Shown here: piece after piece, positions 1-64,000 of the stretch
Position numbering within the stretch: position 1 is the first letter of the stretch
Layout of the letters: every line of letters begins with the position of its first letter
Origin: Betaproteobacteria bacterium
Lineage (GTDB): Bacteria; Pseudomonadota; Gammaproteobacteria; Burkholderiales; SG8-39
Assembly: GCA_947478805.1 (NCBI GenBank)
Contig: CANJXQ010000008.1
Location: 538-64,537, forward strand
Direction: 5' to 3'
Length of the DNA stretch: 64,000 bases
Made by a program: the position numbers and the translations under genes
Notes under the pieces: generated by a model
What the model was told of the DNA's origin: nothing
What the model saw: the letters and a program-made list of their open reading frames with translations, nothing else
The model's database searches: none

Positions 1-420
1 GAGCCAGGCCTTGCGGCCGGCGAGGGCGCGCTTGAGCGGCTCCACCTTGCGGATTTCGCAGCAACGTTTCCGGAGATCGACGCTTTCGTAGAACCCGTCG
101 TGCCCGTGCACGGTGATGTACTGAGTGACTGCGGCGGCCTCGGGGCGGAACACCTGCAGCGCATAACAGTACTTCCGCTGGATGGCGTCGATCACGGCCA
201 GGGTGTCGCCATGCATGCGGCCGGTGTCGAGCGTGAAGACGTCGATCTGCACCTTATTGCGAAGAATCGCATCCGTGACCACCATGTCCTCGATGGACAG
301 GCTGGAGGCGAGCACCGCGGGGCTGAAGTCGGCGGCGATGCGCGCGAGCAGCGCCTCAAGGGTCGCGACGCGTGCGGACAGGCTTGCGCTCAATGCAGGG
401 CGCGTGGCGGTCAAAGTCAT
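1..420 (-). CDS. cysH: Adenosine 5'-phosphosulfate/PAPS reductase (runs off the window edge; 3' end missing)
   Basis: Manual minus-strand translation from ATG at 420: ...SSLSIEDMVVTD...VFTLDTGRMH...FYESVDLRKRCCEIRKVEPLKRAL. Start overlaps the DUF934 stop (TGATG). Confidence 0.9.
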   Translation of the reverse strand, partial: MTLTATRPALSASLSARVATLEALLARIAADFSPAVLASSLSIEDMVVTDAILRNKVQIDVFTLDTGRMHGDTLAVIDAIQRKYCYALQVFRPEAAAVTQYITVHGHDGFYESVDLRKRCCEIRKVEPLKRALAGRKAWL

Positions 421-950
421 CAGCGCGCTCCGGCGAGCCGGCGGCGAAACAGCGGCTGCGTCTCGACGGCTGAGGCCTGGTAGGCGTCAGCCAGTTCGTC
501 GAAGGCCAGCAGGGCGTCGGCCGGGTCCTGGTCGTCGCGCAGCAGAAAGGCGTCGAAGCCGCAGCGATGCATGCCCAGCAGCAGGTCCTTGATGACGGTG
601 CCGATGGCGCGGATTTCACCGGTGTAGCCGTGGCGCTCGCGCAGCAGGCGTGCCGTGGACAGGCCGCGGCCATCGGCGATGGACGGGAAGTTGATCGCGA
701 TCAGCGGCAGGCGCGCGAGATCGCCGGCGATGCTCTCCGGCCCGTCCTTGCTGTCGAGCCAGACGCCGGTCTTGCCGCTGCGTGCAGCCAGCGCGTCACG
801 TCGCGCCTGCCAGAGGGCCAGCGGAACGATAACGTCGCCATCGGCTGGAACCGGGGGGAGGGCGCCCGCAGTTTCGTTTGGACCAGCGCCCAGCTCAAGC
901 CGTAGCCAGCTGTCGGCTTCTACGCGGCGATTTCGAATCAGGTTTGCCAT
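420..950 (-). CDS. DUF934 family protein, associated with sulfite reductase
   Basis: Motifs IAINFPSIADGRGLSTARLLRERHGYTGEIRAIG and RCGFDAF; lies between cysI and cysH. Confidence 0.88.
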   Translation of the reverse strand: MANLIRNRRVEADSWLRLELGAGPNETAGALPPVPADGDVIVPLALWQARRDALAARSGKTGVWLDSKDGPESIAGDLARLPLIAINFPSIADGRGLSTARLLRERHGYTGEIRAIGTVIKDLLLGMHRCGFDAFLLRDDQDPADALLAFDELADAYQASAVETQPLFRRRLAGAR

Positions 951-2640
951 ATACGGCCTTTTTGAAAGGTTCGACGCCGATGCGATGCACGACGTCGATG
1001 AATCGCTCGGCCTCGCTGTCGCGACGCTCGAGATAGCAAGTGATCAGGTCTTCGATGACATCAGGCACTTCGGCACGCGCGAAGGACGGGCCGATCACCT
1101 TGCCGAGCGAGGCGCCGGGGAATGCTACGCCGGGGCGGATTTCGCCCTGCTTGGTTTCCCCTTGATTCCCGCCCACCTGGATCTGGTACCACTCCTCGCT
1201 GTTCTTGTCGACGCCGAGGATGCCGATATGGCCGACATGGTGATGCCCGCAGGCGTTGATGCAGCCGGAGATATTGAGGTCGAGCTCGCCGATGTCGTGA
1301 AGATAGTCGAGATTGTCGAATCGCTCCTGGATCGCCAGGGCGACCGGAATCGATTTGGCATTGGCCAGTGAGCAGAAATCGCCGCCGGGGCAGCAGATGA
1401 TGTTGGTAAGGAGCCCGATGTTCGGCGTGGCAAAGCCGAGCTTCTTCGCTTCTTCCCACACGGCGGCGAGGTCCGACTGGCGCACGTCGGCGAGGACCAG
1501 GTTCTGTTCATGCGAGACGCGCAGTTCGCCGAAGGAGTAGCGGTCGGCGAGATCGGCCACGGCATCCATTTGGGCCGAGGTCGCATCGCCGGGCGGGATG
1601 CCGGACTTCTTCAGCGACAGCGTTACCGCGGCGTAGCCCGGCACTTTGTGCGGGAAGACATTGCGCTGGTGCCAGTTGCGGAAAGCGGTATCGACGGCCA
1701 GTTTTTCGGCTAGTGCAGTGTCGTTCTCCGGCAGCGTTGCATAAGCTGGCTTGGTGAAGCGTGCCTCGACACGCCGGACTTCTTCGGCGATCAGCGTGTT
1801 GGGGCCATCCTTCAACAGCGCCCACTCGGCTTCGACTTCGGCGCGGAATTTTTCCAGGCCAGTTTCTTTCACCAGAATCTTGATGCGCGCCTTGTACATG
1901 TTGTCGCGGCGGCCGTAGCGGTTGTATACGCGCAGGGCCGCCTCGAGGTAGGTCAGCAGGTGCTGCCAGGGAAGGAATTCGCGCACCACGGGGCCGACGA
2001 TGGGCGTGCGGCCGAGACCGCCGCCGATGACGACGCGAAAGCCGATCTCGCCCTTGTCGTCTCGCACCGCATGCAGGCCGATGTCGTGCACGTGGGTGGC
2101 CGCGCGGTCGACGCTGGCGCCGTTCACTGCGATTTTGAATTTCCGCGGCAGCCAGTTGAATTCCGGATGGAAGGTCGACCATTGACGGATGATTTCGCAC
2201 CATACGAAGGAATCGACGATTTCGTCCCGCGCAACTCCGCCGAAATGGTCCGCGGTGATGTTGCGGATACAGTTGCCGGAGGTCTGGATGGCGTGCATCT
2301 GCACCGTCGCCAGTTCAGCAAGGATGTCCGGCACCTCTTCGAGCTTTGGCCAGTTGTACTGGATGTTCTGGCGCGTGCTGAAATGGCCGTAGTCGCGGTC
2401 GTACTTGCGTGCGATGTGGGCGAGCATGCGCAATTGCTGCGAGGACAGGATGCCGTAGGGAATGGCGACGCGCAGCATCGGCGCGTAACGCTGCACGTAC
2501 AGGCCATTTCTCAGGCGCAGCGGACGGAACTCTTCTTCCGACAACTTGCCAGCCAGAAAGCGCTGCGTTTGGTCACGGTATTGCGCGACGCGCTGGTCGA
2601 CGACGCGTTGGTCGATTTCATCGTAGATGTACAAGGACAT
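895..2640 (-). CDS. cysI: Sulfite reductase hemoprotein (nitrite/sulfite reductase family)
   Basis: FRPLRLRNGLY, TRQNIQ, TSGNCIRN, LPRKFKIA and the siroheme/4Fe-4S ligands CCPGGDFC and SGCINACG. Start placed at MSLYIYD. Confidence 0.92.
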   Translation of the reverse strand: MSLYIYDEIDQRVVDQRVAQYRDQTQRFLAGKLSEEEFRPLRLRNGLYVQRYAPMLRVAIPYGILSSQQLRMLAHIARKYDRDYGHFSTRQNIQYNWPKLEEVPDILAELATVQMHAIQTSGNCIRNITADHFGGVARDEIVDSFVWCEIIRQWSTFHPEFNWLPRKFKIAVNGASVDRAATHVHDIGLHAVRDDKGEIGFRVVIGGGLGRTPIVGPVVREFLPWQHLLTYLEAALRVYNRYGRRDNMYKARIKILVKETGLEKFRAEVEAEWALLKDGPNTLIAEEVRRVEARFTKPAYATLPENDTALAEKLAVDTAFRNWHQRNVFPHKVPGYAAVTLSLKKSGIPPGDATSAQMDAVADLADRYSFGELRVSHEQNLVLADVRQSDLAAVWEEAKKLGFATPNIGLLTNIICCPGGDFCSLANAKSIPVALAIQERFDNLDYLHDIGELDLNISGCINACGHHHVGHIGILGVDKNSEEWYQIQVGGNQGETKQGEIRPGVAFPGASLGKVIGPSFARAEVPDVIEDLITCYLERRDSEAERFIDVVHRIGVEPFKKAVYGKPDSKSPRRSRQLATA

Positions 2641-2647
2641 GGGGGCC

Positions 2648-3421
2648 TCAAAGTGCCAGCTTGGCGCCAATCAGCGCCAGCATGGCTGCAAGCAGGCTGC
2701 GCAGCAATCGTTCGGGCAGGTGCTGCCCGATGTTGCTGCCCAGCCAGATTCCGGGAAGCGAACCCATCAGCAGGCTCGCGAGCAAGGTCCAGTTGACCAC
2801 GCCGGTCGCGGCGTGGCCGAGCCCGGCCACCAGCGTCAGGGGGACGGCGTGGGCAATATCGGAGCCGACGATGCGCACCGCAGGCAACCCGGGCGCAAGA
2901 AAGCTCAGTGCCGTCACGCCCAGTGCGCCAGCGCCCACCGATGACAGCGTGACCAGCACGCCCAGCACTGCACCAACCAGCACGGTGAGGGGGACGGAGT
3001 GCGAATCGCCTGAGCGCGGGAATCGTTGTTGCGCAAGACGGTGCAGCCTGTCCCGGAAAAGCAGCGCGAGCGCAGTGAGGATGAGGGCGACTCCCAGCGC
3101 CGTGCTCATGACCGAAGACAAGTGTGCGTGATCGAAAGTCAGTACCTGCAGCATTACCAGCGTGACCAGCGCGGCCGGAACGCTTCCCATCGCCAGGTGT
3201 GTGACCAACTTCCAGTGGATGGTGCCGCGGCGCTGGTGCGCCCAGACGCCGCCCGCCTTGGTGATGGCGGCGTACAAGAGGTCCGTGCCGACTGCGGTCG
3301 CCGGCGTGATGCCGAAAAACAGCACAAGGAGCGGCGTCATGAGCGAGCCGCCGCCCACGCCGGTCACCCCGACGATGGCGCCGACGACAAAGCCTGACAA
3401 GATGTATGCCCCGTTGACCAT
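2648..3421 (-). CDS. TauE/SafE family sulfite exporter
   Basis: GVTGVGGGSLMTP, AVGTDLLYAAITK, VGSDIAHAVPL; hydrophobic multi-pass protein. Confidence 0.9.
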   Translation of the reverse strand: MVNGAYILSGFVVGAIVGVTGVGGGSLMTPLLVLFFGITPATAVGTDLLYAAITKAGGVWAHQRRGTIHWKLVTHLAMGSVPAALVTLVMLQVLTFDHAHLSSVMSTALGVALILTALALLFRDRLHRLAQQRFPRSGDSHSVPLTVLVGAVLGVLVTLSSVGAGALGVTALSFLAPGLPAVRIVGSDIAHAVPLTLVAGLGHAATGVVNWTLLASLLMGSLPGIWLGSNIGQHLPERLLRSLLAAMLALIGAKLAL

Positions 3422-3469
3422 ATGCGCTGCAAACCCTGAATCAATGGAAGGCGCTCATCTTAGGGACTA

Positions 3470-3515
3470 TTGGTTATAATGGAAAAGACTTAAAAGTTAA
3501 TATAGTTATAACCAA
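3470..3515. promoter_or_regulatory. Inverted repeat in the AT-rich divergent promoter; probable CysB/LysR-type operator
   Basis: Perfect 10-bp arms TTGGTTATAA (3470-3479) and TTATAACCAA (3506-3515) between the cys operon and cysB. Confidence 0.55.
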
Positions 3516-3522
3516 ATAGAAT

Positions 3523-4464
3523 ATGAATATTCAACAATTGCGCTATGTGCGGGAAACGGTGCGTCAGAACCTGAACCTGACCGAGGCGGCCAATCGGCTA
3601 TTCACCTCCCAGCCCGGCGTTTCCAAGCAGATTCGCGAATTCGAGCTCGAACTGGGTATTGAAATTTTCGTTCGGCGCGGCAAACGCTTCGTTGCCGTCA
3701 CTGAGCCCGGCAAGGCCGTGGTCAAGATCATCGACCGCATCCTGCTCGAGGTGGACAACTTGCGACAGGTCGGCCAGGATTTCAAGGAGGAGCGCTCGGG
3801 CGTGTTGACCATCGCGACGACGCATACCCAGGCGCGCTATTCCCTGCCCAAAGTGGTGACCGAATTCAAGCGTCGCTACCCGGGAGTGCAGTTGCACCTG
3901 CACCAGGGAAGTCCGCCCCATGTGGCGGAGATGACAGTCGAGGGCGAAGCGGATATCGCCATTGCAACGGAGTCACTGGATCGTTATCCGCGTCTCCTTG
4001 CCTTGCCGGCCTACACCTGGAGTCACTGCGTCGTAGTGCCCTTGAACCACCCGTTGGCCAAGCGAACATCCTTGACGCTGGAGGACCTGGTGTCACAACC
4101 CATCGTGACCTATGACCCGACCTTCACGGGAAGGTCGCGGATCGACCAGGCGTTCGCAGCCAAGGGACTGAAGCCGGAAATCGCCCTGTCAGCCATCGAC
4201 TCCGACGTCATCAAGTCCTACGTGGAGCTGGGCCTGGGCATCGGCATCATTGCATCCATGGCGTTCGATGCCGAACGCGACAAGGGGCTGGTAAGGCTCG
4301 AGGCGGGCCATCTCTTCCACAGCAATACCACTCGGGTGGCAATCAAACGAGGGGCTCATTTGCGCGGGTTTGCCTACGAGTTCATCGAGCTGTTCTCGGC
4401 GCCGCTGACACGCGCGGCGATTGAAAAGGCGCTGGTCGGTGAAGGCGAGCAGTACGAGCTTTGA
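3523..4464 (+). CDS. cysB: CysB/Cbl family LysR regulator
   Basis: MNIQQLRY...LFTSQPGVSKQI HTH, IATTHTQARY, DSDVIKSYVELGLGIGI. Confidence 0.92.
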   Translation: MNIQQLRYVRETVRQNLNLTEAANRLFTSQPGVSKQIREFELELGIEIFVRRGKRFVAVTEPGKAVVKIIDRILLEVDNLRQVGQDFKEERSGVLTIATTHTQARYSLPKVVTEFKRRYPGVQLHLHQGSPPHVAEMTVEGEADIAIATESLDRYPRLLALPAYTWSHCVVVPLNHPLAKRTSLTLEDLVSQPIVTYDPTFTGRSRIDQAFAAKGLKPEIALSAIDSDVIKSYVELGLGIGIIASMAFDAERDKGLVRLEAGHLFHSNTTRVAIKRGAHLRGFAYEFIELFSAPLTRAAIEKALVGEGEQYEL

Positions 4465-5846
4465 GTCCCCGAACCGTGTCCCGCAAATTCGCCCACGATA
4501 TTTATCGCCTGGCCTGGCCGGTGCTGATCGCGCAACTGGCGGTCATGGCTTATGCGGTCATCGATACGCTGATGGCCGGTCGATACGCCACGGATGACCT
4601 GGCCGCAGTCGGGATCGGCGCATCCATCTACTTCAGTGTATTTGTCGCCTTGATGGGCGTTTTGCTTGCTGTCTCGCCAATGGTGGCACAGCTCTTCGGT
4701 GCCGGGCGCCACGAAGAGATCGGCGAGCAGGTGCGACAAGCGATGTGGCTGACCCTGGGCCTCGCGGTGCTGTCGGTGTTCGTGTTCCGCTATCCCGAGC
4801 CATTGCTGGCCTTGAGCGAAGCGTCCCCCCCGGTCGCAGCAAAGGTTCGCAGCTACCTTGCGATCGCTGCGTGGGGCGTTCCCGCCGGACTGGCATTCCG
4901 CCTGTTTGCCAGCTACACCACGGCGGTGTCGCGTCCGCGCGTGATGATGTTACTGAACGTGATGGGGCTGGCGCTCAAGGTACCCCTGAATTGGGTCTTC
5001 GTCTTCGGGCACCTGGGGGCCCCGGAAATGGGTGCTGCAGGTTGCGCCCTGTCGACCGTGCTGGTGAACTGGTTCGTGTGCATCCTTTCCTGGCTGTGGT
5101 GCGGCCTGTCCCCAGCCTACCGGAGCCATGCGACATTCACACGCTGGTCCTGGCCGCGCTGGGCCGATCAGCGGCGGTTGATCACCCTGGGCCTGCCGAT
5201 CGGCCTGACCTTCCTCGTGGACGTCACCGCATTCACGTTCATGGCATTGTTCGTGGCTCGTCTCGGCGCGGTGAATTCTGCCGCCCACCAGATCGCTGCC
5301 AACGTGGCGGCCGTGATGTTCATGTTGCCGCTGGCCATGGGCAATGCGGCCGGGGTGCTGGTGGGGCAGGCCATCGGGGCGCGCGAGTTCGCGCGCGCGC
5401 GCGCTACCGGCGTGACGGGAATAGCCATGGCCTTTGGCCTTGCCGGCGTGTCCGGTGTGACCCTGGTGGCCGGCGCCACGGGTGTGGCCGCCTTCTATTC
5501 ATTGGATGCCAGCGTGAGGGACGTCGCGGCGACCTTGCTGGTGCTGGTGGCGGCGTACCACGTGTTCGACGCCACGCAGGTGGTCACCGTCAACGTGCTG
5601 CGTGGCTACAAGCGCGCGATGGTGCCGCTGCTGATCAATGCCACGGGGCTGTGGGGGGTCGGCCTTCTGGGGGGATACGCGCTTGGGCTGACCGATACGA
5701 TCCACCTGGGTGCGCTGGGCCTTGTGACACCGCTGGGGGTGCCGGGATTCTGGGCCGCAGCGATCATCGGCATGTTCGTGTCGGTGGTGGGCATTCTCAT
5801 CTACTTCTTCAGGGTCAGCGCGGGGCATCGCACCCGGCCTGCATGA
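4461..5846 (+). CDS. MATE family efflux transporter (NorM-like)
   Basis: LAWPVLIAQLA...IDTLMAGRY..DLAAVGIG, LGLPIG, AAHQIA, LRGYK; about 12 hydrophobic segments. Start codon uncertain. Confidence 0.88.
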   Translation: MSPRTVSRKFAHDIYRLAWPVLIAQLAVMAYAVIDTLMAGRYATDDLAAVGIGASIYFSVFVALMGVLLAVSPMVAQLFGAGRHEEIGEQVRQAMWLTLGLAVLSVFVFRYPEPLLALSEASPPVAAKVRSYLAIAAWGVPAGLAFRLFASYTTAVSRPRVMMLLNVMGLALKVPLNWVFVFGHLGAPEMGAAGCALSTVLVNWFVCILSWLWCGLSPAYRSHATFTRWSWPRWADQRRLITLGLPIGLTFLVDVTAFTFMALFVARLGAVNSAAHQIAANVAAVMFMLPLAMGNAAGVLVGQAIGAREFARARATGVTGIAMAFGLAGVSGVTLVAGATGVAAFYSLDASVRDVAATLLVLVAAYHVFDATQVVTVNVLRGYKRAMVPLLINATGLWGVGLLGGYALGLTDTIHLGALGLVTPLGVPGFWAAAIIGMFVSVVGILIYFFRVSAGHRTRPA

Positions 5847-5876
5847 AGCAAATTGCCGTGCTTCCCCGTGTTCGAA

Positions 5877-6722
5877 CTACAGGCCCAGCCGGCGCCAGAT
5901 TTCAGTCGTCAGCCCGGCTTGGTTCATGGTGTAGAAGTGCAAGCCGGGCGCGCCCTGAGCAAGCAGGCGGCTGCAGAGCTCGGTGATGACATCCAGCCCC
6001 AGGCTGCGAATGGATGCCGTGTCGTCGCCGTAGCTTTGCATCTTGAGTCTTAGCCAGCGGGGGATTTCGGCACCGCAGGCATCCGAGAAGCGCGCCAGTT
6101 GAGAGAAGTTCGCGATCGGCATGATGCCCGGGACGATGGGGATGGTTATGCCCAGCTTCGCGCAATCGTCCATGAAGCGGAGATAGCAATCGGCGTTGAA
6201 GAAGTATTGCGTCAGCGCAGAGTCGGCTCCCGCATCCACCTTGCTCTTGAATCGCAACAGGTCGTCCTGCGCGCTCTTTGCCTGCGGGTGGAATTCCGGG
6301 TAGCAGGCGACCTCGATGTGGAACTGGCGGCCGGTCGCCTCGCGGATGAAGGCGACCAGTTCATTGGCATAGCGCAGCTCGCCCGCGCTGGCGGCGCCAG
6401 AGGGCAGGTCGCCGCGAAGCGCAACGATGTGACGCACGCCCTTGGAGCGATACAACTCCAGCGTGGCGGCGATGTCCTTGCGCGTGGAGCCGATGCAGGA
6501 CAGGTGCGGAGCGGCGGCATTGCCGTCGGCCTGGATCTCGAGTACGGTATCCAGCGTGCGGTCGCGCGTGGAGCCGCCGGCCCCATAGGTGACGGAAAAG
6601 AACTTCGGCTTGAGCACCGCGAGTTCCTTCCAGGTGGCGCGAAGCTTCGCCTCCCCTTCCGGTGTCTTGGGCGGGAAGAACTCGAAGCTGAAACTGCGGG
6701 GATGCGATCGTTGCGATGTCAT
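5877..6722 (-). CDS. metF: 5,10-methylenetetrahydrofolate reductase
   Basis: SFEFFPPKT, SVTYGAGGST, ALRGDLP, TQYFF, PGIMPI, LHFYTMN. Confidence 0.95.
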   Translation of the reverse strand: MTSQRSHPRSFSFEFFPPKTPEGEAKLRATWKELAVLKPKFFSVTYGAGGSTRDRTLDTVLEIQADGNAAAPHLSCIGSTRKDIAATLELYRSKGVRHIVALRGDLPSGAASAGELRYANELVAFIREATGRQFHIEVACYPEFHPQAKSAQDDLLRFKSKVDAGADSALTQYFFNADCYLRFMDDCAKLGITIPIVPGIMPIANFSQLARFSDACGAEIPRWLRLKMQSYGDDTASIRSLGLDVITELCSRLLAQGAPGLHFYTMNQAGLTTEIWRRLGL

Positions 6723-6837
6723 TCCGTAATCCTGCGAACGTCTCAGTCGCGCGCGCATCGATCGACGGCGAAGCCGTTCGATCCTATGCGCGCAGTTAAA
6801 GCGGCGACCCGCGCGGCGGGTCGTCCGCATTTAACAA

Positions 6838-8274
6838 CTAATAGCGGTATGCATCCGGCTTGTAGGGCCCCTGTTTCTCCACGCCGATGTAACGCGCCTG
6901 CACGTCGGTCAGCTCGGTGAGCTTTGCATTGAGCTTCTTCAGCTGCAGGCGCGCCACCTTCTCGTCCAGGTGCTTGGGCAGCACATACACGCCGATTGGG
7001 TACTTGTCCGGGTTAAGGAACAGTTCAATCTGCGCGATGGTCTGGTTGGCAAAGGAAGAGCTCATCACATAGCTCGGGTGACCGGTGCCGCAACCCAGGT
7101 TCACCAGGCGTCCTTCGGCTAGCAGGATGATGCGCTTGCCCGCTTTGCCGTCCATCGGGGGGAAGATGACGTGATCGACCTGCGGCTTGATGTTTTCCCA
7201 TGTGTACTGCTTGAGCGCCGCGATGTCGATTTCGTTGTCGAAGTGGCCGATGTTGCAGACGATGGCCTGGTCCTTCATCTTCTTCATGTGCTCATGCGTG
7301 ATGACATGGAAGTTGCCGGTGGCCGACACGAAGATGTCGCCGTGTTCGGCGGCATAGTCCATGGTCACGACGCGATAGCCTTCCATGGCAGCCTGCAGCG
7401 CGCAGATCGGGTCGATTTCCGTCACCCACACCTGTGCGGACAGGGCGCGCAGCGCCTGGGCGGAGCCCTTTCCCACGTCACCGTAACCGCACACGACGGC
7501 AACCTTGCCGGCCACCATGACGTCGGTGGCGCGCTTGATGCCGTCCACCAGCGACTCACGGCAACCGTACAGGTTGTCGAACTTGGATTTGGTCACCGAA
7601 TCGTTGACATTGATGGCGGGGAACTTCAGCGCCCCGTCCTTGGCCATCTGGTACAGGCGCTTCACGCCGGTGGTGGTTTCCTCGGTAACGCCGCGGATCT
7701 TGGACAGCCGCGTCGAGTACCACTTCGCATCCTTGGCCAGCTTGGCCTTGATCGAGGCAAATAGCACGGTTTCCTCTTCGCTGCCGGGATGCTTGAGCAA
7801 GCTGGCGTCAGACTCGGCGCGCGCGCCCAGGTGCAGCAGCAGGGTTGCATCGCCGCCGTCGTCGAGGATCATGTTCGAATAACCCTTGTCAGGCCACTCG
7901 AATATGCGGTGGGTGTAGTCCCAGTATTGCTCGAGGGTTTCGCCCTTGATGGCGAACACGGCGGTGCCGTTCGCGGCAATCGCAGCGGCTGCGTGGTCCT
8001 GCGTCGAGTAGATGTTGCACGATGCCCAGCGGACTTCCGCCCCCAGTGCTTCCAGCGTTTCGATCAGCACGGCGGTCTGGATGGTCATGTGCAGGGAGCC
8101 CGTGATGCGGGCGCCGCGCAATGGCTGCTGGGAGGCGTATTCCTCGCGAATGGCCATGAGACCGGGCATTTCGGTCTCGGCGATGGCGATTTCCTTGCGG
8201 CCCCATGCGGCAAGGGCCAGGTCGGCGACTACGTGGTCGCCAGCAACTGCTTTGGATTTGAGTACGGCGCTCAT
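6838..8274 (-). CDS. ahcY: Adenosylhomocysteinase
   Basis: [60 protein letters not shown]. Confidence 0.97.
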
Positions 8275-8306
8275 TCTCGCGCCCTCCTTTCTTTCGAAAA
8301 AAGTGT

Positions 8307-8380
8307 GCGAGCGCCGTTGGATAGTTACCTCCCGAGCCTGGCGAACCTGTGAAGGTCCGTCGCAACGCTCCTCGGGAGAG
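8307..8380 (-). ncRNA. SAH riboswitch in the ahcY leader
   Basis: Minus strand reads CCGAGGAGCGTTGCGAC...GCCAGGCTCGG...CAACGGCGCTC, the hallmark SAH riboswitch segments, directly upstream of ahcY. Confidence 0.9.
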
Positions 8381-8502
8381 GCCGAATTTTAGCCTAAATC
8401 AGGCCTTGGAACTGCATGCACGGCGCCACAAATGAAATCGCCCGCGCATATGACCGGGCGACTGTAAAACTGAGTGCTTACTCGCGGGTTGCCCCGCGCC
8501 AC

Positions 8503-9687
8503 TCAGGCGGGGACTGTTTCGCGCTTGATTCCTGCATCAGCAGCCAGGGCCGATGCCTTATCCATGTTCTCCCACGTAAATTCCGGCTCGTCGCGGCCGA
8601 AATGGCCGTAGGAGGCGGTTTTCTCGTAGATCGGACGCAGCAGGTCGAGCATCTGGATGATGCCCTTGGGTCGCAGATCAAAGTGCTTTTGCACGATCTC
8701 GGACAGTTTCTCGTCGGAAACCTTGCCGGTGCCGAAAGTCGTGACCATGACACTGGTCGGCTTGGCAACGCCGATGGCATAGGACACCTGGATCTGGCAG
8801 CGGCTGGCGAGACCGGCGGCAACCACGTTCTTCGCGACATAGCGCGCCGCATAGGCTGCCGAGCGGTCCACCTTCGTCGGATCCTTGCCGGAGAAGGCGC
8901 CGCCGCCATGCGGGGCGGAGCCCCCATAGGTATCGACGATGATCTTGCGGCCCGTCAGGCCGCAATCGCCCTTGGGGCCGCCGATTTCGAATGCCCCCGT
9001 CGGATTCACGAGATAGTTGATCTTGCCCTTGACGAGGTTCTTCGGCAGCACGGGCTTGATGACCTGCTCGATGATGGCCTCTTCAATTTGCTTGTGCGTT
9101 ACACCGGGCCGATGTTGCGTCGACAGAACCACGGTATCGATGGCATCGGGCTTGCCATCCACGTAGCGAATCGTGACCTGCGACTTGGCATCCGGGCGCA
9201 ACCACGGCAGGCGCCCGTCGCGACGCAGCTCCGACTGGCGCTCCACCAGCCGATGCGACAACCAGATGGGAAGCGGCATGTACTGTGGCGTTTCATCGCA
9301 CGCATAGCCGAACATCAGGCCCTGGTCGCCAGCGCCCTGGTCGAGGTCGAGTCCCTTGCCTTCGTCCACGCCCTGGGCGATGTCCTGCGACTGTTCGCCG
9401 TAGGCAACGATGACGGTGCAGGTGTTGGTATCGAATCCGATGGCCGGGTCGGTGTAACCGATACGCTTGATGGTCCGGCGCGCGACGTCGTCGAAATTCA
9501 CCTTCGCACCGGTGGTGATTTCGCCCGCGAGCACGACGAGATTGTCCTTCACCAGCGTCTCGGCCGCGACTCGGGAGCGCTTGTCCTGGGCTAGAATCGC
9601 ATCAAGGATTGCGTCGGAAATTTGATCCGCAACCTTGTCCGGATGGCCTTCGGAGACGGACTCGGAAGTAAACAGGAAGCTCGACAT
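8503..9687 (-). CDS. metK: S-adenosylmethionine synthetase
   Basis: [42 protein letters not shown]. Confidence 0.97.
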
Positions 9688-9858
9688 GCTGGGCACCCAT
9701 AATGAAAACGATAGAGGGTCGGAAGGTTATCACGACTTCCACCGCTCGTCGCCGGATGCCTGCCTTTGCGGGCCTCTCCGTGAGTCCCGCAGTTTTTCCT
9801 GCGCCAGCCTGCTTGAAATAATGAGCCCCGCCAATGCGTTGCGATTTCGGGCGCATGC

Positions 9859-10704
9859 ATGCTGAAGATTCTGGCTGCGCTGCCACTGTCCCTATTTCAT
9901 CGACTGGGCCACGTGCTGGGATGGATGGTGTGGCTGTTGTCGCCGCGGTTTCGCCGGCTGACCCGTGAAAATCTCGCTACCGCGGCCATCCTTGACCCGG
10001 CAACTCTAAGGCGGTCCGTGGCAGAGGCGGGAAAAGGCGCGCTCGAGATCATCCCGATCTGGTTCAGGGAACAATCCGAAGTCGCCGCCATGCTGCAGGT
10101 GGATCGCGACGTCATTGCAGTGCTCGATCGGGCCAAGTCGGTTGGCAAGGGCGTCATTTTCATCACCCCCCATCTGGGTTGCTTTGAAATTACGGCCCAA
10201 TGGTATGCGCTTAACCGTGGACCGATGACCGCTCTGTTTTCGCCACCCAAGAAAGGCGTGATGGACTACCTGATCACGACCGGGCGGGAAAAGCCCAATC
10301 TGCGGCTGGCGGCGCCGGGAATGCGCGGCATGCGGGCGTTGCTTCGTGCGCTCAAGGCCGGGGAGGCGGTGGGGATCCTGCCCGACCAGGTTCCCGGCGC
10401 GGGGGAAGGCGAATGGGCACTGTTCTTCGGTCGTCCTGCATACACCATGTCGCTGGTGCATCGCCTTGCAGAGTCCACTGGCGCGCAAATCATCATCGCT
10501 TATGCAGAGCGACTGCCGAACGGCAAAGGCTATCGTGCACATGCTGCAGCCATGCACCCGGCGAATCCTGATGAGACGCCTGCACGGCATCTCAATCGCG
10601 TGTTGGAGGAGATCATCAGGCGCTGTCCGGAACAATACCTGTGGAGTTACAACCGCTACAAGGTGCCTGCGGGCGTTGTGCCGCCGGTGGCGAGTAGCGG
10701 GTGA
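9859..10704 (+). CDS. Lipid A biosynthesis/lysophospholipid acyltransferase (LpxL/HtrB family)
   Basis: ITPHLGCFE, ILPDQVP, FFGRPA, PEQYLWSYNRYK. Confidence 0.85.
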   Translation: MLKILAALPLSLFHRLGHVLGWMVWLLSPRFRRLTRENLATAAILDPATLRRSVAEAGKGALEIIPIWFREQSEVAAMLQVDRDVIAVLDRAKSVGKGVIFITPHLGCFEITAQWYALNRGPMTALFSPPKKGVMDYLITTGREKPNLRLAAPGMRGMRALLRALKAGEAVGILPDQVPGAGEGEWALFFGRPAYTMSLVHRLAESTGAQIIIAYAERLPNGKGYRAHAAAMHPANPDETPARHLNRVLEEIIRRCPEQYLWSYNRYKVPAGVVPPVASSG

Positions 10705-10742
10705 AGCCCGACGCATCCCATGGGAATGGGGGGTAAGCCCGC

Positions 10743-11615
10743 ATGATTGCTCGAATCGCACTGGGTGCAATGTGGCTAGTGCGTCTTTTGCCGCTCAGCC
10801 TGCTTGCCATGGTGGGCAATGCATTCGGGTTGGTGCTGTATGTCCTGGCAGCCGAACGCCGCAGGGTTTGCGACACCAATCTCGGGCGTTGCTTCCCCCG
10901 CATGGGGACTTCCGAGCGCCGCAGGCTGGCGCGCGGGCATTTCCGCATCGTTGGGCGCAGCCTACTTGAGCGCGGCATCCTCTGGTGGTCGGCACGCGAC
11001 CGGATTGAGCGTCTGGTCGAGGTGAGGGATCTCGATCACCTGACAAAAGCGCGATCCGCCGGCCCGGTCATCCTGCTTGCGCCCCATTTCGTCGGGCTGG
11101 ATGCCGGGTATTCACGCCTGACCTGCATGTTCGACTTGACCAGCCTGTATGCCAAGCAAAAAAGCGAGCTCATGAATCGAGCGCTACTGGCTGGGCGCAC
11201 CCGGTTCGGTGACCAGCGCTTGTTTTCGCGGCAGGAAGGTATCCGTCCTGCATTGACTGCCATGAAGCAAGGGCGCCCGCTCTACTATCTGCCGGACATG
11301 GATTACGGGAGCCGCGATGCGGTATTCGTCGAATTCTTCGGCAATCCGGCTGCGACCGTCACGGGCCTGGCGCGGATCGCTCGAGCCGCCGGAGCACGGG
11401 TGGTTCCCTGTGTCACCGCGATGCATCCTGGCGGGCAAGGCTATGAACTGCGCTTTTATCCTGCGTGGGATAATTTCCCGAGCGATGATGTCGTGGCCGA
11501 CACCCGCCGCATGAATGTCTTCATCGAGGAGCGCGTGCGCGAAATGCCGGCGCAGTATTTCTGGACGCACAAGCGGTTCAAGACGCGCCCTCCGGGCGAG
11601 GCGAAGTGGTACTGA
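10743..11615 (+). CDS. Lipid A biosynthesis acyltransferase (LpxL/HtrB family)
   Basis: APHFVGLD, YYLPDMDYG, PAQYFWTHKRFKTRP. Confidence 0.88.
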   Translation: MIARIALGAMWLVRLLPLSLLAMVGNAFGLVLYVLAAERRRVCDTNLGRCFPRMGTSERRRLARGHFRIVGRSLLERGILWWSARDRIERLVEVRDLDHLTKARSAGPVILLAPHFVGLDAGYSRLTCMFDLTSLYAKQKSELMNRALLAGRTRFGDQRLFSRQEGIRPALTAMKQGRPLYYLPDMDYGSRDAVFVEFFGNPAATVTGLARIARAAGARVVPCVTAMHPGGQGYELRFYPAWDNFPSDDVVADTRRMNVFIEERVREMPAQYFWTHKRFKTRPPGEAKWY

Positions 11616-11670
11616 GTGCGGGCGGGTGCCGTTCTGTTATGGTGTCCGCGTACAACCTTGAAAGCGGTGG

Positions 11671-12099
11671 ATGCACGTGAATTTCCAGAATCCCCAGCCT
11701 GAACAGATCCGCGACCTGCTCAAGCGCGTGAAGACCATTGCGGTGGTCGGTTTTTCGCCCGATCCCGGGCGGCCGAGCCACAACATCGGGCGCATGATGC
11801 AGCGTTTCGGTTATCGCATCATTCCGGTTCGCCCCGGTATCGCCGAGGGCCTTGGCGAACGCGCCTATCCGGATCTCACTTCGGTGCCCGACCCGGTTGA
11901 TCTGGTCGATGTGTTTCGCGCTTCGGAGCATGTCGGCGCCATCGTGGATGAGTGCCTGCGCCTGGGGCACAAGGCCATCTGGTTGCAGGACGGCGTGATC
12001 GATGAAGCCGCGGCGCAGCGTGCGGTCGCAGGCGGCATGACCGTTATCATGGATCGCTGCATCCTGCGCGATTACACGCGGCTGGTTGCCGATGCTTGA
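11671..12099 (+). CDS. CoA-binding protein (YccU-like)
   Basis: KTIAVVGFS, IIPVRP, VDLVDVFR, IWLQDG, VIMDRCI. Confidence 0.88.
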   Translation: MHVNFQNPQPEQIRDLLKRVKTIAVVGFSPDPGRPSHNIGRMMQRFGYRIIPVRPGIAEGLGERAYPDLTSVPDPVDLVDVFRASEHVGAIVDECLRLGHKAIWLQDGVIDEAAAQRAVAGGMTVIMDRCILRDYTRLVADA

Positions 12100-12111
12100 A
12101 TCGATTGTCCG

Positions 12112-12984
12112 GTGAAACTGAAATTTTCCAAGATGCATGGCCTGGGCAACGATTTCGTTGTCATTGATGCCATCAGTCAGCAGGTGAATCTTGCGCCCGA
12201 GCAGGTTCGCCGCATTGCCGACCGGCACTTCGGCATCGGATGCGACCAGGTGCTGCTGGTGGAGTCCCCGCAGATGAGCGGCGCGGATTTTCGCTATCGC
12301 ATCTTCAATGCCGACGGGGGCGAGGTCGAGCAATGTGGCAACGGTGCTCGCTGCTTCGTGCGATTCGTCCATGACAAGGGCCTGACGGGCAAGCAGGAGA
12401 TCCAGGTCGATACGCTCTCGGGCAGGATTGTACCGCGCCTCGAGGCGAATGGCGACATCACCGTCAATATGGGTGCGCCCGTTTTTGCGCCGGAGAAAAT
12501 CCCGTACGTCACATCGTCCGAGTCGTTCGTCCAGCAGCTGGCATTGGGGGAGGCTACGGTCGTGATTTCCGCGCTGTCGATGGGCAATCCGCACGCCGTG
12601 CAGATCGTCGCCGATGTGGACAGCGCGCCGGTGGCAACACAGGGGCCGTTGATCGAGCATCACGTGAGGTTTCCTCAGCGGGTCAATGCCGGATTCATGC
12701 AAATTGTCGATCGAGGGACAATCAGGCTGCGCGTCTGGGAGCGCGGTGCGGGAGAGACGCTCGCCTGCGGAACCGGTGCATGCGCAGCGGTCGTTGCCGG
12801 CATTCGGCGCGGCTTGCTCGATTCCCCGGTGCGCGTCTCCACGCGCGGCGGCGATTTGACGATACGCTGGGACGGCGGGGACAATGCGGGCGGAATGCAA
12901 GCGAGCCAGACGGGTGCCGTCCTGATGACGGGGCCGGCGGTGACAGTATTTGACGGAGAGATGGAAATCGATGAATGCCGATGA
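12112..12984 (+). CDS. dapF: Diaminopimelate epimerase
   Basis: [46 protein letters not shown]. Confidence 0.97.
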
Positions 12985-13636
12985 CGTAGCGCGTTACCTG
13001 AAGGACAACCCGGGGTTTTTCGAGGATTATGCGGAAATGCTGACGCAGATCTCGGTGCCCAGTCCTCATGGCGGAAAGGCGATCGCGCTATCCGACCGGC
13101 AGGTTCTTGCCCTGCGCGACGAAAACAAGGCACTCAAGGCGAAACTTGGCGAACTGATCCAGTTTGGAGAGGAAAACGACGCCATCGGCGAGAAAATGCA
13201 TCGCCTGGCCATGGCGCTGCTTCCCCCGAATGACCTGCCGGCACTGTTGTCCGCGCTGCACTTCAATTTGCGCGAGGATTTTGCGGTGCCCCATACGGCG
13301 GTGAGAATCTGGTCTGAGGGCGAGCACACCGAGCGTGTGGAATTTGCCCCGGTGAGCGATCGAATCAAGGACTATGCGTCGGGACTGACGCAACCGTTTT
13401 GCGGGCCGAGCGGAAACGTGGAGGCTGCAGCGTGGTTTGGCGAAGCCGCACCCCATGTTCGTTCCGTGGCGCATATTCCGTTAGCCCAGGTGGGCGCGGC
13501 CGGAACCCCGGGCCCCTGCTTCGGGCTGCTGGCCCTCGGCAGTGAGGACGTGCTGCGCTTCTACCCAGACATGGGCACGCATTTTCTCAAGCGCCTGGGC
13601 GAGCTTGCGAGCGCCGCGCTGATCCGGTTTCTCTAA
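12971..13636 (+). CDS. DUF484 (YigA) family protein
   Basis: [38 protein letters not shown]; conserved position between dapF and xerC. Confidence 0.88.
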
Positions 13637-13638
13637 GC

Positions 13639-14562
13639 ATGCTGGAGGCAACGGCGCCGGCAGACCCTCGCCGGGCTCTAGTTGCCGAGTTCCTGCATCA
13701 CCTTCGCATCGAACGACGCCTGTCGCCGCACACCGCATCCAACTACGCGCGCGACCTCGATGCCTTGACTACCCACATCGGCGGTACTGCCTTCGAGGGG
13801 GTGACCACCGCGCATGTGCGCCGGGCTGTGGCCGGGTTGCACGCGGGGAATGCCAAACGTGGGGAGCTATCCGGGAGATCCATTGCCCGCATGCTCTCCG
13901 CATGGCGTACATTTTTCGAGTGGCTCGCGCGCCATCATGGCCTCGGGGCGAATCCCGTCGCGGGCATACGCGCGCCGAAGAGCCCCCGTACCCTTCCTCA
14001 GGCATTGTCTCCGGACGTTGCGGCGCAATTGCTCGACGCGCCGGTCGATGGCGTCAAGGAAATCCGGGACCGGGCAATGTTCGAATTGTTCTATTCCTCC
14101 GGATTGCGCCTGTCGGAATTGGTGGGACTGGATCTGGCGGCGGCGCGTGACATGGCTGCCGGGCGGGAGGTCACGGTCCTGGGCAAGGGGGCGAAGTCCC
14201 GCAACGTGCCGGTCGGAGCCAAGGCAGCCGCGGCGCTTGCCGAGTGGATGAAGGTTCGTGGCGAACTGGCGCGGCCGGACGAGGCTGCGCTATTTGTGGG
14301 CGCGCGAGGGCATCGTGTGTCCCCGCGGGTCGTGGAGGAGCGCCTGTCACGCTGGGGCCGCAAGCTCGGCCTGGCCGTGCATCCGCATATGCTTCGCCAT
14401 TCCTTTGCAACGCATGTGCTCCAGTCCTCCGGTGATCTGCGCGCGGTGCAGGAAATGCTCGGTCACGCCAGCATCTCCACAACGCAGGTGTATACGCACC
14501 TGGACTTCCAGCATCTTGCGAAGGTTTATGACCAGGCGCATCCGCGGGCCAAACGCAAATGA
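13639..14562 (+). CDS. xerC: Tyrosine recombinase XerC
   Basis: RDRAMFELFYSSGLRLSEL, GKGAK.R, HPHMLRHSFATH, VQEMLGHASISTTQVYTH; dapF-DUF484-xerC context. Confidence 0.95.
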   Translation: MLEATAPADPRRALVAEFLHHLRIERRLSPHTASNYARDLDALTTHIGGTAFEGVTTAHVRRAVAGLHAGNAKRGELSGRSIARMLSAWRTFFEWLARHHGLGANPVAGIRAPKSPRTLPQALSPDVAAQLLDAPVDGVKEIRDRAMFELFYSSGLRLSELVGLDLAAARDMAAGREVTVLGKGAKSRNVPVGAKAAAALAEWMKVRGELARPDEAALFVGARGHRVSPRVVEERLSRWGRKLGLAVHPHMLRHSFATHVLQSSGDLRAVQEMLGHASISTTQVYTHLDFQHLAKVYDQAHPRAKRK

Positions 14563-14611
14563 TGCAGCCGGGGTCAACCGTCGGGGCGAGATTCGTTTCC
14601 GAAAACATGGC

Positions 14612-15193
14612 ATGAGCGAAGCGAGCCAGAACGTCGGTGAGCGGGTTACGGCCGCGCCGGACCTCCGCGCGTTGTTCCTTGGTTTTCTGGAAATCGCGCT
14701 GTCCGGTTTTGGCGGCGTCTTGCCATGGGCGCGCAGGGTCATGGTCGAAAAGCGCGGTTGGGTGACTGGAGACGAATTTGCGGACCTGCTGTCCCTCTGC
14801 CAGTTCTTGCCCGGTCCGAACATCGTCAATATGTCGGTGGCTGTCGGCGCGCGCTTTCGCGGGTGGAAGGGCGCATTCGTATCATTTGCAGGCCTGATGA
14901 TGGCCCCGGTTGCGATCATTTTGTGCCTGGGGGCCTTGTATTCCAGTTACGGTCGCATCGATCAGGTCCAGGCTGTCATCCGGGGGATTTCGGCAACGGC
15001 CAGCGGGCTTCTTGTCGCAACCGGTATCAAAATGGTGGTCGCGCCCCGAGTGCGCTCCCTGCTGCTCGGGTTCGGTGTCATGGCTTTCCTCGCCGTCGCA
15101 CTGCTGCGTATTCCCTTGCTTCCCGTTTTGCTGGTGCTGGCCCCAGCAAGCATCCTGGCGGCAAGGTGGTCATATTTGCGACGGGATACATAG
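14612..15193 (+). CDS. Short-chain chromate transporter, subunit 1 (ChrA family)
   Basis: ALSGFGGVL, VEKRGWV, CQFLPGPN. Confidence 0.88.
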   Translation: MSEASQNVGERVTAAPDLRALFLGFLEIALSGFGGVLPWARRVMVEKRGWVTGDEFADLLSLCQFLPGPNIVNMSVAVGARFRGWKGAFVSFAGLMMAPVAIILCLGALYSSYGRIDQVQAVIRGISATASGLLVATGIKMVVAPRVRSLLLGFGVMAFLAVALLRIPLLPVLLVLAPASILAARWSYLRRDT

Positions 15194-15194
15194 C

Positions 15195-15722
15195 GTGGTT
15201 TGGGATCGTACGCTGCAACTGGTTCTCGATTTCCTGCCCCTGTCGCTGATTGCTGTCGGTGGTGGGGCCACGGTGCTCCCTGAGATGCAGCGCAGTGTTG
15301 TCGACGTTCATGGCTGGATGACAGCGACTCAGTTTTCGGAACTGTTCGGCCTTGCCAATGCTTCGCCGGGCCCCAACGTGCTGGTGGTGACGCTGATCGG
15401 CTGGCAAGTCGCGGGCGTGCCCGGCGCACTGGGCGCGACCTTGGCGCTGTGCATCCCATCATGCCTCCTGACCTTCGCATTGTTCCGGCTCTGGCAACGC
15501 TTTCGCGACAGTCCGTGGGTGAAATGCATCGAGGGCGGCATGGCGCCGCTGACGGTGGGCCTGGTGCTGTCGTCGGGCTATCTGGTGACGCGCGGGGCGA
15601 ATGAATCGGCCATGGCGTACGCTGCGACAGCCCTTACCGCTGCCACGGTGCTTGCGACACGGGTCAATCCCTTGTGGATGATCGGACTTGGGGCTGCGGC
15701 CGGACTATCAGGAATACTGTGA
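15195..15722 (+). CDS. Short-chain chromate transporter, subunit 2 (ChrA family)
   Basis: SLIAVGGG, VDVHGWM, ANASPGPN, RVNPLW. GTG start inferred just after the upstream stop. Confidence 0.85.
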   Translation: MVWDRTLQLVLDFLPLSLIAVGGGATVLPEMQRSVVDVHGWMTATQFSELFGLANASPGPNVLVVTLIGWQVAGVPGALGATLALCIPSCLLTFALFRLWQRFRDSPWVKCIEGGMAPLTVGLVLSSGYLVTRGANESAMAYAATALTAATVLATRVNPLWMIGLGAAAGLSGIL

Positions 15723-15730
15723 AAAAAACC

Positions 15731-16981
15731 ATGAACGAACAGGCGCCGGCGACGGGCGCTGGCAGCCACAAGCGCGGAGCAGGCCCGCAGCTCTTCCTCA
15801 AGCCGGCGCGAGAGCGCTCGCTGCGACGCCTGCATCCTTGGGTGTTCTCCGGTGCGATCGACCGCCTGGAGGGCGCAGCCGGATCCGGCGACACGGTGTG
15901 CGTGCGCGCCGCCGACGGGACCTTCCTGGCATGGGCGGCGTACAGTCCGGTATCGCAGATTCGCGCCCGCGTGTGGAGCTTTTCCGAAGCCGAGCGGCCC
16001 GATGAGAATCTGTTGCGCGCGCGGATTGCGGCGGCGATCGCTCGCCGCCAATCCGTCGCGGGTGACATGAACGCGCTGCGTCTAGTGCATGCGGAATCCG
16101 ACGCGTTGCCGGGCGTGGTTGCCGACAGATATGGCGACACGCTGGTCGTACAGCTGACTTCGGCCGGGGCCGAGCGCTGGCGTAATGTCATCGTCGAGAG
16201 CTTGCGCGAGGCCAGCGGGTGCAAGCTGCTGTTCGAGCGCTCCGATGGTGACGTGAGGGCACTGGAGGGGCTGGCCAGCCGCGTCGGCGTGCTGAACGGA
16301 GTGGCGCCAACCGTGGCAGAGACGAATCCCGATGCAATCGAGATCCGGGAGAATGGCATCCGCTATCTGGTTGATATCGGCGCAGGGCAGAAGACGGGGT
16401 TCTTCCTGGATCAGCGCGATAACCGTGCCAGCATTGCCGCCCTGGCGAGGGACCGCGAGGTGCTGAATTGCTTCTGTTATACGGGCGGGTTCACATTGTC
16501 TGCGCTGGCCGGCGGCGCCGCTTCGGTGCTGTCTGTGGACAGTTCTGCTCCGGCGCTCGCGCTGGCGCGGCGGAACTTGGCGCTGAACGCGCTGGATGCC
16601 GCGCGCAGCCATTGGGTGGAAGCTGATGTCTTTTCGATTCTGCGTGACCTGGGGCGCGAACGGCGGACATTTGACCTGATCATTCTCGATCCACCCAAGT
16701 TTGCGCCCACTTCGCGCGATGCGGAGCGCGCCGCACGGGGCTACAAGGACATCAACCTGAACGCCCTGAAATTGCTGCGCCCGGGCGGGTATTTGGCGAC
16801 GTTTTCCTGCTCGAGCGGTGTCAGCGCGGATCTTTTCCAGAAAATCGTTGCCGGCGCGGCTGCTGACGCGGGGGCGTCGTGTGCCATCGAGCAACGTTTT
16901 CACGCTGCGGCCGACCACCCGGTCATGCTGGAATTTCCGGAGGGTGAGTACCTGAAGGGGCTGTTGCTCCGGAAGCGCTAG
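15731..16981 (+). CDS. rlmI: RlmI-like 23S rRNA m5C methyltransferase
   Basis: HPWVFSGAI PUA domain, GQKTGFFLDQRDNR, LNCFCYTGGF, IILDPPKF, FPEGEYLKG. Confidence 0.88.
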   Translation: MNEQAPATGAGSHKRGAGPQLFLKPARERSLRRLHPWVFSGAIDRLEGAAGSGDTVCVRAADGTFLAWAAYSPVSQIRARVWSFSEAERPDENLLRARIAAAIARRQSVAGDMNALRLVHAESDALPGVVADRYGDTLVVQLTSAGAERWRNVIVESLREASGCKLLFERSDGDVRALEGLASRVGVLNGVAPTVAETNPDAIEIRENGIRYLVDIGAGQKTGFFLDQRDNRASIAALARDREVLNCFCYTGGFTLSALAGGAASVLSVDSSAPALALARRNLALNALDAARSHWVEADVFSILRDLGRERRTFDLIILDPPKFAPTSRDAERAARGYKDINLNALKLLRPGGYLATFSCSSGVSADLFQKIVAGAAADAGASCAIEQRFHAAADHPVMLEFPEGEYLKGLLLRKR

Positions 16982-17211
16982 GCCAGAGGATGTTGGCGCT
17001 TTTCAGGCGGTCAAATAATCCGAGGGTGGCGTCAAAGCTCTGAGCGTGTTCTAATGCCGCCCTTTTGGGGAATCCCCTGGGCGGCCTGGCGACGAAGCAG
17101 GTTGCCTCCGGCGACGAACGATCGCCGAAGCGTGTGGCCGAAGCTTGTCGCCGAACTGCGACAAGTGAAAAGTGGACGCATTCCCTCGGTATCAGAAAAC
17201 GTTGAATGTAA

Positions 17212-18197
<986 letters not shown>

Positions 18198-18216
<19 letters not shown>

Positions 18217-18665
18217 CAAAGAAGTCCGATACGGTAGCCAAGAAAGTTGAGCCGGGAGCAAGCCTCACGGAGGCGGCACTTCGCAAGATGCCGGTGTCGC
18301 AGTACATGAACGAGCAGCAGCTGGCATTTTTTCGTGAAAAGCTCATCGCCATGCGCAATGAGCTCCTCGAAAATGCCGGTAGCACCTCCGAGCACCTGCG
18401 CGAACATACCGCCGAGCCCGATCCCGCCGACCAGGCGACGATCGAGGAGGAAAATGCGCTGGAATTGCGCGCGCGCGATCGCGAGCGCAAGCTCCTGAAG
18501 AAGATCGAGGAAGCGCTGCGCCGCATCGATGACGAGTCCTATGGCTTCTGCGAGGAGACTGGCGACCCCATCGGCATACCTCGCCTCCTGGCGCGCCCGA
18601 CGGCCACGTTGACCATCGACGCCCAGACGCGTCGTGAGCAGCGACAGAAGCTGTACGGCGACTGA
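18198..18665 (+). CDS. dksA: RNA polymerase-binding factor DksA (single-Cys type)
   Basis: DPADQA coiled-coil tip, RDRERKLLKKI, YGFCEETGDPIGIPRLLARPTA. Confidence 0.93.
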
Positions 18666-18711
18666 TCCGATCGCGGCTTCGGGACCTGGAGTTACCGAAA
18701 ACCGCCCGCGC

Positions 18712-19047
18712 ATGAAACGCCTGCGCCACTTGCTCAGCCTGGTCCTGGCCGCAGCCCTCATTGCGGGGCAGTGGGCGGGCCAGTTGCATGCGTTGTCCCA
18801 CGCCGAGTACGACCTTGCCATTGCAGGCCAGGCCAAGACTGGCGGCGACAGTCCCGCGCCGCTGGACCATGCACGCGACCGCTGTGTGGCATTCCATGCG
18901 GTCGACTGCGCGCTGAGCGCGCCACCACTGGCGTTTGTCGGTACCGATCCTGCCGTCACGCTGGTCATCCAGCCCGGACTGCCGCTGCGGGCGGCCAAGC
19001 ACACCGCCTATTCCTCCCGCGCCCCACCTGTTCTCCACGTGAGCTGA
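18712..19047 (+). CDS. Small His-rich, DUF2946-like leader protein ending in an RAPP motif
   Basis: Signal/TM-like N-terminus (MKRLRHLLSLVLAAALIAG), HALSH, HARDRCVAFHAVDC, C-terminal YSSRAPPVLHVS. Confidence 0.75.
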   Translation: MKRLRHLLSLVLAAALIAGQWAGQLHALSHAEYDLAIAGQAKTGGDSPAPLDHARDRCVAFHAVDCALSAPPLAFVGTDPAVTLVIQPGLPLRAAKHTAYSSRAPPVLHVS

Positions 19048-19125
19048 ACCGCACTGCGGCATCGCACGATGCCGCGTCGTTCGCGAGCGCGCATTGCGCT
19101 CGCATGCCACGCATGGAGAGCCATC

Positions 19126-20565
19126 ATGTTTCGATCCAGCAATCGGGCGCCGGCCATTGCCGCGCTGACCGCAAGCCTGTTTTTCTCTATGGCGCAAGAC
19201 GCCTGCGCCGCCAGCGACGACGACCTGAAAGAACTGCGTGAGCAGGTCCGACAGTTGAAGGACCTCTACGAAAAAAAGATCAACGAACTGGAAGCCCGGC
19301 TGAAGCAGGCAGAACAGACCGCTGGTCAGGCCAAGTCTTCCGCGACTGCCGCGCAAACAACGGCCGAACAGGCTGCGGTGCAGGCGAGCAGCCGCACTGC
19401 CGGCGAGGGCGCATTCAACCCCGGCATCTCGGCAATCCTTAATGGCGTCTACGGCAACTTGTCGCAGAACCCCTCCAATTACCGCATCAACGGGTTTGCG
19501 CCAACGATGGGCGAAGTTGCGCCACCCAATCGCGGCCTGGGCCTGGGTGAGTCCGAAATCGCCTTCTCGGCCAACATCGATCGCCACTTTCGCGGCACCC
19601 TGATCGCCGCGCTGTCGCCCGAGGATACCGTCAGCGTCGAGGAGGCACACATCCAGACGCTGGGGCTGTCCAATGGATTCACGCTCAAGGCGGGCCGATT
19701 CTTTTCCGGGGTCGGCTATCACAACGAGATTCACGCTCACGCGTGGGACTTCACTGATGCGCCGCTGGCCAACAAGGTATTCCTCGGCAACCAACTGGCT
19801 GAAGACGGCTTCCAGGTCAAGTGGATCGCGCCCACCGACCTGTATGCCAACATCGGATTGGAGTTCGGGCGTGGCCGCAAGTTTCCGGGCGGGCCGGATG
19901 GCGGGCGCATGAAGAACGGCTTCGGTTCGACCAACCTGTTTGCCCACCTGGGCGGTGATTGGGGGACGGGTGCTGCATGGCGGGTGGGACTCTCCCACTT
20001 GCGCACCCGGGTGCACGACCGCGCGTTCAACGATGTCGATTCGACGGGGACCGGTGTGACCAATACCATCGGCGCTGCGAGCCGCCTTTGGGTCCTTGAC
20101 GGCGTGCTGAAATGGGCGCCCAACGGCAATGCGTCCAACACCAGTTTCAAGCTGCAGGGCGAATACTTCCGTCGCACCGAAGACGGGCAGCTGAGTTATG
20201 ACACGACAGCGGCGTCGCTGGGAACGCAGTCCGGTTCCTACCTGTCGAAGCAATCCGGCTGGTATCTGCAGGGCGTTTACCAGTTTCAGCCAGAGTGGCG
20301 CGTGGGTTATCGCTACGACCGGCTCGATTCCGGCACAACCGGCCTCGGACTGGTGGCCAATGGCCCGCTCACAGCTGCAGATTTTCCGATTCTGGCCAGC
20401 TACAAGCCGATACGGAACACCATGATGCTCGACTGGAGCGCCAGCGAATTCAGCCGTGTCAGGCTGCAGTTCGCCCGCGACCGGGCGCGTGCGGGGATCG
20501 CGGACAACCAGTTCTTCCTCCAATACATCATCAGCATGGGCGCGCATGGCGGCCACAAGTTCTGA
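19126..20565 (+). CDS. Outer-membrane beta-barrel/porin of a metal-uptake cassette
   Basis: Signal peptide, N-terminal coiled coil, amphipathic strands, HAHAWDF, C-terminal GAHGGHKF with terminal Phe; SD GGAGAG upstream. Confidence 0.75.
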   Translation: MFRSSNRAPAIAALTASLFFSMAQDACAASDDDLKELREQVRQLKDLYEKKINELEARLKQAEQTAGQAKSSATAAQTTAEQAAVQASSRTAGEGAFNPGISAILNGVYGNLSQNPSNYRINGFAPTMGEVAPPNRGLGLGESEIAFSANIDRHFRGTLIAALSPEDTVSVEEAHIQTLGLSNGFTLKAGRFFSGVGYHNEIHAHAWDFTDAPLANKVFLGNQLAEDGFQVKWIAPTDLYANIGLEFGRGRKFPGGPDGGRMKNGFGSTNLFAHLGGDWGTGAAWRVGLSHLRTRVHDRAFNDVDSTGTGVTNTIGAASRLWVLDGVLKWAPNGNASNTSFKLQGEYFRRTEDGQLSYDTTAASLGTQSGSYLSKQSGWYLQGVYQFQPEWRVGYRYDRLDSGTTGLGLVANGPLTAADFPILASYKPIRNTMMLDWSASEFSRVRLQFARDRARAGIADNQFFLQYIISMGAHGGHKF

Positions 20566-20575
20566 GGAGCAGACC

Positions 20576-21499
20576 ATGAAAAAAATATTCATCGTGATGG
20601 CAGGAACCCTGGCCGCAATGATGGCGGCGGCCTCGGCTGGCGCGGCGATCAATGTGTTTGCCTGCGAGCCCGAATGGGCCGCACTGGCGCAGGAAATCGG
20701 CGGTGACCGGGTCAACACAACTTCCGCGACCACGGCGCTGCAGGACCCGCATCGCGTCGAGGCGCGACCAAGCCTGATTGCGCGCGTGCGCAATGCCGAT
20801 CTTGTTGTCTGCACGGGAGCGGAACTGGAGATCGGCTGGCTGCCTCTGCTGCTGAACCAGTCGGGCAATGCCAAGGTGCAGCCTGGCAGGCCGGGAAATT
20901 TCGAGGCGGCGCAGTATGTGTCTCGTCTTGAAATACCAAAAGTGCTCGATCGTGCGCTGGGCGACATCCATCCGGGGGGCAATCCGCATATCCAGACCGA
21001 TCCGCGCAACATCGCCAAGGTGGCCGAGGCGCTGATTGCTCGGCTCGCACAAATCGATGCCCCGGGTGCCGAGTCCTATCGTTCCCGCGGCAAGGCTTTT
21101 CTCGAGCGCTGGCAGGCAGCCATCGTGCGTTGGGAGCAGCAGGCCGCACCGCTCCGGGGCCTCCCGGTGGTGGTGCATCACAAGGCCTGGACCTATCTCG
21201 AAGCGTGGCTCGGCCTGAGGGAGGTCGCCACGCTCGAGCATCAGCCCGGCGTTCCTCCCACCCCGTCCCACCTGGCCGAGTTGGTGGAGGGCATGCGCCG
21301 GGAGCCGGCAAAGTTCATTGTCTACTCTGCCTACAACGATCCGAAAGCGGCGGGTTTCCTGTCGCAGCGCACGGGTGTGCCTGCGGTGCTGCTGCCGTTC
21401 ACGGTTGGCGGAACGGAGGGCGCCCGGGACCTGTTCAGCTTGTTCGATGACACGCTGTCCCGGCTGCTATCCGCCGCGCAGGGCAAGGGCTCCAAATGA
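20576..21499 (+). CDS. Zn/Mn ABC-type substrate-binding protein (ZnuA family)
   Basis: Signal peptide, QDPH, GAELEIGWL, HPGGNPH, VVHH, EHQPGVPPT; SD GAGGAG. Confidence 0.9.
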   Translation: MKKIFIVMAGTLAAMMAAASAGAAINVFACEPEWAALAQEIGGDRVNTTSATTALQDPHRVEARPSLIARVRNADLVVCTGAELEIGWLPLLLNQSGNAKVQPGRPGNFEAAQYVSRLEIPKVLDRALGDIHPGGNPHIQTDPRNIAKVAEALIARLAQIDAPGAESYRSRGKAFLERWQAAIVRWEQQAAPLRGLPVVVHHKAWTYLEAWLGLREVATLEHQPGVPPTPSHLAELVEGMRREPAKFIVYSAYNDPKAAGFLSQRTGVPAVLLPFTVGGTEGARDLFSLFDDTLSRLLSAAQGKGSK

Positions 21500-22251
21500 A
21501 CTTCGATTCGGCGAGCCTGGCTATTTTGTTGCCCGCGTTGGCAGCTGGACTGCTGGTGACCCTGGCGCTGGTGCCGCTCGGGCTGCAGGTCTTGTCGCGC
21601 GGCATCGTGTTCATCGACTTGGCCGTCGCCCAGATTGCGGGTCTGGGTGTCATCGTCGCCGATGCGCTCGGATGGGAGCCGCAGGGGGTTGCGGTGCAAG
21701 TCGCTGCCTTGGCGGCGGCGCTGGCCGGAGCGCTGTTCCTCACTTGGACCGAACGCCGTTGGCCGGAGGTACAGGAGGCGATCATCGGCGTCGTTTTCGC
21801 GCTCGCGGCGAGTGTTGCGTTGCTCCTCCTAGCGGGAAATCCACATGGCGGCGAGCACCTGAAGGACCTCCTGGTGGGACAGATCCTGTGGGTGGATCCG
21901 ACGCGACTGGCGGTGGAGGCGATCGCCTATGTGGCGATCACGGCGATATGGTTTGCTTTTCGCGAGAGGCTGGGCCGCACCGGTTTTTACCTGCTGTTCG
22001 CATGCGCCGTGACGCTTTCCGTGCAGCAAGTCGGCCTTTACCTCGTGTTCGCGACCTTGATCGTTCCCGCGCTGGCGACCTACTACGCGGGATCGCGGCG
22101 CATCCTCAAGGCGTATGGGGTTGCCGCGGCTGGATATGCCTCGGGACTGTGGGCCTCGGCGTGGTTCGACCTGCCGTCAGGGGCGTTGATCGTCTGCACC
22201 ATGGCGGTGGCGGGCGTGCTATGGGCGTTGGCGCCGTCGCAAAGTCGCTAG
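21496..22251 (+). CDS. Metal ABC-type permease (ZnuB/ABC-3 family)
   Basis: RGIVFIDLAVAQIAGLG, EAIIG, LVFATLIVPA, DLPSGALIV; ATGA overlap with the binding-protein gene. Confidence 0.88.
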   Translation: MNFDSASLAILLPALAAGLLVTLALVPLGLQVLSRGIVFIDLAVAQIAGLGVIVADALGWEPQGVAVQVAALAAALAGALFLTWTERRWPEVQEAIIGVVFALAASVALLLLAGNPHGGEHLKDLLVGQILWVDPTRLAVEAIAYVAITAIWFAFRERLGRTGFYLLFACAVTLSVQQVGLYLVFATLIVPALATYYAGSRRILKAYGVAAAGYASGLWASAWFDLPSGALIVCTMAVAGVLWALAPSQSR

Positions 22252-22257
22252 GCCGCT

Positions 22258-22286
22258 CTTGAAATGGAATGACGGCGCCCCGATCT
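22258..22286 (+). promoter_or_regulatory. Sigma-32-type heat-shock promoter for hslVU
   Basis: CTTGAA-N14-CCCCGATCT, close to the CTTGAA...CCCCAT consensus. Confidence 0.65.
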
Positions 22287-22376
22287 CCGGGAAAATCCGC
22301 GCGTGATCGAATCATTTCCCCCGCCCCGATTGCCGTACCATTGGATCCCCCTTCATTTCCAACCGGACCTTTTGCA

Positions 22377-22913
22377 TTGGAACAATTTCACGGCACGACC
22401 ATTGTTTCCGCGCGCCGCGGCAACACAGTGGCCCTGGGTGGCGACGGTCAAGTCACACTTGGCAATATCGTCATCAAGGCCAGTGCGCGTAAAGTGCGGC
22501 GGATCCATCACGACAAGATCCTCGCCGGGTTCGCCGGCGGCACGGCAGACGCCTTCACGCTCTTCGAGCGCTTCGAAGCGAAGCTCGAAAAGCACCAGGG
22601 CAACCTGATGCGTTCCGCCGTGGAACTGGCCAAGGATTGGCGCACCGACCGCATCCTGCGTCGCCTGGAAGCCATGCTGGCGGTGGCCGATCGCGACGTG
22701 TCGTTGATCATTACCGGTCAGGGCGATGTGCTGGAACCCGAGTACGGGCTGATCGCCATCGGCTCGGGCGGGCCCTATGCCCAGGCGGCCGCCAAGGCGC
22801 TGCTGGACAATACCGACCTCGAGCCGCAGGTGATCGTCAAGAAAGCGCTGTCGATCGCGGCCGACCTGTGTATCTACACCAACCAGCATCACACCATCGA
22901 GGTGCTGGGCTGA
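22377..22913 (+). CDS. hslV: ATP-dependent protease subunit HslV
   Basis: [35 protein letters not shown]; TTG start inferred. Confidence 0.95.
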
Positions 22914-22980
22914 TTCCGACAATGCCGCTGGCACATCGGCCACCGGCCAGGTCAGCCCACCAGTTGCAACGAGGTCTTCC

Positions 22981-24348
22981 ATGTCGTCCATTACGCAAAT
23001 GACTCCGCAGGAAATCGTCCACGAACTGGACAAGCATATCGTCGGGCAGGACCGCGCCAAGCGCGCGGTCGCCATTGCGCTGCGCAACCGTTGGCGACGC
23101 CAGCAGGTGGCTGAACCCCTGCGACAGGAAATCACGCCCAAGAATATCCTCATGATCGGGCCCACTGGCGTGGGCAAGACCGAGATCGCGCGGCGCCTGG
23201 CACGGCTGGCCGACGCGCCGTTCATCAAGGTGGAGGCCACCAAATTCACCGAGGTGGGGTATGTCGGACGCGATGTCGACACCATCATTCGCGACCTGGC
23301 CGAGATCAGCGTCAAGCAGACGCGCGAGACGGCCATGCGCAAGGTGCGCCAGCGCGCCGAGGATGCCGCCGAAGATCGCATTCTCGATGCACTTATCCCG
23401 CCAGCACGCTCCGCGGGCCCTTTTGCGGATCGGGATACCGGTTTCACCCCGCGCAGTGAAACCGAGGCGGACTCGGCTGCGCGCCAGAAATTCCGCAAGA
23501 AGTTGCGCGAGGGCGAGCTCGACGATCGGGAAATCGAGATTGAAGTGGCCACGCCGCAAGCGCACATGGAGATCATGGCGCCCCCCGGCATGGAGGAACT
23601 CACGCAGCAGATCCAGGGCATGTTCCAGAACATGGGCGGCGGCCGCAAGAAACTGCGCAAGTTGAAGATTCGCGACGCCATGAAGCAGCTCACCGATGAA
23701 GAGGCGTCGCGCCTGGTCAACGACGAGGACCTGCGCGCCGTGGCGCTGGCCAACGTGGAGCAGAACGGCATTGTCTTCATCGACGAGATCGACAAGATCG
23801 CCTCGCGCCAGGAAACCGCCGGCGCCGACGTGTCGCGGCAGGGCGTGCAGCGCGACCTGCTGCCGCTGGTGGAGGGAACCACGGTGAGCACCAAGCACGG
23901 CATGGTGAAGACCGACCACATTCTCTTTATCGCCAGCGGCGCCTTTCACCTGGCGAAGCCGTCAGACCTGATCCCCGAGATGCAGGGGCGATTCCCGATC
24001 CGGGTCGAGCTCGATCCGCTCAGCGTGGCCGATTTCGAGCGCATCCTCACCGCCACCGACGCCTGCCTGACCACTCAATATGCGGCGCTGCTGGCCACCG
24101 AGGACGTGAAGCTCGAGTTCCGGCCCGAAGGGATCCGCCGCATGGCCGAAATCGCCTGGTCGGTCAACGAGAAGACGGAAAACATCGGCGCAAGGCGCCT
24201 GTACACCGTGATGGAAAAACTGCTGGAGGAGATTTCCTACGATGCCGGCCGGCGCAGCGGACAGCAACTGGTGGTGGATGCCGCCTACGTCGATGAACGC
24301 CTAAAGGACCTTGCAGCCAGCGAAGACCTCGCGCGCTATGTGCTTTAA
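22981..24348 (+). CDS. hslU: ATP-dependent protease ATPase HslU
   Basis: [46 protein letters not shown]. Confidence 0.97.
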
Positions 24349-24497
24349 CGGTGGTGGAGTCAAAGGTGTCCCAATGAAATATGATCATATTTAGGATATT
24401 TAAGTCCGTGTAACGGGGTATGCATATCTAAATTGATAATATTAAAACCCGCCTACAGCACCCTGGTGGCAGCGGCGGGATCACGGGAGCAGGCATC

Positions 24498-25499
24498 ATG
24501 GCATCGAACGAATCGTGGTCGGGACTGCAGTTCAAGTCCGTTTCCTATGGCGGGATTCAGCCGGGCAGGCGCCTGATCGTGCTCGGCGCGGTGCACGGCA
24601 ACGAGACCTGCGGGAAGCAGGCCATCGAACGGCTGATCGGCGACATCGACGCGGGGCGCATCGTCATCCAGCGCGGCACGCTGACGCTGGTGCCCATCAC
24701 CAACCCGCTGGCCCATCGGCGCGTGCAGCGCTCGGGTGACCGCAATCTCAACCGCAACCTGTGCCCAACCGATAAGCCCCTGGATTTCGAGGACCACATC
24801 GCCAACTGGTTGTGCCCCCTGCTCTCATCCCACGAGGTGCTGCTGGACCTGCATTCCTTCCACACGGCGGGGCAACCCTTCGCGGCGCTGGGGCCGGAGA
24901 ACAACACCGGCACGCTGGAGCCCTTTGCGCAGGCGGAGCTCGAGGAGTCGCTTGCCCGGCGCCTGGGCGTGAGCCGCTTCATGGATGGCTGGCTGGACAC
25001 TTATGCCCGCGGCGTTGCGCGCCGCGTGAAGGCGACCGGCGCGACTTCGGAGCGCGCGGCGCTCCTCAACACCGACCCCCGATACGGAGTGGGCACGACC
25101 GAGTACATGCGCACTGTCGGTGGATGCTCCATTACCCTGGAATGCGGGCAGCATGCCGACCCGGCAGCGCCGGAGGTGGCATATCGCGCGATTCTGAACA
25201 CACTGGCGTACCTCGGCATTGCCGATCTTCCGAAGCCTGCGCCTGCGGCGACGACGGAGGCCTTGCGGCTCTTTGAGGTCATCGACAAAGCCGACAAGGA
25301 GGATGCTTTTGCACGCGAGTGGTCGAGCTTCGACCGGCTCAACAAGGGCGACCTGATCGGTACGCGCAAGGACGGCTCGAAGGTGTTTGCAGAAGACGAT
25401 GGCTACATCGTGTTCCCGAACCCGGCCGCCATGGCCGGCCAGGAGTGGTTCTACCTGGCCAAGGCCAGCCCGCGCGCCTGGTTGCCGGACGAGGGCTGA
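24498..25499 (+). CDS. Succinylglutamate desuccinylase/aspartoacylase (M14-like) family hydrolase
   Basis: GAVHGNE, RNLNR, LLDLHS, TLECGQH. Confidence 0.85.
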   Translation: MASNESWSGLQFKSVSYGGIQPGRRLIVLGAVHGNETCGKQAIERLIGDIDAGRIVIQRGTLTLVPITNPLAHRRVQRSGDRNLNRNLCPTDKPLDFEDHIANWLCPLLSSHEVLLDLHSFHTAGQPFAALGPENNTGTLEPFAQAELEESLARRLGVSRFMDGWLDTYARGVARRVKATGATSERAALLNTDPRYGVGTTEYMRTVGGCSITLECGQHADPAAPEVAYRAILNTLAYLGIADLPKPAPAATTEALRLFEVIDKADKEDAFAREWSSFDRLNKGDLIGTRKDGSKVFAEDDGYIVFPNPAAMAGQEWFYLAKASPRAWLPDEG

Positions 25500-25545
25500 T
25501 CACTCTGCATTGATGCAAATGGTTCGCTACTGAGGTTCCCTGCCT

Positions 25546-25595
25546 TTAGCCCGGCTTCTTGGGCTCCTTGCCGTTAGCCCGGCTTCTTGGGCTCC
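25546..25595. repeat. Tandem duplication with 28-bp period (22-bp exact core)
   Basis: TTAGCCCGGCTTCTTGGGCTCC at 25546-25567 and 25574-25595. Confidence 0.9.
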
Positions 25596-26366
25596 CTAAT
25601 ACCGCCACTGATGAGGCCACCGTCCACCACCAGCACCGTGCCGTTGATGTAGGACGCATCCGGCGAAGCGAGAAAGGCGATGGCGGCAGCCAGTTCATCG
25701 GGGTGCCCCAATCGGCCCTGCGGGATGCGCTCTTCACGCGAGCGGCGCGTGGCGGGCGACAGGTTCATTGCCGACAGTTCGGTCTCAATCGGCCCGGGCG
25801 ATACGGCATTCACGCAAATGCCCAGCGGCGCCAGTTCGAAGGCCATGACGCGCGTGAGCGCCACAATGCCGCCCTTGGATGCGGCATAGGCGGCTTGATG
25901 GTCGGTGCCGATGTGGGCATTGATCGACGCAACGTTGACGATGCGCCCCTTCTTGCCGGCGACCATGACGCGAGCCACTTCCTGCCCGACAATGAAGTAA
26001 CCCGTCAGGTTGGTCCCGATGATCTTCGACCAGTCCGCGTCGGTGATCTCCAGGAAGGGAATGCGCCAGCCAATGCCGGCGTAGCACATCGATGTGACCG
26101 AAGTCTGTTACGGCGGACTTAACTGCCGCAGCGACAGCGTCGCGGGAGGTGACATCCACGCCATACGCCATAGCTTCGCCGCCGGCTTTCTTCACGCGAA
26201 CGCAGGTTTCCTCGGCCCCTGCGACATTCGTGTCGAAGATGGCCAGCCGCGCGCCTTCGGCGGCCAGGCGTGCAGCGACCTCCTGACCGATGCCGCGTCC
26301 GCCGCCGGTGATCAGCGCGACCTAGCCTTCGAAGCGGCGTCCCAGTGCGGTTGACGCATTGTTCAT
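25574..26366 (-). pseudogene. Disrupted SDR oxidoreductase (FabG-like)
   Basis: MNNASTALGRRFEG*VALITGGGRGIG has an in-frame TAG at 26322-26324. A frameshift near 26085 lies between GHIDVL and AGIG. The downstream frame keeps NVAS, YAASKGG, VNAVSPG and VDGG. Confidence 0.85.
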
Positions 26367-26367
26367 G

Positions 26368-26694
26368 TCAGTAGGTGAGTCCCACGAACAGTACTGAGAG
26401 GGCGATGGCGAGCCGTCCCATGCCGCGCCAGAAGCCGCTACCAACATTGTGCGAACAGCGCCATGCCGACACCAGCCAGAACAGGCACAGCATGAACTTG
26501 AGCGTGTCGAGGATTGCGCCCCAGGCGTGCTCCTCGTCAAAACGGAAATCCTCCGCCGTGATGCCGAGCCAGGTTGCTGCAGCAATCACGGGGATGCCGG
26601 CCAGCCACCAGACCTGCCATAGCCGCGCTTCACCGTGAATTGCCCGGCGAATGAACTCCCTTGAGCCGCTGCGTTGAATACGTTGAATAATCAT
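26368..26694 (-). CDS. Small hypothetical membrane protein
   Basis: GEARLWQVWWLAG...WLVSAWRCSHNV...; three hydrophobic segments. Start uncertain. Confidence 0.6.
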   Translation of the reverse strand: MIIQRIQRSGSREFIRRAIHGEARLWQVWWLAGIPVIAAATWLGITAEDFRFDEEHAWGAILDTLKFMLCLFWLVSAWRCSHNVGSGFWRGMGRLAIALSVLFVGLTY

Positions 26695-26785
26695 GGTCGG
26701 TCGGAGCATATCGCAATCGCAGCGCCGCGGGCGCGCCGCCCCGCCAGTTTGCGACACCTGCGAGAGCTGTGTGAAAATCTGCGCC

Positions 26786-27166
26786 ATGCGCAACAAGGCC
26801 ATTTTGTCGCCACTTACTGCCTGGCTGGCGATCTTCGCCATGGCGCTCAATGCGCTGTGGCCGCTGATCGCCAATGCGCGCCCGGCGGGCGTTGCGTGGT
26901 CAATGGAGGTCTGCACCACCGAGGGCATGCGGTCAGTCTCGGGAGACCCAAACCGGGCGCCGGACGATTCGGTCGCCAAGTACCTGCAATCGCACTGTCC
27001 CCTGTGTTCTTTCGGGACCGACAAGCTCTGTGCCTTGCCCTCGGCGCCTTCGTTTCTTGAATCCGGTCAGACAGGCTGTGGCTCGACCGCAGAATTTCCA
27101 TCTGAGCTCCCCCGCAACGATATCCACTTTCCGGCGCACCCTCGCGCGCCGCCGGTCAATTCCTGA
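26786..27166 (+). CDS. DUF2946 family (CruR/CutF-like) leader protein
   Basis: TM/signal AWLAIFAMALNALWP, EVCTTEG, HCPLC, C-terminal HPRAPP. Confidence 0.85.
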   Translation: MRNKAILSPLTAWLAIFAMALNALWPLIANARPAGVAWSMEVCTTEGMRSVSGDPNRAPDDSVAKYLQSHCPLCSFGTDKLCALPSAPSFLESGQTGCGSTAEFPSELPRNDIHFPAHPRAPPVNS

Positions 27167-27255
27167 TCTGCAGTTCTGGAGGAGGTGCAAATGCACTTCC
27201 AATTGATGCGCGTGTTTTGCAAGTGCGCGCAGGATTCGGACAAGGAATATTCAAG

Positions 27256-27747
27256 ATGATTTTCAAAGCAATGGCCTTTGCCACAGTAGTATTCACGACG
27301 TTCTCGGTGCAGGCCCACGATTACAAGGTGGGTGATCTGCAAATCGGTCACCCCTACTCCCGCACGACTCCGCCCGGCGCAACCACCGCCGGCGCGTACT
27401 TGAGCATCGACAACAAGGGCAAGGCCGCGGACAAGCTGTTGCGTGCTTCCAGCCCAGCGGCGGGACTGGTCGAGCTGCATTCCATGAGCATGGACGGCAA
27501 TGTCATGCGCATGCGCGCGGTGCCGGCAATCGATGTCGCGCCGGGAGCAACGGTCAAGCTTGCGCCCGGCGGACTGCATGTCATGTTGCAGGAACTCAAG
27601 CGCCCGCTCAAGAAGGACGAGCGCGTGCCACTGACGCTGGTGTTCCAGCGTGCCGGCGAAGTGAAGGTTGAACTGGCGGTGCAGGACGCCGTCGCTGCCG
27701 CGTCGGGGCACGACGCGCATGCGGGGCACGGCACGGACAAGAAATAG
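27256..27747 (+). CDS. Periplasmic copper chaperone PCu(A)C
   Basis: Signal peptide, HPYSRTTPPG, ELHSM...VMRMR, LAPGGLHVML, His-rich tail. Confidence 0.92.
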   Translation: MIFKAMAFATVVFTTFSVQAHDYKVGDLQIGHPYSRTTPPGATTAGAYLSIDNKGKAADKLLRASSPAAGLVELHSMSMDGNVMRMRAVPAIDVAPGATVKLAPGGLHVMLQELKRPLKKDERVPLTLVFQRAGEVKVELAVQDAVAAASGHDAHAGHGTDKK

Positions 27748-27753
27748 CGGAGC

Positions 27754-27954
27754 CTATTCGCCGGTGGTGCTGGCCTGTGCCGTTGCGGCAAGCTGCTTGA
27801 GACAGGCCGGGCAATAGCAACCCTTGGCGGGATCGGGAGATCGCAGGGCTGGTAGCGCCTCGCACCAGCAGCCTTCGGCGCGTGCGCCGCACCCGAAGCT
27901 GGTCCTGCAGCGAGGGCAGATCGTGGGGGATTCCGTGCTCGGCACCATGTCCAT
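27754..27954 (-). CDS. Cysteine-rich CWC family small protein
   Basis: CPRC...FGC...CWC...CYCPACL. Confidence 0.75.
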   Translation of the reverse strand: MDMVPSTESPTICPRCRTSFGCGARAEGCWCEALPALRSPDPAKGCYCPACLKQLAATAQASTTGE

Positions 27955-28067
27955 GGTATGCCCTTGATCAGGCCAACCTCGCTGGATAGGGGCTCAATTG
28001 GGGGATTTCAAGTCCCTGTGGCAGGAAAATATTTCTCATGCTTATGCGGGTTTGCGTCACCGGGCGA

Positions 28068-28095
28068 CTTGAATTGCCCGGGGCATGCCCCATTT
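28068..28095 (+). promoter_or_regulatory. Sigma-32 heat-shock promoter for hsp20
   Basis: CTTGAA-N14-CCCCATTT consensus match upstream of a small heat-shock gene. Confidence 0.8.
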
Positions 28096-28154
28096 TCTAG
28101 TGCATGAGGGAATGTCCCTCGACCCGAATTCCGACCCCTTGAAGGAGATTGACC

Positions 28155-29665
<1,511 letters not shown>

Positions 29666-29689
29666 TGTTGATGGAGACACACCGTCCGG

Positions 29690-30148
29690 CTACGCCACGA
29701 CATTCCCATCCGCATCCCGCAGCCCGTCGAGATAGCCTTCGCCGCTGTCGTGGATGCTGAGTACGCGGCCGCGCGGGCTGGGCGAGAATGAAATGTGCAC
29801 CCAGCGGTTGAATTCCAGGATGCACTGGTCGAATTCGATACCGGAGGCCCGGATGGCGGCGGCGATGGCGATGGGAGTGCCGAATGGCGGGCAGGTAAAG
29901 TCTGCGGCCATTCCCTGCCTGTGCTGTGAAGTGGCCGACCCACCCACGACTCGGTTGAGTTCGGGGCAGCGGTAGCCGCTGGAGATATCGAGCGGGGCGC
30001 CCAGCAGGCGCTGGATTTCCTCTAGGCCGGCGGCAAGGCGTTGAAGGTTTGCGATGAGGTCCGCTGGCGGCGAATTGTCGATGCCTTCGCGCGCGGCGGT
30101 CTCCGAGGCCGTAAGCTGCGCCAGCGAAAAATTTTCGGTGAGCTGCAT
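29690..30148 (-). CDS. Peptidase M15A-type peptidoglycan hydrolase (endolysin-like)
   Basis: LTENFSL, GIDNSP, SSGYRC..LN..VGG, SQH..G.AAD, WVHISF zinc-ligand pattern. Confidence 0.85.
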   Translation of the reverse strand: MQLTENFSLAQLTASETAAREGIDNSPPADLIANLQRLAAGLEEIQRLLGAPLDISSGYRCPELNRVVGGSATSQHRQGMAADFTCPPFGTPIAIAAAIRASGIEFDQCILEFNRWVHISFSPSPRGRVLSIHDSGEGYLDGLRDADGNVVA

Positions 30149-30189
30149 ATGAAACGAATTGTAGGACGTGTCATGGGCCAGGGCTGGCG

Positions 30190-30837
30190 ATGAGTAGGCC
30201 GCTGACGTGGATTTTCGACCTGGACGATACCCTGCACCGGGCCACGGGGCATATCTTCCCGCACCTGAATCTCAGCATGACCGAGTACATCATGCGCCAC
30301 CTCGACATGGAGGAGGCGTCGGCGAGCGCCCTGCGCCAGCGTTACTGGCATGCGTACGGCGCCACCCTGCTGGGCCTGATGCGCCATCATGATGTCGACC
30401 CCCATCACTTCCTGTGGCATACGCACCAGTTTCCGGACCTCGAGCGCACCGTGGTGGCAGACGCTGGATTGCGCCACTGCCTGCGGCGCCTGGCGGGCAG
30501 CAAGATCCTGTTCTCCAACTCGCCGGCGCACTACGCACAGGCGGTGCTCGACGTTCTTGGCATTGGTGACCTGTTCGATGCCGTCTACACCATTGAGAGC
30601 ACGCGCTTCCAGCCCAAGCCGATGGCTGGGGGGTTTCGTGCCCTGCTGCATCGGGAGCGCCTGCAGGCCGAGCGCAGCGTTCTCGTGGAGGACTCGCTGC
30701 CGAACCTGGTCACGGCGCGCAGGCTGGGCATGAAAACCGTGTGGATCACGCGAGACTCGCGGCGTCCGGCGTGGCTGGACCTGAAGTTGAGTTCGGTCCT
30801 GGCGCTTCCCCGCGCTGTCGCAAGGGTCAATGGATGA
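30190..30837 (+). CDS. HAD-family pyrimidine 5'-nucleotidase
   Basis: FDLDDTLH, YGATLLGL, FSNS, PKP, VEDSLPNL. Confidence 0.88.
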   Translation: MSRPLTWIFDLDDTLHRATGHIFPHLNLSMTEYIMRHLDMEEASASALRQRYWHAYGATLLGLMRHHDVDPHHFLWHTHQFPDLERTVVADAGLRHCLRRLAGSKILFSNSPAHYAQAVLDVLGIGDLFDAVYTIESTRFQPKPMAGGFRALLHRERLQAERSVLVEDSLPNLVTARRLGMKTVWITRDSRRPAWLDLKLSSVLALPRAVARVNG

Positions 30838-30918
30838 CAGGGAATTGCAAGCTAGCAAGCACTCACCCCTTGGCATAGAATCAACCGTCATTGAGTGCGG
30901 AAACACACAGGAGGCGAC

Positions 30919-31506
30919 ATGGCCACGACACGGCTCAAACCGGGCGAGCGCAAGCTGCAGATCCTGCAGGTGCTTGCACAAATGCTGCAGCATCCGAAGG
31001 GCGAGCGCATTACCACGGCCGCGCTGGCAGCCAAGCTGAGCGTGTCGGAGGCGGCGCTTTACCGGCATTTCGCCAGCAAGGCGCAGATGTTCGAGGGGTT
31101 GATCGAATTCATCGAAAGCTCGATCTTCGGCCTGGCCAACAAGATCACTGCGGAACAGGACAACGGGCTCAAGCAGTTGCACGCCATCGTGTCCATGCTG
31201 CTCGGGTTTGCCGAAAAGAATCCCGGCATGACACGCGTGCTGCTGGGCGATGCACTGGTCAACGAGGACGAGCGCCTGCAGGTGCGCATCAACCAGCTGT
31301 TCGACCGAATAGAGGCGACACTCAAGCAGTGCCTGCGCGTGGCCTCCACCCAAGGCACGCCGGGCGATGGCAGCGATGCCGACCCGGGACCGCGCGCAAA
31401 CCTGATCCTGTGCTACGTGATCGGTCGCTGGCACCAGTTTGCCAAGAGCGGGTTCAAGCGCATGCCTACCGAGGGACTGGACAAGCAGTGGCCGCTGATC
31501 GCCTGA
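30919..31506 (+). CDS. slmA: Nucleoid occlusion factor SlmA (TetR family)
   Basis: ITTAALAAKLSVSEAALYRHFASKAQMFEGLIEFIE, NPGMTRVL.GDAL. Confidence 0.92.
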   Translation: MATTRLKPGERKLQILQVLAQMLQHPKGERITTAALAAKLSVSEAALYRHFASKAQMFEGLIEFIESSIFGLANKITAEQDNGLKQLHAIVSMLLGFAEKNPGMTRVLLGDALVNEDERLQVRINQLFDRIEATLKQCLRVASTQGTPGDGSDADPGPRANLILCYVIGRWHQFAKSGFKRMPTEGLDKQWPLIA

Positions 31507-31596
31507 GCATCCCTTGAGATCGGGCGGCCGCTCGCTTCGAGCGCCTTGATGCAATCGCTGTGTGTGCCCGCCGGCCCACGATAGAATGGCGTCCGC

Positions 31597-32421
31597 ATGG
31601 ACATCCTCCTGATTTTGAAGGCCCTGATCCTCGGTGTCGTCGAGGGTCTCACCGAATTCCTTCCCGTCTCCTCCACCGGCCACCTGATCCTCGCCGGTGA
31701 CCTGCTCGACTTCAATGACGACAAGGGCAAGGTCTTCGAGATCGTCATTCAGACGGGCGCCATGCTCGCTATTGTCTGGGAATACCGGTTGCGCTTCTGG
31801 AGCGTGCTCACCGGTATCGGGTCGCAGCCTGAGGCGCGCCGCTTCGTGGCCAACCTCCTCGTCGCTTTCATGCCCGCCGCCGTGCTCGGCCTCGCGTTCG
31901 GCAAGTACATCAAGTCCTATCTGTTCAAACCGGTGCCGGTTGCACTGGCCTTCATCGTGGGCGGCATCATCATCCTGTGGGTGGAGCGCCGACAGCGGCC
32001 GGTGCGGGTCGAGAACGTGGACGACATGAACTGGCGCGATGCGCTCAAGGTCGGCTTCGCCCAGGCGTTCGCGTTGATTCCCGGCACGTCGCGCTCCGGG
32101 GCCACCATCATCGGCGGCATGCTGTTCGGCCTGTCGCGCCGCGCGGCAACCGAGTTCTCGTTCTTCCTCGCCGTGCCGACGTTGGTGGCGGCCGGGCTCT
32201 ACGATCTGTACAAGAATCGCGCGCTGCTGTCAGCAGACGACATCGTCATCTTCGGCGTTGGGTCAGTGGCGGCGTTCCTGTCGGCATTCCTGTGCGTGCG
32301 CTGGCTGCTGCGCTACATTGCCAACCACGATTTCAGGATTTTCGCCTGGTACCGGATTGTTTTCGGCTTGGTTGTACTGCTCACCGCGTGGACTGGCGCG
32401 GTCAATTGGACAACCGGATAG
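31597..32421 (+). CDS. uppP: Undecaprenyl-diphosphate phosphatase
   Basis: [43 protein letters not shown]. Confidence 0.96.
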
Positions 32422-32423
32422 TA

Positions 32424-32499
32424 GGACCGCGCGGCCTGCTTCGCAGGCTCGGCCGCGCTGCTTAAATCGGGACCGCGCGGCCTTCTGGGCTCGGCCGCG
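32424..32499. repeat. Two related GC-rich palindromic units between convergent genes (REP-like or bidirectional terminator)
   Basis: GGACCGCGCGGCCT-x-GGCTCGGCCGCG at 32424-32457 and 32470-32499. Confidence 0.6.
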
Positions 32500-32506
32500 T
32501 CCGGCT

Positions 32507-32950
32507 TCAGTAAGTCTTGTAAGGCAGGAACTTCCCGCTCAGCACCACATGCACCCGATCGCCCTTGGGGTCCGGTTCCCGGGTGATGTCCATTGAAAAG
32601 TCGATGGCGCTCATGATGCCGTCACCGAACTCCTCGTGGATGAGTTCCTTGATGGTGGTGCCGTAGACATTGACCAGTTCGTACCAGCGGTAGATCAAGG
32701 GGTCGGTCGGCACGGCGGTGGGCAGAGAGCCCTTGTAGGGCACCACCTGCAGCAATTGCACGGCTTCCTTGGGCAGGTCGAGCAGCTTGCCGACGATGTC
32801 GGCCTGCTTCTTGGTGAGCGTCATCTGGCCGAGGCACGCAGCTGTCGCCCACTCCTTGCTCACACCCAGTTTCTTGGCGATATCGGCCCATTTGATGCCC
32901 TTGCTGATGCGCTTGGTCACGATCAATTCAGTGACGTCGTTGCGGTTCAT
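32507..32950 (-). CDS. cynS: Cyanase
   Basis: LGQM, PTDPLIYR.YE, HEEFGDGIMSAIDF, GKFLPY. Confidence 0.96.
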   Translation of the reverse strand: MNRNDVTELIVTKRISKGIKWADIAKKLGVSKEWATAACLGQMTLTKKQADIVGKLLDLPKEAVQLLQVVPYKGSLPTAVPTDPLIYRWYELVNVYGTTIKELIHEEFGDGIMSAIDFSMDITREPDPKGDRVHVVLSGKFLPYKTY

Positions 32951-32974
32951 GTGTCCTCCTGTCGGGTAGAAAAA

Positions 32975-33874
32975 TCAGTGGTTTGCTGCAGCACGCGGCG
33001 CCGGTGCGGCGTCAGGAATGGATCGATGTGCCTCTGCGTCAACGCCGGGGCGGACCGTGAGGGGCTCGGCGGGACGCTCGAGTTCGCCGGTCTGGAACTG
33101 CTTGGAGCGCGTCACCAGGAAATCGACCAGGTGGTTGCGGATGCGGTAGAACTGCGGGTCGTGGTGCATGTCATGGCGCGTGCGCGCGCGCGGCAGGGTG
33201 TTCTCCACGATCTCGGCGATCACGGCATTCGGGCCGTTCGACATCAGCAGGATCTTGTCGGCGAGCAGGATGGCTTCGTCGACGTCATGGGTGATCATGA
33301 AGACGGTCTGGTGCGTCGCCTGCACCACGCGCACCAGTTCGTCCTGGATGGTGCCGCGGGTGAGGGCATCGAGGGCGCCGAAGGGCTCATCCAGCAGCAG
33401 CATCTTGGGCTGGATGGCGAAGGCGCGCGCGATGCCGACGCGCTGCTTCATCCCGCCGGAGAGCGCCGCCGGTTTCTTGTCCTCGGCGCCGGAGAGCCCG
33501 ACCATGTCGATGAACTGCTGGCAGTGTTGCCGGACCTTGCTGCGCGGCCAGTCGGGCCAGCGCGAGCGCACAGCAAAGGCGATATTGCTTGCCACCGACA
33601 GCCAGGGCATCAGCGCGTGCCCCTGGAAAACCACGCCGCGCTCGAGCGACGGACCGCCAATCTCGTGTTCGTCCATGATGGCCAGGCCGCCGGAGGCGGT
33701 GTCGAGCCCCGCGAGGACGTTGAGGATGGTGGTCTTGCCGCAGCCGGAGTGCCCGATGATGCAGACGAACTCGCCGCGTTCGATGCTGAAGTTGACCCCT
33801 TCGAATACGGTGGTCGTCCCGCCACCAGCCGCGGGAAACGTCCGCTTGAGGTCCTGTACCTGGAGAAAGGGCAT
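32975..33874 (-). CDS. Nitrate/cyanate ABC transporter ATP-binding protein
   Basis: GHSGCGKTT, LSGGMKQRVGIARA, LLDEPFGALDALTR, ITHDVDEA. Confidence 0.92.
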   Translation of the reverse strand: MPFLQVQDLKRTFPAAGGGTTTVFEGVNFSIERGEFVCIIGHSGCGKTTILNVLAGLDTASGGLAIMDEHEIGGPSLERGVVFQGHALMPWLSVASNIAFAVRSRWPDWPRSKVRQHCQQFIDMVGLSGAEDKKPAALSGGMKQRVGIARAFAIQPKMLLLDEPFGALDALTRGTIQDELVRVVQATHQTVFMITHDVDEAILLADKILLMSNGPNAVIAEIVENTLPRARTRHDMHHDPQFYRIRNHLVDFLVTRSKQFQTGELERPAEPLTVRPGVDAEAHRSIPDAAPAPRAAANH

Positions 33875-33879
33875 GGGTG

Positions 33880-34719
33880 CTACTCGGCGTAGGTGACCAG
33901 GCGTTGCAGGCGCCCGATGATCAGGTCGAGCGCCATGCCCACGATGCCGATGACGAGGATGGCGAAGATCACGTTGGTGAGGTTGAGGTTGTTCCACTCG
34001 TTCCACACGAAGTAGCCGATGCCGGTACCGCCGACCAGCATCTCCGCGGCGACGATGACCAGCCATGCGATGCCCATGGAAATGCGCATGCCGGTGAGGA
34101 TGGTGGGGGCCGCAGCCGGCAGGATGACCAGGAAGGCCTTGCGCAACGGCGTCACCTCGAGGGTGCGCGCGACGTTCAGCCACTCGCGCCGCACCGAGGC
34201 GACACCGTAGGCGGTATTGATCAGCATCGGCCAAACGGAGCAGATGAAGATGACGAAAATTCCGGAGATGGACGAGTCCTTGATGGTGTAGAGCGCGATC
34301 GGCATCCAGGCGAGGGGCGAGATCGGCTTGAGCACCTGGATGAACGGATCGAGCGCACGGCGAAACAGTGGCGACATGCCGATGAGAAATCCGAGCGGCA
34401 CGGCCACGATGATGGCGAGCAGGAACCCGAGTCCGACCCGTGACAGGGAGTGCGCCAGCTGGATGCCGATGCCCTTGTCGTTGGGGCCCTTGTCGTAGAA
34501 CGGATCCGCGATATGTTTCGCAATGGCTGACGCCAATTGCGATGGCGCCGGAAAGCCATCGGATTTTTTGGCGCCCTTGCCCATGAGCTTGGCGTATTCG
34601 TCCGCAGCGCCGGCGGCTTCGACCTTGGGCAGCGTGGCCACATGCCAGATGCCGAGGATGAGCAGCAGGAAGGCGATCGAGAGCAGCGCCGCCGCAAATA
34701 TTTCGCGGCGTGGGGTCAC
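33880..34719 (-). CDS. Nitrate/cyanate ABC transporter permease (NrtB family)
   Basis: DPFYDKGPNDKGIG, KPISPLAW, WLVIVAAEML, WNEWN; GTG start overlaps the binding-protein stop. Confidence 0.9.
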   Translation of the reverse strand: MTPRREIFAAALLSIAFLLLILGIWHVATLPKVEAAGAADEYAKLMGKGAKKSDGFPAPSQLASAIAKHIADPFYDKGPNDKGIGIQLAHSLSRVGLGFLLAIIVAVPLGFLIGMSPLFRRALDPFIQVLKPISPLAWMPIALYTIKDSSISGIFVIFICSVWPMLINTAYGVASVRREWLNVARTLEVTPLRKAFLVILPAAAPTILTGMRISMGIAWLVIVAAEMLVGGTGIGYFVWNEWNNLNLTNVIFAILVIGIVGMALDLIIGRLQRLVTYAE

Positions 34720-36113
34720 GCCTTTTTCCTGATGGCGAATCCCGAAAGGTACTTCTCCGGTTGCGCCGGATCGAACTCCTTGCCCATCACCTTGAACTTG
34801 GCATAGCTCGCAGCGGGGGCCTTCTGGCCCAGCTCTGCCATGCGCTTCCTCGCATCGGTGGCGAGGAACACTTTCTCGGCAATCTGGCGGTAGTTCACGT
34901 CGCCCTTGACGTAGCCCCAGCGTTTCATCTGCGTCAGCATCCACACGGCCATGGACTGCCACGGGAACGGATCGAAGTCGGCGCGGTCGGGGACATTCTT
35001 GACGTTGCCAAGGCCGTCGGCAAATTTGCCGGTCAGCACCTGCTCCAGCACGGTGACCGGCTGGTTGAGGTAGTTGGCCGGTGAAATGACTTCGGCAATC
35101 AGCGGCCGGTGTTTCGGGTCGCGCGCCATGGCCGCTGCGGTCAGCACGGAGCGGTAGAGCGCCGCGAAGGTGTTGGGATTTTCCTTGATGAAGGCTTCAG
35201 GCAAGCCGAATGCGCAGCATGGGTGCCCGTCCCAGATTTCCTTGGACAGGATGTGGATGAAGCCCACTTCGTCATACACGGCGCGCTGGTTGAACGGGTC
35301 GGGCCCGAGGAACCCGTCGATGTTGCCGGCGCGCAGGTTGGCCACCATCTCCGGCGGCGGCGTGACGCGGATCTGGATGTCGGTGTCCGGGTCGAGGCCG
35401 TGTTCGGCCACGTAATAGCGCAGCAGGAAGTTGTGCATCGAGTACTCGAACGGGACCGCGAACTTGAAGCCCTTCCATTGCTTGGGATCGCGCTTGTCCT
35501 TGTGCTTCACATGCAGCGTGATGGCCTGCCCGTTGATGTTCTGGATGGTCGCAACGTCCATGGGCATGGCGGTCGAGCCCAGCCCCATCGAGATCGCCAG
35601 CGGCATGGGCGACAGGAAGTGCGAAGCGTCGTGCTCCTTGTTGATCATCTTGTCGCGGATCAGCGCCCAGCCTGCCGTCTTCATCAGTTGGACGTTCAGC
35701 CCCTCTTTTCGGTAGAAGCCCAGCGGGTCGGCCATGATCAGGGGCGAGGCGCAGGTGATGGCGATGAAGCCGATCTTGAGGTCCTTCTTCTCCAGGGGAC
35801 CCTTGTCCTGGGCCATGGCCTCCAGCGCCCCGAATGGCAGGAAGGAGGACACCGCCGCCATCGCTGTCGATGTGCCTACTGCGCGCAGGAATCTGCGTCG
35901 TAGTTCATCCTGCGGAAACAGCGCGCGCATGGCGGCTGACTGGATGGCGCGCGAATTCAGGGCATCGGGGTCGTTGCCCGGGTCTGCCGCCGCATTTGCC
36001 GGCGGCGTGGCCGACGCAACTGCGTCGTGTTCGGCCTGGCTCGTGTGGTGCCCGCATTGGCAAGCGGCGCCAAGTCGGACGTTGGGATCAAATGGATTGT
36101 CGAACGCAGACAT
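34716..36113 (-). CDS. CmpA/NrtA family substrate-binding protein (cyanate, CynA-like)
   Basis: Twin-arginine LRRRFL, LEKKDLKIGFIAITC, FAVPFEYSMHN, PPPEMVANL, GPDPFNQ, HPCC; operon ends in cynS. Confidence 0.9.
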   Translation of the reverse strand: MSAFDNPFDPNVRLGAACQCGHHTSQAEHDAVASATPPANAAADPGNDPDALNSRAIQSAAMRALFPQDELRRRFLRAVGTSTAMAAVSSFLPFGALEAMAQDKGPLEKKDLKIGFIAITCASPLIMADPLGFYRKEGLNVQLMKTAGWALIRDKMINKEHDASHFLSPMPLAISMGLGSTAMPMDVATIQNINGQAITLHVKHKDKRDPKQWKGFKFAVPFEYSMHNFLLRYYVAEHGLDPDTDIQIRVTPPPEMVANLRAGNIDGFLGPDPFNQRAVYDEVGFIHILSKEIWDGHPCCAFGLPEAFIKENPNTFAALYRSVLTAAAMARDPKHRPLIAEVISPANYLNQPVTVLEQVLTGKFADGLGNVKNVPDRADFDPFPWQSMAVWMLTQMKRWGYVKGDVNYRQIAEKVFLATDARKRMAELGQKAPAASYAKFKVMGKEFDPAQPEKYLSGFAIRKKA

Positions 36114-36151
36114 GGCCGGTTCCTCCGAAGTTGGCAGTCGGAGGACTGTGC

Positions 36152-36167
36152 AGCACTTACCGTGCCA
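36152..36167 (-). promoter_or_regulatory. Sigma-54 (-24/-12) promoter for the cyanate operon
   Basis: Minus strand TGGCACGGTAAGTGCT with correct GG/GC spacing, about 40 nt upstream of the start codon. Confidence 0.7.
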
Positions 36168-36295
36168 TGTTTATCGGGTGCCCAGTTGCCCTGCTGATCC
36201 CATGAGTGCCAATGGGCTCAAGAGAGGAAGCGCACGCGAGTCACCTTCGTTGCGACTGCAGGCAGGTCAGGAGAAACGTCATCGAGGCTCCCGCG

Positions 36296-36751
36296 TCAGC
36301 TCTGCACCCAGGGCAGACCCGCAAAGCGCCAGCCGCCGACGCTGCTGCGATGATCGTTCTTGTCGCGGTCGCCCTCGAATCCCTCCAGCACATTGAAGCA
36401 GGTGGTGTAGCCGGCTTCGGTCGCTGCAATGGCGGCACGGTGCGAGCGTGCCCCGGATCGGCACAGGAACAGGATCGGCGAATTTGTTGACGGGACTGCG
36501 GCCTTGAGTTCGTCGATGAATTTTTCGTTTTGCTCGCCGCTGGGCCAGGTGTTCCATTCGATGAGGACGGAATCCTGCACATGCCCGACCCAGGTCCACT
36601 CCGAGTCAGTGCGCACATCCACCAGCTTGGCCGCGGGATTTTGTTTCAGGTAATCGAATGCCTCACGTGGCAGCATGGCGCCGGCGTAAGTGAGTCCTGC
36701 GGCTTTGCCGCGGGCAGTTGCGCGGTCAAGAATTGATTGTGGCGAGTCCAT
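36296..36751 (-). CDS. Rhodanese-like domain protein
   Basis: LVDVRT..EW..VG, FLCRSGARS, NVLEGFEG, GWR..GLPW. Confidence 0.9.
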   Translation of the reverse strand: MDSPQSILDRATARGKAAGLTYAGAMLPREAFDYLKQNPAAKLVDVRTDSEWTWVGHVQDSVLIEWNTWPSGEQNEKFIDELKAAVPSTNSPILFLCRSGARSHRAAIAATEAGYTTCFNVLEGFEGDRDKNDHRSSVGGWRFAGLPWVQS

Positions 36752-36833
36752 GCGCATTAACATCCGATGATATGAAGCCGGGGAGTTTAGTCTGCCGGCA
36801 CGGTAAAAAAAAGCGGCAGGAAACCGCGCTCGC

Positions 36834-36879
36834 GCACCAAAACAGGGCTAAAAGTGCTGGATTAGCACTATTGCGGTGC
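36834..36879. promoter_or_regulatory. Tandem NtrC enhancer sites
   Basis: GCACCAAAACAGGGC (36834-36848) and GCACTATTGCGGTGC (36865-36879) resemble GCAC-N7-GTGC, 31 bp apart, upstream of glnA. Confidence 0.75.
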
Positions 36880-37058
36880 GTATAGGAGACTGATTGGGGC
36901 TTGTGGCACAATCTGCACGCCATTTGAAAATGGTCAGCCGTATTTTTTCGACAGTAGCGGATTGTCGTGCATTCAGGCGGTGCAAGGCGGGTCTCCATTG
37001 ACCGACAGCGTCCCGGAAGCCAGGCAATATCCATGCGGAAGGGGCGGGAAACGTTCTT

Positions 37059-37074
37059 TGGCACATTTTCTGCT
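37059..37074 (+). promoter_or_regulatory. Sigma-54 promoter of glnA
   Basis: TGGCACATTTTCTGCT with correct -24/-12 spacing. Confidence 0.8.
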
Positions 37075-37172
37075 GAATCCAGTCGCGTCTAGGCTGTCAG
37101 TTCAGGCGTCGTTTTGAAGGCCCTTGGTTTTCTTCCCGAGAATTACTCAATTCCCTATCAGGAGAGTTTGTG

Positions 37173-38588
37173 ATGTCACTGTCTGTCAATGATGTACTCA
37201 AGATGATCAAGGACAAGGAGGTCAAGTTCGTCGACCTTCGCTTTACCGATACGCGCGGCAAGGAGCAGCACGTGCAGGTGCCGGCCAAACAGTTCACGAA
37301 CGACAAGTTCGAGTCTGGGCACGCCTTCGACGGCTCTTCGATCGCCGGCTGGAAGGGTATCGAGGCCTCGGACATGCTGCTCTTGCCCGATCCCGATTCG
37401 GCCCGCCTCGACCCATTTACCGATGAACTGACCCTCAACGTTACCTGTGACGTGCTTGAGCCGTCGGACATGAAGGGCTATGACCGCGACCCGCGTTCGC
37501 TGGCCAAGCGCGCAGAATCGTTCCTGAAGTCGAGCGGCTTGGGCGACGTGGCTTACTTCGGTCCCGAGCCGGAATTCTTCGTATTCGACGGCGTGACCTG
37601 GAACGTGGATATGTCGGGCTGCGGGGTGAAAATCAAGTCGGAAGAGGCGCCCTGGTCGACCAACATCGAGTACGAAGGCGGCAACATGGGCCATCGTCCC
37701 GGCACCAAAGGCGGTTATTTCCCGGTTGCCCCGGTTGATTCGCTGCAGGACATGCGCAATGCCATGTCGCTTGCGCTCGAATCGCAGGGCGTCGAAGTCG
37801 AGGTGTTCCACCACGAAGTGGCAGCAGCCGGCCAGTGCGAAATCGGCACGCTGTTCAACAGCCTGGTGAAGCGCGCTGACTGGACGCAGATCCTGAAATA
37901 CACGGTGTGGAATGTGGCCGCAGCCTATGGCAAGACCGCCACCTTCATGCCCAAGCCTGTCGTCGGCGACAACGGATCGGGCATGCATGTGCACCAGTCG
38001 GTGTGGAAAGACGGCAAGAACCTGTTTGCAGGCAACGGCTACTCGGGTCTGTCCGATTTCGCGCTGTACTACATCGGCGGTGTGATCAAGCACGCCAAGG
38101 CCCTGAACGCGATCACCAACCCGGGTACCAACAGCTACAAGCGCCTGGTGCCGGGGTTCGAGGCGCCGATCAACCTCGCCTATTCGGCGCGCAATCGCTC
38201 TGCGTCCATCCGCATTCCGTTCGTCAGCAATCCGAAGGCACGCCGCATCGAAGTGCGCTTCCCGGATCCGACGGCGAACCCGTATCTGGCGTTTTCAGCC
38301 TTGCTGATGGCCGGGTTGGATGGAATACAGAACAAGATCCACCCCGGAGATCCGATCGACAAGAACCTGTACGACCTGCCTCCGTCCCAGGCGAAAAAGG
38401 TGCCGAATGTGTGCTCTTCATTGGACCAGGCGCTCGAGGCGTTGGACAAGGATCGCGCGTTCCTCACTAAGGGCGGGGTGTTCAGCGACGACTTCATCGA
38501 TGCCTACATTGCCCTCAAAATGGAGGAAGTCACGCGCTTCCGCATGACGACCCATCCGGTCGAGTTCGACATGTACTACAGCCTCTAA
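37173..38588 (+). CDS. glnA: Glutamine synthetase type I
   Basis: [51 protein letters not shown], adenylylation site NLYDLP. Confidence 0.98.
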
Positions 38589-38640
38589 TCGCTGGATCGA
38601 CCCCGGGGGCTGTTCCCCGGGTTGGTTTCCTGAGGCACCG

Positions 38641-38680
38641 GAAAAGGACGGGGAAGTGTGCATTTTTCCTCGTCCTTTTT
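38641..38680 (+). terminator. Intrinsic terminator after glnA
   Basis: AAAAGGACGGGGAA...TTCCTCGTCCTTTTT stem with a T tract. Confidence 0.75.
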
Positions 38681-38751
38681 CATTTGTAATCAGGGGAGTC
38701 TTCCCATAAACTTAAAGTTCTCTCTGGAAATGCGGACGCTTGCATCCACCC

Positions 38752-39267
38752 ATGACCCTTGCGCGGTACTTGTTGGCGATTTTCCTGCTGGCTGGCAGCG
38801 CTCATCCGGCGCTGGCGCAGATCTATCGGTGCGTCGACCAGAATGGCCACAGTACCTATACCAACGACACGGAGGGCAAGGGGGGCTTGAAGTGCACGGT
38901 GGTCAGCCGGGAAGTATCGGTAGTGCCTGCACCGACCCCGTCGCCATCCGCCACGCCACGGCCTGCGGCAAAGGCTGCCGCGCAGCCTTCTTCAACGCGA
39001 GGCGAGACAGCGGCCCCGCGTATCGAACCCGCCACGCAGCGCTCGCGCGACACTGACCGCCGTCGCATCCTCGAAGATGAATTGCGAAACGCGGAGAAGG
39101 AACTTGCCACGGCAAAGCAGAATCTTGCCGAGCAGGAGTCTATTCGCAAGGGCGATGAGCGCAACTACCAGCGCGTGCTCGATCGTCTCAAGCCCTTCCA
39201 GGACGAAGTCCGGCGTTCCGAAGAAAACGTCGCTGCGCTCAAGCGGGAAATTTCCAACCTGCGCTGA
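38752..39267 (+). CDS. DUF4124 domain exported protein
   Basis: Signal peptide, AQIYRCVDQNG...YT, Pro/Ala linker, coiled coil ending ERNYQ. Confidence 0.8.
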   Translation: MTLARYLLAIFLLAGSAHPALAQIYRCVDQNGHSTYTNDTEGKGGLKCTVVSREVSVVPAPTPSPSATPRPAAKAAAQPSSTRGETAAPRIEPATQRSRDTDRRRILEDELRNAEKELATAKQNLAEQESIRKGDERNYQRVLDRLKPFQDEVRRSEENVAALKREISNLR

Positions 39268-39327
39268 GCCTGCGTTGCCGGTCGGCGGAATTCCAGCCAG
39301 CCCCCTCAAGCTGCGGTGCTTCGCAAC

Positions 39328-40419
39328 ATGACGCGTCCCGTGCCTGCGCGCACCTTTGCCGGACTCGACCTGCTGGCAACGGCAGTCATGGTACTGGATG
39401 GCAAGCTCAGCCTGCGATATGTGAATCCGGCGACTGAAATCCTGCTGGCGCAGAGTGGCCGATCATTGGTCGGGCACCGCCTGGGCGAGCTGTTTTCCAA
39501 TGCCGGGGCCTTTGAAGCGCGTCTCAACGAGGCGCTGAGCGAAGAGCGTGGTTTTTGGGACCAGACCCTTGCCTTGTCGCGCCCGGCGCACGAAACGCTG
39601 TACCTGAACTGCCTGGTGACACCCATTGAGCTGCCGGAGCGCGGCTTGATGCTGGAGTTGCGCCCGATGGAGCAGCGCATTCGGGCCGAGCGCGAAGAGC
39701 AGCAGCTGACCCAACACCTGGCGAACCGTGAACTGATCAGGAACCTCGCTCACGAGATCAGGAATCCGCTGGGCGGTTTGCGCGGTTCCGCCCAGCTGCT
39801 CGAGCGCGAGTTGGATCGTGCCGAGCTCAAGGAATATACCCAGGTCATCATCAAGGAGGCCGATCGTCTTCAGGCCCTCATGGATCGATTGCTCACGCCG
39901 CATCGTCCACCGCATACCGTCACCATGAACATCCACGAGGTGTGCGAGCGGGTGCGAAGCCTCATCCTCGCCGAATTTCCGACTGGCCTGGCCATCCGGC
40001 GCGACTACGACACCAGCATCCCGGAGTTCCAGGGTGACCGCGAGCAACTGATCCAGGCGGTATTGAACGTGACCCGCAACGCGGCCCAGGCGATCCTTGG
40101 CACAAGTCCGGCGGCCGATGGTCGGGCGGAGATCAGGCTCAGCACCCGGGTGGTGCGCCAGATCACCCTGGCCAAGCGGCGCTATCGCCTGGCATTGGAA
40201 TTGCAAGTGATCGACAACGGTCCGGGCATTCCGGCAGATATCAAGGACACATTGTTCTTTCCGCTGGTATCCGGTCGCGAGGGCGGCAGCGGTCTGGGAC
40301 TCACGCTGGCGCAGACCTTCGTCCAGCATCATCATGGAGTAATCGAGTGCGACAGCCAGCCAGGACGTACCGTATTCAAGATCATCCTGCCCATCGAGCC
40401 GGCGGCTGCATCCACCTGA
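39328..40419 (+). CDS. glnL: Nitrogen regulation sensor kinase NtrB
   Basis: PAS domain, LAHEIRNPLGG, EADRLQ, DNGPGI, FFPLVSGREGGSGLGL. Confidence 0.95.
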   Translation: MTRPVPARTFAGLDLLATAVMVLDGKLSLRYVNPATEILLAQSGRSLVGHRLGELFSNAGAFEARLNEALSEERGFWDQTLALSRPAHETLYLNCLVTPIELPERGLMLELRPMEQRIRAEREEQQLTQHLANRELIRNLAHEIRNPLGGLRGSAQLLERELDRAELKEYTQVIIKEADRLQALMDRLLTPHRPPHTVTMNIHEVCERVRSLILAEFPTGLAIRRDYDTSIPEFQGDREQLIQAVLNVTRNAAQAILGTSPAADGRAEIRLSTRVVRQITLAKRRYRLALELQVIDNGPGIPADIKDTLFFPLVSGREGGSGLGLTLAQTFVQHHHGVIECDSQPGRTVFKIILPIEPAAAST

Positions 40420-40437
40420 ACCAAGGCGTGAATTGAC

Positions 40438-41910
40438 ATGAACGATGACAACGAAATATCTGCCACCCGCAGCGCGGTTGCCCCAGCGCCTGCGGCGGCT
40501 TTTTTCCCGCAGATGAAGCCGGTGTGGGTGGTCGATGACGATCGCTCGATCCGTTGGGTTTTCGAAAAGGCCCTGACCCGCGAGGCCATCCCTTTCAGGA
40601 CTTTTTCTCTGGCCAAGGACGCACTCGATGCACTGGATACTGGAGCACCCCAGGTTCTGGTGTCGGACATCCGCATGCCGGGAACGTCCGGTCTGGAGCT
40701 GTTGCAGACCATCAAGGCAAAACACCCCACGATACCGGTCATCGTCATGACGGCCTACTCGGACCTGGAATCGGCGGTTGCGGCATTTCAGGGCGGCGCG
40801 TTTGAATACCTGCCCAAGCCCTTCGACGTCGACCAGGCGGTCGACCTGATTCGCCGCGCCATCGACGAATCGCAGCGTGAGAGTGAAGCTGAAGTGGCGG
40901 AAACGAGTTCGCCGGAAATTCTCGGCCAGGCGGCATCGATGCAGGAAGTCTTTCGCGCCATTGGGAGGTTGTCGCAGTCATCGGCCACGGTATTGATTAC
41001 CGGTGAGTCAGGCAGCGGCAAGGAGCTGGTTGCTCGCGCCCTGCACCGGCACAGCCCGCGAGCCGCCAAACCATTCGTCGCCATCAATACGGCTGCCATG
41101 CCCAAGGATCTTCTGGAGTCGGAACTGTTCGGCCACGAACGCGGCGCATTCACGGGTGCGCAGGCCATGCGCCGCGGTCGCTTCGAGCAGGCCGAAGGCG
41201 GCACGCTGTTCCTGGATGAAATCGGTGACATGCCCTCGGAGCTGCAAACGCGGCTCCTGCGCGTGCTATCCGATGGAACGTTCTACCGTGTCGGCGGCCA
41301 TCAGCCGATGCGCGCCAATGTGCGCGTCATCGCCGCTACCCACCAGGACCTCGAGGCGCGCGTGCGCGACGGGCAATTCCGCGAGGACCTGTTCCACCGC
41401 CTCAATGTGATCCGCCTGCGGCTTCCCAGCCTGCGCGAGCGACGCGAAGACATTCCCTTGCTGGCGCGTTATTTCCTCGCCAAGTCCGCGCGTGACCTGG
41501 GCGTCGAGCCCAAGCGCTTGTCCGACGCCGCCATGGGGTACCTCGCGGCCCAGGACTTTCCGGGGAACGTGCGTCAGCTGGAGAATCTCTGCCACTGGTT
41601 GACCGTCATGGCGCCGACCCAGGTGATCGAGACGGGCGACCTGCCACAGGATTTCCGCGACAACAACGCCACCGCAGTGAATGCCGATTGGGTTGCGGCG
41701 CTGGCAGCCGAGGCCGACCGCATGCTTGCCAAGGGCGAGTCGGGGATCATGGACGGATTGACGCGCGAATTCGAGAGCACGCTGATTGCCAAGGCATTGG
41801 CACGCACCGGCGGGCGCCGTATCGAGGCGGCAACCCTGCTCGGGATCGGTCGCAACACCATCACCCGCAAGATCCAGGAGCTGGGGTTGGATGACAAGGA
41901 GGCGGGCTGA
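40438..41910 (+). CDS. glnG: Nitrogen regulation response regulator NtrC
   Basis: VWVVDDD receiver, GESGSGKE, GAFTGA, FLDEIGD, LGIGRNTITRK HTH. Alternative start at 40513. Confidence 0.95.
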   Translation: MNDDNEISATRSAVAPAPAAAFFPQMKPVWVVDDDRSIRWVFEKALTREAIPFRTFSLAKDALDALDTGAPQVLVSDIRMPGTSGLELLQTIKAKHPTIPVIVMTAYSDLESAVAAFQGGAFEYLPKPFDVDQAVDLIRRAIDESQRESEAEVAETSSPEILGQAASMQEVFRAIGRLSQSSATVLITGESGSGKELVARALHRHSPRAAKPFVAINTAAMPKDLLESELFGHERGAFTGAQAMRRGRFEQAEGGTLFLDEIGDMPSELQTRLLRVLSDGTFYRVGGHQPMRANVRVIAATHQDLEARVRDGQFREDLFHRLNVIRLRLPSLRERREDIPLLARYFLAKSARDLGVEPKRLSDAAMGYLAAQDFPGNVRQLENLCHWLTVMAPTQVIETGDLPQDFRDNNATAVNADWVAALAAEADRMLAKGESGIMDGLTREFESTLIAKALARTGGRRIEAATLLGIGRNTITRKIQELGLDDKEAG

Positions 41911-42113
41911 GCGCGTTAATACAACGAACGGAGTTCATCCCATTCCACATGGCGGGAAGCGCTGCTGGTTTCGCCTTTGGGCTGGACAAATTCGCATAGA
42001 ATGGCGCCCCTGTAGCGTCCCATGTTGATGGCGTCACCAATGCCAATCACGGTGACACGCCCTTCCCCGACAAGCGCAGCACAACCTGCGCCGAGCAAGT
42101 ACTGGAGATCTTG

Positions 42114-43706
42114 ATGAGCGAAAAATTCCCCGGCGGTGTTGAGATTCATGGTCGCGTGACCCCCGAGTTTAGGCAGATCCTGAGCGATGATGCGATCAAT
42201 TTCGTGGCCAAGCTTCAGCGCGCGTTCGAGCCGCGCCGCCAGGAGCTGTTGGCACGGCGCGCTGTGCGCCAGAAGGAATTCGATGCCGGCAAGTTGCCCG
42301 ATTTTCTGCCGGAAACAAAGTCGATCCGCGAGTCCGAATGGACGGTGTGCGCCCAGCCCAAGGACCTGCAGGATCGTCGCGTCGAGATCACCGGCCCAAC
42401 GGACCGAAAGATGGTCATCAACGCGCTCAATTCCGGCGCGCTGACTTTCATGTCGGACCTGGAGGATGCCAACTGCCCGAAATGGGACAACGTCATCAAC
42501 GGCCAGATCAACCTGCGCGATGCCATCCGTCGCACCATCTCCCTGGAACAGAACGGCAAGCAGTACAAGTTGAACGACAAGGTTGCGGTGCTGATCCCGC
42601 GCCCGCGTGGCTGGCACATGAACGAGAAGCACGTGCTGGTGGACGGCAAGCAGATGTGCGGCGGCATCTTCGATTTCGGCCTGTACTTTTTCCACAATGC
42701 CAAGGAACTGCTTGCGCGCGGCAGCGGGCCTTACTTCTACCTGCCCAAGATGGAGTCGCACCACGAGGCGCGGCTGTGGAACGACATCTTCACCATGGCG
42801 CAAAAGGAATTGGGCGTTCCGCACGGGACTATCCGCGCGACGGTGCTGATCGAGACCGTGCTGGCTGCATTCGAGATGAATGAAATCCTCTGGGAGCTGA
42901 AGGACCATTCGGCCGGGCTCAATATCGGGCGCTGGGACTACATTTTTTCCTGCATCAAGAAATTCCGAACCAACAAGGACTTCTGCCTGGCGGACCGTGC
43001 GCAGGTGAACATGCTCGCGCCTTTCCTGCGCGCCTACGCGCTGACGCTGGTGAAGACCTGCCATCGCCGCGGCGCGCCGGCCATGGGCGGCATGGCCGCG
43101 CAGATCCCAATCAAGAACGACCCGGTCGCCAATGAAGCCGCGATGGAAAAAGTGCGCGCAGACAAACTTCGCGAAGTAACTGACGGCTGCGACGGGACCT
43201 GGGTCGCGCATCCTGGCCTGGTTCCGATCGCCAAGGAGATTTTCGACAAGCACATGCCCACGCCCAACCAGTACGGTCGGCAGCGGGACGACGTCGATTA
43301 CGCCGCGAAAGACCTGCTCGACTTTCGCCCCGAGGCGCCGATCACCGAGGCGGGCTTGCGCAACAACATCTCCGTGGGCATCCAGTACCTTGGCGCATGG
43401 CTTGCTGGCAATGGCTGCGTGCCGGTGTTCAACCTGATGGAGGACGCCGCAACGGCGGAAATTTCACGCTCGCAGATCTGGCAGTGGATCCGCAGCGAGA
43501 AGGGCAAGCTCGACGACGGGCGCAAGGTCACGGTGGAACTGTTCCGTCAGCTGCTTGCCGAGGAACTTCCCAAGGTGAAGACCTACCTGGGAGAAGAGGG
43601 CTGGAAGGCGGGCAAGTACGAGCAGGGCGCGAAGCTCTTCGACAAGCTCACCACCGGCGACTACATCGAGTTCCTGACCTTGCCGGCCTACGAACTGATC
43701 GACTAG
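42114..43706 (+). CDS. aceB: Malate synthase A
   Basis: [47 protein letters not shown]. Confidence 0.96.
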
Positions 43707-43888
43707 ACCCGGCCTCAAGAGGCTGCGAATGGCGCCGGGCGGATCCCGGCGTCGTCGTTTCTGCGGCCGCTATTTATTATCATTTTTATGATCGTGTATC
43801 CAATGCTCTTAGATATATCGACCAATTATTATCAGCAATTCATTGCCGCACAGGCTCACACCGGCCGACCGCAGCACCGGCTGGCGGT

Positions 43889-44656
43889 TCAGAGAGCGAT
43901 CTCCGCAAGTACCGGGGCATGGTCCGACGGGCGCTCCAGTTTTCTCGGCGCGATGTCGATCTCGCAGCGCTTGCACGTGGCCGCAAGCGAATGCGACAGG
44001 AGAATATGATCGATGCGTACGCCCATCTTTCGCCTGAAGGCATTCATGCGGTAGTCCCACCAGCTGAACGACCGCGCCTCCTGCGGGAATAGCCGGAAGC
44101 CGTCGCGCAGCCCCAGTCCGATGAGCCGCCCGAACGCCGCCCGTTCGCGCTCGCTGCAAAGCACCTGCCCTTCCCAGGCCTTCGGATCGTGCACGTCCTC
44201 GTCGGCGGGGGCGATGTTGTAGTCGCCGAGCACGGCAAGGTCGGCATGGCGCTTCAATTCATCGGCAAGCCAACGCTCGAACGCCTCCAGCCAGGAGAGT
44301 TTGTAGACGTACTTGTCCGAATCCACGGATTGCCCATTGGGTACGTAGGCGCAGACGATGCGTACGCCGTTTACCGTGACGGCGAGAACACGTTTCTGTT
44401 CATCGACAAACCCGGGGATTCCCGCCTGTATGTCACCCGCCGCATTGCGCGTGAGGATGGCAACCCCGTTATAGGTCTTCTGGCCTGAAAAGACGACCTG
44501 ATAGCCAGCCGCCTGTAATGCGGCAGCCGGGAAATTGGCGTCCTCGGTCTTGGTTTCCTGCAGGCAAACAACATCCGGTTGTCGCTGTCCCAGCCAGTCG
44601 AGCAGATGCGGCAGGCGGACTTTCAGTGAATTGACATTCCAGGTGGCGATGATCAT
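43889..44656 (-). CDS. xth: Exodeoxyribonuclease III
   Basis: ATWNVNS, CLQETK, YNGVAI, YVPNG, GDYNIAP, WWDYR, RIDH, SDHAPV. Confidence 0.95.
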   Translation of the reverse strand: MIIATWNVNSLKVRLPHLLDWLGQRQPDVVCLQETKTEDANFPAAALQAAGYQVVFSGQKTYNGVAILTRNAAGDIQAGIPGFVDEQKRVLAVTVNGVRIVCAYVPNGQSVDSDKYVYKLSWLEAFERWLADELKRHADLAVLGDYNIAPADEDVHDPKAWEGQVLCSERERAAFGRLIGLGLRDGFRLFPQEARSFSWWDYRMNAFRRKMGVRIDHILLSHSLAATCKRCEIDIAPRKLERPSDHAPVLAEIAL

Positions 44657-44737
44657 GTGCTGGGGGGCTCCAGTTCAGGCAGGGCGAGCCCAAGGACCTG
44701 CGGGGTCGCCAAGGGGCTGCCGAAAGTGGCGGCGCAG

Positions 44738-45529
44738 TTAGCGACGCCCGCCGACAAGCCGCGGATAGCCGGCAGCGTTGATGGCGGATTCGTAGCGCGA
44801 TTCGTCGAAGCTGTCCAATGCCGTGGTGCCGATGACCAGCAGCGGCACGGTGCCCGCTTCGGAATACTTGCGGACTTCTGCCTGGCCGGCAGGGTTTTCG
44901 GCCGAGAGTTCCTGATAGGGCACGGCGCGCCCGGCGAGATAGGCCTTGGCGTCCTCGCACGGTTGCCCGCATTGCGGATGGGTGAACAGCCGCACCAAGG
45001 GCAGGCTGTTGGGCCGTGCGGCCTTGGCCGCAGGCTGCGCCGCCTGGGTCGACGTGAATATGGACGACGGATAGCCGACCTCATCCAGGTTGTTCTTCCA
45101 GGCGACGGCATCGTAACCGTACAGGGTGCGCGAGCCGATCTGCAGGACCGGAACCTGGGTCTTGCCGCCGCTCAGGGCCTTCAGCGTCTCGAAGCCCTTG
45201 GGATCGGCGACGGAAACTTCCTTGAACGGAATGCCTCGTTTTTGCAGCGAGGCGCGTCCATCATCGCAAGGCGCACCACAATCGGGAGAGGCGTACATCG
45301 TCACGGGGAAATTGCGTGCAGCAACCTGCGCTGCATAGGGGAGCGTCGGGGAGTCGCTGGAGCCGCTGTCAAGGCGCTTCGGTTGCACGCTTTTCGCTGC
45401 GCCTGCGGGCGGCGGGCTCTGGGAATAGGTAACGCGTCCGTCCTTGTCCACCCAGCGGTACATCTGCTGGGCCTGGGCACAAGTCGCGAGAAGGAACAGG
45501 GCGGCAAAGCCGAAAAATACGCTGCGCAT
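44738..45529 (-). CDS. Exported DUF4124 + two glutaredoxin-like domains
   Basis: Signal peptide, QMYRWVDKDG.V.YS, CGAPCD...VPVL and CGQPCE...VPLL, each ending GYP. Confidence 0.8.
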   Translation of the reverse strand: MRSVFFGFAALFLLATCAQAQQMYRWVDKDGRVTYSQSPPPAGAAKSVQPKRLDSGSSDSPTLPYAAQVAARNFPVTMYASPDCGAPCDDGRASLQKRGIPFKEVSVADPKGFETLKALSGGKTQVPVLQIGSRTLYGYDAVAWKNNLDEVGYPSSIFTSTQAAQPAAKAARPNSLPLVRLFTHPQCGQPCEDAKAYLAGRAVPYQELSAENPAGQAEVRKYSEAGTVPLLVIGTTALDSFDESRYESAINAAGYPRLVGGRR

Positions 45530-45595
45530 GTCGGAGCCCGCTCTCATTGCCGAAGAATTCCGCGCCGTAATTTGCAAGGTGTTTTGCACTGTCGA

Positions 45596-47686
45596 CTACG
45601 CGGCGATCATACCATTGTGACGCAGCAGGGCCTCCGGGCTGGGTGCGCGGCCGCGAAACGCTCGGAAGCTGTCGATCGAGGCGCGGCTTCCGCCAACGGC
45701 GAGTATCTCGTCGCGAAAGCGGGCACCGACCTCTGGATTCAGGACGTCGCCGTTGGCAGCATTGGCCGCCCTCGGCGCGGCGTCCCTCGCCTCCTCGAAC
45801 GCGCTGTAGGCATCGGCTGACAGCACTTCCGCCCACTTGTAGCTGTAGTAGCCCGCGCTGTATCCGCCGCCGAAAATGTGCGAGAAGTTGTTTGGAAAGC
45901 GCGTCCACGAAGGGGGGGTGACTACGGCGGTGCGCTGGCGGATCTCGTCGAGCAGTTGCAAGGGCGTCTTCGGTCCATCCGGGTCGAAGTCGTGGTACAG
46001 GTGCATGTCGAAGAGGGAGAACTCCAGTTGGCGCGCCATCTGCATGCCGGACTGGAAGTTTCGTGCCGCGATCATCTTGTCGAACAATGCGCGGGGCAGC
46101 GGCGATCCGGTGTCAACATGCGAGGTCATGCGCGCGAGCACTTCCCATTCCCAGCAGAAATTCTCCATGAACTGGCTGGGCAACTCCACCGCATCCCATT
46201 CCACGCCGCGGATGCCGGATGCGCCGGCATAGTCGATGCGGCTCAGCAAGTGATGCAGGCCGTGGCCGAATTCGTGGAACAGCGTGATGACTTCGTCATG
46301 GGTGAACAAGGCCGGCCGCTTCTTGCCATTGGACTCGCCCACGGGCGACGAAAAGTTGCAGATCAGGTAGGCCACCGGTGTCTGCAATCCGGTGCCCGTG
46401 CGTCGACGGCACAAGGCTTCATCCATCCACGCCCCGCCACGCTTGGTCTCGCGGGCATACATATCGAGGTAAAACTGTCCCAGCGTGCTCCCGTCGGAGG
46501 ATATCAATCGGAAGAAACGTACACTCGGATCCCAGCTTTCTGCTGCATCCGGGACGATGCGAATGTCGAAGATCCGGTCGACGACCCGGAACATGCCCTC
46601 GAGTACCTTGTCCTCCGGAAAGTACTGTTTTACCTCCTGGTCGGAAAAGTCGTAGCGCTTGGCCCGTAACTTCTCGGAGGCGTAGGCGATGTCCCAGGCC
46701 TGCAGGTCCTGGATGCCGAGTTCCGCCGTCGCGAATTGCTTGAGTTCGGCGTAATCGCGCCTCGCGAACGGCATGGCCTTGTCGGCGAGATCTTCCAGAA
46801 AGCCGAGCACCTCTTCCGGAGATTTTGCCATCTTGGGTATCAGTGAAACGACCGCGTGACTAGGATAGCCCAGCAACCGGGCGGCTTCGCGGCGCAGTTT
46901 GAGTATCTCGGCGATGAGCGGCGTGTTGTCTCGACTCGGGTCGCCAAATTCGCTGGCACGCGTCTGGTGGGCGTAGTAAATCTTCTGCCGCAGGTCACGG
47001 TTGTCGGCATATTGCAGCAACGGAATGACGCAAGGTGCGCGCAGGGTCAGCTCCCATCCCGAGCGCCCCTTGGCCTGCGCTGCCTCGCGGGCCGCCAGTC
47101 GCACATCCTCCGGCACCCCGGACAGGTTTGACTCATCTTCGATGAGCATGGAAAACGCGTTGGTGGCGTCGAGCACGTTTTCCGAGAATTTCGTCGTCAA
47201 TTTGGCCAGCGCTTCCATGATGGCGGCAAAGCGCTGCTTCTGTTGTTCGGGCAATTCGGCGCCAGACAGCCGGAAGTCGCGGATCTCGTTATCGATGATC
47301 CGTTGTTGGGTGGCAGAAAGCCGGGAGAATTCAGGGGAGGCGGCGAGTGCCTTGTACTTGTCGAACAGGGAGAGGTTCTGGCCGATCTCGGTGTAGTACT
47401 GCACGATCTTCGGCTGGTTCGCGTTGTAGGCCTCGCGCAGTTCCGGCGAGTCGAGCACGCCGTGCAGGTGTCCCACCGCGCCCCAGGCACGGGACAGCCT
47501 GTCGGACGCATCATCCAGCGGCGCGACAAACGCCTCCCAGGTGGCGGGCACGGATGCGGTGGTCTGGCGTGCAATGAGCGCGCGGTTTTCCGCGAGAAGG
47601 GTGTCGACCGCCGGGGCAATGTGTTCCGGCCGGATCGCGCCAAAGCGGGGCAAGCCGCGAAAGTCGAGCAGTGGGTTGTCAGTCAT
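45596..47686 (-). CDS. prlC: Oligopeptidase A (M3 family)
   Basis: NPLL, KRGGAWMD, FHEFGHGLHH, WDAVELPSQ, FSHIF.GGYSAGYYSYKWAEVL. Confidence 0.95.
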   Translation of the reverse strand: MTDNPLLDFRGLPRFGAIRPEHIAPAVDTLLAENRALIARQTTASVPATWEAFVAPLDDASDRLSRAWGAVGHLHGVLDSPELREAYNANQPKIVQYYTEIGQNLSLFDKYKALAASPEFSRLSATQQRIIDNEIRDFRLSGAELPEQQKQRFAAIMEALAKLTTKFSENVLDATNAFSMLIEDESNLSGVPEDVRLAAREAAQAKGRSGWELTLRAPCVIPLLQYADNRDLRQKIYYAHQTRASEFGDPSRDNTPLIAEILKLRREAARLLGYPSHAVVSLIPKMAKSPEEVLGFLEDLADKAMPFARRDYAELKQFATAELGIQDLQAWDIAYASEKLRAKRYDFSDQEVKQYFPEDKVLEGMFRVVDRIFDIRIVPDAAESWDPSVRFFRLISSDGSTLGQFYLDMYARETKRGGAWMDEALCRRRTGTGLQTPVAYLICNFSSPVGESNGKKRPALFTHDEVITLFHEFGHGLHHLLSRIDYAGASGIRGVEWDAVELPSQFMENFCWEWEVLARMTSHVDTGSPLPRALFDKMIAARNFQSGMQMARQLEFSLFDMHLYHDFDPDGPKTPLQLLDEIRQRTAVVTPPSWTRFPNNFSHIFGGGYSAGYYSYKWAEVLSADAYSAFEEARDAAPRAANAANGDVLNPEVGARFRDEILAVGGSRASIDSFRAFRGRAPSPEALLRHNGMIAA

Positions 47687-47803
47687 GTGCATGGATTTCG
47701 AAGGGTTGGGGGTTTGGAACCAGCGGTAATCAGACGATACAACAGGAGGACAATTGGACCTGCCAGGCTGATTTTCAAGCCTGCCTCGGGGCACCCATGG
47801 AAA

Positions 47804-49087
47804 TTACATCAGGCTTGGCAGCCAGAGGGTGATCTGCGGGAATGCCGTGAGAATGGCAATGACAACGAGGTGGGCGAGAAAGTGAGGCATGGAGCCGCGA
47901 AAAATCGTCTCCACCGGAACTTTTGAATAGCGTGCGACCACAAAGCAGTTCATGCCGATGGGCGGGGTGATCAGCCCGACTTCAGCCGTGACGATCTTGA
48001 TGATGCCGAACCATATCGGGTCAAATCCCAGCGATTTGATGATGGGAAGAACTACTGGTACGGTGAGGAACAGGATGGCCATCTGGTCCATGAAGCATCC
48101 GAGGACCAGGTAGCCGCACAGCAGGATGGCGATGATCACCCATCGATTGACGTCCAGGTGGCCGACCCACTGCACCAGGTCCTGGGTAAAGTGCGTCAAG
48201 GCGAAAAAATAGCCGAAAATCGATGCGCCGACGATGATCATCATGATCATGCATGTGCCATGCGTGGCCCTGATCAAGCACTGCATCAGCGCCTTGATGG
48301 TCAGTTTCCTGCGCTGCAGGGCGACAATGAGCCCGCCGATGGCGCCGACCGCCGCCGACTCAGTCACCGTGGCAATGCCGGCATAGATGGCGGCAGTAAT
48401 TCCCACCATCAGCATCAGCAGCGGGCCGGTGGTGAGGAGCAACTTGAATTTCTCCCGCCATGGTGTGATGTGGGACACGGGGACTCTGGACGGGTCGAGC
48501 AACACGAGGATGTAGATGGTCAGGATGATGGTGATGGTCACCAGCACTGCAGGGATGATGCCCGCCATCAGGAGCTTCCCGATGCTGACTTCCGCGATCA
48601 GCCCGTAGATGATCAGGGCGACCGAATGGGGCATCAGAATCGCCAGGGTGCCCGAGATTGCGACGATTCCGCCCGCCATCGCCGGTTCGTACCCCTGCCG
48701 GGTCATCGCTGGCAGTGTGGTTGCAGACAGCGTCGCCGCTGTCGCCGTGCTGGTGCCGCAAATGCTCCCGAAGATGGCGCCGGAGACCGCCGTTGCCATC
48801 CCCAGCCCGCCGCGGACTCTGCCTACCCAAGCCGCGGCAGCCCTGAACAAGTCATCTACAACACCGCTCAAAAGCACAAATTCGGCCATGAGCAGGAACA
48901 TCGGGATCGTCAGCAAGTCGTAGACGCTGATCCCGGACAGTGGCGCCGTAGACAAGATACCCCGCACCATGTCCCAGCCGCCAAATTGGTACAGGCCGAT
49001 GGTGCCGGCGAGGCCCATTGAAAATCCGACGGGGACTGCAATGGCGAGCAGGCCGAAAAGTAGAAGGAGTATTCCCAGCGGGTTCAT
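47804..49087 (-). CDS. TRAP transporter large permease (DctM)
   Basis: TIPMFLLM, GSICGTS.AT, GTLAILMP.S, FDPIWFG, ITPPIG.N. Confidence 0.92.
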   Translation of the reverse strand: MNPLGILLLLFGLLAIAVPVGFSMGLAGTIGLYQFGGWDMVRGILSTAPLSGISVYDLLTIPMFLLMAEFVLLSGVVDDLFRAAAAWVGRVRGGLGMATAVSGAIFGSICGTSTATAATLSATTLPAMTRQGYEPAMAGGIVAISGTLAILMPHSVALIIYGLIAEVSIGKLLMAGIIPAVLVTITIILTIYILVLLDPSRVPVSHITPWREKFKLLLTTGPLLMLMVGITAAIYAGIATVTESAAVGAIGGLIVALQRRKLTIKALMQCLIRATHGTCMIMMIIVGASIFGYFFALTHFTQDLVQWVGHLDVNRWVIIAILLCGYLVLGCFMDQMAILFLTVPVVLPIIKSLGFDPIWFGIIKIVTAEVGLITPPIGMNCFVVARYSKVPVETIFRGSMPHFLAHLVVIAILTAFPQITLWLPSLM

Positions 49088-49644
49088 TCGTAAAACCCTT
49101 TTTCCTTCTGCGGATCGGTCGTGCCATGAGCGGCGCTGCTCCCGCGCGCGATCGCGATGATGTCCGCGGGCAGTTCGCTCAGCATGCGCAACAATACAAG
49201 CGCGCAGCCCAGGGGGACAAGCGCATAGGACGGCCAGACCAGGAAAGTCACCACGCCGGGCACGGATTCGTCGGAACGATATGCCTCCAGCGCATGCTCT
49301 ACGCCGAAATACACGATGCAGGCAAAAAGGAACATTCCGCCAAGCCGCCCGACCATGACAATGACCGAGACCGCGCTGGCGGGCAGCCGGTCGATCAGCA
49401 GGTCAACCGCGATGTGGGAATTCTTCGCGTACGAACCGGGAAGTCCCAGAAAAAACAGCGAGGGGAGTACATACAGCGTCAGCACGTCGTATGACCACTG
49501 CAGCGGGGCATTCAGGAAATAACGTGAAACCACTTCCCCGCCGACAATTGCCATGGTCGAGAGCATGGCAATTGCCGCGAGCAGGTCGGTCAGGGACTCG
49601 ACGTGAGATAAGGCAGCGTCAATCCTCTGGAGGAACGTCTTCAA
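49084..49644 (-). CDS. TRAP transporter small permease (DctQ)
   Basis: VVSRYFLNAPLQW, HIAVDLL; four TM segments; TTG start. Confidence 0.88.
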   Translation of the reverse strand: MKTFLQRIDAALSHVESLTDLLAAIAMLSTMAIVGGEVVSRYFLNAPLQWSYDVLTLYVLPSLFFLGLPGSYAKNSHIAVDLLIDRLPASAVSVIVMVGRLGGMFLFACIVYFGVEHALEAYRSDESVPGVVTFLVWPSYALVPLGCALVLLRMLSELPADIIAIARGSSAAHGTTDPQKEKGFYE

Positions 49645-49659
49645 ACTGGACTGCGGAGA

Positions 49660-50697
49660 CTAGCTTCTCGGCAGCGCGGCGCGATAGGCTTTCAACGTGG
49701 CGGTGCCGGGGCGGCCGCGCTTGTCGAGATCCTTGGCCCACTCGTCGGCAACCGCGTCGGTGGTTTTGCGGAATTCTGCCAGCGCGGGCGCAGGGAATTT
49801 GGTCAACTTCACTCCCGAGCTGTGCAGGCGCTCGATGGACTTGCTGTAGGTGCCATCGAGATAGGCGCACATGCGGAATGACGTCCGGTCGGAAATTCGC
49901 TCGATAATTTCGCGATTTTCCTTACTGAGGGAGTTCCATGCTTGGTTGTTCATGACGAAAACAACGACCTGGCCGCCGAAATTCAGATTCTCCGTTCCAA
50001 ACTTGGTCATGTTTTGCATGTCATAGGCAAACACGCTGTCCAAGGCAAAGGTCATGCCGTCACTTGTCTTGCGCTGGAACGCTTCATAGGCCTGTGGGCC
50101 GGAAACCAGGCGAATCGGTGCCGAGCCGAGCTTGGTCAGCAGAATTTCCCCCGCTCGCGTTGGCGACAGCATCTTCTGCCCCTTGAAATCGGCCAGCGTG
50201 TTCAGTGCCTGCGTATGAGTGAATGCCTGGAATGGCGGCAGCACCATCGGGTAGATGAGGCGCACGCCATTTTTTTCGAAGTCAGCGGTTGCGCCCGTGC
50301 CGGACTTGAACACCTTCATGTAGGCCGTCGTGCCGTCGCAGGCCTTCTCAAAAATATTGGGCATTTGCGCGACGTCCGACAGTTCCATCTTGTCGCCGGC
50401 GAAGGAAACGCCGGTAAACGCACCCTGCGCTACGTTGGTCTGGGCAAGTCGCAGCATGTCCTGGGCCTTGCCCAGCTGTTGTGCGGGAAAGTGCTGGAAT
50501 TTGACCATGCCTTTCGTCTCCGACGTCACCTGGGCCATCCAAGGGTCCAGTCCGACTTCGACAAGATAGTGGCTCGATGGCAGGTAACTCGCAATGCGCA
50601 GTGTGACTGGCGAGGTTTGCGCCTGGGCTACAGATGTGGCGCCAAAAATGGCTGCGAGGGCGCTGGCCAAAGCGGCTTTTGCAAACGATTGTTTCAT
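49660..50697 (-). CDS. TRAP transporter substrate-binding protein (DctP)
   Basis: Signal peptide, LRIASY, FPAQQLG, YEAFQ...DG, MN..AWNSLS. Confidence 0.88.
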   Translation of the reverse strand: MKQSFAKAALASALAAIFGATSVAQAQTSPVTLRIASYLPSSHYLVEVGLDPWMAQVTSETKGMVKFQHFPAQQLGKAQDMLRLAQTNVAQGAFTGVSFAGDKMELSDVAQMPNIFEKACDGTTAYMKVFKSGTGATADFEKNGVRLIYPMVLPPFQAFTHTQALNTLADFKGQKMLSPTRAGEILLTKLGSAPIRLVSGPQAYEAFQRKTSDGMTFALDSVFAYDMQNMTKFGTENLNFGGQVVVFVMNNQAWNSLSKENREIIERISDRTSFRMCAYLDGTYSKSIERLHSSGVKLTKFPAPALAEFRKTTDAVADEWAKDLDKRGRPGTATLKAYRAALPRS

Positions 50698-50792
50698 GGG
50701 GATTCCTCCAATGGAAATGCGAGCAAATACAGTGAAATCAAGGTCGATCAGAGTATCGCACCCTTCGTCTATGGGCGCAAAGGAATGGGCTG

Positions 50793-51629
50793 CTAGGTTC
50801 GAGGGCCGCGGTCCCGCAGGCGCTCCACATCCGCACCCCATTGCGGTGTGGCGGCGATGAATCCACCGTCGACGGGGAGCGTCACGCCACTGACCCAGCG
50901 CGCCTCCTCGCTGGCAAGAAACAGTGCCGCCCAGGCGATGTCCCAGGCTGTTCCCTCCGTGCCGAGCGGTGGCAGGTTGGCACGGTCCCAGCGGACCTGA
51001 TCGCTCATGCCGAACAGGCCCACGGCGATAGGTGTGTACAGTGTTCCGGGGCAGATGCAATTGACCCTGATCCGGCTGCGTCCCAGTTCCACGGCCCACA
51101 GCGACGTCAGCGCCACGACGCCGCCCTTGGACGCGGTATAGGCGGTTTGCCTGCCGGTGGCGCGCAACGCCGAGATGGACCCGATATTGGTGATCGATCC
51201 TCCCCCGGCGGCCGCGATTCGCGGCGCCGCGTGCTTCGTCATCAGCACGACGGATTTGAGATTGACGTCGATGAGCCGGTCAAGGTCGCTTTCCTCCACG
51301 TCGACGACCTCGGCGCTACTGGTCACGGCGACATTGTTCACCAGCGTGTCGAGCCTTCCATAGCGCGACTCCGCGGCCTTTACCGCGGCGAGGCACTGCT
51401 CCCCGGAAGAAACATCGCCAATGAACACCGATGCGTCGCCACCCTCATTGCGGATGATCTGCAGCGTTTCATCGGCAGCCGATTCGCTGCGATCGACGAG
51501 CAGCACCTTCGCGCCTTCGCGGGCGAGCAAGATGGATATTGCCTTTCCGGTGCCGACGCCGGGTCCGCTCGACCCTGCGCCGGTGACGATGGCGACCTTG
51601 GAATGCATGCGTGATGACGCGTTTTTCAC
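50793..51629 (-). CDS. SDR family NAD(P)-dependent oxidoreductase
   Basis: KVAIVTGAGS.G.G.G, LVNN, NIGS, YTASKGG, RVNCICPG, VDGG. GTG start after GGAG. Confidence 0.9.
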   Translation of the reverse strand: MKNASSRMHSKVAIVTGAGSSGPGVGTGKAISILLAREGAKVLLVDRSESAADETLQIIRNEGGDASVFIGDVSSGEQCLAAVKAAESRYGRLDTLVNNVAVTSSAEVVDVEESDLDRLIDVNLKSVVLMTKHAAPRIAAAGGGSITNIGSISALRATGRQTAYTASKGGVVALTSLWAVELGRSRIRVNCICPGTLYTPIAVGLFGMSDQVRWDRANLPPLGTEGTAWDIAWAALFLASEEARWVSGVTLPVDGGFIAATPQWGADVERLRDRGPRT

Positions 51630-51854
51630 CGTTTTCTCCGGTTGGGCAGTGGGGGCACAGATGCTGTGCCGAGAGTATGACTTCGATTGGAAGGGCGCGA
51701 AAGCGCAGGGCCCTTTCATTCAAACCTCACGCCGTATTCGCCGGTGAGACTCCGCTACAATGTCGCGAAGTGCGGTCGGGTCAGTGAGCACGCCCTTGTC
51801 CCCAACGGCCCGAGTCGCCCGCTCAGAATGTGTTTGCAGACGCTGGAGGTCACC

Positions 51855-54587
51855 ATGGCTGCCGTGCCGGACTTTTCCGCCGCCAACGATCCGGATTCGC
51901 AGGAAACGCAGGAGTGGCTCGACGCACTGGATGCGGTCCTCGAGCGTGAAGGTGGCGTGCGCGCGCACTACCTGCTCGAGAAGCTCATCGAGAAGGCGCG
52001 CCGTTCGGGCGCCTATCTGCCCTACAAGGCGCAGACCGCCTACATCAACACCATTCCTCCCCACATGGAGGACCGCTCGCCGGGCGATCATGCGTTGGAG
52101 GAACGCATCCGCTCCTATGCGCGCTGGAACGCCATGGTCATGGTGGCGAAGGCGAACAAGGGCGAGGGGGACTTGGGCGGGCACATTGCCAGCTTCGCGT
52201 CCGTCGGTACGTTGTTCGGAATCGGCTTCAATCATTTCTGGCACGCGCCGCACGAAGGCCATGGCGGTGACCTGATCTACTTCCAGGGACACTCGGCACC
52301 AGGCATCTACGCCAGGGCCTACATGGAGGGGCGCTTGAGCGAGGCGCAATTGCTGGCGTTTCGCCGCGAGGTGGATGGCAAGGGCGTCTCGTCCTACCCG
52401 CACCCGTGGTTGATGCCGGATTTCTGGCAGTTCCCCACGGTGTCGATGGGCCTGGGGCCGATTCAGGCCATCTATCAGGCGCGATTCCTCAAATACCTGC
52501 ATGCCCGCGGTCTTGCCGATACGTCCAACCGAAAGGTCTGGGCTTTTTGCGGGGACGGGGAAATGGACGAGCCCGAGTCCATGGGGGCCATCGGCATGGC
52601 GGCCAGGGAGCATCTGGATAACCTGATTTTCGTCGTCAACTGCAATCTGCAGCGCCTCGACGGGCCGGTGCGGGGAAACGGCAAGATCATCCAGGAACTC
52701 GAAGGCGATTTCCGCGGCGCCGGATGGAACGTGATCAAGCTGATCTGGGGCTCGTATTGGGACCCGCTGCTGGCACGCGACAAGGACGGCATCCTGCAGA
52801 AAGTCATGGAGGACACCGTCGATGGCGAATACCAGAATTTCAAGGCCAACGATGGCGCATTCGTTCGAAAGCACTTCTTCGGCAAGCATCCCAAGCTGCT
52901 GGAGATGGTTTCGCGAATGAGCGATGACGATATCTGGCGGCTGAATCGCGGCGGCCATGACCCGCACAAGATCTATGCTGCCTATTCGCAGGCCTTGAAA
53001 CACAAGGGCCAACCGACGGTGATTCTCGCCAAGACCATCAAGGGATACGGCCTTGGCAAGCAGGGCCAGGCGCAGAACCCGAGCCATCAGTTGAAAAAGC
53101 TCGACATCGAAACCATCCGCGATTTCCGCGATCGCTTCAAGATTCCGGTGCCAGACGATCAACTGGAGAAACTTCCGTTCTACAAGCCCAAGGATGACGA
53201 TCCTGTGATGGTCTACCTCCAGGAGCGCAGAAAGGCCCTGGGAGGATATCTGCCGCAACGCCGGCGCCGTGCCGACAGCACGCCGAGGGTGCCGCCATTG
53301 ACGGCATTTGAGCAGGTCCTGAAAGCGACGCCGGCGGGGCGCGAGATATCCACGACCATGGCATTCGTGAGGATACTGACAGCACTGTTGCGGGACGAAT
53401 CCATCGGCAAGCATGTCGTGCCCATTGTTCCCGACGAGGCGCGCACCTTTGGCATGGAGGGGATGTTCCGGCAACTGGGCATCTACTCTTCCGAAGGCCA
53501 GAAATACGAGCCCGTCGACAAGAGCCAGGTCATGTATTACCGGGAAGACAAGTCAGGCCAGATCCTCGAGGAGGGCATCAACGAGGCTGGCGCGTTCTCG
53601 TCCTGGATGGCGGCGGCGACGTCCTACAGCAACAGCAACACCGTGATGGTCCCCTTCTACATCTTCTATTCGATGTTCGGGTTGCAGCGGATCGGCGATC
53701 TCGCCTGGGCGGCGGGGGATCTGCGGGCGCGAGGCTTCCTGCTGGGAGGGACATCCGGTCGCACGACGCTCAATGGTGAGGGCCTGCAGCATGAAGACGG
53801 GCATAGCCATGTCCTGGCATCCGTCATTCCCAACTGCATATCCTACGACCCGACCTTCGGCTATGAGCTGGCAGTGATCATCCACGATGGGCTGCGCCGC
53901 ATGGTGGGCGAACAGGAGGACGTGTACTACTACATTACGGTGATGAACGAGAATTACGCGCATCCCGGGCTGGAGGAGATCGAGGCCGCAAATCCGGGGG
54001 CTCGCGAGGGGATTCTGAAAGGCATGTACCTCCTCAGGAAATCCCCAGTCGCCGATGCCGGAAAAAAGAAGTCCGCTGTGGACCGCGCCAAAGTCCAGTT
54101 GCTGGGGTCGGGGACCATTCTGCGGGAAGTCATCGCCGCTGCTGACCTTCTCGCCTCGGATTGGTCGGTTGATGCTGCGGTGTGGAGTTGTCCGAGCTTC
54201 ACCGAATTGCGCCGCGAGGGTATGGATGCCGAGCGATGGAACCTGCTTCACCCGAGCGCGCCGGCACGCAGGAGTTATGTTGAGCGAACGCTTGAGGGGC
54301 ATGCGGGCCCAGTGGTGGCTTCGACCGACTACATCAAGGCTTTCGCCGACCAGATCCGGCCGTTCCTGCCTGCGGGGAGGCGTTACGTCGTGCTCGGCAC
54401 GGATGGATTCGGACGTTCGGATACCCGTGAGCGGCTGAGGTACCATTTCGAAGTCAATCGCCACTGGATCGTGGTTGCCGCGCTGAAGGCATTGGCCGAC
54501 GATGGGGTCATCCAGGCGGCGGTGGTTGCCGAGGCGATTTCCAAATATGGCATCGACCCGGAGAAACCCAATCCGGTCACTGTATGA
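51855..54587 (+). CDS. aceE: Pyruvate dehydrogenase E1 (homodimeric)
   Basis: DPD.QETQEW, GGHIASFAS, SSYPHP, GDGEMDEPES, GEGLQH, DGFGRSD. Confidence 0.97.
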   Translation: MAAVPDFSAANDPDSQETQEWLDALDAVLEREGGVRAHYLLEKLIEKARRSGAYLPYKAQTAYINTIPPHMEDRSPGDHALEERIRSYARWNAMVMVAKANKGEGDLGGHIASFASVGTLFGIGFNHFWHAPHEGHGGDLIYFQGHSAPGIYARAYMEGRLSEAQLLAFRREVDGKGVSSYPHPWLMPDFWQFPTVSMGLGPIQAIYQARFLKYLHARGLADTSNRKVWAFCGDGEMDEPESMGAIGMAAREHLDNLIFVVNCNLQRLDGPVRGNGKIIQELEGDFRGAGWNVIKLIWGSYWDPLLARDKDGILQKVMEDTVDGEYQNFKANDGAFVRKHFFGKHPKLLEMVSRMSDDDIWRLNRGGHDPHKIYAAYSQALKHKGQPTVILAKTIKGYGLGKQGQAQNPSHQLKKLDIETIRDFRDRFKIPVPDDQLEKLPFYKPKDDDPVMVYLQERRKALGGYLPQRRRRADSTPRVPPLTAFEQVLKATPAGREISTTMAFVRILTALLRDESIGKHVVPIVPDEARTFGMEGMFRQLGIYSSEGQKYEPVDKSQVMYYREDKSGQILEEGINEAGAFSSWMAAATSYSNSNTVMVPFYIFYSMFGLQRIGDLAWAAGDLRARGFLLGGTSGRTTLNGEGLQHEDGHSHVLASVIPNCISYDPTFGYELAVIIHDGLRRMVGEQEDVYYYITVMNENYAHPGLEEIEAANPGAREGILKGMYLLRKSPVADAGKKKSAVDRAKVQLLGSGTILREVIAAADLLASDWSVDAAVWSCPSFTELRREGMDAERWNLLHPSAPARRSYVERTLEGHAGPVVASTDYIKAFADQIRPFLPAGRRYVVLGTDGFGRSDTRERLRYHFEVNRHWIVVAALKALADDGVIQAAVVAEAISKYGIDPEKPNPVTV

Positions 54588-54621
54588 ATCATTGCACCGA
54601 CAATTACCTGCGAATGAGCGC

Positions 54622-55983
54622 ATGAACGCCGTGACCGAAGTACTGATCCCCGACATCGGGGATTTCAAGGACATCGACGTGACCGAGGTTCTGGTCAAGC
54701 CGGGTGACAGTGTTCGCGCCGAACAGTCGCTGATCACCGTGGAGTCCGAAAAGGCGAGCATGGAAATTCCATCGCCATCGGCGGGCGTTGTCCGTGAAGT
54801 CAAGGTCAAGATCGGGGACAAGGTGTCGCAAGGCGCCCTGGTGTTGCTCCTGGAGGCGGCGGAAGCTCCCGCGGCAATTGCAGACCCGGTACCTGTTGCC
54901 ACGCAGGTCGCAGCGTTGCCAAGTGAAGAAAAGACCGGGGGAAAGTCCGGGGCGGCGGCACCTGCAGCACCTGCTGTGTCCGCAGCACCGACCGTGCCGC
55001 TCGTTCCCGCGGCTGTGCCCGTGCCGTACGAGGTGCCGCCGGTCGATCCCTTGTTCAAGCCGCACGCCAGCCCGTCTGTCCGCCTTTTTGCGCGGGAGCT
55101 CGGGGTCGATCTGGCCCGGCTCAAGGGCACCGGTCCGAAGGGTCGCATCCTGCACGATGACGTGCGCCTGTTCGTCAAGACCGCGTTGCAAGCCGGTGCG
55201 GCGCCAGTGGCGAAGACTGCGGGCATGCCCTTTGAGTTGCCGGCATGGCCGAGTGTCGATTTCGCCAAGTTTGGACCGGTGGAAACGAAGCCCTTGTCGC
55301 GACTGCGCAGGCTGGCGGGCGCCAATCTTCATCGCAACTGGGTTTCGATTCCTCATGTGACTCAGTTCGACGAGGCGGACATTACGGAACTCGAATCGTT
55401 CCGCAAGGCCAGCGCGGGCGATTCGGAGCGGCAAGGATTCAAGTTGACGCTGCTTGCGTTCCTGATCAAGGCCAGCGTCACGACCTTGCGCCAATTTCCG
55501 CACTTCAACGCCTCGCTGGATGCAAGCGGCGAGAGCCTCGTGATCAAGAAGTACTTTCACGTCGGCGTGGCCGTCGACACGCCGGACGGCCTCGTTGTCC
55601 CTGTGATCCGTGACGCCGACCGAAAGGGCATCTTCGACCTCGCGCGAGAGCTGGGCGAAGTGTCCAAGGCGGCCCGTGAAAAAAAGCTCAAGCCCGGGGA
55701 TATGCAGGGCGGCACTTTTTCGATTTCCAGCCTAGGGGGCATCGGCGGGTCGGCATTTACGCCCATCATCAACGCACCGGAGGTCGCGATTCTGGGTGTC
55801 TCGAAATCCGTGACCCGTCCGGTTTGGATCGACGCCAAAAGCGGGGAGGGCCAGTTCCAGCCGCGACTGATGTTGCCGCTGTCATTGTCCTATGACCACC
55901 GCGTAATCGACGGCGCGGATGCGGCGCGATTTACGAGCTATCTTGTCAACGTGCTCGGCGATATTCGCCGTTCGCTCCTCTGA
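54622..55983 (+). CDS. aceF: Dihydrolipoamide acetyltransferase E2
   Basis: One lipoyl domain ([10 protein letters not shown]), [31 protein letters not shown]. Confidence 0.96.
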
Positions 55984-55984
55984 T

Positions 55985-57742
55985 ATGGCGACCTTTCAAA
56001 TCAAAGTACCCGATATCGGCGACTTCAAGGACGTCGAGGTTACCGAGGTACTGGTCAAGCCGGGTGCCAAGGTACGCGCCGAGCAGTCGCTGATCACGGT
56101 TGAGTCGGACAAGGCAAGCATGGAGATCCCGTCGCCCCGCGAAGGCGTCGTGGAAGCGATCAGTGTCAAGGTCGGCGACAAGGTGTCGATGAATTCACTG
56201 ATCCTCTCCATGAAGGGAGACGACACACCCGCGGCCTTGGCACCAGTGCAAGCAACGTCCGCACAGGCCCCGGCATTGAAATCCGATAGTTCCGGGCCGG
56301 AGCCGAGCGCGATGGCGGTCGGCAAGGCGGACATGCTCGCGGAAGTCCTCGTGCTCGGGTCCGGCCCGGGCGGCTATACCGCAGCATTCCGGGCCGCGGA
56401 CCTCGGCAAGCAGGTGGTGCTGGTCGAGCGCTATCCCGACCTTGGCGGCGTGTGCACGAACGTCGGTTGCATCCCGTCCAAGACGCTGCTGCACATTGCG
56501 CGGGTCATCACCGAAACGCAGGAGTTGGCCTCAAGCGGCGTGCAGTTCGGCAGTCCTGCGGTCGACTTGGACAAGGTCCGGGCCTGGAAGTCCGATGTGG
56601 CTGGAAAAGGCGCCAAGGGCATCGCCGGGTTGGCAAAGCAACGCAAGGTAACTGTCGTGCAAGGGACCGGGAAGTTCGATTCGCCTCACGGCATGTTGGT
56701 GTCGCAGGCAGACGGCAAATCCATTCGCATTGCGTTCGATGCCTGCATCGTTGCGGCCGGCTCGTCAGTCGCCCGCATTCCAGGGCTTCCCTACGATGAT
56801 CCGCGCTTGATGGACTCAACAGGCGCATTGGCGATGGCCGATGTGCCGCGGCGATTGCTGGTCATCGGCGGCGGGATCATCGGTCTCGAGATGGCGTGTG
56901 TCTATGACGCGCTGGGCTCCAGGGTGTCCGTGGTCGAAATGCAGGATGGGTTGATGCCGGGAGCCGATCGGGACCTGCTCAGGCCGCTTGAGCGACGCCT
57001 GCAAAAGCGCTACGAAGCGATTCTGCTGAAAACGCGGGTGGCCAAGCTGGAGGCAACGGCTGAGGGCTTGCTTGCCAGCTTCGATGGCGAAGGTGCCCCG
57101 GCGCCGCAACGCTATGATCGGGTGCTGGTGGCCACGGGGCGCCGCCCCAACGGCCGCGAAATCGGTGCCGAGGCCGCGGGCATCGTGGTCGACGAGCGGG
57201 GATATATTCCGGTCGATCGACAGCAACGCACCAATGTGCCCCACATATTTGCCGTCGGCGATATCGTCGGCGAGCCGATGCTGGCCCACAAGGCAAGCCA
57301 TGAGGCGAAAGTGGCGGCAGAAGCGCTGGCTGGGCACAAGGCCTTCTTCGATCCGTTGACGATACCCTCGGTGGCCTATACCGATCCGGAACTCGCATGG
57401 ATGGGCCTCACGGAAACGGCTGCAAAGGCGGCAGGCATCGCTTACGAGAAAGCGGTGTTTCCATGGGCCGCGTCGGGGCGCGCGCGCGCGGTCGATCGCA
57501 CCGAGGGGAGTACCAAACTGCTGTTCGACCCCGAGTCAAAACGCCTCCTGGGTGCCGGGATCGTTGGTTCGAATGCCGGCGAGCTGATCGCGGAGCTGGT
57601 GCTGGCCCTGGAAATGGGGGCGGACTTGAACGACGTTGCGCTGACCATTCATCCGCACCCGACGCTGTCCGAGACCGCCGGATTGGCGGCTGAAGCGGGG
57701 CTTGGGACGATCACCGATCTTTTGGTCACGCGAAAGAAATAG
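55985..57742 (+). CDS. lpdA: Dihydrolipoamide dehydrogenase E3 with an N-terminal lipoyl domain
   Basis: [44 protein letters not shown]. Confidence 0.96.
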
Positions 57743-57866
57743 CGTTCGGTGCCGATATGCCGCGCAGTGATGCGCATCGTAACCATGTGCGCTGCGAATT
57801 GTTTGCCCATGACGGGTGCATTTCAGCGCATTCTGCCATCCATCCCCAAACTTACATTGAGTTGCC

Positions 57867-58538
57867 ATGAACCAGAATGAACTGAAACAGGCGGTAGCGC
57901 GGGCTGCAATCAAGTATGTGGTCGAGGATGCGCTCGTCGGCGTGGGCACCGGGTCGACTGCGGATTTCTTCATCGATGAACTGGCCAAGATGAAGAACCG
58001 CATCGATGGCGCGGTGGCCAGTTCGGAGAAGACGGCGACACGCCTGAAGTCTCACGGGATTCGCGTCGTCGATCTGAACAGCGTGGACGAATTGCCGGTG
58101 TACGTCGACGGTGCAGACGAGATCACCGAGCACCTGGCCATGATCAAAGGCGGCGGCGGGGCGTTGACGCGCGAGAAAATCGTCGCTGCCGTGGCGCGCA
58201 AATTCATCTGCATTGCGGACGAATCGAAGCTGGTGCCGGTGCTGGGCAACTTTCCGCTGCCGGTGGAGGTGATCCCGATGGCACGCTCCCACGTTGGCAG
58301 GCAGATGGTCCGGCTTGGCGGAACCCCGATCCTTCGCGATGGTTTCACCACAGACAACGGCAATCTGATCATCGATGTGGCCGGCCTCACCATCCTCGAT
58401 CCGGTGGAACTGGAGGAAGCCATCAACAATATTACCGGCGTGGTATCGGTCGGGCTTTTTGCCAAACGCGGCGCCGACGTGCTGCTGTTGGGCACCGCCG
58501 GCGGTGTGCGGACGCTGACGCGAACGTCGCGAGGCTGA
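57867..58538 (+). CDS. rpiA: Ribose-5-phosphate isomerase A
   Basis: [36 protein letters not shown]. Confidence 0.96.
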
Positions 58539-58616
58539 CGTTGGGGCGCGATCGCGCCGTCAATTCCAGGGTCGCAGTGCTATCCTAGGGCCTCGTTCTT
58601 AACGAGGTGCGCCCCG

Positions 58617-59321
58617 ATGGCCGTTCACATCTCCAAGCAATTCGATGCCGATCTCGAGGACGTGCGAACGCGCGTGCTGCAGATGGGCGGGCTGGTGGAG
58701 GACCAGATCGTCAAGGCGATCGAGGGACTGGCGACCGGCGATCTGGCGCTCATCGAGCAGGTGATCGCCAACGATCATCGGGTCAATGCGCTGGAAGTGG
58801 AACTCGACGAGACTTGCAGCAGCGTGATCGCCAAGCGACAGCCGGCCGCGAGCGATCTGCGTTTGCTTATCGCGGTAATCAAGACCATCACGGACCTGGA
58901 GCGCATCGGTGATGAGGCGGAGAAAATCGCGCGCATGGCCAAGCTTGTTCACACTGCGGGCACGGTCAACATGCCTCGCCTGGAATTGAAGCACGTCTCC
59001 GAACTGGCCTTGGGGATGTTGCGAAGGGCGCTCGACACGTTCGCCAGGCTCGATTCCAAGGCCGCAGCACAGGTCGTGCAGCAGGACCGGCTTGTCGACG
59101 ACGAATTCCGGTCCATCCTGCGTCAGCTCATCACGTTCATGATGGAAGATCCGCGTACCATCACGCGCAGCCTCGAGATCCTGTTCGTTGCCAAGGCGCT
59201 CGAGCGCATCGGCGACCACTCGAAGAACATGGCCGAATACGTCGTCTACATGGTCGAGGGGCGCGATGTCCGCCATATCCGGGCCGATGCGCCGCCCGCC
59301 AAGGACCCGCTGGCCGGCTAG
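58617..59321 (+). CDS. phoU: Phosphate signalling protein PhoU
   Basis: HISKQFD, QPAASDLR, DLERIGD, LERIGDHSKN. Confidence 0.95.
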   Translation: MAVHISKQFDADLEDVRTRVLQMGGLVEDQIVKAIEGLATGDLALIEQVIANDHRVNALEVELDETCSSVIAKRQPAASDLRLLIAVIKTITDLERIGDEAEKIARMAKLVHTAGTVNMPRLELKHVSELALGMLRRALDTFARLDSKAAAQVVQQDRLVDDEFRSILRQLITFMMEDPRTITRSLEILFVAKALERIGDHSKNMAEYVVYMVEGRDVRHIRADAPPAKDPLAG

Positions 59322-59339
59322 CGCTTCGTCTGCCGTCGG

Positions 59340-59612
59340 CTATTTGGTCGGGGGCACGTAACCGGCAGCGGTGTCTGCGCCGCCCTCGAAGAAATACTTG
59401 TCCATTTGTTCTGCCAGGTATTTCCTTGCGCGAGCGTCGGCCAGGCTGAGGCGATTTTCGTTGATCAGCATGGTCTGGTGCTTGATCCATTGCTGCCAGG
59501 CTTCCTTGGAAACATTCTCGAAGATGCGCTTCCCGAGGTCGCCGGGATAGGGGGGGAAGTCCATGCCTTCGGCTTCGCGACCCAGCTTGATGCATTTGAC
59601 CATTCGTGCCAT
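59340..59612 (-). CDS. yggX: Fe(II)-trafficking/oxidative damage protection protein
   Basis: [31 protein letters not shown]. Confidence 0.93.
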
Positions 59613-59697
59613 GTGCTGCTCCTTGCGAATCTCGTTATGACTGAAAATTGGTAGACCGAGGGGCCGTCATGCAGCGGAACCCGGATTCCTGCCTCGG

Positions 59698-61020
59698 CTA
59701 GAGCGACTTCACCAGTACCTTGGACCGCCGTTGCCAGTTGTACAGCGAGCGTTTGGGTTCCGGCAGCGATGACACGTTCCCAAGGGCGAAGCCGCGTTCG
59801 ATGAACCAGTGTGCGGCCAGCGTCGTGAGGACGATCAGCTTGCGAAGCCCTTGTTGTTTTGCCTGGGCCGTGATGGCGTCCAGCAGCTTTTCCCCGTAGC
59901 CCATGCGGCGGTATTCGGGCCGAATGGCGACTGCCGCCAGTTCGGCGGTGCGTCCCTTGGGAAACGGGTAGAGCGCCGCGCACCCCACGATCATCCTGTC
60001 GTGTTCGACCACGAAGAAGCGCGATACTTCGCGCTCCAGTATCTCGCGACCCCGATAGACCAGCGTGCCGTCTGCCTCGAGCGGTTCGATCAGTTGCAGG
60101 ATTCCCCCGACATCGTCGATGGTCGCGGGTCGGAGACGTTCGAGCCCCTTCGCCGTCACCATGCTGCCCGAACCGTCATGGGTGAACAGCTCGATCAGGA
60201 TCGCGCCGTCGACATGGTGGGACACCAGATGCGCGCGCGGAACTCCGCCCCGCACGGCTTCGATGGCATGTGCAAGGTACAGGCGAGTGTCGTCGGTCAA
60301 TGCGTTGTCGCCCGCCGACAGGGCTTCAGCCTCGTCGGCCGATAGCTCCGTGATCAAACGCCCCTTGGCATCGCATACGGGTTCATCGGTCAGGAAGATG
60401 AGCTTGGCCGCTCCCATGGCTTTGGCCGTGGCAACCGCCACGTCCTCCATGGACAGATTGAAAACTTCCCCCGTGGGCGAGTAGCCGACATTGGAGATGA
60501 TGACGATATTGTTCGCATCCAGGCAGCCGTTGATCGCGGCGACATCCACCTTGCGAACGAGGCCGGTGTACTGGAAATCCACGCCGTCGCGGATGCCATG
60601 GGGCTGCGCGGTGATGAAATTTCCGGATACGGTATTGATGGCCGCCCCGGCCATCGGGGAGTTGGGCAGCCCCTGCGAGAGCAGCGCATCGATCTCGACG
60701 CGGAGCAACCCGACCGCTTCCTTCACGCATTCAAGGGCCACGGCATTGGTGATGCGCAGCCCGTCCTTGTAACGGGCTTTCGCGCGCCGCTGGCGCAACT
60801 GCGCCTCGATCTGGGGGCGGGAGCCATGCACGATGACAATGCGCATGCCCGCAGCCTGGAGCAGGTTGATGTCATGGGCGAGCAACGCGAACTTGCCGTC
60901 CGCAACCACCTCGCCGCCAAATGCAATGACGAAGGTCTTGCCCCGAAACGCGTGGAAATACGGCGCGACGGAACGAAACCAACTGACGAAATTCGAATCG
61001 TTGTCTGGACTGGTGGTCAT
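59698..61020 (-). CDS. argA: Amino-acid N-acetyltransferase (N-acetylglutamate synthase)
   Basis: FVSWFRSVAPY, RGKTFVI, VHGSRPQI, ELFTHDG.G, GNAT domain, YNWQRRSKV. Confidence 0.95.
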   Translation of the reverse strand: MTTSPDNDSNFVSWFRSVAPYFHAFRGKTFVIAFGGEVVADGKFALLAHDINLLQAAGMRIVIVHGSRPQIEAQLRQRRAKARYKDGLRITNAVALECVKEAVGLLRVEIDALLSQGLPNSPMAGAAINTVSGNFITAQPHGIRDGVDFQYTGLVRKVDVAAINGCLDANNIVIISNVGYSPTGEVFNLSMEDVAVATAKAMGAAKLIFLTDEPVCDAKGRLITELSADEAEALSAGDNALTDDTRLYLAHAIEAVRGGVPRAHLVSHHVDGAILIELFTHDGSGSMVTAKGLERLRPATIDDVGGILQLIEPLEADGTLVYRGREILEREVSRFFVVEHDRMIVGCAALYPFPKGRTAELAAVAIRPEYRRMGYGEKLLDAITAQAKQQGLRKLIVLTTLAAHWFIERGFALGNVSSLPEPKRSLYNWQRRSKVLVKSL

Positions 61021-61099
61021 GTGTCGAGGGATGAAGGGCGCGGCCCCGATTCTATAGACTCGGACGGTGGAATTACAGCAAGCCGTTGCGGATTGCGCT

Positions 61100-61855
61100 T
61101 CATCCCAAGTCTCCCCAGAGCGTCTGCAAGGCAGCGATTGCGGCGAGCGGTGCCGTTTCGGTTCGCAGCGTGCGCGGACCCAGTCGGACCGGCGTGAATC
61201 CGGCTTTGAGGGCTGCGGCCTGCTCGTGCGGGGCAAGGCCGCCTTCGGGCCCGATGAGGAGGGTGACGTGGGCAGACCTCGACAAGCCGACGAGGCCGGA
61301 GGGGGCGTCCGGCGCCAGTAGCAGCCTCAGTTCGGATTCCAGCTTCGGCGGGCGCGTCATGAGCCAGGATTGGAGTGGCTCGAGTGCTCCGATTTCAGGC
61401 ACAACGTTGCGACCGCACTGTTCGCAGGCCGCAATCACGATGTTCTGCCAATGCGCCATTCGCCGTTCAGCGCGCTCGCCCGACAGGCGAACCACGGAAC
61501 GTTCGCTCTCAAGTGGCTGGATGGCGCGCGCGCCCAGTTCGGTGGCCTTCTGGATCGCAAAATCCATCCTGTCGCTGCCAGACAGGCACTGCGCCAGCGT
61601 CAGTTCCAAAGCCGACTCACGGTCCGCCTCAATCGTGCCCGTAATCCTGGCTGCACATTGACCCCGGGTAAGGCGGGTGAGTTCAGCGAGGTGTTCACTG
61701 CCTTCCCCGTTAAAGAGCGTGATGGCGTCTCCTTCGCGAAGGCGAAGCACGGCGATGTGCTTGCTTGGGCGCTCGGGGAGGTCAATCAGCGCCCCGGGAG
61801 ACAATCGTTCGGGAACGTAGAATCGCGGCGCGGATCGACGACTGGGCTTGTCCAT
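61100..61855 (-). CDS. rsmE: 16S rRNA m3U1498 methyltransferase
   Basis: HIAVLRL, QKATELG, ACEQCGR, IGPEGGL, LGPRTLRTETA. Confidence 0.95.
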   Translation of the reverse strand: MDKPSRRSAPRFYVPERLSPGALIDLPERPSKHIAVLRLREGDAITLFNGEGSEHLAELTRLTRGQCAARITGTIEADRESALELTLAQCLSGSDRMDFAIQKATELGARAIQPLESERSVVRLSGERAERRMAHWQNIVIAACEQCGRNVVPEIGALEPLQSWLMTRPPKLESELRLLLAPDAPSGLVGLSRSAHVTLLIGPEGGLAPHEQAAALKAGFTPVRLGPRTLRTETAPLAAIAALQTLWGDLG

Positions 61856-61962
61856 GCATTGAATTTTAAGTGTTTTTCGTCATAAAGATGGGGGATTGCC
61901 GTCTTAATCCTGTTAAAATAGCCGGCTATTCTTCAAGCTCTCAACGAGCTGCTAGGGACCCT

Positions 61963-63840
61963 GTGACCCGCTCAGAACGCCGTATCCGCAATATCGCCAT
62001 CATCGCTCACGTTGACCATGGCAAGACGACCCTGGTGGACAAGTTGCTCCAGCAGTCCGGTACCTTTGCCGCTCACCAGGCGATCAGCGAACGGGTGATG
62101 GACTCCAATGATCTTGAGCGCGAGCGTGGCATCACCATCCTGGCGAAGAACTGTGCCGTCAATTACGAAGGCACGCATATCAATATCGTCGACACACCGG
62201 GCCACGCCGATTTCGGCGGTGAAGTCGAGCGCGTTCTGTCCATGGTCGACAGCGTCCTGTTGCTGGTGGATGCGGTCGAAGGCCCGATGCCGCAGACCCG
62301 GTTCGTCACACGCAAGGCACTGGCCCTGGGGCTCAAGCCCATTGTCATCGTCAACAAGGTGGACCGGCCGAGCGCCAGGCCCGATTGGGTGGTGAACCAT
62401 ACCTTCGACCTGTTCGACAAGCTGGGCGCCACTGAAGCGCAACTGGATTTTCCTGTCATTTACGCCTCTGCCCTCAACGGTTGGGCGGTGGCGGACTTGA
62501 AGGACGTGCCGGCGGACGCCGAGGCGGTCAAGCAGGGCGGGCACAGCATGCGCCCCCTATTCGAGGCGATTCTCAAGCACGTGCCGGTGCGCGAAGATGA
62601 CGTTTCAGGGCCGCTGCAGTTGCAGATCTGCTCCCTCGATTACTCGAGTTACGTGGGAAAGATCGGCATCGGACGCATCACCCGGGGCACCATTCGACCG
62701 CTGCAGGATGTCGTGTTCCTGAACGGGCCGGAATCACAGCCGGTCAAGGGTCGTATCAACCAGGTGCTCACGTTCGAGGGCCTTGAGCGCGTGGTTTCGG
62801 AAGAAGCCTGCGCTGGCGACATTGTGCTGATCAACGGGATCGAGGACATCAGCATCGGCACCACGGTCTGCGATCCCGAACATCCGGATGCGCTGCCCTT
62901 GCTCAAGGTGGATGAACCCACCCTGACCATGAACTTCATGGTGAACAGCTCCCCGCTGGCCGGGCGCGAAGGAAAATTCGTCACCAGCCGCCAGTTGCGA
63001 GAACGCCTGGAGCGGGAGCTGAAAAGCAATGTGGCCCTGCGCGTCGAGTTCACCGCCGATTCGGACACGTTCATCGTGTCGGGGCGTGGTGAACTGCACC
63101 TGACTATCCTGCTTGAGAACATGCGCCGCGAAGGGTATGAACTTGCCGTTGGGCGGCCGCGCGTCGTGATGAAGGAAGTCAACGGGGAGAAGCTTGAGCC
63201 CTATGAGTTGCTCACCGTCGATGTGGAAGACACGCATCAGGGCGGCGTGATGGAAGAACTGGGCCGCCGCAAGGGCGACCTGAAGGACATGCAGTCCGAT
63301 GCCAAGGGTCGAGTGCGCCTCGAGTACCGGATCCCGGCCAGGGGCTTGATCGGATTCCAGGCCGAGTTTCTGACCCTGACCCGTGGGACTGGTCTCGCGA
63401 GCCACATCTTCGACGACTATGGCCCGGTCAAGGGCGACATGGATGAGCGGCGCAACGGCGTGCTCATCAGCCAGGACAATGGGCCCGCGGTTGCCTATGC
63501 ACTCTGGAAATTGCAGGACCGGGGCCGGATGTTCGTGTCCCCCGGTGAAGTTCTCTACGAAGGCATGGTGATCGGCATCCACGCCAGGGACAACGATCTG
63601 GTGGTCAATCCCATCAAGGGAAAGCAGCTGACCAACGTCCGGTCGTCAGGCACTGACGAGGCAGTCAGGCTGGTTCCGCCAATCGAGCTGACGCTCGAGA
63701 AGGCGGTGGAATTCATCGCCGATGACGAACTTGTCGAGATCACGCCCAAGAATATCCGGATTCGCAAGCGCCACCTCCTGGAACACGAGCGCAAGCGCGC
63801 CTCGCGCGGAGCAACGGTGGGTGCAGTCGCCGCTGGCTGA
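61963..63840 (+). CDS. typA: Translational GTPase TypA/BipA
   Basis: [55 protein letters not shown]. Confidence 0.97.
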
Positions 63841-64000
63841 GCGGCATCGGCACTGCGGTGGGTGAGGCCGAAGAGCCTCGATCCATCGGTACCCGCGTGA
63901 CCCCGGCACCTGCGCGCTAGCGCGTGCAGGCCCAGGCAATCGGTTGGCAGTCCTTCCCGCAGGCCTTCAGCGCAAGTGTTTCAGCCTCGTTGCGCGTGTT

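What the first reader, a model, noticed from the sequence alone, without database searches (positions are those of the whole stretch)
18712..19047. His-rich RAPP-type leader peptide heading a Zn-type uptake cassette: candidate ribosome-stalling sensor for a non-copper metal
Seen: a 111-aa ORF with an export-signal-like N-terminus, HALSH, HARDRCVAFHAVDC, a Pro-rich spacer and C-terminal RAPP, directly upstream of porin/ZnuA-like/ZnuB-like genes. There is no CxxC; the expected first Cys is Arg (CGC, one base from TGC). Established: RAPP-like motifs are translation-arrest motifs (SecM/ApdA/ApdP class), and CxxC+RAPP/Pro-rich leaders (Bordetella CruR, Rhodobacter CutF) control downstream copper genes post-transcriptionally. 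Inference: a paralogous system whose His/Cys ligands, exposed in the periplasm during export, sense Zn (or Ni/Co/Mn) and modulate stalling. I saw no Zur/Fur-like box at this cassette. I know of no characterised example of this variant.
Basis: partly seen in the sequence, partly recalled or inferred. Interest (0 to 1): 0.85.

Follow-up and report, generated by a model that had tools for sequence, protein, structure and literature searches.

The report
Zinc-linked RAPP stalling leader peptide
A small conserved gene ahead of a probable zinc-uptake cassette looks like a ribosome-stalling leader of the copper-sensing CruR/CutF kind, but it carries different metal-binding residues and sits among zinc-starvation genes.

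Summary
ATG 18712 to TGA 19047 encodes 111 aa with an export-like N-terminus, HALSH, DHARDRC (no CxxC) and RAPP five codons before the stop.

The ORF is conserved: 442 cluster representatives at E<=1e-3. It lies at the edge of DUF2946. The window protein misses the Pfam model, but relatives hit it.

In the 71 single-Cys relatives aligned, H26, H30 and H53 are each kept in 70, and C58, R103, P105 and P106 in all 71. The Cys-to-RAPP spacer is 44 or 45 residues in all 71, although its sequence is the least conserved part.

New here: the codons right after RAPP (19030-19041) pair with the Shine-Dalgarno sequence (19115-19120) of the next gene, a porin-like barrel starting at 19126. This pairing covaries across 34 loci. 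Cognate pairs average -12.95 kcal/mol against -7.87 for non-cognate pairs, and 0 of 20,000 permutations reach that. A ribosome held at RAPP would therefore expose the site, as in CutF/SecM.

Context points to zinc: a COG0523 GTPase, a one-Cys DksA paralog, a three-His ZnuA-type binding protein, and ZIP plus a Fur-family gene in relatives. The metal, the direction of control and the stalling itself are inferred.

Verdict: new variant of a known kind. Interest 0.62.

The parts
17212..18216 (+). COG0523/CobW-type GTPase with a GCICC motif; first gene of the probable operon
   Evidence: PF02492 E 1.5e-57 and PF07683 E 4.6e-24. Directly upstream of the leader in 13 of the 13 other loci whose leader is of the H-x4-C type or cut before the motif.
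18198..18665 (+). DksA paralog with only 1 of the 4 zinc-finger Cys (DksA2-like)
   Evidence: TIGR02420 145 bits. Relatives G010 and G022 hold a second, higher-scoring DksA elsewhere, and those copies show CxxC...CxxC.
18712..19047 (+). 111-codon leader ORF (divergent DUF2946/CutF/CruR-like)
18712..18804 (+). Export signal or signal-anchor ending in Q20-W21...H26-x3-H30
   Evidence: Sequence reading. AF2 helix 2-43, pLDDT about 95. H26 and H30 are each present in 70 of 71 sequences.
18865..18885 (+). D52-H53-x2-D56-x-C58 ligand motif that replaces CxxC
   Evidence: H53 in 70 of 71, C58 in 71 of 71, D52 in 39 of 71, D/E56 in 55 of 71.
18886..19017 (+). 44-residue spacer: fixed length, variable sequence
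   Evidence: Length 44 in 65 and 45 in 6 of 71. Lowest conservation among the segments upstream of RAPP (0.28; only the post-RAPP tail is lower, 0.26) and no gaps. CruR has 45 (PMC9426467).
19018..19029 (+). RAPP arrest motif
   Evidence: R103, P105 and P106 in 71 of 71; A104 in 64 of 71 (G in 7). RAPP/RGPP arrest has been shown for CruR, ApdA and ApdP (PMC12992588, passages read).
19030..19047 (+). Post-RAPP tail and stop codon; 19030-19041 is the anti-SD arm
   Evidence: MFE structures. Tail-SD statistics.
19056..19103 (+). Two GC-rich hairpins (19056-19063/19068-19075 and 19083-19090/19096-19103) nested inside the anti-SD/SD helix
   Evidence: Not called as terminators.
19106..19121 (+). 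3' arm of the helix, including the SD GGAGAG at 19115-19120
   Evidence: z-scores -3.1 and -3.3.
19126..20565 (+). Porin-like outer-membrane barrel with an N-terminal coiled coil and conserved His motifs; no Pfam family
20576..21499 (+). ZnuA-type (cluster A-I) substrate-binding protein with three invariant His (H59, H138, H202)
   Evidence: PF01297. PDB hits AdcA, ZnuA and Lmb. Alignment.
21496..22251 (+). ABC-3 permease overlapping the binding-protein gene by 4 nt; no ATPase gene in the cassette
   Evidence: PF00950. hslV follows at 22269.

Best explanation
The ORF is a regulatory leader (uORF) of the CruR/CutF class. It is translated with an N-terminal export signal. [quoted passage not shown] The next 12 or so nucleotides (19030-19041) are an anti-Shine-Dalgarno element that otherwise pairs with the SD of the porin-like gene. 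While the ribosome sits on RAPP, that element is held inside the mRNA channel. The SD is then free and the porin gene can be translated; the binding-protein and permease genes, which are tightly packed behind it, probably follow. When the leader is finished quickly, the helix re-forms and the cassette is silent. The length of the pause is set by a metal, most likely Zn(II), bound by H26/H30 at the end of the signal anchor and H53/C58. H53/C58 lie a fixed 44 residues from RAPP, about the length needed to span the exit tunnel plus the translocon. I favour metal binding shortening the pause, so that uptake shuts off when zinc is plentiful (CruR logic with a CutF-type RNA output). Shown here: conservation, motif geometry, the covarying helix and the gene context. 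Inferred: stalling, export, the metal and the direction of control.
For: (1) The gene is real and conserved: (442 representatives at E<=1e-3). (2) Family link: 6 of 20 homologs hit PF11162 (best E 1.6e-4). 8 of 10 CxxC-type relatives hit it at E<=1, and 2 of them score above the cut-off. The spacer is 44-45 residues, as in CruR (PMC9426467). (3) The conservation pattern fits a nascent-chain device. Only the signal end, the ligand motif and S-R-A-P-P are conserved. The spacer has a fixed length and free sequence, whereas the H30-H53 distance varies from 10 to 54. The tail after RAPP is 3 residues in 96 and 4 in 35 of 158 sequences. (4) RNA: the window's MFE structure pairs 19030-19041 with 19106-19121, which include the SD (z -3.1 and -3.3). 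In 23 of 34 loci the tail-SD duplex ranks in the best 5% of equal-length windows of the same uORF. The MFE structure pairs at least 4 SD-window bases with the tail in 30 of 34 loci, against 12.9 expected after permuting the tail. Cognate duplexes average -12.95 kcal/mol and non-cognate ones -7.87, with 0 of 20,000 permutations as low. SD variants such as AGGAAC, AAGGGAA, GACGAG, GAGGAATA and TTAAGCGAG are each matched by their own tail. (5) RAPP arrest with the two Pro codons in the P and A sites was shown for CruR in vitro (PMC12992588). A stem-loop that shields an SD and is opened by stalling was shown for CutF (PMC9973294). (6) Zinc context: COG0523 and a one-Cys DksA lie directly upstream in all 14 loci whose leader is H-x4-C-type or cut before the motif (dksA is missing in L023). 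A ZIP gene and a Fur-family gene lie upstream in G010. The binding protein has three His and its best PDB relatives are zinc binders.
Against: The window protein itself gives no Pfam or NCBIfam hit. A profile comparison with the canonical DUF2946 of the same window aligned only 25 C-terminal columns (probability 2.9%). RNAalifold on a MAFFT alignment of 16 loci found no pairs, because the SD regions were misaligned. Four of 34 loci lack the predicted pairing (L021, L050, L053, L054), and tail composition alone gives pairing in 38% of permutations. Start codons of the downstream genes were picked with an SD-like motif as one criterion. The loci are kin, so counts overstate independence. Against zinc: CxxC-type relatives head the same cassette with the same binding-protein His residues and no zinc genes nearby. 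No Zur box and no ortholog of the relatives' Fur-family gene was found in this roughly 90%-complete genome. No canonical DksA was found in this genome either. The leader has no obvious SD of its own. The AF2 model (helix 2-43, helix 55-68) could not be checked for clustering of the four ligands, because no coordinates were available.
Confidence: 0.6

Rival explanations
1. Same stalling leader, but the ligand is copper (or Ni, Co or Mn) and the cassette imports that metal.
For: The family borders DUF2946, whose studied members sense Cu (PMC9426467, PMC9973294). CxxC-type relatives head the orthologous cassette. His/Cys sites also bind Cu(I). Binding-protein specificity cannot be read from sequence alone.
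Against: CxxC is lost in 88 of 158 sequences and replaced by H-x4-C. An N-terminal H-x3-H is present in 157 of 158, giving a His3Cys or His2Cys2 set. COG0523, one-Cys DksA, ZIP and Fur-family neighbours. The binding protein has three His. The window carries a separate canonical DUF2946-PCuAC copper pair.
Confidence: 0.2
2. The main output is CruR-type: the stalled ribosome blocks Rho-dependent termination in the leader/intergenic region, and SD unmasking is secondary.
For: C exceeds G at the 3' end of the leader (GC skew -0.21 to -0.25 over 18940-19059). CruR works this way (PMC9426467). The two outputs are not exclusive.
Against: The intergenic region is 78 nt here, against 162 in CruR. The covarying tail-SD helix is what selection visibly maintains. 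No rut site or terminator could be tested (one search found none in the intergenic region).
Confidence: 0.12
3. A metal-independent device: the RAPP pause monitors export capacity, or simply couples porin translation to leader translation.
For: RAPP leaders such as ApdA, ApdP and SecM monitor Sec (PMC7897499 and PMC10951233, search listing and abstracts only). The downstream proteins are all exported.
Against: H26, H30 and H53 are near-invariant and C58 invariant, at a fixed distance from RAPP. The downstream genes are metal-uptake genes, not Sec or YidC components.
Confidence: 0.05
4. The ORF encodes a stable small periplasmic or membrane metal-binding accessory protein, and RAPP is incidental.
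For: AF2 gives a confident helix-loop-helix for residues 1-68. The ligand residues are conserved.
Against: Residues 67-98 are poorly conserved but fixed in length. RAPP-like sequences are reported as strongly under-represented in bacterial proteomes and concentrated near the C-termini of small proteins (PMC12992588). The tail codons covary with the next gene's SD. CruR and CutF proteins are not detectable in vivo (PMC9426467, PMC9973294).
Confidence: 0.03

Closest known systems
CruR (Bordetella pertussis Bp2923; DUF2946 uORF upstream of the TonB-dependent transporter BfrG)
   Same: Export signal, a Cys motif 44-45 residues before a C-terminal RAPP, 3-5 residues between RAPP and the stop, position upstream of an outer-membrane uptake protein. 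The expected logic is also shared: metal plentiful means uptake off.
   Different: CruR has CxxC; this ORF has H-x4-C plus an N-terminal H-x3-H. CruR's intergenic region is 162 nt and its output is Rho-dependent termination; here the region is 78 nt with a tail/SD helix. CruR heads its operon; here cobW and dksA precede the leader. CruR senses copper; the context here is zinc. The window protein does not reach the Pfam model.
CutF (Rhodobacter capsulatus cutFOG)
   Same: [quoted passage not shown] Short intergenic region (<100 nt).
   Different: CutF has CxxxC and switches on a detoxifying multicopper oxidase when Cu is present. Here the target is an importer cassette, so the opposite sign is expected. 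Here the anti-SD lies in the leader's own last codons.
His-only CutF-like clusters 14 and 17 next to HupE/UreJ (PMC9973294)
   Same: Published precedent for non-copper, His-based CutF-like leaders.
   Different: They sit next to Ni/Co-type HupE/UreJ, not a porin/ZnuA/ABC-3 cassette. They are His-only; here one Cys is invariant. Whether the present sub-clade is one of the 29 published clusters could not be checked, because the supplements are closed.
SecM, ApdA and ApdP monitoring substrates
   Same: An RAPP or RAGP arrest motif near the C-terminus of an exported small protein; the arrest is sensitive to pulling force.
   Different: Those regulate Sec components and have no metal ligands.
Zur-regulated ZnuABC, ZupT, COG0523 and DksA2 zinc-starvation genes
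   Same: The same gene families sit around the leader.
   Different: No Zur box was found in the window, there is no ZnuC in the cassette, and there is an extra porin-like gene and a translational leader. No leader of this kind on zinc-uptake genes turned up or in the four papers checked for 'zinc'.

Membership tests
DUF2946 (PF11162) / CruR-CutF-like leaders | Match to the Pfam model above its cut-off (23.7 bits) | tested here: not met
   The window protein gives no hit at E<=10. 6 of 20 close homologs hit, best E 1.6e-4. 2 of 10 CxxC-type relatives score above the cut-off (26.3 and 29.9 bits). The link is therefore transitive only.
DUF2946 (PF11162) / CruR-CutF-like leaders | Conserved CxxC (CruR) or CxxxC (CutF) motif | tested here: not met
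   R55-D-R-C58. The single-Cys form occurs in 88 of 158 sequences, 84 of them with His at -5.
DUF2946 (PF11162) / CruR-CutF-like leaders | C-terminal RAPP a few residues before the stop | tested here: met
   19018-19029, 5 codons before the stop. R, P and P are in 71 of 71 sequences.
DUF2946 (PF11162) / CruR-CutF-like leaders | Conserved spacing of about 45 residues between the Cys motif and RAPP | tested here: met
   44 residues here; 44 in 65 and 45 in 6 of 71. The canonical copy in the window has 45.
DUF2946 (PF11162) / CruR-CutF-like leaders | N-terminal export signal | tested here: inconclusive
   KRLR plus a 13-residue hydrophobic core and AxA-like sites, by eye. AF2 helix 2-43. No signal-peptide predictor was available.
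DUF2946 (PF11162) / CruR-CutF-like leaders | First gene of an operon of metal-homeostasis genes | tested here: not met
   It lies upstream of the uptake cassette, but cobW and dksA end 46 nt before it and no promoter-like site was found. In CxxC-type relatives it does follow unrelated genes.
DUF2946 (PF11162) / CruR-CutF-like leaders | Translation arrest at RAPP that controls the downstream gene in response to a metal | not testable with these tools
   Needs toeprinting or reporter assays.
CutF-type SD-shielding switch | An mRNA helix that sequesters the SD of the next gene within reach of the stalled ribosome | tested here: met
   The formal RNAalifold test failed on alignment.
Sec/YidC monitoring substrates (SecM, ApdA, ApdP) | The downstream gene encodes a component of the protein-localization machinery | tested here: not met
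   The downstream genes are a porin-like barrel, a ZnuA-type binding protein and an ABC-3 permease.
Zur-regulated zinc-uptake operon (ZnuABC type) | Zur operator at the promoter | tested here: not met
   No match near the cassette to a recalled generic Zur consensus, nor to the palindrome found upstream of the ZIP gene in relatives.
Zur-regulated zinc-uptake operon (ZnuABC type) | Binding protein, permease and ATPase encoded together | tested here: not met
   The binding protein (PF01297) and permease (PF00950) are present. No ATPase gene lies between 22251 and hslV at 22269.

The most novel reading that the evidence does not exclude
This is the first zinc-responsive arrest peptide. The nascent leader assembles a His3Cys site (His2Cys2 in its CxxC sisters) between its signal anchor and the chain emerging from the translocon, exactly 44-45 residues from the stalled peptidyl-transferase centre. 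It reports periplasmic zinc directly to the ribosome and gates translation of an outer-membrane channel and an ABC importer. This would be a second, extracytoplasmic layer of zinc homeostasis beside Zur. It would also give a function to a very large, unannotated family of porin-like barrels.
Probability: 0.35. Interest if true: 0.8.

Novelty: new variant of a known kind. Interest (0 to 1): 0.62.

Why it matters
Bacterial zinc uptake is generally described as controlled at transcription by Zur (recalled). The studied metal-sensing arrest peptides, CruR and CutF, respond to copper. A zinc-linked branch with a different ligand set, a fixed 44-residue ruler and a covarying anti-SD element would extend nascent-chain sensing to a second essential metal. 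It would give a natural system for studying metal-induced folding forces on a stalled ribosome. It would also point to a function in metal entry for an outer-membrane barrel family with thousands of unannotated members. The mutations needed to test this are few and obvious.

Tried and rejected
- Direct Pfam and NCBIfam assignment of the ORF gave nothing.
- hhalign against the window's canonical DUF2946 gave only the RAPP end.
- Zur box: a recalled generic consensus and a degenerate core found nothing near the cassette. The palindrome TTGTTGCAACAA, seen upstream of the ZIP gene in L019 and partly in L020, has no good match near the cassette, and its matches in the window are fewer than chance.
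- The simple scans found no promoter-like site anywhere in 16900-19300 and no terminator-like site in the leader-porin intergenic region; their 3 terminator-like hits lie elsewhere and do not exceed the shuffles.
- The relatives' Fur-family protein was not found in this genome, which is 89.8% complete. Its two Fur-family genes look like Fur and Irr.
- RNAalifold on 16 loci gave 0 pairs because MAFFT misaligned the SD regions. I built no structure-fitted alignment.
- The canonical DUF2946-PCuAC intergenic region does not fold better than shuffles (z -0.70), so I do not claim the tail/SD design for all of DUF2946.
- Comparing the window with its 96%-identical relative gave 4 synonymous and 4 non-synonymous codon changes, too few to say anything.
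- Sequence search of the porin-like protein against the PDB gave only coiled-coil noise. Its AF2 model has low confidence (pLDDT 57), so the Foldseek hits (TM at most 0.39) support 'outer-membrane barrel' and nothing finer.
- Sequencing runs: no RNA holder was listed.
- Genome contigs and metagenome-contig scans returned only 4 loci each.
- Literature: plus 'zinc' searched inside PMC9426467, PMC9973294, PMC12992588 and preprint 10.1101/2025.02.05.636593 (0 occurrences in each). No zinc-responsive RAPP leader turned up. Supplements are closed, so the published cluster lists (PMC9973294 File S1 and Fig. S6; PMC9426467 Table S1) may already contain this sub-clade.
- Error to note: my 'porin' query was translated one base out of frame (from 19127). 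Those identity values are meaningless, although the hits marked homologous DNA. One search repeats the search in the right frame (19126).
Full report
**1. The observation.** The window is open in one frame from 18613. It has:
- a basic n-region and a 13-residue hydrophobic core;
- H26-A-L-S-H30;
- D52-H53-A-R55-D56-R57-C58, then F-H62-A-V-D65-C66;
- RAPP at 19018-19029;
- five more codons and the stop.

There is no CxxC. R55 (CGC) sits where the first Cys of the canonical motif would be. I checked this against a canonical DUF2946 gene in the same window (26786-27166; PF11162 E 9e-12; C-P-L-C, RAPP 45 residues later).

The genes after the ORF are:
- a 479-aa protein with no Pfam family, starting at ATG 19126 behind GGAGAG;
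- a ZnuA-family binding protein (20576-21499);
- an ABC-3 permease (21496-22251).

AF2 gives the first of these a signal helix, a long coiled coil and about 16 strands at low confidence (pLDDT 57). All listed Foldseek PDB matches are outer-membrane barrels such as OprB, OprO/OprP, OmpT and AlgE, with TM-scores of at most 0.39. 'Porin-like' is therefore fair, but nothing finer. Its family is very large and unannotated: 7,650 of the 8,000 scored candidates reach E<=1e-10, and the names given are 'hypothetical'.

**2. It is a real, conserved gene.**
- 20 homologs at 36-99% identity.
- A match in 14 of 41 related genomes.
- A match in 50 of 401 genomes sampled from the order (this tally includes the unpublished G397, which I did not otherwise use).
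- 442 cluster representatives at E<=1e-3 in the exhaustive search.

Record titles of the nearest genomes name freshwater Betaproteobacteria/Burkholderiales MAGs.

I examined 168 sequences. Of these, 158 carry R[AG]PP with a Cys 43-47 residues upstream. Among the 158:
- 88 are single-Cys, and 84 of those have His at -5 (H-x4-C, as here);
- 70 have CxxC;
- 157 have an H-x3-H at the end of the N-terminal hydrophobic segment;
- the tail after RAPP is 3 residues in 96 and 4 in 35.

I aligned 71 single-Cys members:
- H26, H30 and H53 are each present in 70, and C58, R103, P105 and P106 in all 71.
- The C58-R103 spacer is 44 residues in 65 and 45 in 6, with no gaps. Its sequence is the least conserved segment upstream of RAPP (mean top-residue frequency 0.28; only the post-RAPP tail is lower, 0.26).
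- The H30-H53 distance ranges from 10 to 54.

This is the pattern of a ruler, not of a folded domain.

**3. Family.** The window protein does not match PF11162 even at E<=10. A profile comparison with the window's canonical copy aligned only the RAPP end. But 6 of 20 close homologs hit PF11162 (best E 1.6e-4). Of 10 CxxC-type relatives, 8 hit it at E<=1 and 2 exceed the gathering score. Together with the shared architecture and the 44-45-residue spacing (45 in CruR; PMC9426467, passages read), I place it as a divergent branch at the edge of DUF2946. It is not a member by the Pfam criterion.

Folding 18990-19140 or 19015-19135 gives one dominant structure. Bases 19030-19041, the codons directly after RAPP, pair with 19106-19121, which contain the SD at 19115-19120. 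Two GC hairpins are nested inside (z -3.1 and -3.3).

I took 34 loci: the window, 5 genus or family relatives and 28 order-level loci. L042 (unpublished) and the near-identical L018 were left out. I defined the tail as everything from the end of the Pro-Pro codons to 3 nt past the stop.
- The tail's duplex with the -20..+3 region of the next gene ranks in the best 5% of equal-length windows of the same uORF in 23 of 34 loci, and in the best 10% in 27 of 34.
- The MFE structure of the whole stretch pairs at least 4 bases of the SD window with the tail in 30 of 34 loci. Permuting the tail gives an expectation of 12.9, so composition contributes but does not explain the result.
- Cognate tail/SD pairs average -12.95 kcal/mol and non-cognate pairs -7.87. 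None of 20,000 reassignments reaches the observed mean.
- The covariation is visible by eye: GTTCCT/AGGAAC, TTCCCTT/AAGGGAA, CTCGTC/GACGAG, TATTCCTC/GAGGAATA, CTCGCTTAA/TTAAGCGAG (through the stop codon), TCCTCTG/CAGAGGA. The G19120-to-A change in L018 turns a G-U pair into A-U.
- The design holds whether the next gene is the porin-like barrel (27 of 34 loci) or something else. In 6 of the other 7 loci it is a TonB-dependent receptor, and in 1 a protein with a CarboxypepD_reg domain.

Caveats:
- I chose downstream start codons partly by an SD-like motif.
- The loci are kin.
- Four loci lack the pairing.
- RNAalifold on a MAFFT alignment found nothing because the SD regions were misaligned.

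**5. Mechanism.**
- Published: RAPP/RGPP arrests translation with the two Pro codons in the P and A sites, shown for CruR in vitro (PMC12992588, passages read). In CutF, stalling opens a stem-loop that shields the next SD (PMC9973294 and preprint 10.1101/2025.02.05.636593, passages read).
- Inference: with Pro105 in the P site (19024-19026), a ribosome protects roughly 15 nt downstream (recalled figure). That covers the anti-SD at 19030-19037, so pausing frees the SD and quick termination lets the helix re-form.
- The 44-45-residue ruler is about the length needed to span the exit tunnel and the SecY channel (recalled figures). This would place H53/C58 at the periplasmic mouth of the translocon while H26/H30 sit at the periplasmic end of the signal anchor. 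It would also explain why one distance is fixed and the other is free.
- Direction cannot be decided here. Metal binding might generate a pulling force that releases the arrest (CruR logic) or block translocation and prolong it (CutF logic). Because the cassette is an importer, I favour release, at roughly 60:40.
- A Rho component is possible: C exceeds G over 18940-19059. It is untested.

**6. Which metal?** For zinc:
- A COG0523 GTPase and a DksA paralog with one of the four finger Cys lie directly upstream of the leader.
- Relatives G010 and G022 also hold a higher-scoring DksA elsewhere, and those copies show all four Cys.
- Across 14 loci the leader is either the H-x4-C type or cut by a contig end before the motif (L080). 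These are the window, L018-L024, L026, L027 and L077-L080. cobW is immediately upstream in all 14, and dksA lies between in 13.
- In same-genus G010 the string begins with a ZIP transporter (PF02535) and a Fur-family regulator (PF01475). By eye, the same Fur-like C-terminus precedes cobW in L019, L020, L021, L026 and L027, and L080 has a tblastn match to it.
- The binding protein keeps three His (H59, H138, H202). These align with the His of zinc-binding AdcA; that they are the zinc ligands is recalled.

Against zinc, or neutral:
- None of 22 CxxC-type loci has cobW within the roughly 1.5 kb held upstream; two have under 700 nt.
- One fully read CxxC-type locus (L029) sits between xerC and hslVU with no metal genes nearby. 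Its cassette and its three binding-protein His are the same.
- The ligand switch therefore tracks the zinc-gene neighbourhood, and it also tracks phylogeny.
- This genome has no detectable ortholog of the relatives' Fur-family gene, no Zur-type box at the cassette, and no canonical DksA. The assembly is 89.8% complete.

I put zinc at about 0.55, conditional on the leader being a metal sensor.

**7. Comparison and novelty.** It works like CutF in its output and probably like CruR in its sign. It fails two membership criteria of DUF2946, the model score and CxxC. The literature read already states that CutF-like proteins fall into 29 clusters with Cys, His or mixed sites, and that His-only clusters next to HupE/UreJ may sense Ni or Co (PMC9973294). 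'Zinc' does not occur in the main text of the four key papers. Searches for a zinc-responsive arrest peptide found none. Supplements were closed, so the sub-clade may already be listed there without comment. I rate it a new variant of a known kind.

Noticed in passing
window 26786-27747 (+): A canonical DUF2946 leader (26786-27166; CPLC, RAPP, 45-residue spacer) lies upstream of a PCuAC copper chaperone (ATG 27256). Between them is a 22-codon mini-ORF (27191-27259) behind a strong GGAGGAGG, and its stop overlaps the PCuAC start (ATGA). The intergenic fold is no better than shuffles (z -0.70).
   Followed up: partly
window 19126-20565 (+): The porin-like barrel has no Pfam family, although 7,650 of 8,000 scored candidates reach E<=1e-10, nearly all unnamed. 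Two His in an HAHAWDF stretch (H203, H205) and two in the C-terminal GAHGxHKF (H474, H477) are invariant in the 32-sequence alignment, and there is an N-terminal coiled coil. It may be a metal-selective channel family.
   Followed up: partly
window 20576-22268 (+): The binding protein and permease are encoded without an ATPase: hslV starts 18 nt after the permease stop. The partner ATPase must be encoded elsewhere or shared.
   Followed up: no
L019 about 9380-9430 and L020, upstream of the ZIP gene: A perfect 12-bp palindrome TTGTTGCAACAA, with a second TTGCAAC copy, lies upstream of the ZIP/Fur-family/cobW string in same-genus relatives. It is a candidate operator of the local Fur-family regulator. 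No good match lies near the window's cassette.
   Followed up: partly
window 17144-17165 (+): An inverted repeat CTTGTCGC-N6-GCGACAAG lies 47 nt upstream of the cobW start and is kept in L018. It may be an operator or a hairpin of unknown role.
   Followed up: no
G000 whole genome: Only two Fur-family genes were found (one Fur-like, one Irr-like), no ortholog of the relatives' cobW-linked regulator, and no four-Cys DksA. The assembly is 89.8% complete, so absence is not shown.
   Followed up: partly
window 18343-21018 (-): An 891-codon open frame runs antisense to the whole leader/porin region. It has no support and is probably a high-GC artefact.
   Followed up: no
L024 and L026 (same family or genus): Here the same cobW-dksA-leader string is followed by a TonB-dependent receptor instead of the porin-like cassette, and the tail/SD pairing is kept. 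The leader module appears portable between outer-membrane uptake genes.
   Followed up: partly

What the first reader, a model, noticed from the sequence alone, without database searches (positions are those of the whole stretch)
19030..19121. Anti-Shine-Dalgarno helix starts at the first base after the RAPP codons
Seen: GTTCTCCACGTG (19030-19041) pairs with CGCATGGAGAGC (19110-19121), 11 of 12 positions including two G-U pairs, covering the porin SD GGAGAG. The enclosed region holds two perfect 8-bp hairpins: GCGGCATC/GATGCCGC (19056-19075) and GCGAGCGC/GCGCTCGC (19083-19103). Inference: a ribosome arrested at RAPP (19018-19029) would cover the anti-SD strand and free the porin RBS, a secM-secA-like switch. 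Arrest would mean uptake ON; release would allow refolding and OFF.
Basis: partly seen in the sequence, partly recalled or inferred. Interest (0 to 1): 0.8.

Follow-up and report, generated by a model that had tools for sequence, protein, structure and literature searches.

The report
Arrest-peptide switch gating a zinc-locus porin
A small leader gene ending in the ribosome-stalling motif RAPP sits in front of an outer-membrane porin gene in a zinc-uptake cluster, and the bases right after RAPP pair with the porin's ribosome-binding site, so a stalled ribosome should switch the porin on; this is a known kind of switch (copper systems CutF and CruR) in what looks like a new, zinc-linked family.

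Summary
19030-19041 pairs with 19110-19121 over the porin Shine-Dalgarno (SD) sequence GGAGAG, enclosing two perfect 8-bp hairpins. This is the minimum-free-energy fold (z -3.1 and -4.5; 0 of 200 shuffles as stable).

It is not chance. The leader gene (uORF: signal-like N-terminus, HxxxH, a Cys 44-46 residues before the motif, C-terminal RAPP/RGPP) precedes this porin in 75 of 77 further species with upstream DNA. In 82 of 88 unique loci the fold has at least 4 bp between the arrested ribosome's footprint and the porin ribosome-binding site (RBS). With the boundary shifted upstream the count is 2-4 of 88. Own anti-SD/RBS pairs are 4.9 kcal/mol more stable than cross-locus pairs (0 of 5000 permutations). 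Masking the footprint lowers the RBS opening cost from 10.9 to 5.6 kcal/mol.

Best reading: a SecM/CutF-type arrest-controlled RBS switch. The genes around it are zinc genes, not copper genes: COG0523 GTPase, a one-Cys DksA, ZnuA/ZnuB, and Zur and ZupT in a relative. The uORF family has no Pfam model and fails profile comparison with DUF2946.

Arrest itself, the metal and the direction of the response are inferred, not shown. I rate it a new variant of a known kind.

The parts
18712..19047 (+). uORF (leader gene), 111 aa: MKRLRH + hydrophobic stretch, H26xxxH30, D52-H53-x2-D56-x-C58, unstructured linker, R103-A-P-P106, tail VLHVS, stop
   Evidence: Conserved upstream of the porin in 16 loci and in 75 of 77 further loci with upstream DNA. 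Alignment A1. No Pfam or NCBIfam hit. AF2 model: helices 2-43 and 59-68, residues 69-111 coil.
18787..18801 (+). codons of H26..H30 (HxxxH), candidate metal ligands
   Evidence: H26 is invariant and H30 at least 90% conserved in A1. HxxxH is present in 84 of 88 loci.
18868..18906 (+). codons H53..C58..D65 (DHxxDxCxAFHAxD), second candidate ligand cluster; C58 codon 18883-18885
   Evidence: C58 is invariant in A1. A Cys lies 44-46 residues before the motif in 79 of 88 loci (two Cys, the nearer at 44-46, in 60; a single Cys at 44 or 46 in 19); 6 have a single Cys at 47, 3 none. Context is CxxC in 60, HxxxxC in 15 and other in 10 of 85.
19018..19029 (+). RAPP codons CGC GCC CCA CCT, presumed arrest site (Pro105 in the P site, Pro106 in the A site)
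   Evidence: Motif across 88 loci: RAPP 72, RGPP 13, QGPP 2, LPPP 1 (doubtful). The P/A assignment is taken from the CruR toeprint in PMC12992588 and is not tested here.
19030..19041 (+). anti-SD strand (tail codons V107-V110), 5' strand of the closing helix
   Evidence: In homologs the first paired nt lies -5 to +5 from the first base after the motif in 78 of 83 loci.
19045..19047 (+). uORF stop codon TGA
   Evidence: The tail after the motif is 3 codons in 65 of 88 loci and 5 codons here.
19056..19075 (+). internal hairpin 1, 8 bp, loop GCAC
   Evidence: Unique in the window. No U-run follows and the scan finds no terminator-like site here.
19083..19103 (+). internal hairpin 2, 8 bp, loop GCATT
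   Evidence: Unique in the window. In homologs the closing helix encloses 1 hairpin in 57, 2 in 19, 3 in 5 and 4 in 2 of 83 loci.
19110..19121 (+). 3' strand of the closing helix, containing the porin SD GGAGAG (19115-19120)
19126..20565 (+). porin gene, 479 aa: signal peptide, long N-terminal helix (31-88), beta-barrel
   Evidence: AF2 model pLDDT 76.4, pTM 0.72. Foldseek against PDB: 218 matches at E<=0.001, best V. cholerae OmpT at 2.3e-12, also OprO, Omp32, OmpF, DcaP. No Pfam hit. At least 7650 relatives at E<=1e-10, mostly named hypothetical.
20576..21499 (+). ZnuA-family periplasmic metal-binding protein, with its own SD GAGGAG overlapping the porin stop
   Evidence: PF01297 at 7e-43. 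Best NCBIfam hit AztC at 7e-20, below its cut-off. Sequence at the junction. Follows the porin in 14 of 14 larger loci.
21496..22251 (+). ABC-3 permease (ZnuB/AztB-like)
   Evidence: PF00950 at 4e-22; AztB at 1e-11; present in 14 of 14 loci.
17212..18216 (+). COG0523 (CobW/ZigA-like) GTPase
   Evidence: PF02492 at 1.5e-57. NCBIfam PRK11537 at 1e-99 and ZigA at 3e-56, both below cut-off. Found upstream in 7 of 14 larger loci.
18198..18665 (+). DksA paralogue with one Cys where the C4 zinc finger has four (DksA2-like); ends 46 nt before the uORF ATG
   Evidence: PF21157 at 1e-27, TIGR02420 at 1e-42. The Cys count is read from the translation; the canonical C4 pattern is recalled, not tested. Found in 5 of 14 larger loci.

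Best explanation
The uORF 18712-19047 is a regulatory leader peptide of the RAPP arrest-peptide kind. Its last codons double as an anti-Shine-Dalgarno strand.

How I think it works:
1. A ribosome translating the uORF arrests with Pro105 in the P site and Pro106 in the A site (19024-19029). Inferred from CruR, ApdA and ApdP.
2. Its mRNA channel then covers about 19030-19039. The closing helix 19030-41/19110-21 cannot form, and the porin SD GGAGAG and its ATG become accessible. Computed here.
3. The porin is translated. Inferred.
4. When arrest is relieved, the ribosome reads five more codons and terminates at 19045. The three-way structure (closing helix plus two hairpins) re-forms, the SD is buried, and porin translation stops. 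Rho may then also terminate in the untranslated porin gene.

The likely signal is zinc. I propose it binds the nascent, partly exported peptide through H26/H30 plus C58 and a fourth ligand: C55 in the CxxC clade, H53 in the window's clade. The 44-46-residue spacing between the Cys and RAPP is fixed. At arrest that spacing would put the ligand helix just beyond the exit tunnel or translocon, where metal-induced compaction could pull the chain and release the arrest. This is the CruR logic: metal present means uptake OFF. Zur would then report cytoplasmic zinc at the level of transcription, and the leader peptide would gate the outer-membrane porin after transcription.

Shown here: the anatomy, its conservation, its covariation and the energetics. 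Inferred: arrest, the metal, and the direction of the response.
For: **Structure.** The helix is in the MFE and centroid fold, and the region is more stable than all 200 shuffles.

**Conservation of the uORF.** A uORF with this architecture was found in 16 loci of relatives, plus a QGPP variant in L030. It was also found in 75 of 77 loci with upstream DNA among the 80 fetched from genome contigs.

**Pairing in the first 16 loci.**
- Folding from the first base after the motif, 16 of 16 MFE structures close on the SD.
- With 120 nt of upstream context, the SD core pairs with +1..+15 at mean probability 0.62, above 0.5 in 11 of 16.

**Pairing in 88 unique loci.**
- The MFE has at least 4 bp between the arrested-ribosome footprint and the RBS window in 82 of 88, and 79 of 88 counting only bases after the motif.
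- With the 5' boundary shifted by -90, -60, -45 or -30 nt the count is 4, 3, 2 and 4 of 88. Shifted by +22 it is 8 of 69. At the true place it is 82 of 87.
- The single best 12-nt complement of the RBS, out of about 354 windows per locus, starts at -6..+6 in 48 of 88 and at -12..-7 in 10 of 88. Chance expectation for -6..+6 is 3.7%.

**Covariation.** Own anti-SD/RBS duplexes average -13.16 kcal/mol, against -8.25 (sd 0.27) for cross-locus pairings, with 0 of 5000 permutations as low. Shuffled anti-SD strands give -7.12. There are 81 distinct 9-mers after the motif among the 88 loci. Examples: GUUCCU/AGGAAC (L007), UUCCUCG/CGAGGAG (L012), GACACCCUG/AGGGUGUC (L015).

**Energetics.** The RBS opening energy falls from 12.0 to 5.3 kcal/mol in the window. 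Over 88 loci it falls from a mean of 10.9 to 5.6, with a median change of 5.2, at least 3 in 64 of 88.

**Zinc context.**
- uORF-porin-znuA-znuB is present in all 14 larger loci (the uORFs by motif).
- A COG0523 GTPase and a one-Cys DksA lie upstream.
- In relative L025, a Fur-family gene and a ZIP transporter gene lie directly upstream of the GTPase gene.

**Ligand pattern.** H26 and C58 are invariant in A1. HxxxH is present in 84 of 88 loci.

Against: - No experiment or RNA data bears on this locus.
- Mean P(unpaired) of the RBS rises only from 0.39 to 0.48 when the footprint is masked, and falls from 0.51 to 0.44 in the window. In the model the freed RBS is still partly paired.
- In 8 of 88 loci the opening energy changes by less than 1 kcal/mol, and 6 of 88 lack the helix.
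- With upstream context, 5 of 16 loci prefer other partners for the SD.
- In 25 of 88 loci the single best RBS complement lies in the uORF body.
- RNAalifold on a plain MAFFT alignment of 85 regions found no consensus pair. The covariation claim therefore rests on my own permutation test, and related sequences are not independent.
- The Pro codons (CCN CCN) and a CUCC tail are anti-SD-like by composition, which adds to the positional signal.
- No Zur box (consensus recalled from memory) or promoter was found here.
- The ZnuA-like protein is below every NCBIfam cut-off and also resembles Mn binders.
- The uORF ATG has no obvious SD (read).
- For CruR the authors propose cytoplasmic sensing without a role for the signal peptide. 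For CutF, metal increases stalling. So neither the compartment nor the sign of the response can be carried over with confidence.
Confidence: 0.72

Rival explanations
1. CruR-type attenuation is the main output. The arrested ribosome keeps Rho off a C-rich, G-poor stretch at the end of the uORF. On release, Rho terminates before or within the porin gene. SD masking would be secondary, or would act mainly by leaving the porin mRNA untranslated and so open to Rho.
For: CruR works this way according to PMC9426467 (sections 10, 11 read). All 88 loci show a pyrimidine-rich, C>G zone centred at -15 to 0 from the motif end (mean C-G of +0.29 per nt in 30-nt windows). In the window, the 57 nt ending 12 nt after the motif have 27 C against 13 G.
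Against: The C>G skew is largely what RAPP codons plus a CUCC anti-SD give by themselves. It does not explain why the partner of the post-RAPP bases is always the RBS, nor the covariation. The intergenic region is short (median 69 nt, 78 nt here, against 162 nt for cruR) and tightly folded. The two mechanisms are not exclusive.
Confidence: 0.15
2. Plain translational coupling without sensing. The helix only makes porin translation depend on passage of any ribosome through the end of the uORF. RAPP merely lengthens the dwell time, and no metal modulates it.
For: A terminating ribosome at 19042-19047 would also melt the helix. SD sequestration by the end of an upstream ORF is a common coupling design (general knowledge, recalled). 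No metal dependence is shown here.
Against: This does not explain the invariant H26 and C58, HxxxH in 84 of 88 loci, the 44-46-residue spacing to the motif, or the signal-like N-terminus. A pure coupling device needs none of these. RAPP/RGPP is kept in 85 of 88 loci.
Confidence: 0.1
3. CutF-type polarity. Metal binding to the exported part holds the nascent chain and prolongs stalling, so the metal switches the porin ON.
For: This is the published model for CutF (PMC9973294 abstract and discussion passages; bioRxiv 10.1101/2025.02.05.636593, abstract only). In this peptide H26/H30 follow the hydrophobic segment directly and C58 would be near the translocon at arrest, so a metal bridge could hinder export as easily as pull.
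Against: The regulated genes are uptake genes next to zinc-starvation genes. Induction of uptake by the metal itself would be positive feedback. This is an argument from physiology only.
Confidence: 0.1
4. The pairing is incidental. This is a GC-rich structured spacer with no regulatory role, and the uORF encodes an ordinary small periplasmic protein.
For: The genome is GC-rich and intergenic hairpins are common. A mature function for the peptide is not excluded.
Against: Position specificity (82 of 87 against 2-4 of 88 for upstream shifts and 8 of 69 for +22), covariation (0 of 5000) and stability against shuffles all argue against chance.
Confidence: 0.03

Closest known systems
CutF-cutO of Rhodobacter capsulatus (Ozturk et al., mBio 2023, PMC9973294; bioRxiv 10.1101/2025.02.05.636593)
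   Same: A small Sec-signal leader protein with a metal-binding motif and a C-terminal proline stall motif. An intergenic stem-loop carries an anti-SD that shields the SD of the next gene, and stalling is proposed to melt it. The authors note CutF-like clusters with other ligand sets and other neighbours (sections 10-12 read).
   Different: CutF has CxxxC and a PPP motif, responds to copper, and switches a detoxifying oxidase ON when metal is present. Here the motifs are HxxxH plus CxxC or HxxxxC and RAPP. The target is a porin followed by ZnuA/ZnuB, in zinc-starvation surroundings. The anti-SD is made of the uORF's own last codons, starting at the first base after RAPP. The word zinc does not occur in that paper's main text.
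CruR (Bp2923, DUF2946) of Bordetella pertussis (Roy et al., mBio 2022, PMC9426467)
   Same: An exported-looking leader peptide with RAPP a few residues before the C-terminus. There is a Cys motif about 45 residues upstream of RAPP with conserved spacing (here 44). It controls a metal uptake gene for an outer-membrane protein. The logic is metal present means arrest relieved and uptake OFF.
   Different: CruR acts through Rho-dependent termination across a 162-nt spacer, and that paper reports no SD-masking helix. It senses copper through CXXC, heads its operon, and its target is a TonB-dependent transporter. The window's peptide is not hit by PF11162, and hhalign aligns only the last 12 columns (probability 9.8%).
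SecM-secA of E. coli and the RAPP arrest peptides ApdA/ApdP (Sakiyama et al. 2021, PMC7897499; Morici et al. 2024, PMC10951233; both seen as search listing and abstract start only)
   Same: An arrest near the C-terminus of an exported leader peptide exposes the RBS of the next gene. The arrest is thought to be released by a pulling force on the nascent chain. The RAPP motif is identical to that of ApdA/ApdP.
   Different: Those monitor the Sec/YidC machinery and sit upstream of sec or yidC genes. Here the downstream genes are a porin and a metal ABC importer, and conserved His/Cys residues point to a metal as the input.
RAPP/RGPP small proteins upstream of metal genes (EMBO J 2025, PMC12992588; passages read)
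   Same: That survey found RAPP/RGPP uORFs over-represented upstream of genes for TonB-dependent receptors, YcnI, PCuAC and PepSY proteins, and showed CruR arrest by toeprinting.
   Different: In the passages I retrieved it names copper-related classes. A search of its main text for 'zinc' found no occurrence. I did not search that paper for 'porin' or 'ZnuA', and its figures and appendix were not visible to me.

Membership tests
RAPP-type ribosome arrest peptides (ApdA/ApdP/CruR class) | R-A-P-P (or RGPP) a few codons before the stop of a small ORF | tested here: met
   RAPP at residues 103-106 of 111. RAPP or RGPP in 85 of 88 homologous loci.
RAPP-type ribosome arrest peptides (ApdA/ApdP/CruR class) | Translation arrest with the two Pro codons in the P and A sites | not testable with these tools
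   Needs toeprinting or detection of peptidyl-tRNA. Shown for CruR in PMC12992588.
RAPP-type ribosome arrest peptides (ApdA/ApdP/CruR class) | N-terminal signal peptide or membrane segment | tested here: inconclusive
   By inspection only: basic MKRLRH followed by a 13-residue hydrophobic stretch, conserved in A1. AF2 gives a helix at 2-43. No signal-peptide predictor was available.
DUF2946 / CruR (PF11162) | Match to the Pfam model above its cut-off | tested here: not met
   No hit for the window's peptide even at E up to 10. Of 25 family members, 11 give weak hits, best E 1.6e-4. A true PF11162 member in the same window scores 9e-12.
DUF2946 / CruR (PF11162) | Profile-level similarity over the whole length | tested here: not met
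   hhalign of A1 against 15 canonical DUF2946 proteins (A4) aligns only the last 12 columns, probability 9.8%.
DUF2946 / CruR (PF11162) | Conserved CXXC motif | tested here: not met
   The window's peptide has H53-x4-C58 and no CXXC. CxxC is present in 60 of the 85 porin-linked loci that have a Cys in that zone.
DUF2946 / CruR (PF11162) | About 45 residues between the Cys motif and RAPP | tested here: met
   44 residues in the window. A Cys lies at 44-46 in 79 of 88 loci, taking the nearer Cys where there are two. That part of A1 is gapless.
DUF2946 / CruR (PF11162) | Heads an operon of copper-homeostasis genes | tested here: not met
   It is followed by a porin, ZnuA and ZnuB, and preceded at 46 nt by the DksA paralogue and a COG0523 GTPase. 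No promoter-like site was found.
CutF-type anti-SD stem-loop switch | Intergenic stem-loop that pairs with the SD of the downstream gene | tested here: met
   Present in 82 of 88 loci, with the shift control and the permutation test.
CutF-type anti-SD stem-loop switch | Anti-SD within reach of the stalled ribosome | tested here: met
   The helix starts at the first base after RAPP here, and at -5 to +5 in 78 of 83 loci. The footprint length (about +15 from the P site) is recalled general knowledge.
CutF-type anti-SD stem-loop switch | Metal-dependent change of stalling and of downstream translation | not testable with these tools
   Needs reporters or pulse-labelling with and without the metal.
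SecM-secA | Downstream gene encodes a protein-export component, with the SecM arrest sequence | tested here: not met
   The downstream gene is a porin. Only the R-A-x-P core resembles SecM.
General (trimeric-type) outer-membrane porins | Signal peptide plus a beta-barrel of the porin fold | tested here: met
   AF2 model pLDDT 76.4, pTM 0.72, with 16 DSSP strand elements after residue 100. Foldseek best hit OmpT of V. cholerae at E 2.3e-12 and TM(target) 0.70; also OprO, Omp32, OmpF and DcaP. No Pfam model hits it, and the PDB sequence search gives nothing below E 0.35.

The most novel reading that the evidence does not exclude
This would be the first zinc-sensing nascent peptide. The partly exported leader would bind periplasmic Zn(II) through a His2Cys2 site (His3Cys in the window's clade) while its RAPP tail holds the ribosome. 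Binding would release the arrest, and the mRNA would then re-bury the porin SD. Together with Zur this gives two-compartment control: cytoplasmic zinc sets transcription of the whole cluster, and periplasmic zinc gates only the outer-membrane entry step. The system would be found widely in freshwater and soil Betaproteobacteria (3089 clusters of the peptide at 50% identity; at least 7650 porin relatives). It would also identify an unannotated porin family as a dedicated zinc entry channel.
Probability: 0.4. Interest if true: 0.8.

Novelty: new variant of a known kind. Interest (0 to 1): 0.62.

Why it matters
Arrest-peptide switches that respond to a metal are so far documented for copper only (CruR, CutF). 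Roy et al. note that no riboswitch is known for Cu or Zn (PMC9426467, discussion read).

A zinc-linked family would extend the principle to a second metal. It would give an uncharacterised leader-peptide family and a large unannotated porin family a testable role. It would also suggest how bacteria could sense periplasmic as well as cytoplasmic zinc.

The comparative data add a point to the known kind. The anti-SD is built from the codons immediately after RAPP, with covarying partners. The same layout appears in at least 5 of 22 canonical DUF2946 loci and in the window's own DUF2946-PCuAC pair. SD masking may therefore be a common output of RAPP leaders, alongside Rho.

Cultured carriers exist for experiments: Propionivibrio dicarboxylicus DSM 5885, Rhizobacter sp. 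Root1238, Duganella sp. BJB476, Novimethylophilus kurashikiensis and Sulfuriferula sp. GW1.

Tried and rejected
- **Pfam and NCBIfam on the uORF:** no hit.
- **Rfam on 18600-19300** at E up to 1: none.
- **RNAalifold** on a MAFFT alignment of 85 motif-to-ATG regions: 0 consensus pairs. The alignment is gappy and the helix register differs between clades, so I used per-locus folds and permutation tests instead.
- **P(unpaired) of the RBS** as the read-out of the switch: only 0.39 to 0.48. I kept it as evidence against and added opening energies.
- **Zur box:** An alignment of seven cobW upstream regions with the window's showed no shared box. The promoter scan found none in 16900-20700. Transcriptional control by Zur is therefore not shown for this genome.
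- **Intrinsic terminator** in the spacer: none.
- **Dispersed repeat:** rejected.
- **Homology to DUF2946:** Pfam hits are weak and partial, and hhalign aligns the tail only. I do not file it as a member.
- **PDB sequence search** with the porin profile: nothing below E 0.35. The fold search settled the porin question.
- **Start-codon calling** for the genes downstream of canonical DUF2946 genes was unreliable. I replaced it with a blind partner search, which is a rough test.
- **Sequencing runs:** no RNA holder is listed for 18600-19700. There are 20 DNA holders in freshwater, lake and river metagenomes from 11 studies.
- **Supplementary files** of the CutF, CruR and EMBO J papers were closed. 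Their protein lists may already contain this family.
- **Claims about what is not in print** rest on searches and on term look-ups.
Full report
**1. The observation**

A 111-codon ORF runs from 18712 to 19047 (+). It ends ...S-S-R-A-P-P-V-L-H-V-S-stop, with RAPP at 19018-19029.

The next gene starts at ATG 19126, preceded by GGAGAG (19115-19120). An in-frame ATG at 19069 lies inside a hairpin and has no SD. The N-terminus from 19126 (MFRS..., a signal-like sequence) is the one shared by homologs.

GTTCTCCACGTG (19030-41) pairs with CGCATGGAGAGC (19110-21) at 11 of 12 positions, two of them G-U. The two enclosed 8-bp hairpins are perfect.

- RNAfold of 19000-19145 gives this three-way structure as both MFE and centroid: -54.7 kcal/mol, z -3.08, with 0 of 200 dinucleotide shuffles as stable.
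- For 19030-19121 alone, z is -4.49.
- The MFE uses a slightly different register for the inner four pairs. The eight pairs over the SD are unchanged.
- The hairpins are unique in the window.
- There is no terminator-like site in the spacer and no Rfam match.

**2. The genes around it**

| Coordinates | Gene | Evidence |
|---|---|---|
| 17212-18216 | COG0523 (CobW/ZigA-like) GTPase | |
| 18198-18665 | DksA paralogue with one Cys in place of the four of the C4 finger |; Cys count read; canonical pattern recalled |
| 18712-19047 | uORF | |
| 19126-20565 | 479-aa protein with no Pfam hit (the porin) | |
| 20576-21499 | ZnuA-family binding protein | |
| 21496-22251 | ABC-3 permease | |
| from 22269 | hslV, then hslU | |

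The 479-aa protein is a porin by fold.
- AF2 (pLDDT 76.4, pTM 0.72) gives a long N-terminal helix (31-88) and a beta-barrel.
- Foldseek finds 218 PDB chains at E<=0.001. The best is V. cholerae OmpT at 2.3e-12, followed by chitoporin, OprO, Omp32, OmpF and DcaP.
- It has at least 7650 relatives at E<=1e-10, nearly all called hypothetical.
- The ESM Atlas neighbours include clusters named "phosphate-selective porin O and P".

**3. Relatives**

The porin is found in 21 of 41 related genomes, counting the window's own. Of the 23 loci returned:
- 16 show a uORF ending R[AG]PP plus 3-6 codons, placed 65-150 nt before the porin start;
- six are cut at a contig end upstream;
- one (L010, the same place as L030) has a uORF ending SQGPPAVL.

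In 14 larger loci from 14 genomes the order porin-znuA-znuB holds in all 14. The GTPase gene lies upstream in 7 and the DksA paralogue in 5. In relative L025, a Fur-family gene (PF01475, 1e-10) and a ZIP transporter gene (PF02535, 7e-39) lie directly upstream of the GTPase gene. The surroundings are therefore those of zinc starvation and zinc import.

A scan of one genome per species found 583 relatives of the porin, of which 80 loci were fetched. All are Betaproteobacteria or labelled as close to them, and several are cultured strains. Of these 80 loci:
- 74 have the uORF by pattern search;
- one more (L076) ends SSRDPPSLL;
- two (L092, L104) show none;
- three lack upstream DNA.

That is 75 of 77 with upstream DNA.

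**4. The leader peptide family**

Alignment A1 (25 sequences) has invariant H26, C58, P105 and P106. H30, R103 and A104 are nearly invariant.

Across 88 unique loci:
- the motif is RAPP in 72, RGPP in 13, QGPP in 2 and LPPP in 1 (doubtful);
- a Cys lies 44-46 residues before the motif in 79 (two Cys, the nearer at 44-46, in 60; a single Cys at 44 or 46 in 19); six have a single Cys at 47 and three none;
- that Cys is the second of a CxxC in 60, follows a His at -5 in 15 (the window's clade: DHxxDxC) and has another context in 10, out of the 85 with a Cys there;
- HxxxH is present in 84.

The candidate ligand set is thus His2Cys2, or His3Cys in the window's clade. That set suits Zn(II), but this is inference.

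AF2 of the peptide (pLDDT 71, pTM 0.46) gives a helix at 2-43 that carries the hydrophobic segment and HxxxH. A second short helix at 59-68 follows C58. Residues 69-111 form an unstructured tail, about the length an exit tunnel would hold at arrest.

Relation to known families:
- Pfam does not hit the window's peptide.
- PF11162 (DUF2946) gives weak hits to 11 of 25 members, best E 1.6e-4.
- hhalign against 15 canonical DUF2946 proteins aligns only the last 12 columns, probability 9.8%.
- The family is sizeable: 3089 clusters at 50% identity at E<=0.001 and 481 at E<=1e-10.
- The window's genome holds one member.

**5. Is the anti-SD placement real?**

In the first 16 loci:
- Folding from the first base after the motif to ATG+15, all 16 MFE structures close with a helix between the first ~10 bases and the SD.
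- That fold is biased by its 5' boundary. With 120 nt of upstream context, the SD core pairs with +1..+15 at mean probability 0.62. It is above 0.5 in 11 of 16. L004, L005, L014, L015 and L019 prefer other partners, or a different part of the RBS is the paired one.

In 88 unique loci (one duplicate removed; L102 left out because its start was mis-assigned):
- The MFE from the P-site codon to ATG+40 has at least 4 bp between the first 22 nt and the RBS window in 82. Counting only bases after the motif, the number is 79.
- When the 5' boundary is moved by -90, -60, -45 or -30 nt, the count is 4, 3, 2 and 4 of 88. Moved by +22 it is 8 of 69. In place it is 82 of 87.
- The helix starts between -5 and +5 in 78 of 83 loci, has a median of 12 bp, and encloses 1-4 hairpins.
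- Among about 354 windows per locus, the best 12-nt complement to the RBS starts at -6..+6 in 48 loci and at -12..-7 in 10. It lies in the uORF body in 25 and further downstream in 5. The chance rate for -6..+6 is 3.7%.

Covariation:
- The 16 nt after the motif bind their own RBS at a mean of -13.16 kcal/mol. Other loci's RBSs give -8.25 (sd 0.27; 0 of 5000 permutations as low). Shuffled strands give -7.12.
- There are 81 distinct 9-mers among the 88 loci.
- Related sequences are not independent, so these figures overstate significance. The variety of complementary pairs argues that the pairing itself is under selection. Examples: GUUCCU/AGGAAC, UUCCUCG/CGAGGAG, GACACCCUG/AGGGUGUC.
- RNAalifold on a plain MAFFT alignment found nothing. 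I take this as a failure of the alignment, but it means no standard covariation tool confirms the helix.

**6. Would an arrested ribosome open the RBS?**

The CruR toeprint places the two Pro codons in the P and A sites (PMC12992588, passages). I assumed a footprint of about 15 nt 3' of the P site, which is recalled knowledge. I masked that stretch and computed the cost of opening ATG-13..ATG+2.

- In the window it falls from 12.0 to 5.3 kcal/mol. Over 16 loci the mean falls from 11.7 to 6.3.
- Over 88 loci the mean falls from 10.9 to 5.6, with a median change of 5.2. The change is at least 3 in 64, at least 2 in 77, and below 1 in 8.
- The plain probability of being unpaired barely moves: 0.39 to 0.48 overall, and 0.51 to 0.44 in the window. 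The freed RBS forms weak local pairs in the model.
- The switch is therefore a change in the strength of masking, not a change from paired to naked.

**7. Mechanism and rivals**

The input and its sign are inferred.
- Zinc is favoured by gene context and by the ligand pattern.
- "Metal relieves arrest, uptake OFF" is favoured by physiology and by the CruR precedent (PMC9426467, discussion read).
- znuA has its own SD, GAGGAG, overlapping the porin stop. The leader may therefore gate the porin specifically while Zur governs the cluster. No Zur box or promoter was found here.

Rivals:
- **Rho-dependent attenuation as in CruR.** A C>G, pyrimidine-rich zone sits at the motif in all loci, but the RAPP codons and the anti-SD largely account for it. 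This mechanism is not exclusive of SD masking.
- **Unregulated translational coupling.** This does not explain the conserved ligands and spacing.
- **CutF-type polarity.**
- **Chance.**

**8. Comparison with what is known, and novelty**

The kind is known. CutF has an experimentally tested anti-SD stem-loop (PMC9973294). CruR has RAPP and a 45-residue spacing (PMC9426467). RAPP/RGPP uORFs upstream of metal genes have been surveyed (PMC12992588).

What differs here:
- a leader family without a Pfam model that fails profile comparison with DUF2946;
- an HxxxH plus CxxC or HxxxxC ligand set;
- a porin-ZnuAB target in zinc surroundings;
- an anti-SD made of the uORF's own last codons, documented with covariation in 88 species.

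Searches found no paper linking such a leader to zinc or to a porin. A search for "zinc" found no occurrence in the main texts of the CutF paper or the EMBO J survey. The supplements were closed and may list these proteins. I rate it a new variant of a known kind, interest 0.62.

**9. Limits**

- Everything here is computational.
- No RNA data exist for this organism.
- Start codons of porins in the 80 fetched loci were assigned by a heuristic. At least one was wrong (L102) and was dropped.

Noticed in passing
window 26693-27166 and 27256-27747 (+): A second RAPP leader lies in the same window. It is a canonical DUF2946 gene (PF11162, 9e-12; RAPP codons 27144-27155, tail VNS) upstream of a PCu(A)C copper chaperone gene (PF04314, 3e-38). 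Its spacer also folds so that AUUCCU right after RAPP pairs with the chaperone's SD AGGAAU, but the stability is unremarkable (z -1.87; 11 of 200 shuffles as stable). The genome thus carries a copper-type and a zinc-type leader side by side.
   Followed up: partly
loci L124, L135, L140, L141, L145 (canonical DUF2946 loci of other genomes): In a blind search, the best partner of the 16 nt after RAPP within 450 nt downstream falls on the RBS of a long ORF in 5 of 22 canonical DUF2946 loci. SD masking may therefore be a frequent output of CruR-like leaders, not only Rho termination. This is a rough test with no gene calls.
   Followed up: partly
window 17144-17165: An inverted repeat CTTGTCGC-N6-GCGACAAG sits about 50 nt upstream of the COG0523 GTPase gene. 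It is shared with the closest relative (L024) with one base changed in the spacer, and was not seen in the more distant ones. It could be an operator or a hairpin and is unexplained.
   Followed up: partly
L025 8095-8565 (-) and 8567-9340 (-): In a relative of the same genus, a Fur-family regulator (Zur-like, ending ...HFQCSDCGKV...CPQCG) and a His-rich ZIP transporter precede the GTPase gene. The order is zupT-zur-cobW-dksA-uORF-porin-znuA-znuB. The window's genome has a methyltransferase gene there instead.
   Followed up: yes
window 18198-18665: The DksA paralogue keeps only one of the four Cys of the DksA zinc finger. This is like the zinc-independent DksA2 of Pseudomonas (recalled). It overlaps the end of the GTPase gene by 19 nt.
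   Followed up: no
window 19126-20565 and relatives: The porin family is large (at least 7650 proteins at E<=1e-10), has no Pfam model and is mostly annotated as hypothetical. Its members have a long N-terminal helix ahead of the barrel, like DcaP. G027 has two tandem uORF-porin-znuA units.
   Followed up: partly
window 21496-22913: No ABC ATPase (ZnuC-like) gene follows the permease. hslV and hslU come next, and hslV follows znuB in 10 of the 14 larger loci. I did not look for where the ATPase is encoded.
   Followed up: no
loci L047, L096 and L030 (QGPP), L076 (RDPP): Some leaders carry QGPP or RDPP instead of RAPP/RGPP at the same place, with the same tail length. These are natural variants that could show which residues the arrest needs.
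   Followed up: no
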